Source: a virus
Taxonomy: Duplodnaviria; Caudoviricetes
Strand: one strand, 5' to 3'
DNA: 30,240 nucleotides
IMG/VR virus record: IMGVR_UViG_3300012940_000080
Coordinates: 1 to 30,240 of that record
Both the position numbers and the translations under genes were made by a program. Under the pieces are notes generated by a model, which saw only the letters and a list, made by a program, of their open reading frames with translations, did no database searches and was not told where the DNA came from. Positions 1 through 30,240 of this stretch are shown piece after piece (position 1 is the first letter of the stretch; every line of letters starts with the position of its first letter).

Positions 1-1
1 A

Positions 2-170
2 GCGTGCGGGCGTCAACGGCGCCCGGGCTAGCGAGGACCGGGGGGTCACGCCATTCCCCCAGCGATCGGACATGGGTCCTCGCAGTGCTGAGACCTCCGC
101 CGAAGGGTCGGGGCTGGCGGAACGAGCGGGGACCGAAGCCGCTGCTAGAACCCCTCCTGCGCCCGCACGC
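2..170 (+). ncRNA. Candidate structured RNA domain (multibranch, closed by an 11-bp helix)
   Basis: GCGTGCGGGCG (2-12) is the exact reverse complement of CGCCCGCACGC (160-170). Inner helices: GCGAGGACC 31-39/GGTCCTCGC 75-83, G-run 40-45/C-run 56-60, TCCGCC 96-101/GGCGGA 116-121, AGCGG 125-129/CCGCT 139-143. No credible CDS. May extend upstream of the window. Confidence 0.5.
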
Positions 171-176
171 CACTGA

Positions 177-311
177 CGGCTGATCGTTCAATGGACGGTC
201 TCGCTCACATCGGCTAGCGGTGGTGCACCACGGCAGCTAGCGACTTCCTGAGCAGGTCTAGGACACCCGCCATGGGGCAGGGAGATCCGGGTTCGAGTCC
301 CGGGAAGCCGA
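177..311 (+). ncRNA. Aberrant tRNA-like element (tRNA-Pro-like, TGG at anticodon position) with large D-loop insertion
   Basis: Perfect T-arm CCGGG-TTCGAGT-CCCGG (287-303). Acceptor CGGCT 177-181/AGCCG 306-310 followed by A311. T8 at 184, D-stem GTTC 186-189/GGAC 261-264, A14 and GG at 193-194. Canonical spacing to an anticodon arm at 266-282 that is only 3/5 paired. No encoded CCA. Confidence 0.6.
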
Positions 312-408
312 CGAACAACTGAATACCCGGAGCGTCCGAGGGGAAGCGGCGCCGGGCGGACTGGCCTCCCGCGGAGCGGGCCACCCTCAGAAGAGAGAAG
401 GAGAAGAC

Positions 409-600
409 GTGAGCAAGGTAGGACGAGGCCGCAGGTCGCCCGAAGAGCGGCTGGCCGCGCGCCAGCGCCGGGCCGAGGAGGCCACACCCAGCACGGTGTC
501 CCCGCGGGAGAAGCGAGCTCAGCAGCGGAAGCTCCTGAAGCAGCTCCGTGAGCACATGGCCGCAGCGCGCAAGGGCGAGACCGGTGACTCAGTCGACTGA
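409..600 (+). CDS. Small basic hypothetical protein (63 aa)
   Basis: GTG start after purine-rich RBS AGAGAAGGAGAAG; Arg/Lys-rich; phage-like codon usage. Confidence 0.7.
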   Translation: MSKVGRGRRSPEERLAARQRRAEEATPSTVSPREKRAQQRKLLKQLREHMAAARKGETGDSVD

Positions 601-946
601 GCTCCCGGTGGTCGTCGAGGAGTCCGGCCCGGCCGCGTACCTCGGTACAGACACACGACCGATCGTCATCGGCCCCGTCACCACGGTCCCCCTGCTCGAG
701 CTCGAGGCCCCGAAGAAGAGGCGCGTGCGGCCCAAGCACCTGGGCCCCCTCCTGAAGGTGAACCGCGACCCTGAGGACATGCAGCCCCGTCCGGTCGCAG
801 CGTCGGCGCACCTCGGCAACGTGGACACCCCGCTCGCGTGGGGTGTCGACCCAGTGCAGAAGAGGCTCGCCTACGTGGCGGGCTTCGTCGCTGTGAACGC
901 GGTGGCGTTCGCCGCGTGGGCGTGGCTCTTCATGGGGACGCTGTGA
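584..946 (+). CDS. Hypothetical membrane protein (C-terminal TM helix)
   Basis: ORF 548..946, probable GTG start at 584; hydrophobic C-terminus LAYVAGFVAVNAVAFAAWAWLF; stop overlaps the next start (GTGA). Confidence 0.65.
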   Translation: MTQSTELPVVVEESGPAAYLGTDTRPIVIGPVTTVPLLELEAPKKRRVRPKHLGPLLKVNRDPEDMQPRPVAASAHLGNVDTPLAWGVDPVQKRLAYVAGFVAVNAVAFAAWAWLFMGTL

Positions 947-1290
947 AGCCACCGTCCATCTCCCTGCTCACGGTCGAGATCACACGGCCGAGGGACACGC
1001 CGTCCGGCCCAGAGAGGCTCACGCTCACCGAGGAGCAGCTCGCCGCTCTCCAAGCGTGCATCGACTGGAAGAACGAGCGGCTCCGGGCGCGGCCCGACGA
1101 CGTCAAGTCGAAGCACGCCTACGCAGAGGTCTTCACGACACCCGACGGGTACCACAAGGTGCGCGTCGGCGGTGTGTGGTACTACGACATCAAGAACTGG
1201 TGCATCATCTACGAGGACTTCAAGAGGCGCCTCGGGATGGAGTACCGCGACCTGGAGGGAGAAGGGCTGTGGAAGTCGTCTTCGCAGTGA
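943..1290 (+). CDS. Hypothetical protein
   Basis: GTGA-coupled start at 943 within ORF 838..1290; typical GC3-rich codons. Confidence 0.7.
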   Translation: MKPPSISLLTVEITRPRDTPSGPERLTLTEEQLAALQACIDWKNERLRARPDDVKSKHAYAEVFTTPDGYHKVRVGGVWYYDIKNWCIIYEDFKRRLGMEYRDLEGEGLWKSSSQ

Positions 1291-1532
1291 TCGCAGTCGG
1301 CGCCGTGGTGCTGGTCGCCGTGTCGTTCCCCGGAGTGCTCCGAGAGCACCGAGAGTGGAAGAAGCGGGAGCAGACTCGCGCAGCGATGCGGAAGCTGGCA
1401 GCGACCGCCGCCGAGTGCGGTGTCGCCCTGACCGCGCTCGGCCAGACCGCTCTTCGCGCTGCCGCTGAAGTGGAGCGCCTCGGCGCTGCGCTCGCCGTCG
1501 CACAGAAAGTTGACACGGGTCGTCAGACCTGA
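1269..1532 (+). CDS. Hypothetical membrane protein (N-terminal TM, helical tail)
   Basis: GTG at 1269 after GGAGGGAG; VVFAVIAVGAVVLVAVSF hydrophobic segment. Confidence 0.65.
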   Translation: MEVVFAVIAVGAVVLVAVSFPGVLREHREWKKREQTRAAMRKLAATAAECGVALTALGQTALRAAAEVERLGAALAVAQKVDTGRQT

Positions 1533-1566
1533 TAGGTTCGTCACGTGGGGAAGTGCCCCACGACGA
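1506..1566 (+). promoter_or_regulatory. SigA-like promoter plus 5' hairpin (copy 1)
   Basis: AAAG-TTGACA (1510-1515), 17-nt spacer, TGa-TAGGTT (1533-1538); hairpin CGTGGGG-AAGTG-CCCCACG 1544-1562. Confidence 0.75.
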
Positions 1567-1585
1567 AAGAGGAAGGAGCCTTCAC

Positions 1586-2908
1586 TTGAAGCTCAAGCAC
1601 ATCGGGGCGGCTGTCGCCACCCTCGCTCTCGCGGTCGGGGGCGCCATCGCGGTCCCGCTGTCCGCGAGCGCACACACCCCGGCGGTCTCGGACACCTGCG
1701 AGGCGCTGACCATCAGCGCGCAGTGGTACGAGACCCGGCCCGGCCAGGACGCTGTCACCGAGCAGCGCCTCGTGTCGGAGGCGTACGACGAGACGATCGT
1801 CGTCACGCCCGCTCAGGACGCGGTCTACAAGACCGAGTACGAGTTCGTGCACAAGTTCGACATCTTCCACCTGAACCCCAAGTGGAAGGACGACCCGAAC
1901 TGGAACGCCGAGGGCAACCCCCAGAGCACGGGCTGGATCGCCACCGGGAACACGCGTCAGACGCTCGTCAGCCCCGCGGTCCCCGCGGTCACGGAGGTCG
2001 TGCACCACGACGCCGTGTACGAGACCGTCGAGGTCACGCCCGCGGTGCCGGCCGACCCGACGCCCAACACGGTCGTCGTGACCGTGAACGGTGCCGAGGT
2101 GCTCAACGAGTCGTTCGGCACGACGTTCTCGGACACCGTCAGCTTCGACAACAAGTACGTCGCGAACGACTGGACCGTCGTCATCACCGCGTGGAACGAC
2201 CCGGACGGCTCGAAGGGCTGGACGAAGACGTTCTCCGGGACGTCGACTCCGTGTGAGATCCCCGTCGTGGGTCCGAACCACGGTGCGACGATCTCTGCTA
2301 CGTGCGGCGCCGCGACCGTCACGCTGACCAACGAGGAGGCCGAGTACGAGGACAACCTCACGGCGTCCTTCACGGTCTGGGTCGACGGCGAGTTCTACGG
2401 CGCCTACGCGGTCATCGGCGGTGCCACCGAGGAGGTCGACCTGACCTTCGCGGAGGACAGCGGCGACCACACGGTCGTCGTCCGAGCCGGTGACGCACAG
2501 GGCGGCGGCGTGATCGCCGAGGCGACCGTCGAGTCCGACTGCATCCCGGCTCAGCCGGAGGACCAGGTCGTGACGACCGAGTGGACCGACGGTGAGTACG
2601 AGTGCGGTGACACCACGGTCGAGCAGACGCGCGAGGTCACCACGACCCCGTACGTCCTCGTCGAGGGTGAGTGGGTGCTCGACACCGAGAACGCCGTCAC
2701 GGTCGAGGAGACGCAGACGCGTGACCTGACCGAGGCGGAGATCGAGGCGCTCGACTGCCCGGTCCCGACCCCGCCGGCGACGCCCGTGAACACGGACAAG
2801 CTCGCGTACACCGGAGCGGACGCCACGCCGTGGCTCCTCACCGCCCTGGGGCTCCTGCTCCTCGGCACCCTGAGCATCGCGGTCCCCGCGGTCGCTCGCC
2901 GCAAGTAA
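1586..2908 (+). CDS. Secreted, sortase-anchored (LAYTG) cell-surface protein
   Basis: Probable TTG start at 1586 after GGAAGGAG; Sec signal peptide ending ASA|H; acidic Thr/Val-rich body; C-terminal Pro linker, LAYTG, TM helix, RRK tail. Confidence 0.85.
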   Translation: MKLKHIGAAVATLALAVGGAIAVPLSASAHTPAVSDTCEALTISAQWYETRPGQDAVTEQRLVSEAYDETIVVTPAQDAVYKTEYEFVHKFDIFHLNPKWKDDPNWNAEGNPQSTGWIATGNTRQTLVSPAVPAVTEVVHHDAVYETVEVTPAVPADPTPNTVVVTVNGAEVLNESFGTTFSDTVSFDNKYVANDWTVVITAWNDPDGSKGWTKTFSGTSTPCEIPVVGPNHGATISATCGAATVTLTNEEAEYEDNLTASFTVWVDGEFYGAYAVIGGATEEVDLTFAEDSGDHTVVVRAGDAQGGGVIAEATVESDCIPAQPEDQVVTTEWTDGEYECGDTTVEQTREVTTTPYVLVEGEWVLDTENAVTVEETQTRDLTEAEIEALDCPVPTPPATPVNTDKLAYTGADATPWLLTALGLLLLGTLSIAVPAVARRK

Positions 2909-2914
2909 CCAACT

Positions 2915-2951
2915 GAGCGGCCCGTCGTGCACAGAGCGCGGCGGGCCGCTC
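2915..2951 (+). terminator. Putative terminator hairpin
   Basis: GAGCGGCCCGTCGTGC-ACAGA-GCGCGGCGGGCCGCTC directly after the stop codon; weak U tail. Confidence 0.6.
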
Positions 2952-2972
2952 CTTCACGTATAGGAGAGACCC

Positions 2973-3479
2973 ATGGCCGACCTCATCAACCACCCGCCGC
3001 ACTACACGTCCAACCCGTTCGGGCTCGAGACGATCGAGATCACTCGGCACTACAACTTCGACATCGGCAACGCGCTCAAGTACATCCTCCGGGCCGGGAG
3101 GAAGGGCCTCGGCGACTGGGCGGGCAAGGAGCTCACGCCGGTGGACGCGGCGGCCGCCAAGGTGGCTGATCTGCGGAAGGCCATCTGGTACCTGGAAGAC
3201 GAGATCCGAGCGACCCGTGACCAGTTCGCCGGCTACGACCTTGACGACGTCTACGGGGAGGACCAGCACGACGTGGAGCCGCTCCTCGACGGCGAGGCCG
3301 AGGCGATCCGCGCGTTCGTGCGGTCCTTCCCCGGCATGTTCGCTGAACACCCGGCCGAGGTCAAGCTCGGCAAGCATCGGGAGGTCCCCGTCCACTACGA
3401 CGACCGGCCCTGCGAGTGCGACATCTGCGTGCCGGTCGCCGAGTCGTACGAGAAAGTTGACACAGGTCCGCAGTCCTGA
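2973..3479 (+). CDS. DUF3310-family phage protein
   Basis: INHPPHY...ETIEI...NFDIGNALKYILRAGRKG...DLRKAIWYL signature; RBS AGGAGAG. Confidence 0.85.
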   Translation: MADLINHPPHYTSNPFGLETIEITRHYNFDIGNALKYILRAGRKGLGDWAGKELTPVDAAAAKVADLRKAIWYLEDEIRATRDQFAGYDLDDVYGEDQHDVEPLLDGEAEAIRAFVRSFPGMFAEHPAEVKLGKHREVPVHYDDRPCECDICVPVAESYEKVDTGPQS

Positions 3480-3526
3480 TACGATAGTCTCATCGGGTGG
3501 AGGTACCACCCCAGAGAAGGATGAAG
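3453..3526 (+). promoter_or_regulatory. SigA-like promoter plus 5' hairpin (copy 2)
   Basis: AAAG-TTGACA (3457-3462), 17-nt spacer, TGa-TACGAT (3480-3485); hairpin GGGTGG-AGGTA-CCACCC 3495-3511; leader AGAGAAGGATGAAG. Confidence 0.8.
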
Positions 3527-3529
3527 ATC

Positions 3530-4129
3530 ATGGACACCACCGCTCAGATCGCTGAGGCCGAGGCCAAGCTGGCCGAGCTCAAGGCCCAGGCCCGCAAGGA
3601 AGCCGCCGAGAAGCGCGCCGCCCAGCGCGAGGCCGCGACGACCGGCCCCGGCGAGGGACTCAACTTCGTCGCCCTCGACGGATCCACTCACCGCCGCGCC
3701 TACCTCCGCGCCGGGGACATCACCGTGCAGGTGATCCTCGCGAAGAACTCGTGGGAGCGCACCGAGCAGAAGAAGGCTCGCGTGTCGGTCTCCGGCGAGG
3801 TCGACGTCGACTTCACCGCCGCGTACGAGGCGGACCGCGCGGACGGCGGGCCCAAGCCCCGCGGCGAGCGGCCCGAGGTCGACAAGATGTTTGACCGCCT
3901 CAACCGCCAGGTGATCGCCAACAAGCGCGACGTCGTCAGCGAGGCTGTCGCATCCCTGCCCGAGCTCGCCACCCTGCTGGACGGCATCAAGCTCCACTTC
4001 TCCCGCACGGCCGGCTGCGCCTGCGGCTGCTCGCCGGCCTTCGTCGCCTCGCAGCACATCCGGGTCTCGGTCGACGGCCGCACCCGCAACGTGACCGACA
4101 TCTTCGTCTCGCGTGAGGTGGCGAAGTGA
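3530..4129 (+). CDS. Hypothetical protein with N-terminal coiled coil and FSRTAGCACGCSPAF cysteine motif
   Basis: ATG at 3530 after AGAAGGATGAAG, inside ORF 3497..4129. Confidence 0.8.
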   Translation: MDTTAQIAEAEAKLAELKAQARKEAAEKRAAQREAATTGPGEGLNFVALDGSTHRRAYLRAGDITVQVILAKNSWERTEQKKARVSVSGEVDVDFTAAYEADRADGGPKPRGERPEVDKMFDRLNRQVIANKRDVVSEAVASLPELATLLDGIKLHFSRTAGCACGCSPAFVASQHIRVSVDGRTRNVTDIFVSREVAK

Positions 4130-4191
4130 GCATCGCGAAGCAGGAGACCAAGCGCCGCAAGGAGATCCGCAAGATCAAGTACGGCAAGTAG
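4126..4191 (+). CDS. 21-aa basic peptide (MSIAKQETKRRKEIRKIKYGK)
   Basis: GTGA overlap with the upstream stop, RBS GAGGTGG, typical codons, ends just before a terminator. Confidence 0.55.
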   Translation: MSIAKQETKRRKEIRKIKYGK

Positions 4192-4203
4192 GATCCACAC
4201 TGC

Positions 4204-4233
4204 GAGAGACCCCGCTGGGAGGCGGGGTCTCTC
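4204..4233 (+). terminator. Terminator hairpin
   Basis: GAGAGACCCCGC-TGGGAG-GCGGGGTCTCTC, a 12-bp perfect stem. Confidence 0.75.
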
Positions 4234-4235
4234 CG

Positions 4236-4246
4236 TGTTGTAGGAT
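4236..4246 (+). promoter_or_regulatory. Candidate late promoter TGTTG-TAGGAT
   Basis: Same motif recurs at 8702 and 20781, each time upstream of a structural module. Confidence 0.5.
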
Positions 4247-4286
4247 GGCCTCGCTAGCAACCATCCGGATGAGAGGAGGACCCGTC

Positions 4287-4481
4287 ATGGCTGTGACCAC
4301 GGTCCGCAGCGGAGCCCCGGCGCGAGGCGCCGTGACCCCGATCCAGAAGCCCACGTCGCGCGGCGTGATCGACCAGGGCGACCTCGCCCTGTTCGTGCGC
4401 CGCGAGAACTTCCGCCCCGAGCGGAAGGTCACCCGGCCGGGCGAGCAGAGCAGCTACGGCCTCGGCACGCGAGTGCAGTGA
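4287..4481 (+). CDS. Small hypothetical protein upstream of terminase (64 aa)
   Basis: ATG at 4287 after GAGGAGGA; GTGA-coupled to terminase. Confidence 0.7.
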   Translation: MAVTTVRSGAPARGAVTPIQKPTSRGVIDQGDLALFVRRENFRPERKVTRPGEQSSYGLGTRVQ

Positions 4482-5971
4482 CCATCGCTCATGACCTCCC
4501 CCTCGCTCAGGACGAGGGGGAGGTCTACCTCGACCAGTGGGCGCTCTTCGACGAAGTGGGCTTCGACGCTCACCCCGGCCAGGTACCGATCCTCGCTGAC
4601 GAGCACCGCTTCCAGGTCGCGTCCTGCGGCCGCCGCTTCGGTAAGTCCGAGCTGGGCGGCCACAAGCTCCTGCCCGAAGCGTTCCTCACCTACACGATGC
4701 AGAACGAGCTGCTCGACCGGAGGAAGCGCCGCGAGTTCTGGATCACCGGGCCCAACTACTCGGACAGTGAGAAGGAGTTCCGCGTCCTCTACAACCAGCT
4801 CAAGAAGCTGGACGTGCCCTTCGACAGACCCGGCACCTACAACGACCCCATCGGCGGGAACATGCACATCTCGCTGTGGGACGGTACCTTCCAGGTGCAC
4901 GGCAAGTCAGCCGCCCACCCCGAGAGTCTCGTCGGTGAGGGCCTGCACGGCATGATCGTCGCGGAGGCGGCGAAGGTCCGTGAGCGCGTGTGGATCAAGT
5001 ACCTCCGCCCGACACTCAACGACTTCAAGGGCTGGGCGTTCCTCAGCTCCACTCCCGAGGGCAAGAACTGGTTCTACGAGAGCTGGCGGCGCGGGCAGGA
5101 CCCCAAGCAGAGGGCCTGGATGTCGTGGCGCAAGCCGTCGTGGGAGAACCCGCACGTGTACCCCCTAGGCGCGACTCCTGCGGGTCTACAGGCCATCCGG
5201 AGGATGATCGACGAGCGCCAGATGGTGGACGACGAGATCGCTGCGTCGCTCGGAGTCGACCCCGAGGTCGCCCAGCTGATGATGGACATGACCCAGGAGG
5301 CGTTCAACCAAGAGATCGGCGCCGACTTCACGGAGTTCGTCGGGCGCGTCTTCAAGGACTTCGACGAGGAGGTCCACGTCACCGACCTCCAGTTCAACCC
5401 ACAGTGGGAGACGTACGCCGCAGTCGACTACGGCTTCACGAACCCGAACGTGTGGCTCCTCCTGCAGGTCGACCCGCACGGCGAGCACATCAACGTGCTC
5501 GACGAGGTCTACGAGCCGGGACTCGGGCCCGACCAGTTCGCTGACGAGATCATCCGTCGCGGGCTCGCACCGAGCGGACTCCGCGCGTTCTACCCGGACC
5601 CGGCGTCCCCGGGTGACACCAACGTCCTCACGCGCAAGCTGCGAGTCTCTGCCCGGCCGCACACGGGCGGCGAGCTCAAGTACCGGCTCGACGCGATCCG
5701 CAAGGCGCTCAAGCCGATCGCCAACCGTGGCCCGAACGAGCGACCTCGGATACTATTCGACCGTAAGTGCACACACACCATCTCCGACTTCCTCAACTAC
5801 CGGTACCCGGACACGAAGACGGAGCAGGACAAGAACGCACCGGAGAACCCCGTGAAGAAGGACGACCACGCGCCAGAGGCGCTCGGCCGGTTCTTCGCCG
5901 GACACTTCGGCACTGTCGAGCAGGTGCAGCAGCGAGCACGCTCGCGACAGGCCACTATCGCGAGGAGATGA
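4478..5971 (+). CDS. terL: Terminase large subunit
   Basis: Walker A GRRFGKS, Walker B-like MIVAEAA, coupling motif SSTPEG, FNQEI, nuclease AVDYG and KDDHAPEAL. Confidence 0.95.
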   Translation: MTIAHDLPLAQDEGEVYLDQWALFDEVGFDAHPGQVPILADEHRFQVASCGRRFGKSELGGHKLLPEAFLTYTMQNELLDRRKRREFWITGPNYSDSEKEFRVLYNQLKKLDVPFDRPGTYNDPIGGNMHISLWDGTFQVHGKSAAHPESLVGEGLHGMIVAEAAKVRERVWIKYLRPTLNDFKGWAFLSSTPEGKNWFYESWRRGQDPKQRAWMSWRKPSWENPHVYPLGATPAGLQAIRRMIDERQMVDDEIAASLGVDPEVAQLMMDMTQEAFNQEIGADFTEFVGRVFKDFDEEVHVTDLQFNPQWETYAAVDYGFTNPNVWLLLQVDPHGEHINVLDEVYEPGLGPDQFADEIIRRGLAPSGLRAFYPDPASPGDTNVLTRKLRVSARPHTGGELKYRLDAIRKALKPIANRGPNERPRILFDRKCTHTISDFLNYRYPDTKTEQDKNAPENPVKKDDHAPEALGRFFAGHFGTVEQVQQRARSRQATIARR

Positions 5972-5972
5972 C

Positions 5973-7454
5973 ATGGCCGACTTCACGCCGTACAGCACCA
6001 CGAGCCCGTGGACGCAGGGCCTCCTGCCGAAGTGGATGAGCCCGGAGGACGCGGAGCGCATCGCCGCGTACCAGCTGTACGAGGAGATCTACTGGGGCGC
6101 ACCGGGCGCGTTCGAGCTCACCCAGAAGGGCTCGGACGAGGACCCGATCTACGTCCCTGCCGCGCGGACGATCATCGAGGCGACGAACCGCTTCCTGGCC
6201 GTCGACTGGTCGTACTTCGTGGACCCGAAGCTGGGCACGCCGGAGGAGCGCACCGCGCTCGACACCGCGTTCCTCAACCTCTTCCGCCGCGAGACGATGT
6301 GGGCGAAGTTCGCCACGCAGAAGCGGTACGGCCTCATCCGCGGCGACGCGCTGTGGCACATCACGGCCGACGAGACCAAGGCGCCCGGGAGCCGCATTAG
6401 CATCCACGAGCTCGACCCCGCGTCGTACTTCCCCATCTACGACGACAGCAACATCGACCGGATCATCGGCTGCCACATCGTGGACGTCACCGAGTGGGAC
6501 GGGAAGGAGATGATCCGCCGCCAGACGTACCGGAAGGACTTCGAGCGCGGCGTCATCACCTCCGAGGAGGCCATCTACGAGCTCGCCGGGTGGGACGACC
6601 GCTACGGCGCGAAGCCGGAGGACATCAAGCGGGTCACCGTGACGATCCCCCTGCACGACCTCCCGCCGCAGATCACGCAACTCCCCGTGTACCACATCAA
6701 GAACATCCGCAACCCCGCGGACCCGTTCGGCTCGTCGCAGCTCCGAGGCATCGAGCGGCTCGCAGCGGCGGTCAACCAGACCATCACGGACCAGGACCTC
6801 GCCGTCGCGCTCGCCGGCCTCGGCGTGTACGTCACCGACAGCGCCGCACCGCGGAACGAAGACGGCGAAGAGGTCAACTGGATCATCGGCCCCGGGCGCG
6901 TGATCGAGCTGGGCGCTCCCGGGAATAAGTGGGACCGCGTCCAGGGCATCACCACTGTTCAGCCGAGCCTCGACCACGCGGGCTACCTCGAGGCGAAGAT
7001 GCGGGAGGGCGCGGGCGTCCCGGCCATCGCCACCGGCGACGTCGACGTGCAGGCAGCGGAGTCCGGTATCGCACTCTTCCTCCGGCTCGCGCCGCTCCTC
7101 GCCGCGAACGCGGAGAAGGAGACGGAGATGCTGGGCACGTACGATCAGATGTTCTACGACCTCAGCACGATGTGGTTCCCCGCGTACGAGCAGATGGACT
7201 TCGGCGCAGCCCGAGTCTCTGCTCAGGTCGGCGACCCGATGCCGGAGAACCGCCAGGCGAAGATCGACGAGGTCATCAAGATCTACGGCGCCGGGATCAT
7301 CACGCTGGAGATGGCCCAGGCCGAGCTTGCGAAGCTCGGGTACGAGTTCCCGACCGACGGCGCCGAGGCCGTGCTCAGCCAGCAGGCCCGCATCGCCTCG
7401 ATGGTCGACCCCTACGCCAACCGCGTGCGCGTCGAGCTCGAGGACCAGGAGTGA
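5973..7454 (+). CDS. Portal protein
   Basis: 493 aa directly after terminase; SPP1-like portal features (PFGSSQL, ESGIALFLRLAPL). Confidence 0.9.
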   Translation: MADFTPYSTTSPWTQGLLPKWMSPEDAERIAAYQLYEEIYWGAPGAFELTQKGSDEDPIYVPAARTIIEATNRFLAVDWSYFVDPKLGTPEERTALDTAFLNLFRRETMWAKFATQKRYGLIRGDALWHITADETKAPGSRISIHELDPASYFPIYDDSNIDRIIGCHIVDVTEWDGKEMIRRQTYRKDFERGVITSEEAIYELAGWDDRYGAKPEDIKRVTVTIPLHDLPPQITQLPVYHIKNIRNPADPFGSSQLRGIERLAAAVNQTITDQDLAVALAGLGVYVTDSAAPRNEDGEEVNWIIGPGRVIELGAPGNKWDRVQGITTVQPSLDHAGYLEAKMREGAGVPAIATGDVDVQAAESGIALFLRLAPLLAANAEKETEMLGTYDQMFYDLSTMWFPAYEQMDFGAARVSAQVGDPMPENRQAKIDEVIKIYGAGIITLEMAQAELAKLGYEFPTDGAEAVLSQQARIASMVDPYANRVRVELEDQE

Positions 7455-7786
7455 TCCGCCCGCTCGTCCTCACGGACGAGATGCGAGAGGAGATGATGGA
7501 TGCCGCGCGGAGTGCAGCACCAGAGGAAGCCTGCGGTGTTGTCGCGGGCGCAGTTCTCTACCGACTTGAGAACCGAGCCACAGACCCGACGGAGAACTTC
7601 CACATCTATGCGGAGGACCTCGCTCGCGTCGCGGTACCTCACGGAGGATATGAGGGAGTCTGGCACACCCATCCGCGTGGGAGAACTACTCCGTCTCCTA
7701 CTGACTGGGCTCATCACCCGCCTGAGAAGGCGCTTATCATCGCTACTGCGACGGAAGTGAACGTCTACTATGCCGAGGAAGCGTGA
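7451..7786 (+). CDS. JAB/MPN (Mov34/JAMM) metalloprotease
   Basis: GTG at 7451 overlaps the portal stop; PEEACGVV and WHTHPRGRTTPSPTD match the JAMM motif E...HxH-x7-S-x2-D. Confidence 0.88.
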   Translation: MIRPLVLTDEMREEMMDAARSAAPEEACGVVAGAVLYRLENRATDPTENFHIYAEDLARVAVPHGGYEGVWHTHPRGRTTPSPTDWAHHPPEKALIIATATEVNVYYAEEA

Positions 7787-8675
7787 CTCGCTGAGCGCGT
7801 ACCTCCGCGTGCAGCGCGAGTTCGACCGCGAGCTCTACTCCCTGCTCAGCCGGGCGGCGTCAGACGCCGAGAAGCAGATGCGCGCGATCCTCGGAGACAA
7901 CGTGGGAGACGTGATCCGGCGAGAGCAACTGCGAGCTGCGGTGGTCGAGATGCACCGCGAGATGGCCGACATCATGGAGAGAGCCGGGCTCGCGATCCGC
8001 GCCAGCCAGCACCGAGCGGCCGCAGCTGCAGTCGACGTCTTCCTCGAGTACGAGCAGGTGCTGTTCACCGCGCTCAAGGGTGACACCGCGAGAGTCGCAG
8101 CGTACCTCGAGTCAGCTCGCGCCACGGCCTCGTACGGCATCGACGCGGCGCTGCAGCGGCTCCAGGGTCGATCCTACGTGCCCCTGTCGGAGCGTGTCTA
8201 CAACACGACCCAGCTGGCGAACGGCGTGGTCGACCGCACGGTGAACTCCGCGCTCGCTCGTGGGCTCAACGCTCGGGAGATCGCCAAGGAAGTCAGCGGC
8301 CTCATCAACCCGAACGTCCGCGGCGGCGTCTCGTACGCGGCGATGCGACTCGGTCGCACTGAGGTGAACAACGCGTACCACGCGGTCCAGGTGCGCACCG
8401 CGCAGACGACGCCTTGGGTCACAGCCGTGCAGTGGCTGACGAGCGGGTCACACCCGGAGCCCGACGAGTGCGACGAGTACGCGAACGACGTGCACTTCGA
8501 GGGCGGCGCCGAGGGCTACTTCAAGCCCAACGAGGTCCCGGCCAAGCCGCACCCCAACTGCCTGTGCTACACTGTCCCAGTGACCGTCGACGAAGACACG
8601 TTCCTCGACAAGTGGGCGGCGGGCGACTACGACTCGTACCTCGCGAGTGTCGAGAGTGGCACTGTGTACGCGTGA
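7770..8675 (+). CDS. MuF-like minor head / head morphogenesis protein
   Basis: AMRLGRTEVNNAYH, W...HPEPDECD, PKPHPNCLC-type motifs (PAKPHPNCLC). Confidence 0.85.
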   Translation: MPRKRDSLSAYLRVQREFDRELYSLLSRAASDAEKQMRAILGDNVGDVIRREQLRAAVVEMHREMADIMERAGLAIRASQHRAAAAAVDVFLEYEQVLFTALKGDTARVAAYLESARATASYGIDAALQRLQGRSYVPLSERVYNTTQLANGVVDRTVNSALARGLNAREIAKEVSGLINPNVRGGVSYAAMRLGRTEVNNAYHAVQVRTAQTTPWVTAVQWLTSGSHPEPDECDEYANDVHFEGGAEGYFKPNEVPAKPHPNCLCYTVPVTVDEDTFLDKWAAGDYDSYLASVESGTVYA

Positions 8676-8701
8676 GCGCGGTTGCACTATCACATTAGCC
8701 G

Positions 8702-8712
8702 TGTTGTATAGT
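8702..8712 (+). promoter_or_regulatory. Candidate late promoter TGTTG-TATAGT
   Basis: AT-rich intergenic gap before scaffold/capsid genes; shares CCGTGTTGTA with the copy at 4233-4242. Confidence 0.55.
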
Positions 8713-8753
8713 TGCATCGTCAGTACGACGACATGACCGGAGGTCACAATCTC

Positions 8754-9458
8754 ATGAGCCGGAGGCACCGTACCTTCCGCCTCTCGGATGGCACGATCGT
8801 TCGTGACATTCTGGGAGCCGAGGGCGGGGATGAGGACAACGACGAGGACGAGGACGAAGACGCCGACGCCGGAGGCGACGACGACGAGGACGAGGACGAG
8901 TCACCCGAGCAGACGATCGAGCGCCTGCAGGCCGAGCTAGCGGAGGCCACTCGTGGCCGACGACTCAGCGACCGCCAGCGCAAGAAGCTCGAGCGCGAGC
9001 TCACCGCGGCCAAGGCCGAACTCGCTGCGGCGAGGTCGGGCAAGGACGAGAACGAGGAGCTGACCGAGGCCCGCAGCAGGATCGCGGAGCTCGAGGCGCA
9101 GCTCGCCGAGCGGAGCGCGAAGGACGACGAGTCCCTCATCCGTGAGGCCTTCCGTGACAGCGACCTGTTCGCCTGGCACAACCGCACCACAGCCTTCAAG
9201 CTGCTCGACCTCAGCGACATCGAGGTCGAGGACGGTGAGGTCAGCCTGGAGGACCTGGAAGAGGCCATCAAGAAGCTCGCGAAGGACCACCCGTACCTCG
9301 TCAAGACGGCCGACAAGGCCGAGGACGACGAGGACGACGCGGAGGACGAGCGTCCGAAGCAGTCGGGTGGCACGTTCAACGGCCGCCGTTCCAGCAAGAA
9401 GAAGGGCAACGAAGCCGTCCTCAAGAACCGCTACAAGGTTCTCGGGACTCGCGGCTGA
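8754..9458 (+). CDS. Capsid scaffolding protein
   Basis: ATG at 8754 after GGAGGT; acidic N-terminus, coiled coil, IKKLAKDHPYLV motif; precedes capsid genes. Confidence 0.85.
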   Translation: MSRRHRTFRLSDGTIVRDILGAEGGDEDNDEDEDEDADAGGDDDEDEDESPEQTIERLQAELAEATRGRRLSDRQRKKLERELTAAKAELAAARSGKDENEELTEARSRIAELEAQLAERSAKDDESLIREAFRDSDLFAWHNRTTAFKLLDLSDIEVEDGEVSLEDLEEAIKKLAKDHPYLVKTADKAEDDEDDAEDERPKQSGGTFNGRRSSKKKGNEAVLKNRYKVLGTRG

Positions 9459-9498
9459 CCCTGCCCGCACTCGCACCCCCGAAAGAGGTGAAGACACA

Positions 9499-9897
9499 AT
9501 GCCCCGTTACGACAAGTACGAGCCGTACGCCGGAGGCTTCCGAGCGCCGCTGAACGCGGCCATCGCAGCCGCCGACAAGAACAAGCTCTATGCCGTCGGA
9601 CTCAACAACGCGGGTCGTGTCGTCATCGGTGGCGGGCAGACCGGGATCGTCGGCGTGCTCATCGCCCACGACGCCCGCGCTGCCGGTGAGCCGGTGGACG
9701 TCATGACCGCGGGCGACATCGTGGAGCTCGACACGAGCACCTTCAATCCCGGTGTCGTCTACTACGGCCAGGCCGACGACGGCTCCATCGACACGGACAG
9801 CGCCGGCGCTCGCGTCGGCTTCACGACCGTCGACACGAACGGCAAGCTCATGCTCGTCGTCCGCATGGCCCCGGTCGACCAGGTCGGAGGTGCCTGA
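9499..9897 (+). CDS. Capsid decoration / minor capsid protein
   Basis: ATG at 9499 after GAGGTG; ~132 aa, Gly/Val-rich beta protein between scaffold and major capsid. Confidence 0.75.
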   Translation: MPRYDKYEPYAGGFRAPLNAAIAAADKNKLYAVGLNNAGRVVIGGGQTGIVGVLIAHDARAAGEPVDVMTAGDIVELDTSTFNPGVVYYGQADDGSIDTDSAGARVGFTTVDTNGKLMLVVRMAPVDQVGGA

Positions 9898-9899
9898 TC

Positions 9900-11075
9900 A
9901 TGAACACGCTCATCAAGCAGGACCACGAGGTCATCGACTACGAGGCGCTCGGCCTCTTCGTCGACCTCTTCGGTTCGGGTCGCGGCATCAGCTCCGCCGG
10001 TGACATCATCACGTCGACCACCGACGGTGTCGACCTCAACACGCTGTGGGACGAGTTCCAGGAGACCCTGCTCCTCTGGAACGCGGGCCGGCAGCGGATC
10101 GTCGACATCCTCACCTACCCGGTCACCGACCTGGTCGAGGAGGAGCCGTCGGTCGAGGGCGACGACTTCGAGGAGGCGTCGGAGTTCGGCGTCGCGCAGT
10201 CGATGCGGCCCGAGATCGACTACACCTACCTCGGGTACACGTTCAAGTGGTACGACAAGGCGTCCCGCTTCACCTGGAAGTTCCTCGCGGACGCCCCGGC
10301 GAACCGGGTCCAGGCGCAGCACGCGCTCGCCCTCGAGGCCGACAACCGCCTCGTCTTCCGGGAGGTCATGAAGCGTCTCTTCTCGAACGTGAACACGACC
10401 AACAAGGAAGGTGTGCCGGTCAAGGCCTTCTGGAACAACGACGGCACCACGCCGCCGGCGTTCGCGGGCAAGACGTTCACGTCGTCGCACGACCACTACC
10501 TCGTGTCCGGCGCGACCACGGTCGACTCGGAGGACGTCGAGCAGCTCATCGACACCATCGCCGAGCACGGCTACGGTCCCGCCCAGGGGTCCCAGATCGT
10601 CATCCTCGCCAACAAGCAGGAGGTCGACAAGATCCGGGCGTTCCGGGCGAACACGGTGAACAACAACTCGAAGACGGCGCTGTACGACTTCATCCCCTCG
10701 GCGGGTCAGCCCACGCTGATCCTCCCGTCCAACGGTCTCCTGGGCTCCCTGCCTCCGGCGACCTGGAACGGGCTCGCCGTGGTCGGGTCGTACGGGAACG
10801 CGCTGATCATCGAGGAGTCGTACATCCCCGCGGGCTACCTCGTGGCCTTCGCGACCGGCGGGCTCGCCAACCTCGGCAACCCGATCGGCTTCCGCGAGCA
10901 CGCCAACCCGCAGATGCGCGGACTCCGCCTCATCAACGGCGACCGCGCCGGCTACCCGATCATCAACTCGTACTACCAGCGCGGGTTCGGGACCGGCATC
11001 CGGCACCGCGGCGCGGGTGCGATCCTCCAGATCAAGGCCTCGGGCTCGTACACGGCGCCGACCCAGTACAGCTGA
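9900..11075 (+). CDS. Major capsid protein
   Basis: 391 aa, syntenic position, strongly biased codons, FEEASEFG motif. Confidence 0.88.
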   Translation: MNTLIKQDHEVIDYEALGLFVDLFGSGRGISSAGDIITSTTDGVDLNTLWDEFQETLLLWNAGRQRIVDILTYPVTDLVEEEPSVEGDDFEEASEFGVAQSMRPEIDYTYLGYTFKWYDKASRFTWKFLADAPANRVQAQHALALEADNRLVFREVMKRLFSNVNTTNKEGVPVKAFWNNDGTTPPAFAGKTFTSSHDHYLVSGATTVDSEDVEQLIDTIAEHGYGPAQGSQIVILANKQEVDKIRAFRANTVNNNSKTALYDFIPSAGQPTLILPSNGLLGSLPPATWNGLAVVGSYGNALIIEESYIPAGYLVAFATGGLANLGNPIGFREHANPQMRGLRLINGDRAGYPIINSYYQRGFGTGIRHRGAGAILQIKASGSYTAPTQYS

Positions 11076-11097
11076 TCCTGACACGGAGGGACACGCC

Positions 11098-11433
11098 ATG
11101 AGTCGAACGATCGACTTCAGCAAGCCGCTGACCGAGGACGAGGTCAAGTACCTCGAGGCGCGGGGCATCCCGATCCCGGAGGACGCAGTCCTCCCGGGTG
11201 ACGAGGCCACGGCCGAGCCGAAGCCGGCCGACACGGTCGACTCGGGCGAGACCTCGTCCGCAGACGGGTCGGAGGGCGCCGATGCGGCAACCTCCGAGGA
11301 GGACGCGGAAGACGCTCAGACGGGCACCGAGCCCGCCGAGGGGTCAGCCACCGACGAGACGCCCGAGGAGGCTCCGGCCGAGCCGGAGCCGGCTCCCAAG
11401 CCGGCGGCGCGGAAGCGCACCGCCTCCAAGTAA
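11098..11433 (+). CDS. Acidic low-complexity hypothetical protein
   Basis: ATG at 11098 after GGAGGG; IDFSKPLTEDEVKYLEARG head followed by a disordered acidic tail. Confidence 0.75.
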   Translation: MSRTIDFSKPLTEDEVKYLEARGIPIPEDAVLPGDEATAEPKPADTVDSGETSSADGSEGADAATSEEDAEDAQTGTEPAEGSATDETPEEAPAEPEPAPKPAARKRTASK

Positions 11434-11446
11434 GCGACTCACCAGT

Positions 11447-11484
11447 GTGGAGCCCGGCCGGCCGTGATACCGGCCGGGCTCCAC
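11447..11484 (+). terminator. Strong hairpin after the capsid module
   Basis: GTGGAGCCCGGCCGG/CCGGCCGGGCTCCAC, a 15-bp perfect stem. Confidence 0.75.
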
Positions 11485-11501
11485 TCACATAGGAGGACAC
11501 G

Positions 11502-11828
11502 GTGGCTCTCTCTGCAGACCAGCAAGCACAGGTCGACCAGCTCAAGAAGCTCCTCGGAGCGGCGGTCGGCAACTACACGGACGACCAGCTGTGGGCGCTC
11601 ATCGTCGCAGCCGGCGGGTCGCTCAACTCGGTCGCGGGTGACATCTGGGGCGAGTACGCCGCCAGCACCGCGACCCTCATCGACATGAAGGAGGGGTCGT
11701 CGACTCGCAACCTCGGCGACCTCTATGACCAGGCGCTCAAGATGAGCGCGCACTTCAAGAACCTCGCCGACGGCGACCTCCTGCCCATCGTCCGCCCGTC
11801 GCGGACGCGAGCCATCGAGAGGCCATGA
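11502..11828 (+). CDS. Head-to-tail adaptor
   Basis: RBS AGGAGGA; helical 108-aa protein; YTDDQL motif; syntenic position. Confidence 0.7.
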   Translation: MALSADQQAQVDQLKKLLGAAVGNYTDDQLWALIVAAGGSLNSVAGDIWGEYAASTATLIDMKEGSSTRNLGDLYDQALKMSAHFKNLADGDLLPIVRPSRTRAIERP

Positions 11829-12193
11829 TGGACGAGCTCACGGTGAACCGCGAGCTGACCGCAGCATTCATCGCTCGACGCCCCGTCACTCTCACTCTCA
11901 CACCCCGAGTCGAGACGAGCGACGGCGCCGGCGGCAAGACGAAGAGCCTCGGGACCCCGCGAGCTCCCCAAGTGTTCTCCCTGCTCGAGCCTAGCGACTC
12001 CGGGTACCGAGAGCCGGCTGCGATCGAGGAGGGCCGACAGTCGTCCATCGACTTCATGCTGCTCGGAACACACGACGCGATCATCGGCCTGTACGACGTC
12101 TTCACCTACGACGGCCGGGAGTACAAGGTCGTCGAGCTGATGCCCGACAACGGGTACGAGAAGCGGGCTCTGGTGATGCGTCATGGCTGGTAG
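11825..12193 (+). CDS. Head-to-tail stopper
   Basis: ETSDGAGG, DVFTYDGREYKVVE; beta-rich SPP1 gp16-like pattern. Confidence 0.7.
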   Translation: MMDELTVNRELTAAFIARRPVTLTLTPRVETSDGAGGKTKSLGTPRAPQVFSLLEPSDSGYREPAAIEEGRQSSIDFMLLGTHDAIIGLYDVFTYDGREYKVVELMPDNGYEKRALVMRHGW

Positions 12194-12554
12194 CTACGGC
12201 AAGTTCGAGTGGAAGGATGGGACCATCGTCACCAACCTCCAGAAGCTCCCGGGCCGCCTCGACAACCTTGTCCGGTCCGTGGTCGAGTACTACGGCTCTC
12301 GCGGCCCCGCCTACATGCGCAAGAACGCCAAGTGGCGGGACCGTACGACGAACGCACGCAACGGCCTGCACACCGTCACGTTCCACACCGCGAACCAGCA
12401 CGGCATCATCTACGCGCATGGCGTGAACTACGGCATCTGGCTCGAGGTGCGCTTCGCGGGCCGGTACGCCATCATCATGCCGACCATCAACGACCAGGGC
12501 CCGCGAGTCATGGCGATGCTCGAGAAGGGCATGGGGAGGATCTCGTCATCATGA
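12183..12554 (+). CDS. Neck / tail-completion protein (HK97 gp10-like)
   Basis: NAKWRDRTTNARNGL, HGVNYGIWLEV, YAIIMPT motifs. Confidence 0.75.
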   Translation: MAGSYGKFEWKDGTIVTNLQKLPGRLDNLVRSVVEYYGSRGPAYMRKNAKWRDRTTNARNGLHTVTFHTANQHGIIYAHGVNYGIWLEVRFAGRYAIIMPTINDQGPRVMAMLEKGMGRISSS

Positions 12555-12934
12555 GAGCGGCCACGTTCACCCTGCTGTCCACCGACGCGCAGCTCCTGAG
12601 CCTCGGGATGACCGCGGCGAGCTTCCTCGGTACCTCCGCTGCAGACTCTCCGGAGATGCGCCCGTGGGCGATCATCAAGTGGGGGCAGAGTACCCCCGCG
12701 TTCGGCCTCACGGGGGAGACCGCACTCGAGGTCTGGTACTACGACGAGCCCGGCTCGTACGTGCGGATCAACAAGCTCATCGAGCGGACGAAGTCCCTGC
12801 TCCAGGACGCGGTGCACGTGCAGGGTTCCGACGGTGACGAACTCACCGCTGCACGGTGGGCGGGAGACAGCCCGGAGCTGTACGACGACGTCTTCAAGTG
12901 CATCACTCGGTACACCAGCTTCACTGTAGTGTGA
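12551..12934 (+). CDS. Tail terminator
   Basis: ATGA-coupled start at 12551; ~127 aa; position and pattern (PWAIIKWG, LEVWYYD). Confidence 0.7.
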   Translation: MRAATFTLLSTDAQLLSLGMTAASFLGTSAADSPEMRPWAIIKWGQSTPAFGLTGETALEVWYYDEPGSYVRINKLIERTKSLLQDAVHVQGSDGDELTAARWAGDSPELYDDVFKCITRYTSFTVV

Positions 12935-12969
12935 TCCGGATACAATGGGACTGAAGAGAGGAGACCGAC

Positions 12970-13257
12970 ATGGCAGCGAAGAAGCCCGAGCCTGGGCCGA
13001 CCGAAGCGATGGTGGTCGAAGAGGAGCCCACGGTCGAAGAGCCCGTGACGGCGCCGAAGCGCGAACTGACCTCCGTGAAGTACGTGGGCACCGCAGACGT
13101 CAAGCGGATCACGGTCGCGGACCTCGCGGCGCAGAACGTCGAGGCCAAGATGGACCTGCGGTTCGACCGCGACAACGACTTCACCGTCTCGGTGAAGGAC
13201 ATGACAGCCGCGACGCTGGACTACCTGCGCGCGCAGCCCGACTTCCGCATCAGCTGA
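12970..13257 (+). CDS. Hypothetical protein
   Basis: ATG after GAGGAG; VKYVGTADVKRIT; 95 aa. Confidence 0.75.
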   Translation: MAAKKPEPGPTEAMVVEEEPTVEEPVTAPKRELTSVKYVGTADVKRITVADLAAQNVEAKMDLRFDRDNDFTVSVKDMTAATLDYLRAQPDFRIS

Positions 13258-13442
13258 TGCAGGAGCTCCGGTGTCCCTCCAAGAAGCACGGGGAGCTGAA
13301 CCTCGATGACGGCATCATCGAGGTCAAGTGTGACTCGCGCTTCTGCAAGGGTTCTCCGGATGTAGTGGTGATCCACCAGTTCGACAGCAAGACCGGCGAG
13401 CTGGTGTCCACCAAGAGGTACCGAGAGATAAGGAGAAAGTGA
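13257..13442 (+). CDS. Small zinc-ribbon-like protein (resembles Mu Com family)
   Basis: TGATG-coupled start; ELRCPSKKH...IIEVKCDSRFC; 61 aa. Confidence 0.65.
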   Translation: MQELRCPSKKHGELNLDDGIIEVKCDSRFCKGSPDVVVIHQFDSKTGELVSTKRYREIRRK

Positions 13443-14251
13443 TGGCACTCACCGTCACCCCCCTGCCGTTCGGGCTTCGCGATATCAAGATCACGCCGTA
13501 CACCGACGCGGCCGGTACGATCCTCGCCACCACGAGCATCGACCTGCCCAACGCACGCACCCTGAGCTTCTCGGACTCCGAGGACTTCGAGGAGCTGCGC
13601 GGTGACGACCGTCTCGTCGCGTCGCACGGTTCCGGCCCCCAGGTCGAGTGGGAGCTCGAGAGCGGCGGCCTGCCGTTCGAGGCTTTCAAGGCCATGGCCG
13701 GCGGCACCATCGAGGAGTCCGGATCGACTCCCGCGCAGAAGAAGGTCTTCAGCAAGAAGGCGACCGACATCCGGCCGTACTTCCAGCTCGAGGGTCAGGT
13801 CATCTCGGACAGCGGGGGCGACGTGCACTGCGTCCTCTACCGCTGCAAGGCGACCGGTGAGCTGTCGGGCGAGTTCTCCGACGGTTCGTTCTTCCTCACT
13901 TCGGCATCGGGCGTCGCGCTCGCCGTGCCGAGCGGCGCGAACGAGGACAAGATCTACGACTTCGTCCAGAACGAGACCGCTGTAGCGATCCCGACCGCGG
14001 GCCCCCTGCCCACGATCTCGACCGTCACGCCGAGCGGTGCTGCCGAGTCGGAGACCGTCACCATCGTCGGCACCGGCTTCACCGGCGCCACGGCTGTCAC
14101 GTTCGACGGCGACGCGGGGACCAACCTCAACGTCGTCAACGACACCGTTCTCACCGTGGACCTCCCCGCCGGCAGCGCCGGCTCGGTCCCGGTCGTGGTC
14201 ACCACGCCGGCCGGCGACTCGTCGCCGTTCAGCTACACCCGCGGCGCGTAA
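13442..14251 (+). CDS. Major tail (tube) protein with C-terminal IPT/TIG Ig-like domain
   Basis: LPFGLRDIKITP, ELRGDD; C-terminal PTISTVTPSG...VTIVGTGFTGATAVTF...FSY. Confidence 0.9.
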   Translation: MALTVTPLPFGLRDIKITPYTDAAGTILATTSIDLPNARTLSFSDSEDFEELRGDDRLVASHGSGPQVEWELESGGLPFEAFKAMAGGTIEESGSTPAQKKVFSKKATDIRPYFQLEGQVISDSGGDVHCVLYRCKATGELSGEFSDGSFFLTSASGVALAVPSGANEDKIYDFVQNETAVAIPTAGPLPTISTVTPSGAAESETVTIVGTGFTGATAVTFDGDAGTNLNVVNDTVLTVDLPAGSAGSVPVVVTTPAGDSSPFSYTRGA

Positions 14252-14278
14252 GCGCTGCTACAAGACAGGAGCACTAGG

Positions 14279-14818
14279 ATGCCGTCTTCAACTCAGCCCC
14301 AGGTCCCCGAGCCCCAGGGATACACCGACCCGAAGTACGCGCCCACGAAGTGGGGCTCGACGACGGGCGTGGTGGAGGACCTCCAGACCCCGAGCGGGCA
14401 GTGGTGCCAGGTGCGCCGGCCCGGGCCGCAGGGCCTCATCGAGGCCGGAGTGATCCACTCGCTCGACGCGCTCACGGGCATCGTCCAGAACGACCTCATT
14501 CCGAACGCCGAGGGGAAGCCCAAGGCGGACGTGAAGAAGGTCATGGCCGACCCCGAGGCCCTCGCCAGCATGATCCACGTCGCGGACCGCGTGGTGTGCC
14601 ACGTCGTGCTGCAGCCCAAGGTGGAGATGACCCCGAGCGACGTCACGCGTCGCAAGCCCGGTGTCATCTACGCCGATATGATCGACCTCACCGACAAGAT
14701 GTTCATCATGAACTACGCGATGGGAGGCACCCGCGACCTGGAGCGATTTCGTCAGGAATCCGAGGAAGCTGTGGGAGGCCTGGACACTGTCGAAGCAGAT
14801 GGGAGTGAGACCGAGTGA
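14279..14818 (+). CDS. Tail assembly chaperone (G-like)
   Basis: Between tail tube and tape measure; RBS AGGAG; LQTPSGQWCQVRRP, IYADMIDLTDKMFI. Confidence 0.85.
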   Translation: MPSSTQPQVPEPQGYTDPKYAPTKWGSTTGVVEDLQTPSGQWCQVRRPGPQGLIEAGVIHSLDALTGIVQNDLIPNAEGKPKADVKKVMADPEALASMIHVADRVVCHVVLQPKVEMTPSDVTRRKPGVIYADMIDLTDKMFIMNYAMGGTRDLERFRQESEEAVGGLDTVEADGSETE

Positions 14819-15047
14819 GCTTCACGCGATCCACGACGAGTTCGCCGCGTACTGCTTCGACCGAGCAGTAGCGACCTGGGGAACCCACGTAGAGCAAGCA
14901 GTCCAACAGAAAGTAGAGGCAGCTAAGACACGGGCGGCTGCTAAGAGGGTGGTGAAGAGTACGATGGACAAGTACCTGTACGCTGACCGCCCTGCGTCCG
15001 CCCCGGGTCGCTTCCGCGACCCGGTCCCGACGATGACGAAGGGGTGA
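14748..15047 (+). CDS. Tail assembly chaperone frameshift extension (T-like), probably reached by +1 shift
   Basis: The +1 frame is open from 14712 and reads FVRNPRKLWEAWTLSKQMGVRPSEL...; no good RBS at ATG 14799; the -1 frame closes at 14808. Confidence 0.7.
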   Translation, partial: FVRNPRKLWEAWTLSKQMGVRPSELHAIHDEFAAYCFDRAVATWGTHVEQAVQQKVEAAKTRAAAKRVVKSTMDKYLYADRPASAPGRFRDPVPTMTKG

Positions 15048-15051
15048 GTCC

Positions 15052-18000
15052 GTGCCTGTCTCGTACGATCTGGGAACAGCCTACGGTAAGGTCGTCATCG
15101 ACTACGACGGCCAGGGCGTCGACCGCGCTACCACTGGTGTCAAGGGCCTCTCCCAGGAGGCGCAGGGTCTGACCCAGCGGGCTCGCGACGTCGGGCCCGC
15201 GCTCCGCACCGTCAGCAACACCGCGCTCGTCATGGGCGCAGCCATCACCGGCGGGTTCGCTCTCGCCGTGAAGTCCGCCTCGGACTTCGAGTTCCAGCTC
15301 TCGGCCATCCAGGCTGTGGGCGGCCTCACCTCCGACGAGATGGAGAAGGTCTCCGACGCGGCTCTCCGCATCGGCAAGGACACCATCTTCTCGGCGAGCG
15401 AGGCCGCCCTCGCCATGGAGGAACTCATCAAGGCGGGCATCTCTGCGGAGGACGTCCTCAACGGTGCCGCGGACGCGACGGTCGCCATCGCCGCGTCGGG
15501 CCAGGTCGCCCTGCCCGAAGCGGCAGCCATCGCCGCGGCGGCCCTCAACCAGTTCAAGCTCGGAGCTGAGGACCTCACTGACGTCGCCGACATCCTCGCC
15601 GGCGCGGCGAACGCCTCCGCCACGGGCGTGAGCGAGATCGGCCAGGCGCTGTCGTTCGTCGGCCCGACCGCCAACGCGGCTGGCCTCGACATCCGCGACG
15701 CGGCCACGGCCATCGCCCTCTTCGCGAACAACGGCATCGACGGTATGCGCGCCGGTACCGCGCTCCGTGGCCTCATCTCTACTCTCTCGTCGCCGACGCA
15801 GCAGGCACGTAAGCAGTTTGAGGCGCTCGGACTCATCACGGAGGAGAACGGGAACCAGTTCTTCGACGCGGCCGGCAAGATGAAGCCGATGAAGGAGGTC
15901 CTCCGGATCCTCCGAGACAACCTCGAGGGCATGACCAACGAGCAACTGCTGCAGTTCGCAGATGCTACCGTCGGCCGGGAGAACATGAGCTCCCTCGCGG
16001 CCATCGTGAACACTTCCGCTGCAGAGTTCGACGGCCTCGTCGCAGCGATCGACTCGGTCTCCGCCGCCGACGTCGCTGCACAGCGGCTCGACAACCTCGA
16101 GGGCAAGATCGAGGAGCTCCGCGGCAACATGGAGACCGCCGCGATCATGATCGGCAACGTGCTCATCCCGCACCTCGTCGACCTGACGAACTTCGTCATC
16201 GGCCTGTTCGACTGGTTCACGAACCTCGACGAGAGCACCCAGGGCCTCATCGTCACGATCGGTCTCCTCACCGGCGGCATCCTCCTCGGCATCGCGGGTG
16301 TCACCCGCATGATCATCGTGATGAACGAGCTCAAGCAGGCGATGATCGCGTTGAACATCGTGGGCGGGGTCACGCAGGCCATCAACAACTTCCGGGCTGG
16401 CATGGCCTCCTCCGCCGCAGCGGCGTCCGTCTTCTCGGGGGCGATGGGCACGCTCGGCGGTGTCGTCAGCGTCGTCACGGGCGCGATCACTCGGTTTACC
16501 ACCGCTCTCCTCAGGAACCCGATCACGCTCGTCGCTGTCGCCATCGCTGGTCTCATCGCGGCCATGATCGCGCTGTACCAGACCAGTGAAGAGTTCCGAG
16601 CGATCTTCGTGCCGGTGATCGAAGCGGCGCAGGCGGCGATGGAGAAGCTCCAGCCCGCGATCGACGCGATCATGGGCGCGGTGATGACGCTCGTCGACTC
16701 CGTCATCAGTGCCCTTGTGCCCGTGCTCGTGGCGCTCGCTGAGGCGATCGTTCCCATCATCGAGCTGCTCATCGGCATCCTCGCCCCGATCCTCGAGCTC
16801 GTCGCGAACATCCTCATCGCCGTCCTCGGTCCGGTCCTGCAGATCGTGGGCAAGCTCATCGAGGCGCTCGCGCCGATCATCCTCCTCCTGCTGCAGGCTA
16901 TCGAGCCGCTCATCGACCTCCTCATGATGATCCTCGTGCCCATCCTCGACGGGCTCGCGTGGGTGCTCGGCGTCGTGGCCGACGCGCTCAAGGTCGCCGC
17001 CGACTGGGTGAACGAGTTCTTCCAGGCGAACGAGGACGGGACGAGCCAAGCGACTGACGCGTGGGACGCGTTCGTCGGTTGGCTCACCGACGCGTGGCAG
17101 GCCGTCGTCGACTTCTTCCAGCCGACCATCGACGCCATCGTCGGCTTCTTCACCTGGATCGGCGACACCGCCACTGCGGTGTGGATGGGCATCATGGCGG
17201 TCGTCACGCCCGTCGTGCAGTGGTTCCAGACGTACGTCTCTCCGCTCATCGAAGCGGTCGTGAACCTCATCGCCAAGTGGTTCAACTTCCTGTGGTCGAC
17301 CGTGCAGTGGGTGTGGAACGGAATCGTCACTGCGATCGGCGCCGCGCTCGCGTGGTGGCAGGAGCATGTCGCTCCCGTCATCCAGGCCGTCGTCGACCTC
17401 GTTGTTGCGATCTTCAACTACCTGTGGTCGGTCGTCGAGTGGGTGTGGGGCCTCATCCAGCTCGGCATCCAGACGTTCCTCGACTGGTGGAACGCGAACG
17501 TCGCACCGGTCATCCAGACGGTGGTGGACCTCGTCGTGGGCTTCTTCACCGGCCTGTGGAACTCTGTCGTCGCCATCTGGGACGGCATCATGAACGCCAT
17601 CGGCACCGCGGTGGACGCGGCGTGGCAGTGGATCGTCGACGTCTTCGGCCCGGTCGTCCAGTGGTTCGAAGACACGTTCGGCCCGATCGTCGACACCGTG
17701 AGCGGGGTCTTCGACGACGTCATCTCGACCTTCACCGACCTCTACAACGACATCATGGACTTCTTCGCGGACGCGGGAGAGTGGCTCCTCGGGGTCGGCG
17801 AGGACATCATCGGCGGCCTCATCTCCGGCATCGAGGGAGCACTCGGCTGGCTCACTGACACCCTGAACGGGATCACGAACATGATCCCCGAGGAGAAGGG
17901 CCCGCCCGCCAAGGACAAGGTCCTCCTCGAGGAGTCGGGCTCGCTGATCATGCAGGGTCTCATCGCTGGCCTCCGCGAAGAGATCCCCGCCCTGCAAGCC

Positions 18001-18192
18001 CTGCTCGGCGGAGTCACTCTCGGCATCCCGAGCTCGATGCAAGCCAACCTCTCGGCGGCGATGGCCGGCCAGGGTGGAGACAGTCGCACGTTCATCTACA
18101 ACGCCGCACCCGGCGGCGCGCAGATCTCCGGAGAGGACGAGCTGTTCACGGCGATGAAGAGGAGTAAGGTGGTGGTTCCCGGATGGTCCTGA
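15052..18192 (+). CDS. Tape measure protein
   Basis: 1046 aa; TP901-type core (FSASEAALAMEELIKAG, AGTALRG); amphipathic 11-residue and Trp-containing repeats. Confidence 0.95.
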   Translation: MPVSYDLGTAYGKVVIDYDGQGVDRATTGVKGLSQEAQGLTQRARDVGPALRTVSNTALVMGAAITGGFALAVKSASDFEFQLSAIQAVGGLTSDEMEKVSDAALRIGKDTIFSASEAALAMEELIKAGISAEDVLNGAADATVAIAASGQVALPEAAAIAAAALNQFKLGAEDLTDVADILAGAANASATGVSEIGQALSFVGPTANAAGLDIRDAATAIALFANNGIDGMRAGTALRGLISTLSSPTQQARKQFEALGLITEENGNQFFDAAGKMKPMKEVLRILRDNLEGMTNEQLLQFADATVGRENMSSLAAIVNTSAAEFDGLVAAIDSVSAADVAAQRLDNLEGKIEELRGNMETAAIMIGNVLIPHLVDLTNFVIGLFDWFTNLDESTQGLIVTIGLLTGGILLGIAGVTRMIIVMNELKQAMIALNIVGGVTQAINNFRAGMASSAAAASVFSGAMGTLGGVVSVVTGAITRFTTALLRNPITLVAVAIAGLIAAMIALYQTSEEFRAIFVPVIEAAQAAMEKLQPAIDAIMGAVMTLVDSVISALVPVLVALAEAIVPIIELLIGILAPILELVANILIAVLGPVLQIVGKLIEALAPIILLLLQAIEPLIDLLMMILVPILDGLAWVLGVVADALKVAADWVNEFFQANEDGTSQATDAWDAFVGWLTDAWQAVVDFFQPTIDAIVGFFTWIGDTATAVWMGIMAVVTPVVQWFQTYVSPLIEAVVNLIAKWFNFLWSTVQWVWNGIVTAIGAALAWWQEHVAPVIQAVVDLVVAIFNYLWSVVEWVWGLIQLGIQTFLDWWNANVAPVIQTVVDLVVGFFTGLWNSVVAIWDGIMNAIGTAVDAAWQWIVDVFGPVVQWFEDTFGPIVDTVSGVFDDVISTFTDLYNDIMDFFADAGEWLLGVGEDIIGGLISGIEGALGWLTDTLNGITNMIPEEKGPPAKDKVLLEESGSLIMQGLIAGLREEIPALQALLGGVTLGIPSSMQANLSAAMAGQGGDSRTFIYNAAPGGAQISGEDELFTAMKRSKVVVPGWS

Positions 18193-19061
18193 TCCCGCAG
18201 CTGCGGCTCGAGAACAACGGAGATGTCATCGACGTCTCAACCTACCTGCCCGACGGGTTCCTCCAAGAGCTCGGCGCGCGCGGGTTCGGTGTCGCGCCCA
18301 CTCGGCTCAACATCCGAGAGGGTGCGGGCCCGGGCGGCCGGTGGAAGTCGACGAAGCGCCTGACGCGCGACATCGACCTCCCGCTCATCATCTTCGGCGA
18401 CACTCGCGCGGAGATCAAGACGAAGATGCACCGGCTCATCAAGCTGCTCAACGACACGTTCTCGGTGCCCACCCTCTACGTCGTCTACCCGGACGAGCCG
18501 GAGGTGTTCGTCAACGTGCACTACGGCGGCGGAGCTGACCCGGTCTTCGGCGTCGACACGAACCGCCGCACGTGGGCGCGCTGGACTCTCACGCTCCGCG
18601 CGCCGCAGCCGTACTGGACGAGCGTGCAGGCGCGCAACGCGTCGCTCCGTGCGGCGAACGCGGGACGCGGCCTCATCAAGGACACATCACTGTCGAAGCT
18701 GCGAGTCTCGTCGTCGCAGACCATCGGCACCTTCACCATCGTGAACCCGGGCGACGTCGACGCGTTCCCGGTGTGGACGATCGTGGGGCCGGGCGACACG
18801 TTCGCCGCTCACCGGGTGGCGGACGGTCTGGGCTTCACCTACGACGAGCCCATCACCAACCTCAACCCGATCACGGTCGACACGCGCCAGAAGACCGTTA
18901 GAGACGCTTCCGGCGAGAACATGTACGGGAACCTCGGCCCCGCGCCTAAGCTGTTCTCGCTCCCGCCTGGCACGTCTCAGGTCAGTGTCGAGCTGACGAA
19001 CAGCGACAGCGACTCCCTCGTGTCGCTCTACTTCCAGCCCCGGTACGAGCTGGTGTTCTGA
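18183..19061 (+). CDS. Distal tail protein (Dit-like)
   Basis: Follows tape measure; RDIDLPL, LRAPQPYW, NPGDVDAFPVWTIVGP, FSLPPG. Confidence 0.85.
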   Translation: MVLIPQLRLENNGDVIDVSTYLPDGFLQELGARGFGVAPTRLNIREGAGPGGRWKSTKRLTRDIDLPLIIFGDTRAEIKTKMHRLIKLLNDTFSVPTLYVVYPDEPEVFVNVHYGGGADPVFGVDTNRRTWARWTLTLRAPQPYWTSVQARNASLRAANAGRGLIKDTSLSKLRVSSSQTIGTFTIVNPGDVDAFPVWTIVGPGDTFAAHRVADGLGFTYDEPITNLNPITVDTRQKTVRDASGENMYGNLGPAPKLFSLPPGTSQVSVELTNSDSDSLVSLYFQPRYELVF

Positions 19062-20770
19062 TGAGGCCCGAAGACATCACCGTCGAGGTCCGGTCCCTCG
19101 CTCTCGGGCGGCTGGGTCAGGTGGACCTCGAGTACATCACCGACCTCAAGCTCATCAAGCGCTTCTGCAACGTCGGCGCGTGGACCATGTCCCTGCCCGT
19201 CGGCTTCTCTATGGGAGACGAGCTCGCGAAGCCCGGCCGCGGCATCACCGTGACAGGACCCAACGGGTTCCGCTTCTCCGGGCCCATGATCTCCGCCATT
19301 CACGTGCAGGACACTGACGACCCGATGGGCACATGGCAGTACACGGGTGCGGACGACAACATCTACCTGGCTGACTCTCTCGCGTTCCCGGAGCCGAGCA
19401 ACCCTGACGTCGAGACGCAGAGCGCGTCGCACGACGTCCGCACCGGCCTCGCCGAGGACGTGCTCCGCGGCTACGTCGACGCGAACATCGGATCCTCCGC
19501 CCCCAGCGAGCGGCAGGCCCTCGTGCCGTTCGCGCTCGGCACGTACGCGGGTGGCCTCGGTGCGGTCGTCACCGGCCGTGCCCGGTTCCCGCAGCTCGGC
19601 CAGCTCCTCTCAGACGTCGCCTCAGCTGGCGGCGTGGGGTTCGACATGGTGCAGGTGGGCAACGAGATCCAGTTCGTCGTCTACGAGCCCCAGGACCGCT
19701 CCGGCGAGATCCGCATGGACATCGACAACGACCTCCTCGACAAGGTCGAGTACGGGCTCGGCGCGCCGGGCGGCACTCGCTTCGTCGTCGCGGGCCAGGG
19801 GCAGGGTGTCGAGCGTCGGATCATCCAGGTCACTGACGCGCTCGCCGCCGCTGCTGAGGAGCTGTGGGGTCGGCGCGTCGAGGTCTTCAAGGACCGGCGA
19901 GACACTGACGACGACAACGAGCTCGTGCAGGAGGGCACCGAGGGCGTCCAGACCAACGGGCGCACGATCACGAGCCTCGCGGTGACCCCCGCCGACGACA
20001 CGACGATGGTGTACGGGAAGGACTGGTTCCTCGGCGACATCGTCACTGTCGTAGTGGGTGGGCAGGAGCTGCAGACGATCGTCACCGAGGCGATCATCTC
20101 CATCTCCGAGGACGGCGTCCTCACCGCTGCCACCATCGGCGACCCCACCGGCTTCGACTACGAGAGCAAGCTCGCAGTGAAGCAGGAGCAGCAGGAGCAG
20201 CGACTCGCGTTCCTCGAGAAGAACGCGGAGAGCGTGTCGCAGGCTGACCTCGCCGCACTCATTCCGGCCGGAATGATCATGCCTACCGCTCTCGCATCAG
20301 CACCGCCGGGGTGGCTCCTATGCGACGGGTCGGCGGTCTCCCGAACGACCTACGCCGACCTCTTCGCCGCCATCGGGACGACCTTCGGAGCGGGCAACGG
20401 CAGCACGACCTTCAACGTCCCGAACCTGAAGGGCCGGATGCCTGTCGGCATCGACACGGCGCAGACCGAGTTCGACACACGAGGCGAGACCGGAGGACAG
20501 AAGACCGTAACGCTCACGGCTGCTCAGTCCGGTTCTCCGGCGCACGCGCACTCTCTCCCTGGCCACACCTTCAACTGGGGCACTGGCTACCCGTCGAACA
20601 CCGTGTACGCGGCCAACGCCATCGCGACGGCAGGAAGTCCGCCGAGCAACAACCTGACCACGCGACAGAACTTCTTCAATCAGAGCAATAACAGCACGGC
20701 GGTCGGGGCCTCTCAGGCGCACGAGAACATGCCGCCGTACATGGCGATGCACTACTGCATCAAGACGTAA
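19061..20770 (+). CDS. Baseplate hub / Gp37-like minor tail protein fused to a tail-collar domain
   Basis: RFCNVGAW, VAGQGQG, YGKDWFLGDIVTV; C-terminal PPGWLLCDGSAVSRTTYADLFAAIG...PNLKGR...HENMPPY. Confidence 0.85.
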   Translation: MRPEDITVEVRSLALGRLGQVDLEYITDLKLIKRFCNVGAWTMSLPVGFSMGDELAKPGRGITVTGPNGFRFSGPMISAIHVQDTDDPMGTWQYTGADDNIYLADSLAFPEPSNPDVETQSASHDVRTGLAEDVLRGYVDANIGSSAPSERQALVPFALGTYAGGLGAVVTGRARFPQLGQLLSDVASAGGVGFDMVQVGNEIQFVVYEPQDRSGEIRMDIDNDLLDKVEYGLGAPGGTRFVVAGQGQGVERRIIQVTDALAAAAEELWGRRVEVFKDRRDTDDDNELVQEGTEGVQTNGRTITSLAVTPADDTTMVYGKDWFLGDIVTVVVGGQELQTIVTEAIISISEDGVLTAATIGDPTGFDYESKLAVKQEQQEQRLAFLEKNAESVSQADLAALIPAGMIMPTALASAPPGWLLCDGSAVSRTTYADLFAAIGTTFGAGNGSTTFNVPNLKGRMPVGIDTAQTEFDTRGETGGQKTVTLTAAQSGSPAHAHSLPGHTFNWGTGYPSNTVYAANAIATAGSPPSNNLTTRQNFFNQSNNSTAVGASQAHENMPPYMAMHYCIKT

Positions 20771-20780
20771 GTGACTGTGA

Positions 20781-20791
20781 TGTTGTACTAT
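20781..20791 (+). promoter_or_regulatory. Candidate late promoter TGTTG-TACTAT
   Basis: AT-rich gap before the distal tail and lysis genes; third copy of the motif. Confidence 0.5.
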
Positions 20792-20816
20792 CGTAGAGAG
20801 AAGAGAGGTGACCGCG

Positions 20817-21530
20817 ATGGCTGAGACCTCGTGGCCGTTCGACCCGGACGACACCACCGAAGTCCAGTACTCCCAGATCTTCCGGAGGCTGGTCAGCTCG
20901 GGGGTCTGGGGCACGCCCAGCGACACCGAGCTCAAGGTGTTCGCTGACTCATCCGGCATGAAGGTGAAGCTCCCTGCCGGCTTCGCCTTCGTCCGTGGGC
21001 ACATGTACTGGAACAGCGCGGAGCTGGAGCTCGACATCTCGACCGCGGACTCCTCCGCTCGCGTCGACTCGGTCGTGCTCACGCTCGACCCTTCCGCGAA
21101 CGAGATCGTCGCGGAGGTGCTCCCGGGGACACCCGGCTCGTCCACTCCGCCCGCGCTCACGCTGGACGACGCGGGCATCTACCAGGTGCGACTGGCGAAC
21201 GTCGCGGTGGGCGCGTCCGTCTCGACTATCTCGTCCGGAGACGTCACTGACGTGCGGTCGTTCGCGGGGCAGGACTTCGGGCTGTGGACGACCGCGAACC
21301 GGCCCGCGTCTCCCCGCCTGGGGCAGCCCGGGTACAACACGTCGCTCTCCCGACCCGAGTACTGGGACGGCTCGACGTGGAAGTCGTTCATCATCACGTC
21401 AGTCACTGCGAGCATGATCTCCGACCAGGGCAACATCACGGCGGGCAACTCGCTGAAGGTCGGGGGTCGGTCCATCTGGGTCCAGGCGACTGACCCGGGC
21501 GGGGCAGACGGCGACCTCTGGTTCTGGTGA
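20817..21530 (+). CDS. Minor tail protein
   Basis: MAETSWPFD, VFADSSGMKVK, RVDSVVL, ISSGDVTDVR; ends GDLWFW. Start could be GTG 20808. Confidence 0.8.
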   Translation: MAETSWPFDPDDTTEVQYSQIFRRLVSSGVWGTPSDTELKVFADSSGMKVKLPAGFAFVRGHMYWNSAELELDISTADSSARVDSVVLTLDPSANEIVAEVLPGTPGSSTPPALTLDDAGIYQVRLANVAVGASVSTISSGDVTDVRSFAGQDFGLWTTANRPASPRLGQPGYNTSLSRPEYWDGSTWKSFIITSVTASMISDQGNITAGNSLKVGGRSIWVQATDPGGADGDLWFW

Positions 21531-21534
21531 CCCT

Positions 21535-22290
21535 ATGCCTACGACAGCTTTCCGAGGCGGGTCAGGCGGTGGTACTGGTTCGGCGTACATGGCCTGGCCT
21601 GGCCACTTCGTCTACGACACTATCTCCTGGCCCACCGGGAACCTCGACATCAACGGCAACAGGCCCGTCGTCATCACAAGTGTCATCCCCGACCCTGGCA
21701 CCACGGGTGTCTCGTCAGCCACCGTGTCGTCCGACGGCTACGTCCGGCTCTATACCGCGAACCGCATCGACTTCAAGCGCAACACGGGCGCGGGCGGCGT
21801 GATCACGAGCTCGAAGGACGGCTACACGTGGAACGGCGCCCTCACGGGTTACTTCACGTGGGCGACCGTTGCGACGATGCCAACGGGCATCTCGCCCGTG
21901 CGCACGGGGCGCAACGTCACTGTCACGATCGCCGGCTCGTCGTCCAACGGTGACTCGTCCATCTCCTCCTACCAGGTCCAGTACCGCTCGCGCGACATCG
22001 GCGGCGCCTGGTCCGCCTGGGGCAACACGCGGACGATCTCCGGATCGGCCACGACCTACACCAACCTCACGGCCGGTAAGGAGTACCAGTTCCGGACCTT
22101 CGCGAACAACGGGGTGGGCACGAGCCAGGCCCGCGAGTCGAGCGTCCTCTTCGTCCCGGCTGGCGGGAAGCGCAGGGTCGGTGGGACCTACCAGGTGGCG
22201 ACGATCGCACGTAGGAAGAGCGGTGGCTCGTGGGTTGACCTGACCACCGCGAAGCGCCGCGAGTCGGGTGCCTACGTCAACCTGTCTTAG
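21535..22290 (+). CDS. Minor tail / receptor-binding protein with fibronectin type III domain
   Basis: SNGDSSISSYQVQY...YTNLTAGKEYQFRTFANNGVGTS FN3 signature. Confidence 0.8.
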   Translation: MPTTAFRGGSGGGTGSAYMAWPGHFVYDTISWPTGNLDINGNRPVVITSVIPDPGTTGVSSATVSSDGYVRLYTANRIDFKRNTGAGGVITSSKDGYTWNGALTGYFTWATVATMPTGISPVRTGRNVTVTIAGSSSNGDSSISSYQVQYRSRDIGGAWSAWGNTRTISGSATTYTNLTAGKEYQFRTFANNGVGTSQARESSVLFVPAGGKRRVGGTYQVATIARRKSGGSWVDLTTAKRRESGAYVNLS

Positions 22291-22303
22291 GAGGTGAAGA
22301 GCG

Positions 22304-22735
22304 GTGAAGAAGACAGTGTTCCAGAGGGTGCCAGCGGGGTCACACCCGAACGAGCTCCTCGCGGCGTGGTTCGCCCGCGGCATGGCGATCAAGTACACGG
22401 TCTACGTCGTGTGGGCCGCACTGACGTTCAGCCTCAGCGCGCCTCACCTGCTAGAGTCGCAGGGTGAGCTGTGGGACGGGGTGTTCAGCCTGATGACTCT
22501 GCTCGGGTCCGCACTCGCCGCCGTGGGCGCGACGTTCTTCCCGCGTACGGGTCGCCTCGAGATGTTCGCGGGCTCAGCGGTTATCGGCCTCATCGCCACG
22601 TACGTCGTCCTCGGCCTCGCCGGGGGCGGTACAGCGCGCGGTGCCATCCTCGTCGGCTCTCTCCTCGTGATGCCCGCCATCCGCACTGTGTGGATCTACC
22701 GAACTCTCATCCGGACGGCCGAGAAGAGCTCGTGA
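22304..22735 (+). CDS. Multi-pass membrane protein (about 4 TM)
   Basis: RBS AGGAGGTG; four hydrophobic segments; start of the lysis region. Confidence 0.75.
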   Translation: MKKTVFQRVPAGSHPNELLAAWFARGMAIKYTVYVVWAALTFSLSAPHLLESQGELWDGVFSLMTLLGSALAAVGATFFPRTGRLEMFAGSAVIGLIATYVVLGLAGGGTARGAILVGSLLVMPAIRTVWIYRTLIRTAEKSS

Positions 22736-23217
22736 TGGACTGGTCGATCTTCGCCACTGTCGTCTCGGTCATCGCGGCGGCCATCGGCCTGCCCGGGCTC
22801 ATCCTCTTCTTCCTCAACCGCAAGGACGCCAACCGTAAGCTCGACCTCGAGGCAGGGTCACTGACGGTCGACCAGTTCCAGGCTCAGACCGCCGCGTACC
22901 AGGACCTCCTCGACCGAGCCAACGCCGCCCTCTCCGAAGCGAACTCGAAGCTCGCCGAGGCGGTCACTCAGATCGACGACTTCAAGGAGGAGCGCGAGGA
23001 GCTGCAGCGGAAGGTCAGCGACCTCGAGAAGGCGGTCGCCGACCTCGAGAGGGCGGACACTGAGAAGACGCACCAGCTTACCGACACCAACACGAAGCTC
23101 GACCGGCTGCGGACCCTGTTCACGTCCGTGGTCGACCGTGCGAAGATCGAGCTCACTTACGAGGAGCGGCGGATCTTCGAGGAGACACAGCCAGTCGTTC
23201 GACACGGGCGACGCTGA
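22735..23217 (+). CDS. Membrane protein with N-terminal TM and coiled coil
   Basis: TGATG-coupled start; IFATVVSVIAAAIGLPGLILFFL followed by heptads. Confidence 0.8.
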   Translation: MDWSIFATVVSVIAAAIGLPGLILFFLNRKDANRKLDLEAGSLTVDQFQAQTAAYQDLLDRANAALSEANSKLAEAVTQIDDFKEEREELQRKVSDLEKAVADLERADTEKTHQLTDTNTKLDRLRTLFTSVVDRAKIELTYEERRIFEETQPVVRHGRR

Positions 23218-23235
23218 CGAAGGAGGATGATCGAA

Positions 23236-23400
23236 GTGGCACAGTTCGACCCACTCACCGAACCCGACCCCGACACGGGTCGCGTCGGTGAAGACGGGCA
23301 GGCCGACCGCGCAGCCGAAGTGCAGCGCATGATCGACCGCATGCGTGACCCCAGCGACCCGTACAACGGCGAGCACGAGGAAGAGGGGCCGGGCGAATGA
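23236..23400 (+). CDS. Small acidic hypothetical protein (54 aa)
   Basis: GTG at 23236 after AGGAGGA; MAQFDPLTEPDPDTG...EEEGPGE; ATGA-coupled to endolysin; absent from the ORF track. Confidence 0.65.
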   Translation: MAQFDPLTEPDPDTGRVGEDGQADRAAEVQRMIDRMRDPSDPYNGEHEEEGPGE

Positions 23401-25022
23401 CTCACTCACCCCTCACCAACGAGATCCGTCTCTCGCGCCAGTACAGCTCGCGCAACGGGGTCAAGCGGGACATGGTGCTCTGGCACCACACGGCCTCCGT
23501 CTCCGGGCGGGGCGAGGGTGTCGTCATGATGATGGTGAACGCGACCCGAGAGGTCAGCGCGAACTACGTCATCGGATCCGACGGCTACGTGTGGTGCGTC
23601 GTCGACGAGGACTTCCGCGCGTGGACCTCCGGCTCGTCGACCGACGGCGGCAAGGGCGCAGCGTTCGACCGACGGAGCAACACGCTGGAGTGCGTCAACT
23701 CCACGGGAGCCCCGACATGGCTCCAGTCCGAGGCGTTCTACAACATCGCAGCGCGACTGGCCGTCGACTTCTACCAGCGCTACGGCATCCCGCTCGACCG
23801 TGACCACCACGTCGGACACCGGGAGCTGTACATCCGGTGGGGCGCCTCGTACGCGACCGCGTGCCCGGGTGGCATGGACATCGACCGCATCCTCGCGATG
23901 GCCAAGTCCCTGCTGGACCCGGCTGCCGTGGAGCGCGAGAAGGCTGCCGTCCGGGCTGTCGGCAAGTACCTCAACATGCTGTCGGCAGCAGGACTCGGGG
24001 CCGAGTTCGGCAAGCCCGGTCTCCAGACGGCAGCCGCCGAGGACGGCATCGCCATCGACCCGGGTGAGACCTACTCGCGCTACTACCACCTCGTGCAGAT
24101 GTGGGGGCGCAAGTACCGCCCCGACGTCTACACGACGGCGCACTCCATCGACGGGATCGTCGGACCGACGACTCGTCAGGTCGAGCAGATCATCCGCGGC
24201 CTCGTCGCCGCGGGCACCGCTCCCGGCCAGGAGCCGCCGAAGCCGGTCGTCGTCACGGAGGGGTCGACCGTCTCTGTGACGAGTGCCCTGCCCGTGTACC
24301 CGTCCGCGGCGAAGGCGAAGGCAGGGAGCGGGTCGACTGCGACCTACCAGCCCGGCTCGTACAGCGTCTACAAGGTCTACGGCCAGGCCGTGAACATCAC
24401 CAAGACGCCGGGCAAGGCGGGCGGCTGGGTCATGGCCTCGACGCTCAAGGTGCTCACGAACGAGTGGCTCGTCGTCTTCGACCGAGCCGACGGCTCCGAC
24501 CTGCTGAGCGCCGTCGAAGTCGCGCAGGGTGCGACGGTCGCGAAGCCCGCCGACCCGGTGCGCGAGGGCTACGAGTTCGCCGGCTGGTTCAGCGGCGACG
24601 CGCCCTACGACTTCGAGGCGAAGGTCACGAAGGACGTCGAGCTCGTGGCACGGTGGCTGGAGGTCGTCTACCACACGGTGACGTTCGACTACGACAACGG
24701 GACGGTCGTCACCGTCCAGGTCCGCGAGGGTGACCCCGTGCCGGACCCGGGCGACGCCATCCCGGGTGTCGGCGAGGAGTTCGTCGGCTGGTTCCTCGGC
24801 GAGGAGCCGTATGACTTCACCGCTCCCGTGAGTGAGCCGGTGACGATCACGGCTCACTACGAGGAGGCCACGGTGGACCCCGAGCCCGAGCCCGAGCCCG
24901 ATCCCGACCCGGAACCCGAGCCGGAGGAGCCCACCAAGCCCTCCATCTCGGTGGGTGGCCTCTTCGGCCTCATCGGCGCGATCGTCGCAGCGGTCGTCGC
25001 ACTCATCCTGTCGTCGCACTGA
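23397..25022 (+). CDS. Endolysin: amidase-2, cell-wall binding modules, two InlB B-repeat (Flg_new)-like domains, C-terminal TM
   Basis: WHHTAS, VSANYVIG, AWTSG, VGHRE...TACPG; KPADPVREGYEFAGWF and FVGWFLGEEPYDFTAPV repeats; PE/PD linker; GLFGLIGAIVAAVVALIL. Confidence 0.88.
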   Translation: MTHSPLTNEIRLSRQYSSRNGVKRDMVLWHHTASVSGRGEGVVMMMVNATREVSANYVIGSDGYVWCVVDEDFRAWTSGSSTDGGKGAAFDRRSNTLECVNSTGAPTWLQSEAFYNIAARLAVDFYQRYGIPLDRDHHVGHRELYIRWGASYATACPGGMDIDRILAMAKSLLDPAAVEREKAAVRAVGKYLNMLSAAGLGAEFGKPGLQTAAAEDGIAIDPGETYSRYYHLVQMWGRKYRPDVYTTAHSIDGIVGPTTRQVEQIIRGLVAAGTAPGQEPPKPVVVTEGSTVSVTSALPVYPSAAKAKAGSGSTATYQPGSYSVYKVYGQAVNITKTPGKAGGWVMASTLKVLTNEWLVVFDRADGSDLLSAVEVAQGATVAKPADPVREGYEFAGWFSGDAPYDFEAKVTKDVELVARWLEVVYHTVTFDYDNGTVVTVQVREGDPVPDPGDAIPGVGEEFVGWFLGEEPYDFTAPVSEPVTITAHYEEATVDPEPEPEPDPDPEPEPEEPTKPSISVGGLFGLIGAIVAAVVALILSSH

Positions 25023-25048
25023 CGACACAACAAGAAAGAGAGAAGAAC

Positions 25049-25357
25049 ATGGACATCGCAATCCCTGCCGTCCCGGCGGGCGTGCTGGTGCTGCTCAACT
25101 TCTTCGCTCCCTACGCCACCTCGCTGGTCGTCCAGCCGTGGTGGCCGACGGCGGCGAAGAAGTGGGTCGCCATCGGCGTCGCCCTCGTGCTGTCTGCCGT
25201 GGTGCTGCTCATCGCGTTCTTCGGGTTCGGCGAGCCGGTCCCGTCGTGGCCGGTGCTCCTGCTCCTCGGCATCGTGGTCAGCCAGACGTCGTACGACCTC
25301 ATCCTCAAGGGGTCCGCGGACGACCTGACGAAGGCGACCTCCGGGAGCGAGAGGTGA
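25049..25357 (+). CDS. Holin-like membrane protein
   Basis: 102 aa, 2-3 TM segments, immediately after endolysin. Confidence 0.75.
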   Translation: MDIAIPAVPAGVLVLLNFFAPYATSLVVQPWWPTAAKKWVAIGVALVLSAVVLLIAFFGFGEPVPSWPVLLLLGIVVSQTSYDLILKGSADDLTKATSGSER

Positions 25358-25434
25358 ACGAAGTGGACTCCGTGGGAGGCTACTCTGTCCCCGTCGACCC
25401 GATGGACGACCTGCAATGCGAGTCGTGCCAGTGA
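25354..25434 (+). CDS. Tiny acidic peptide ending in CESCQ
   Basis: GTGA overlap with the holin stop (alternative GTG 25363); (V)NEVDSVGGYSVPVDPMDDLQCESCQ; last ORF before the terminator. Confidence 0.55.
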   Translation: MNEVDSVGGYSVPVDPMDDLQCESCQ

Positions 25435-25459
25435 CCTAGGGGGTGATCCCTACGTCTTC

Positions 25460-25489
25460 CTGAGCCCCGGTCTCCGGACCGGGGCTCAG
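25460..25489 (+). terminator. Terminator at the end of the virion/lysis operon
   Basis: CTGAGCCCCGGTC-TCCG-GACCGGGGCTCAG, a 13-bp perfect stem at the convergence point. Confidence 0.8.
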
Positions 25490-25546
25490 TGACGTTCTGA
25501 GACGACAGGAATCATCGGCGGGTTGTCTATCGACCGTATAGACGGA

Positions 25547-25574
25547 AGATGCCCAGACCGCGGTCTGAGCATCT
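25547..25574 (-). terminator. Terminator for the leftward operon
   Basis: Minus strand AGATGCTCAGACCGCGGTCTGGGCATCT hairpin just after the DUF2786 stop. Confidence 0.6.
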
Positions 25575-25585
25575 CCCTTTCGGGC

Positions 25586-26335
25586 TTATCGTTCGATCGC
25601 GCGACCTGAAGTGAGCGAGTGCTCGGTTCCCGTGGCCTGCTGCCCGGCGCGGAACCCCGCGTTCATCCCCTCGTAGCTGGCGCGCTTCTGAGAGTCGACC
25701 GTGCGGAGCTTCATGTTGTTGTCCACCCAGTCGGAGACCTTCTTGACACGCTCCACGAGGACGAGCTCGGTGCCGGGCCCGTGCTCCTCCACGACCTGCA
25801 GCTTGTTCTTGCGGATGCGGTCCGCGACGCCGACGCCGAAGTGGGAGACGAATGAGCGGCGGGCGATGTAGGCGTCCATCCCGGACTCCCACGGTCCGCG
25901 GTACCGGGTCTTGTTCCACTCTCGCATCGCACGGATCGACTGGAGGTGCAGCGAGGCAGCGAGGCCCATGACCCGCTCGACGTCGGACTCGAAGCCGACG
26001 AAGAGGATCTTGACACCCTTGACGGTCTTGCCGTCGCGGAACATCCCGTACCCGCGGTAGTCGACGAAGAAGCACTTGACACTCATCTCCTGCGACCACA
26101 CGGCGGTCTGCTCGAACAGCTCCATCGCGTAGATGCCCGAGACGAACATGTCCTTCCTGACGATCACCTCGGTGACCTCGCCGGAGACGTTCAGCATCGC
26201 CTCCTCGATGCCGTACTTCAGCATCAGCCGCTCGGCGTGCTCGGTGAGCGCCTCGGCCTCCTCCGGAGTGGTGGACTCGGCCTTGCGGAGGAGCTGCTCG
26301 ATGAGCCGCTTCGTCTTCTCCGACTTGTCGTTCAC
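25586..26335 (-). CDS. DUF2786-domain protein
   Basis: IEQLLRKAEST..EEAEALTEHAERLMLKYGI signature; RRSF..F..GV..R; GTG start coupled to the upstream stop. Confidence 0.85.
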   Translation of the reverse strand: MNDKSEKTKRLIEQLLRKAESTTPEEAEALTEHAERLMLKYGIEEAMLNVSGEVTEVIVRKDMFVSGIYAMELFEQTAVWSQEMSVKCFFVDYRGYGMFRDGKTVKGVKILFVGFESDVERVMGLAASLHLQSIRAMREWNKTRYRGPWESGMDAYIARRSFVSHFGVGVADRIRKNKLQVVEEHGPGTELVLVERVKKVSDWVDNNMKLRTVDSQKRASYEGMNAGFRAGQQATGTEHSLTSGRAIER

Positions 26336-26541
26336 AGGGCCACCCCCTCGCGGACGTGGAGCTCGTACTCGTCGGCGAACTCGCGTGCCGCCTCGGCTTC
26401 GGCCTCGGGGAACCACACGATGGACTCGAAGACGAGTTCGTCTTCGCCCCGCTCGGCGATCCCGGGGACCAGGCGGCCGACGCCGATGCCGATGGTGCCC
26501 GGCTTGTAGTAGGTGGTCTCGGGGGTGGTCGTGATAGCCAT
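26332..26541 (-). CDS. Small hypothetical protein (69 aa)
   Basis: ATG at 26541 after AGAAGGATGAAGGAA; first gene after promoter copy 3. Confidence 0.75.
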   Translation of the reverse strand: MAITTTPETTYYKPGTIGIGVGRLVPGIAERGEDELVFESIVWFPEAEAEAAREFADEYELHVREGVAL

Positions 26542-26545
26542 TTCC

Positions 26546-26616
26546 TTCATCCTTCTCTGCCGCGGTACCTCCGCGACAGTTCCATCATAACAGTCGCGGA
26601 GGCCCGTGTCAACTTT
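26546..26616 (-). promoter_or_regulatory. SigA-like promoter plus 5' hairpin (copy 3)
   Basis: Minus strand AAAG-TTGACA (26612-26607), 17-nt spacer, TGt-TATGAT (26589-26584); hairpin TGTCGCGG-AGGTA-CCGCGGCA; leader AGAGAAGGATGAAG. Confidence 0.8.
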
Positions 26617-26821
26617 CCTCGGCCTTCACACCACGGCGCGGCCCGCTCTTGGGCTTGAAGTCGTTGACGTACCACGAGCGGTACTCCTCGACGTCGTACA
26701 GCCCCGCCTCGTTCGGCGTGGGCGCGCCCGTGCGGTCTCGGTTCTTGATCTGCTTACGCACCGCCTCGCGGCTGATGCCGAGGCTGCGTGCGACGTCAGC
26801 CTGCGTTCCCATCTGAGTCAT
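26609..26821 (-). CDS. Small helix-turn-helix DNA-binding protein (Xis/Cro-like)
   Basis: TQADVARSLGISREAVRKQIK HTH, then P.P...LYDVEE..SWY; RBS GAGGAG. Confidence 0.8.
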   Translation of the reverse strand: MTQMGTQADVARSLGISREAVRKQIKNRDRTGAPTPNEAGLYDVEEYRSWYVNDFKPKSGPRRGVKAEES

Positions 26822-26833
26822 GGGGGTCTCCTC

Positions 26834-29050
26834 TCACTGGAAGGGGGTCATGCCGGACAGGCGGAGGCCCAGTCCGACGATGTACTGGTTCTGGTCCGCC
26901 TCGGTGACGACGGCGATGCTCTTCTCACGGAGCTTGTCGACGAACACCGGCCGACGACCGGGTCGCTCGTTGTTGTCCTTGCACCACTCGGACCAGTGCT
27001 TGAACGCTTGCGCGACAGAGATGCGACCCTCGGGCTGCAGCACGTAGGTCTCGTTGAGGAAGTGCGCGAACGAGTCTTGTGCCGCCTGGTAGGTGCCCGT
27101 GGACTGCGCGATGGACGCCGGCGTCTCGAGGCTACCCGCCGCGTAGTACTCGATGGCTCCCTGCACGGCCCACGCGAGGACCGCCTTCCCACCGATCTCC
27201 GGATCCTTGAGCAGTGGCTTCAGCTTGCGGTTCTTCCTGCCCTCGGGGATCGTGAACGGGAAGGGCACGCGCTTGATGCGACGGAACATGGCGGAGTCGG
27301 AGGTGATGGGGTCGTGGTTCGTCGCCATCCACAGCTTGAACTGCGGCATGAACGAGAACGACTCCTGGTAGAGGTACCTCGCGTTGAGCGTCGACCCGCC
27401 GGTGATCCTCTTGAGGAACGCGTCGTCGAACTTCTGCCCCTCCGGGAGCTCCTCCGTGCTGATGAGCCGAGCTCCCGCGAACTTGACGATCTCTTCTCGC
27501 GGCGCCTCCCTGCCGAACCGCTGCATGAAGGTCTCCGCCGGCGTGACGTCTGCGTACCTGCCCATCATCGCCTCGACCGCTGACATGAACGTGGACTTAC
27601 CCGACTGCTTTGGCCCGGAGATGATGAAGAAGCACTCCTCGGACACTGACCCAGTGAGAGTGTAGCCGACTGCGTGCTGCAGGTACTTCTGCAGCTCGAC
27701 GTCACCACCCGTCCACTCCTCGAGCAGTCGGTCCCACTCCTCGAGGCGGTACCCGGGCTCGTAGACGATTCCCGTGTTCCTCGTGAAGAGGTCCTCGCGA
27801 GTGAACGGCCGGAGCTCGCCCGTGCGCAAGTCCAGCATCCCGTTCCTGCACGCGAGCAGGTGGGCCTGAGAGTCGAAGTCGTCCGGTGTCTTGAAGATGC
27901 GCGGGTGGTTCTTCGCGAGAGCGATGACGGCGTTGATCTTACCAACACTCTCGGACTCGTTCGCGAACCGGACGAAGCGGTTCCTTGTCGTGATGTCCGC
28001 GACGCGCGTCGCGTCGAAGCGCACGATGTCAGCAACCTCTTCGACGCGCCGACGGACGAGCTCGTCGCTGACCTTCCTCCAGCCGATGTCGGTCCACGTG
28101 TTCCAGCCGATCCCCTCGACGTAGCGGAAGTCGTCACCGTACGCTCGAACGAACCGGTCGCGGTTGCCCATGTCAGTGAGCCGGAAGATGGGGTCGTCGA
28201 TGAGGTCGGCTTCGTCGCCATCCGTGAAGATGTCGTTGTCGCTGTGGTCCTGCTTGAAGGCCTGCTCCACTTTCGCAAGCGCCTCGTTCTCCGGGAACGG
28301 CGGGTTGCTGGCGCGAGCCGCCTCGAGCACGAGCAGGGTCACGGCGGCGCGGTTGTTGCCGAGCTGCCTGCGCCACCGGCAAGCCGCCCGGAAGATCATG
28401 TCGTCGCGGGACCCCTCCTCGATCCCCGCGAGCAGCTCATCGGAGCTCGCCAGGGGCACCCCAGACCCTCCACCTCCGCCACCGCCAGCGACCGCTCGGA
28501 GCAGGTACCCGGGAGCTGAGAGGGTCTTCGAGCCCCAGTTGCGCCACGAGTAAAGGCGGCCACTGACGTGGTTGCCCGGTGGGAGGATGACGTAGCCGCC
28601 GTCTCCGCGGATGTCGACACCCGGCAGCCAGTTCACGCGGTTGCCCACGTGGGTGCCGGGGTAGTCGAAGAAGATGTGCTGGCCGCCGCCGCCGGTGTTC
28701 GCTCTCAGCGTGGGCGGGATCGGCTCGTCGGAGTACCTCTGCTCGAACTCGTCGAAGCTGTCGTACCCGCCCTTCGACTGGTCGATGTCAACGACGAACA
28801 CCCCGGAGACTGCACCGGTCGCGAGACCCCAGTTCACGTGAGGGTTGGCTTGATACCAGGCACGCAGCTGGTCGAGATCGCTCGTCGCATCCTTGAGGCC
28901 GTTACGAGTTCGCGGGTGCTTGCCGGGTGAGGTGCAGTCGAGGTCGCCGCAGCTGCAGTGTCCGCCCTCGATGATGTAGTGGCACGGGAAGAGCTTCCAG
29001 CCGAGAGCCGCGTACGTGCCCGGGTTGATCGTATCTGGTGTGACTGTCAC
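26834..29050 (-). CDS. Bifunctional primase-polymerase fused to D5/SF3 helicase
   Basis: GWKLFP, PGKHP, NWGLATG...VVDID, TGGGGQH, DIRGDGGYVILPP; LTDMGN, NGMLDLRTGEL, Walker A GPKQSGKS, LKRITGG, FRRI. Probable GTG start at 29050 after GAGGGA. Confidence 0.93.
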   Translation of the reverse strand: MTVTPDTINPGTYAALGWKLFPCHYIIEGGHCSCGDLDCTSPGKHPRTRNGLKDATSDLDQLRAWYQANPHVNWGLATGAVSGVFVVDIDQSKGGYDSFDEFEQRYSDEPIPPTLRANTGGGGQHIFFDYPGTHVGNRVNWLPGVDIRGDGGYVILPPGNHVSGRLYSWRNWGSKTLSAPGYLLRAVAGGGGGGGSGVPLASSDELLAGIEEGSRDDMIFRAACRWRRQLGNNRAAVTLLVLEAARASNPPFPENEALAKVEQAFKQDHSDNDIFTDGDEADLIDDPIFRLTDMGNRDRFVRAYGDDFRYVEGIGWNTWTDIGWRKVSDELVRRRVEEVADIVRFDATRVADITTRNRFVRFANESESVGKINAVIALAKNHPRIFKTPDDFDSQAHLLACRNGMLDLRTGELRPFTREDLFTRNTGIVYEPGYRLEEWDRLLEEWTGGDVELQKYLQHAVGYTLTGSVSEECFFIISGPKQSGKSTFMSAVEAMMGRYADVTPAETFMQRFGREAPREEIVKFAGARLISTEELPEGQKFDDAFLKRITGGSTLNARYLYQESFSFMPQFKLWMATNHDPITSDSAMFRRIKRVPFPFTIPEGRKNRKLKPLLKDPEIGGKAVLAWAVQGAIEYYAAGSLETPASIAQSTGTYQAAQDSFAHFLNETYVLQPEGRISVAQAFKHWSEWCKDNNERPGRRPVFVDKLREKSIAVVTEADQNQYIVGLGLRLSGMTPFQ

Positions 29051-29069
29051 AGTGTCCCTCTGAGACGGG

Positions 29070-29101
29070 ACTGGGACCGAGCCGCGAGGCCCGGTCCCAG
29101 T
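29070..29101 (-). terminator. Hairpin between DUF932 and primase
   Basis: Minus strand ACTGGGACCGGGCC-TCGC-GGCTCGGTCCCAGT, a 14-bp stem with one G-U pair. Confidence 0.6.
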
Positions 29102-29115
29102 GGGTGTTCGGTTGT

Positions 29116-30039
29116 CTAGGCGAGCGCGAGGAGGCGCTTCGTGGTCTGGTTGCGCAGCTTCGCGATCTGCCCGTCCATGATGTTGCCGAACACGGCCTCG
29201 GCGGAGCGCGTGTCCCGGCCGTGGTCCATGTACTCGGTGAGCGCGTTGAACGCGCCCCACGCCGTCCCGGTGTATCCGTTGGTCGGGGACGACTCGTACA
29301 GCGCCATCATCTGGTCGATGACCTCGTCGGTCTTCGGCCGGGCGGGCAGGAGGTCCGTGAAGAGGTCGCGCACCGTGTCCGCCGTCACCTTGATGCTGAC
29401 GAGCTCGGTGCCGACCACCGCGAACTCCTCCGCGTACTTGAAGGAGAGACGGAGGGTCTCACGAGCCTCGAGGAGCTTCCCGTTCAGCGTCTGCGTGTGC
29501 TGCATCGACCACTTGTGCTTCGCGGCGCGGATCGCCATCGCCATCGTGTTCGTGCAGACGACGCGGATCGGCGTGACGTAGGCGGAGATTGCCTTCGTGC
29601 CGTCGTGGCTGGTGCGGAGGACACAGTACAGGTCGTGCGGGTCCTCGCCCGCGACCATGATCTGCTCCGGGAACTTCATCGTCAGGAAGATGACCTTCCC
29701 GCCGCGGAGCGAGCCCGCGGTCTCGTACTTGGCCTCGCCGGAGTCGACCAGGCTGTCCGCGAACTCGAACGCCTCGATGTTCTGGAACGGGACGTAGCGG
29801 TCGGAGACGAGGCCGAGCACGGCGTCGTCCTTGTCGCGGATGATCGCCTTGCGGCCCTCGATCTTGACCTTGGACTTCTTGTCCGAGGAGGTCGTGTAGA
29901 GGGAGCGGGGCTCGACGGTCCAGTCCAGCCCGCCAGCGACGATCGCCTCAGACGCGGTGAGGGCGTCCTCGGTGACGGTACCGATCCCGTGCCACGGGAC
30001 CTCGCGAGCGGAGAACATGGTCTCGACGTCTGCGGTCAT
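29116..30039 (-). CDS. DUF932 (phage/plasmid TIGR03299-like) protein
   Basis: REVPWHGIG, AGGLDW, QNIEAF, YETAGSLRGGK, SHDGT, TPIRVVCTNT, TAWGAFNALTEYMDH. Confidence 0.9.
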   Translation of the reverse strand: MTADVETMFSAREVPWHGIGTVTEDALTASEAIVAGGLDWTVEPRSLYTTSSDKKSKVKIEGRKAIIRDKDDAVLGLVSDRYVPFQNIEAFEFADSLVDSGEAKYETAGSLRGGKVIFLTMKFPEQIMVAGEDPHDLYCVLRTSHDGTKAISAYVTPIRVVCTNTMAMAIRAAKHKWSMQHTQTLNGKLLEARETLRLSFKYAEEFAVVGTELVSIKVTADTVRDLFTDLLPARPKTDEVIDQMMALYESSPTNGYTGTAWGAFNALTEYMDHGRDTRSAEAVFGNIMDGQIAKLRNQTTKRLLALA

Positions 30040-30119
30040 GACTTCTTTCCTTCCTCGGGGCCGGTACCTCCGGTCCCACAGTTGGATCGTAACACAGCTC
30101 AGCGCCTCCTGTCAACTTT
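30040..30119 (-). promoter_or_regulatory. SigA-like promoter plus 5' hairpin (copy 4)
   Basis: Minus strand AAAG-TTGACA (30115-30110), 18-nt spacer, TGt-TACGAT (30091-30086); hairpin GGGaCCGG-AGGTA-CCGGcCCC; leader GAGGAAGGAAAGAAG. Confidence 0.78.
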
Positions 30120-30240
30120 TGTGAGTCGGCTGAGGTCGCAGACGACCCAGCTCTGGTTCTTCGGCGGCCCGCCCCACAGCTCACACCACTGCCGGCCGCT
30201 CATGACGTTCGTCACGTACCAGACGAACTCGTACGTCTGG
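30099..30240 (-). CDS. 3' end of a hypothetical protein (truncated by the window edge)
   Basis: Open frame QTYEFVWYVTNVMSGRQWCELWGGPPKNQSWVVCDLSRLTKVDRRR* with phage-like codons. Confidence 0.55.
   Translation of the reverse strand, partial: QTYEFVWYVTNVMSGRQWCELWGGPPKNQSWVVCDLSRLTKVDRRR

Follow-up and report, generated by a model that had tools for sequence, protein, structure and literature searches.

Does the gene-free start of this phage contig specify a single structured RNA, or do several elements merely lie side by side? The window analysed here, 30,240 bases long, is the entire contig of a soil actinobacterial tailed phage. Positions 2–390, in which a tRNA-like unit is embedded, were read in the original prediction as one multi-domain RNA, or as a ribozyme or switch that tRNA-type processing sets free.

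Genomic context and folding of the region

The rightward arm of the window contains the terminase gene (4478) and the portal, capsid, tail and lysis genes, and the primase gene is read leftward. The closest named phage is Micrococcus phage Kurnik (67% identity in the capsid protein and 70% at the DNA level in the terminase–portal segment). Since the Kurnik genome is 56 kb long, with ~25 small rightward genes preceding the terminase, the window is probably a genome fragment. Contigs from relatives (runs X2, X11 and X14, see below) continue beyond position 1 for ~1760, ~1060 and ~195 bases, respectively, and position 1 is therefore an assembly break, not a genome end. The window holds no terminal repeat and the terminase gene is 4 kb away; the region is thus probably neither a genome end nor a packaging site. 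Elsewhere in the arm, gene 1553–2908 encodes an acidic protein of roughly 440 aa that has no Pfam or PHROG match, starts like a signal peptide and carries an LAYTG tail ahead of a hydrophobic end. This tail may be a sortase-type sorting signal; a protein bearing one is unusual for a phage.

The absence of a credible coding sequence was confirmed. Open reading frames 4–183 and 3–176 lack codon periodicity (GC content by codon position is 0.72/0.69/0.75 in the frames of the region vs 0.65/0.41/0.89 in the terminase gene) and relatives carry frame-breaking indels there; nor is the region the end of an upstream coding sequence.

All five helices named in the original prediction are present: a long helix of 11 Watson-Crick pairs (2–12/160–170), an inner helix of nine pairs (31–39/75–83), an alternative hairpin of seven pairs including one G-U (8–14/18–24) and two downstream hairpins (326–330/352–356 and 362–366/379–383). 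The region as a whole is not unusually stable, positions 1–395 having a folding z-score of +0.88 against shuffled sequences. Values were −1.0 to −1.3 for 1–175 and 2–170 and +1.3 for 312–400, and among the pieces tested 177–311 alone reached −2.1. A perfect stem of at least 11 bp is not rare either: when the rest of the window was cut into 170 tiles of 175 bases, 5 of them contained one. When 1–405 is folded whole, the long helix has a probability of ~0.2 and the tRNA arms of at most 0.05. The original prediction assigned the region to no known family, and in the Rfam search, likewise, none reached its gathering score; at E values up to 10 the single weak match was to the mascRNA-menRNA model, via the T arm (E 0.28). 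ARAGORN called nothing in the region, and its low-threshold output was noise.

Three separable modules

The region was compared with contigs from six runs, X1, X2, X6, X11, X14 and X24, two of which (X11 and X24) are labelled as probably DNA. Positions 2–408 consist of three separable non-coding modules, all on the plus strand: A (2–171), a conserved block; B (177–311), a tRNA-Pro-type scaffold that was read by hand; and C (315–408), which starts where the match to X2 resumes. Between A and C lies an exchangeable slot (172–314, plus strand). A single X2 contig matches 1–171 with no substitution and three gap positions, has eight other bases in place of 172–314, and matches again from 315; between there and 898 there are 57 differences. 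X6 retains the whole region including B, with 6 differences in 1–405 and 48 in 406–769. In X11, positions 2–174 are matched with seven substitutions and unrelated sequence follows after 174; its loose end before position 2 reflects a difference at position 1 only and marks no 5' boundary. X14 matches 1–63 and 315–405, on separate contigs, and X24 yielded only a chance-like match of 36 bases. X1 is possibly the run from which the window itself derives. Close relatives keep both flanks but lack the tRNA-like unit or have other sequence in its stead; these alleles argue against one obligate RNA, and the idea of a single multi-domain molecule was not upheld.

Module C and transcription of the rightward arm

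Module C opens with an A-rich 11-mer (315–325) that is unique in the window and ends with a purine-rich ribosome-binding site (~393–405). It is followed by gene 409 (409–600, plus strand), the first of the rightward arm, encoding a 63-aa protein of no family. C is likely the 5' leader of this gene. The two hairpins within C form with low probability when the whole region is folded (0.24 and 0.01); all 17 pattern matches obtained for C were unrelated, and blastn gave short matches only. The 11-mer may be half of a boxA-like rRNA-leader motif, which stands 170–200 bases before 16S rRNA in 3 of 7 actinobacterial loci and whose pattern occurs in 11 of 61 genomes. It resembles just the 3' part, the leading TTTG being missing, and for that reason a boxA role is a lead only. 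No match was found to the E. coli boxA consensus as given in the available part of PMC5725501.

A regex search located four promoter-like sites (1510, 3457, 26612 and 30115), in units spanning 1506–1585 and 3453–3520 on the plus strand and 26616–26540 and 30119–30035 on the minus strand. They form one TTGACA-type family (AAAGTTGACA, 17 bases, TA..T). A short hairpin and then a purine-rich ribosome-binding site lie downstream of each, an order also seen in C, and a GGAGGTACC motif follows three of the four. The same search found no consensus promoter between position 1 and 1510. As phage promoters are absent from 1–408, we infer that transcripts of gene 409 and those behind it probably start farther upstream and run through A.

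Module A

Module A is closed by the helix 2–12/160–170 (11–12 bp), which stops just ahead of the slot, 6 bases before the 5' end of the tRNA-like unit; the true 5' limit of the module may lie upstream of the window. Substitutions are far scarcer in A than in the genes that follow: 0/171 vs 57/584 downstream in X2 (Fisher p 5e-7), 6/405 over the whole of 1–405 vs 48/364 in X6 (p 4e-11) and 7/173 vs 25/237 in X11 (p 0.016; two separate contigs), in tests that involve close, non-independent relatives and use coding DNA as the comparison stretch. The lack of any substitution in X2 indicates that A is under constraint, and its low divergence could in part result from recent recombination among close relatives.

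When 1–176 is folded alone, the outer six pairs of the long helix have a probability of 0.99–1.0. The hairpin 8–14/18–24 had been described as mutually exclusive with this helix, which holds for the inner five pairs (0.65 against 0.35) and fails for the outer six. Neither alternative fold shows covariation, which speaks against the proposed switch. The inner helix 31–39/75–83 has a probability of 0.29, and its strand 75–83 has a second 9-bp partner at 126–134. Among the seven substitutions listed in A, changes close to contig ends being left aside, two are accommodated by G-U pairs, another leaves the pairing with its partner intact, one falls at an unpaired base and three are disruptive; no compensatory pair was found among these differences between close relatives. 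The disruptive ones are three of the five listed for X11 (G90A, G99U and G107A), each of which breaks the most probable predicted pairing.

We consider A likely to be a folded RNA domain with an RNA function. It is unlikely, though deserving of serious consideration, that A is instead conserved as DNA (as a replication origin, a protein-binding control site or a segment homogenised by recombination), its helices being a by-product of 70% GC content and B being the only RNA. The folding of A is at the level of shuffled sequences both as RNA and as DNA, compensatory changes are lacking, short repeats are present inside the module (31–40 and 126–135), and the corresponding start of the rightward arm in Kurnik is a promoter-bearing non-coding gap, all of which would suit a DNA element. 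However, both changes listed for X6 (C32U and A37G) retain the helix 31–39/75–83 as G-U pairs, in three alleles A stops at its closing helix, just where the cassette slot opens, and the lack of a promoter between A and gene 409 implies that A is probably transcribed. Taken as a folded RNA domain, A is so far confined to close relatives in our searches. The closing-helix pattern had two matches in IMG/VR, both due to chance; a 20-base pattern had eight in metagenomes, namely the record of the window itself (L078) and seven chance matches. Blastn against isolated phages produced no homologue, a Microbacterium match lying inside a gene. No homologue of A was found in five related records, and eight distant loci related by terminase all lack both A and B; a search for related loci by gene 3497–4129 returned none. 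Among 401 actinobacterial genomes only seven short partial matches were obtained (E 1e-4 to 1e-3). In one genome of the 401 (locus L132, ~1500–1545), a 42-base match to window 5–45 (83%, E 1e-4) has the 3' end of a tRNA on one side and the start of a gene on the other; it is probably due to chance.

Module B, a tRNA-Pro-shaped unit with a D-loop insertion

The scaffold of B comprises ~70 bases, with 65 more (195–259, plus strand) inserted after G18G19. With bacterial tRNA-Pro it shares the C1-G72 pair of the acceptor stem (177–181/306–310), A73 (311), U8, A14, G18G19, the 15:48 pair (A15:U48), a canonical T arm (287–303) and, in the anticodon-position loop, a GG on the 3' side; the D stem is formed by 186–189/261–264. 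G72 and A73 are among the bacterial Pro identity elements (PMC9976931, in part), and both are found in B together with the T-loop and D-loop elbow bases. B differs from bacterial tRNA-Pro in its D-loop insertion, its six-base variable loop and two basal mismatches in the acceptor stem, and the copy in the window encodes no CCA and is missed by ARAGORN and at the Rfam gathering score. The insertion consists of a basal stem (203–207/249–253), an invariant core (210–218/236–246; 9 and 11 bases, one bulged G) and a variable apical hairpin. The cloverleaf as drawn, with the apical hairpin open, has an energy of −35 kcal/mol vs a minimum of −59, and in the minimum-energy fold a local 8-bp hairpin takes the place of the D stem.

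The anticodon-position arm (266–282, plus strand) includes a bulged A and a loop of six bases (271–276). In decoding tRNAs the anticodon loop normally has seven bases (PMC7609411, in part), and the combination of a 5-bp anticodon stem with a seven-base loop does not occur here: the loop is six bases long in all three known copies of B and differs between them, X6 carrying a further change, G274A. Judged by this loop, B is probably a non-decoding tRNA mimic.

The family rests on two full copies and a partial one. A search with the insert pattern gave 28 matches, one of them a true homologue, with an E value of 1.6e-7 inside its locus, L056. This locus belongs to an unrelated actinophage whose packaging module differs. 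There the unit closes a tRNA cluster just ahead of the small terminase gene and ends in ACCA; the cluster runs tRNA-Asn, structured block, tRNA-Lys, YrlA-like module and B homologue. Compared with B, the homologue shows a double-sided change in the D stem and another in the T stem, and its anticodon-position stem is rebuilt; the core of the insert is identical and its ends and tip differ. The partial copy, from a second X1 contig, has three differences over 209–250, only 30-base loose ends being visible; with D and anticodon-position stems of its own, it represents a third scaffold. The six-base loop is common to all three.

Further searches for B added no member. A first pattern had 16 matches, 15 to tandem ordinary tRNAs and one to locus L013; two more pattern searches gave no match and eight matches, respectively, one of the eight being real and on the same contig. 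A covariance model (R1), applied to 19 records, 151 genomes and 21 sources, added nothing to the family, and in blastn against isolated phages only T arms matched. In the literature that we searched, outside which most subscription papers lie, no phage RNA of tRNA-like shape was described that has a hairpin inserted in its D-loop, and the three supplementary files of PMC10690425 that were examined contain no motif match.

It is improbable that B is a decayed tRNA-Pro gene, without function as a whole, into which a non-canonical intron or a small mobile hairpin has been inserted. The single insert position, after G18G19, and the gain and loss of B between relatives would fit such a history. However, the insert ends differ in all three copies and the centre is invariant, while the scaffold covaries and keeps its six-base loop, a combination that fits long joint selection. 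Moreover, removal of the insert still leaves a six-base anticodon loop, and the core was not found in 185,579 GTDB genomes, where none of 14 matches was real.

Several other elements, most of them tRNA-like, were noted alongside. In L056, immediately upstream of the B homologue, minus-strand positions 1664–1599 form a T-acceptor-D module like that of YrlA; they match model positions 23–85 only, at 36.7 bits (Rfam E 1e-5), which falls short of the gathering score. Two structured blocks of the same cluster (1878–1742 and 2215–1950, minus strand) had no Rfam match, and for the first no match in isolated phages was found. X11 sequence after position 174 begins like block 1878–1742, over the 30 bases visible; the two may draw on a shared cassette pool. 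Mycobacterium phage Megatron06 (L114–L120, ~38,200–43,200) has at least seven intergenic mini-tRNA-like repeats ahead of small genes, each with a short acceptor stem, a D-loop-like strand, a full T arm and the A-CGA that also follows B. They are unannotated where viewed, a like copy is present in Streptomyces phage Joe, and repeats of this type are possible RNase P processing signals. In Microbacterium phage Jacko, a tRNA-like gene that is missing from the annotation lies between two genes (L028, 1170–1240); its anticodon arm is shortened and has a six-base loop. Finally, a 343-kb phage has a tRNA-Pro-like gene with a long anticodon-arm insertion and no ARAGORN call (L013, minus strand 985–1116).

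Comparison with known RNA classes

Theta ribozymes, whose proposed role in gut phages is the removal of 3' trailers from tRNAs, adjoin a tRNA-like unit as A does; compared with those described in the accessible part of PMC10879173, A sits 5' of B and showed no HDV-like fold. A loose home-made descriptor of the nested double pseudoknot (P1-P2-P3-L3-P4, with C in J4/2), run without a positive control, gave no theta/HDV-like match on either strand of 1–430 (background: matches in 3 of 30 tiles), and no HDV-type match was found in Rfam. The hammerhead ribozyme core consists of CUGAnGA and GAAA. These motifs occur on neither strand, and a CUGAGA at 88 is altered in X11 (G90A). With neither an HDV/theta nor a hammerhead core found, the suggestion of a ribozyme received no support.

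Kinship with GOLLD, cited in the original prediction as a tRNA-associated phage RNA, found no backing in an Rfam match. The region resembles GOLLD and ROOL as a putative non-coding RNA next to tRNA genes in phages; no Rfam model of these classes matched the part of the region that lies inside the window, nor did evidence of an extensive covarying fold emerge. Many GOLLD RNAs exceed 800 bases, and tRNAs are sometimes found in their linker (bioRxiv 10.1101/2024.12.08.627333, in part).

YrlA and Yrn1 Y RNAs resemble B in combining a tRNA-shaped module with an extra helix of conserved sequence; they occur in actinobacterial phages, and the 'anticodon' loop of Yrn1 is likewise of six bases (PMC4201824, accessible part). 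In the YrlA model, however, the order is T arm, closed acceptor and D arm, whereas B has the order D–anticodon–T with open acceptor ends. The extra helix of B is located in the D-loop, and B lacks GNCGAAN0-1G, a motif that YrlA has near its 5' end; A contains it once (99–106), and in the window as a whole one strand has 51 occurrences and the other 56. B was not assigned to YrlA (RF02553): the module order is wrong, and 1–600 contains no YrlA match at E up to 10. A Ro60 (TROVE) gene, expected for YrlA within 4 kb and on the same strand, is not present among the eight genes downstream, to 4481, the only side covered.

mascRNA and menRNA are tRNA-like processing signals. By that likeness, the tRNA shape would set the 3' end of the upstream RNA; B differs in scoring far below gathering, and A is independent of B. 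M. smegmatis YrlA is cleaved by RNase P and then receives CCA (PMC4201824, same part), and by analogy tRNA-type processing of the present region is plausible.

Least probable of all, and to our mind very doubtful, is that tRNA-type processing frees 2–390 as a single molecule, be it a multi-domain RNA, a ribozyme or a switch: X6 has few changes in any of the three modules (6/405), 6 bases separate the end of A from the 5' end of the tRNA-like unit and, given the linker tRNAs of GOLLD (the same bioRxiv preprint, in part), A and C could be a single RNA with an optional insert, but B is dispensable in relatives, C is more diverged than A in X14 (7/91 vs 1/63, separate contigs) and contains a ribosome-binding site, stable A–C pairing is not predicted, and a ribozyme core and an Rfam match are both absent.

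Proposed model and implications

The reading that we prefer, and to which we would give about an even chance, is a three-module leader from which B is excised by host tRNA enzymes as a non-decoding RNA that displays a likely protein-binding hairpin. A long leader of the rightward operon would be transcribed from a promoter upstream of the window. RNase P would cut at 176/177, and 3' trimming at 311 followed by CCA addition would free B. B would then persist as a stable RNA that, through its invariant core, may sequester or anchor a protein of the host or the phage (as decoy or tether), and A would stay as a helix-closed RNA domain that works with or without B. C would start the message as the ordinary leader of gene 409. 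Phage tRNAs have been proposed to counter tRNA-targeting defences (PMC10264068, in part).

More tentatively, the elements described here might represent an undescribed actinophage family of tRNA-Pro-shaped RNAs that bear a D-loop hairpin, occupy a slot behind a 170-base RNA, itself undescribed, as a cassette and are matured by the host. It is conceivable, with the same reserve, that the hairpin, predicted to bind protein, is a Y-RNA-like tether or decoy of a new topology.

As a candidate RNA, module A is small and strongly constrained, and the natural alleles with and without B offer a ready comparison. If B is expressed, it would be a natural tRNA mimic whose elbow carries a long conserved hairpin and whose anticodon loop is disabled, an architecture that we did not find in our searches. 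The tRNA shape would then serve phages as a vehicle for a protein-binding module, a point relevant to the question of why they retain tRNA-like genes.
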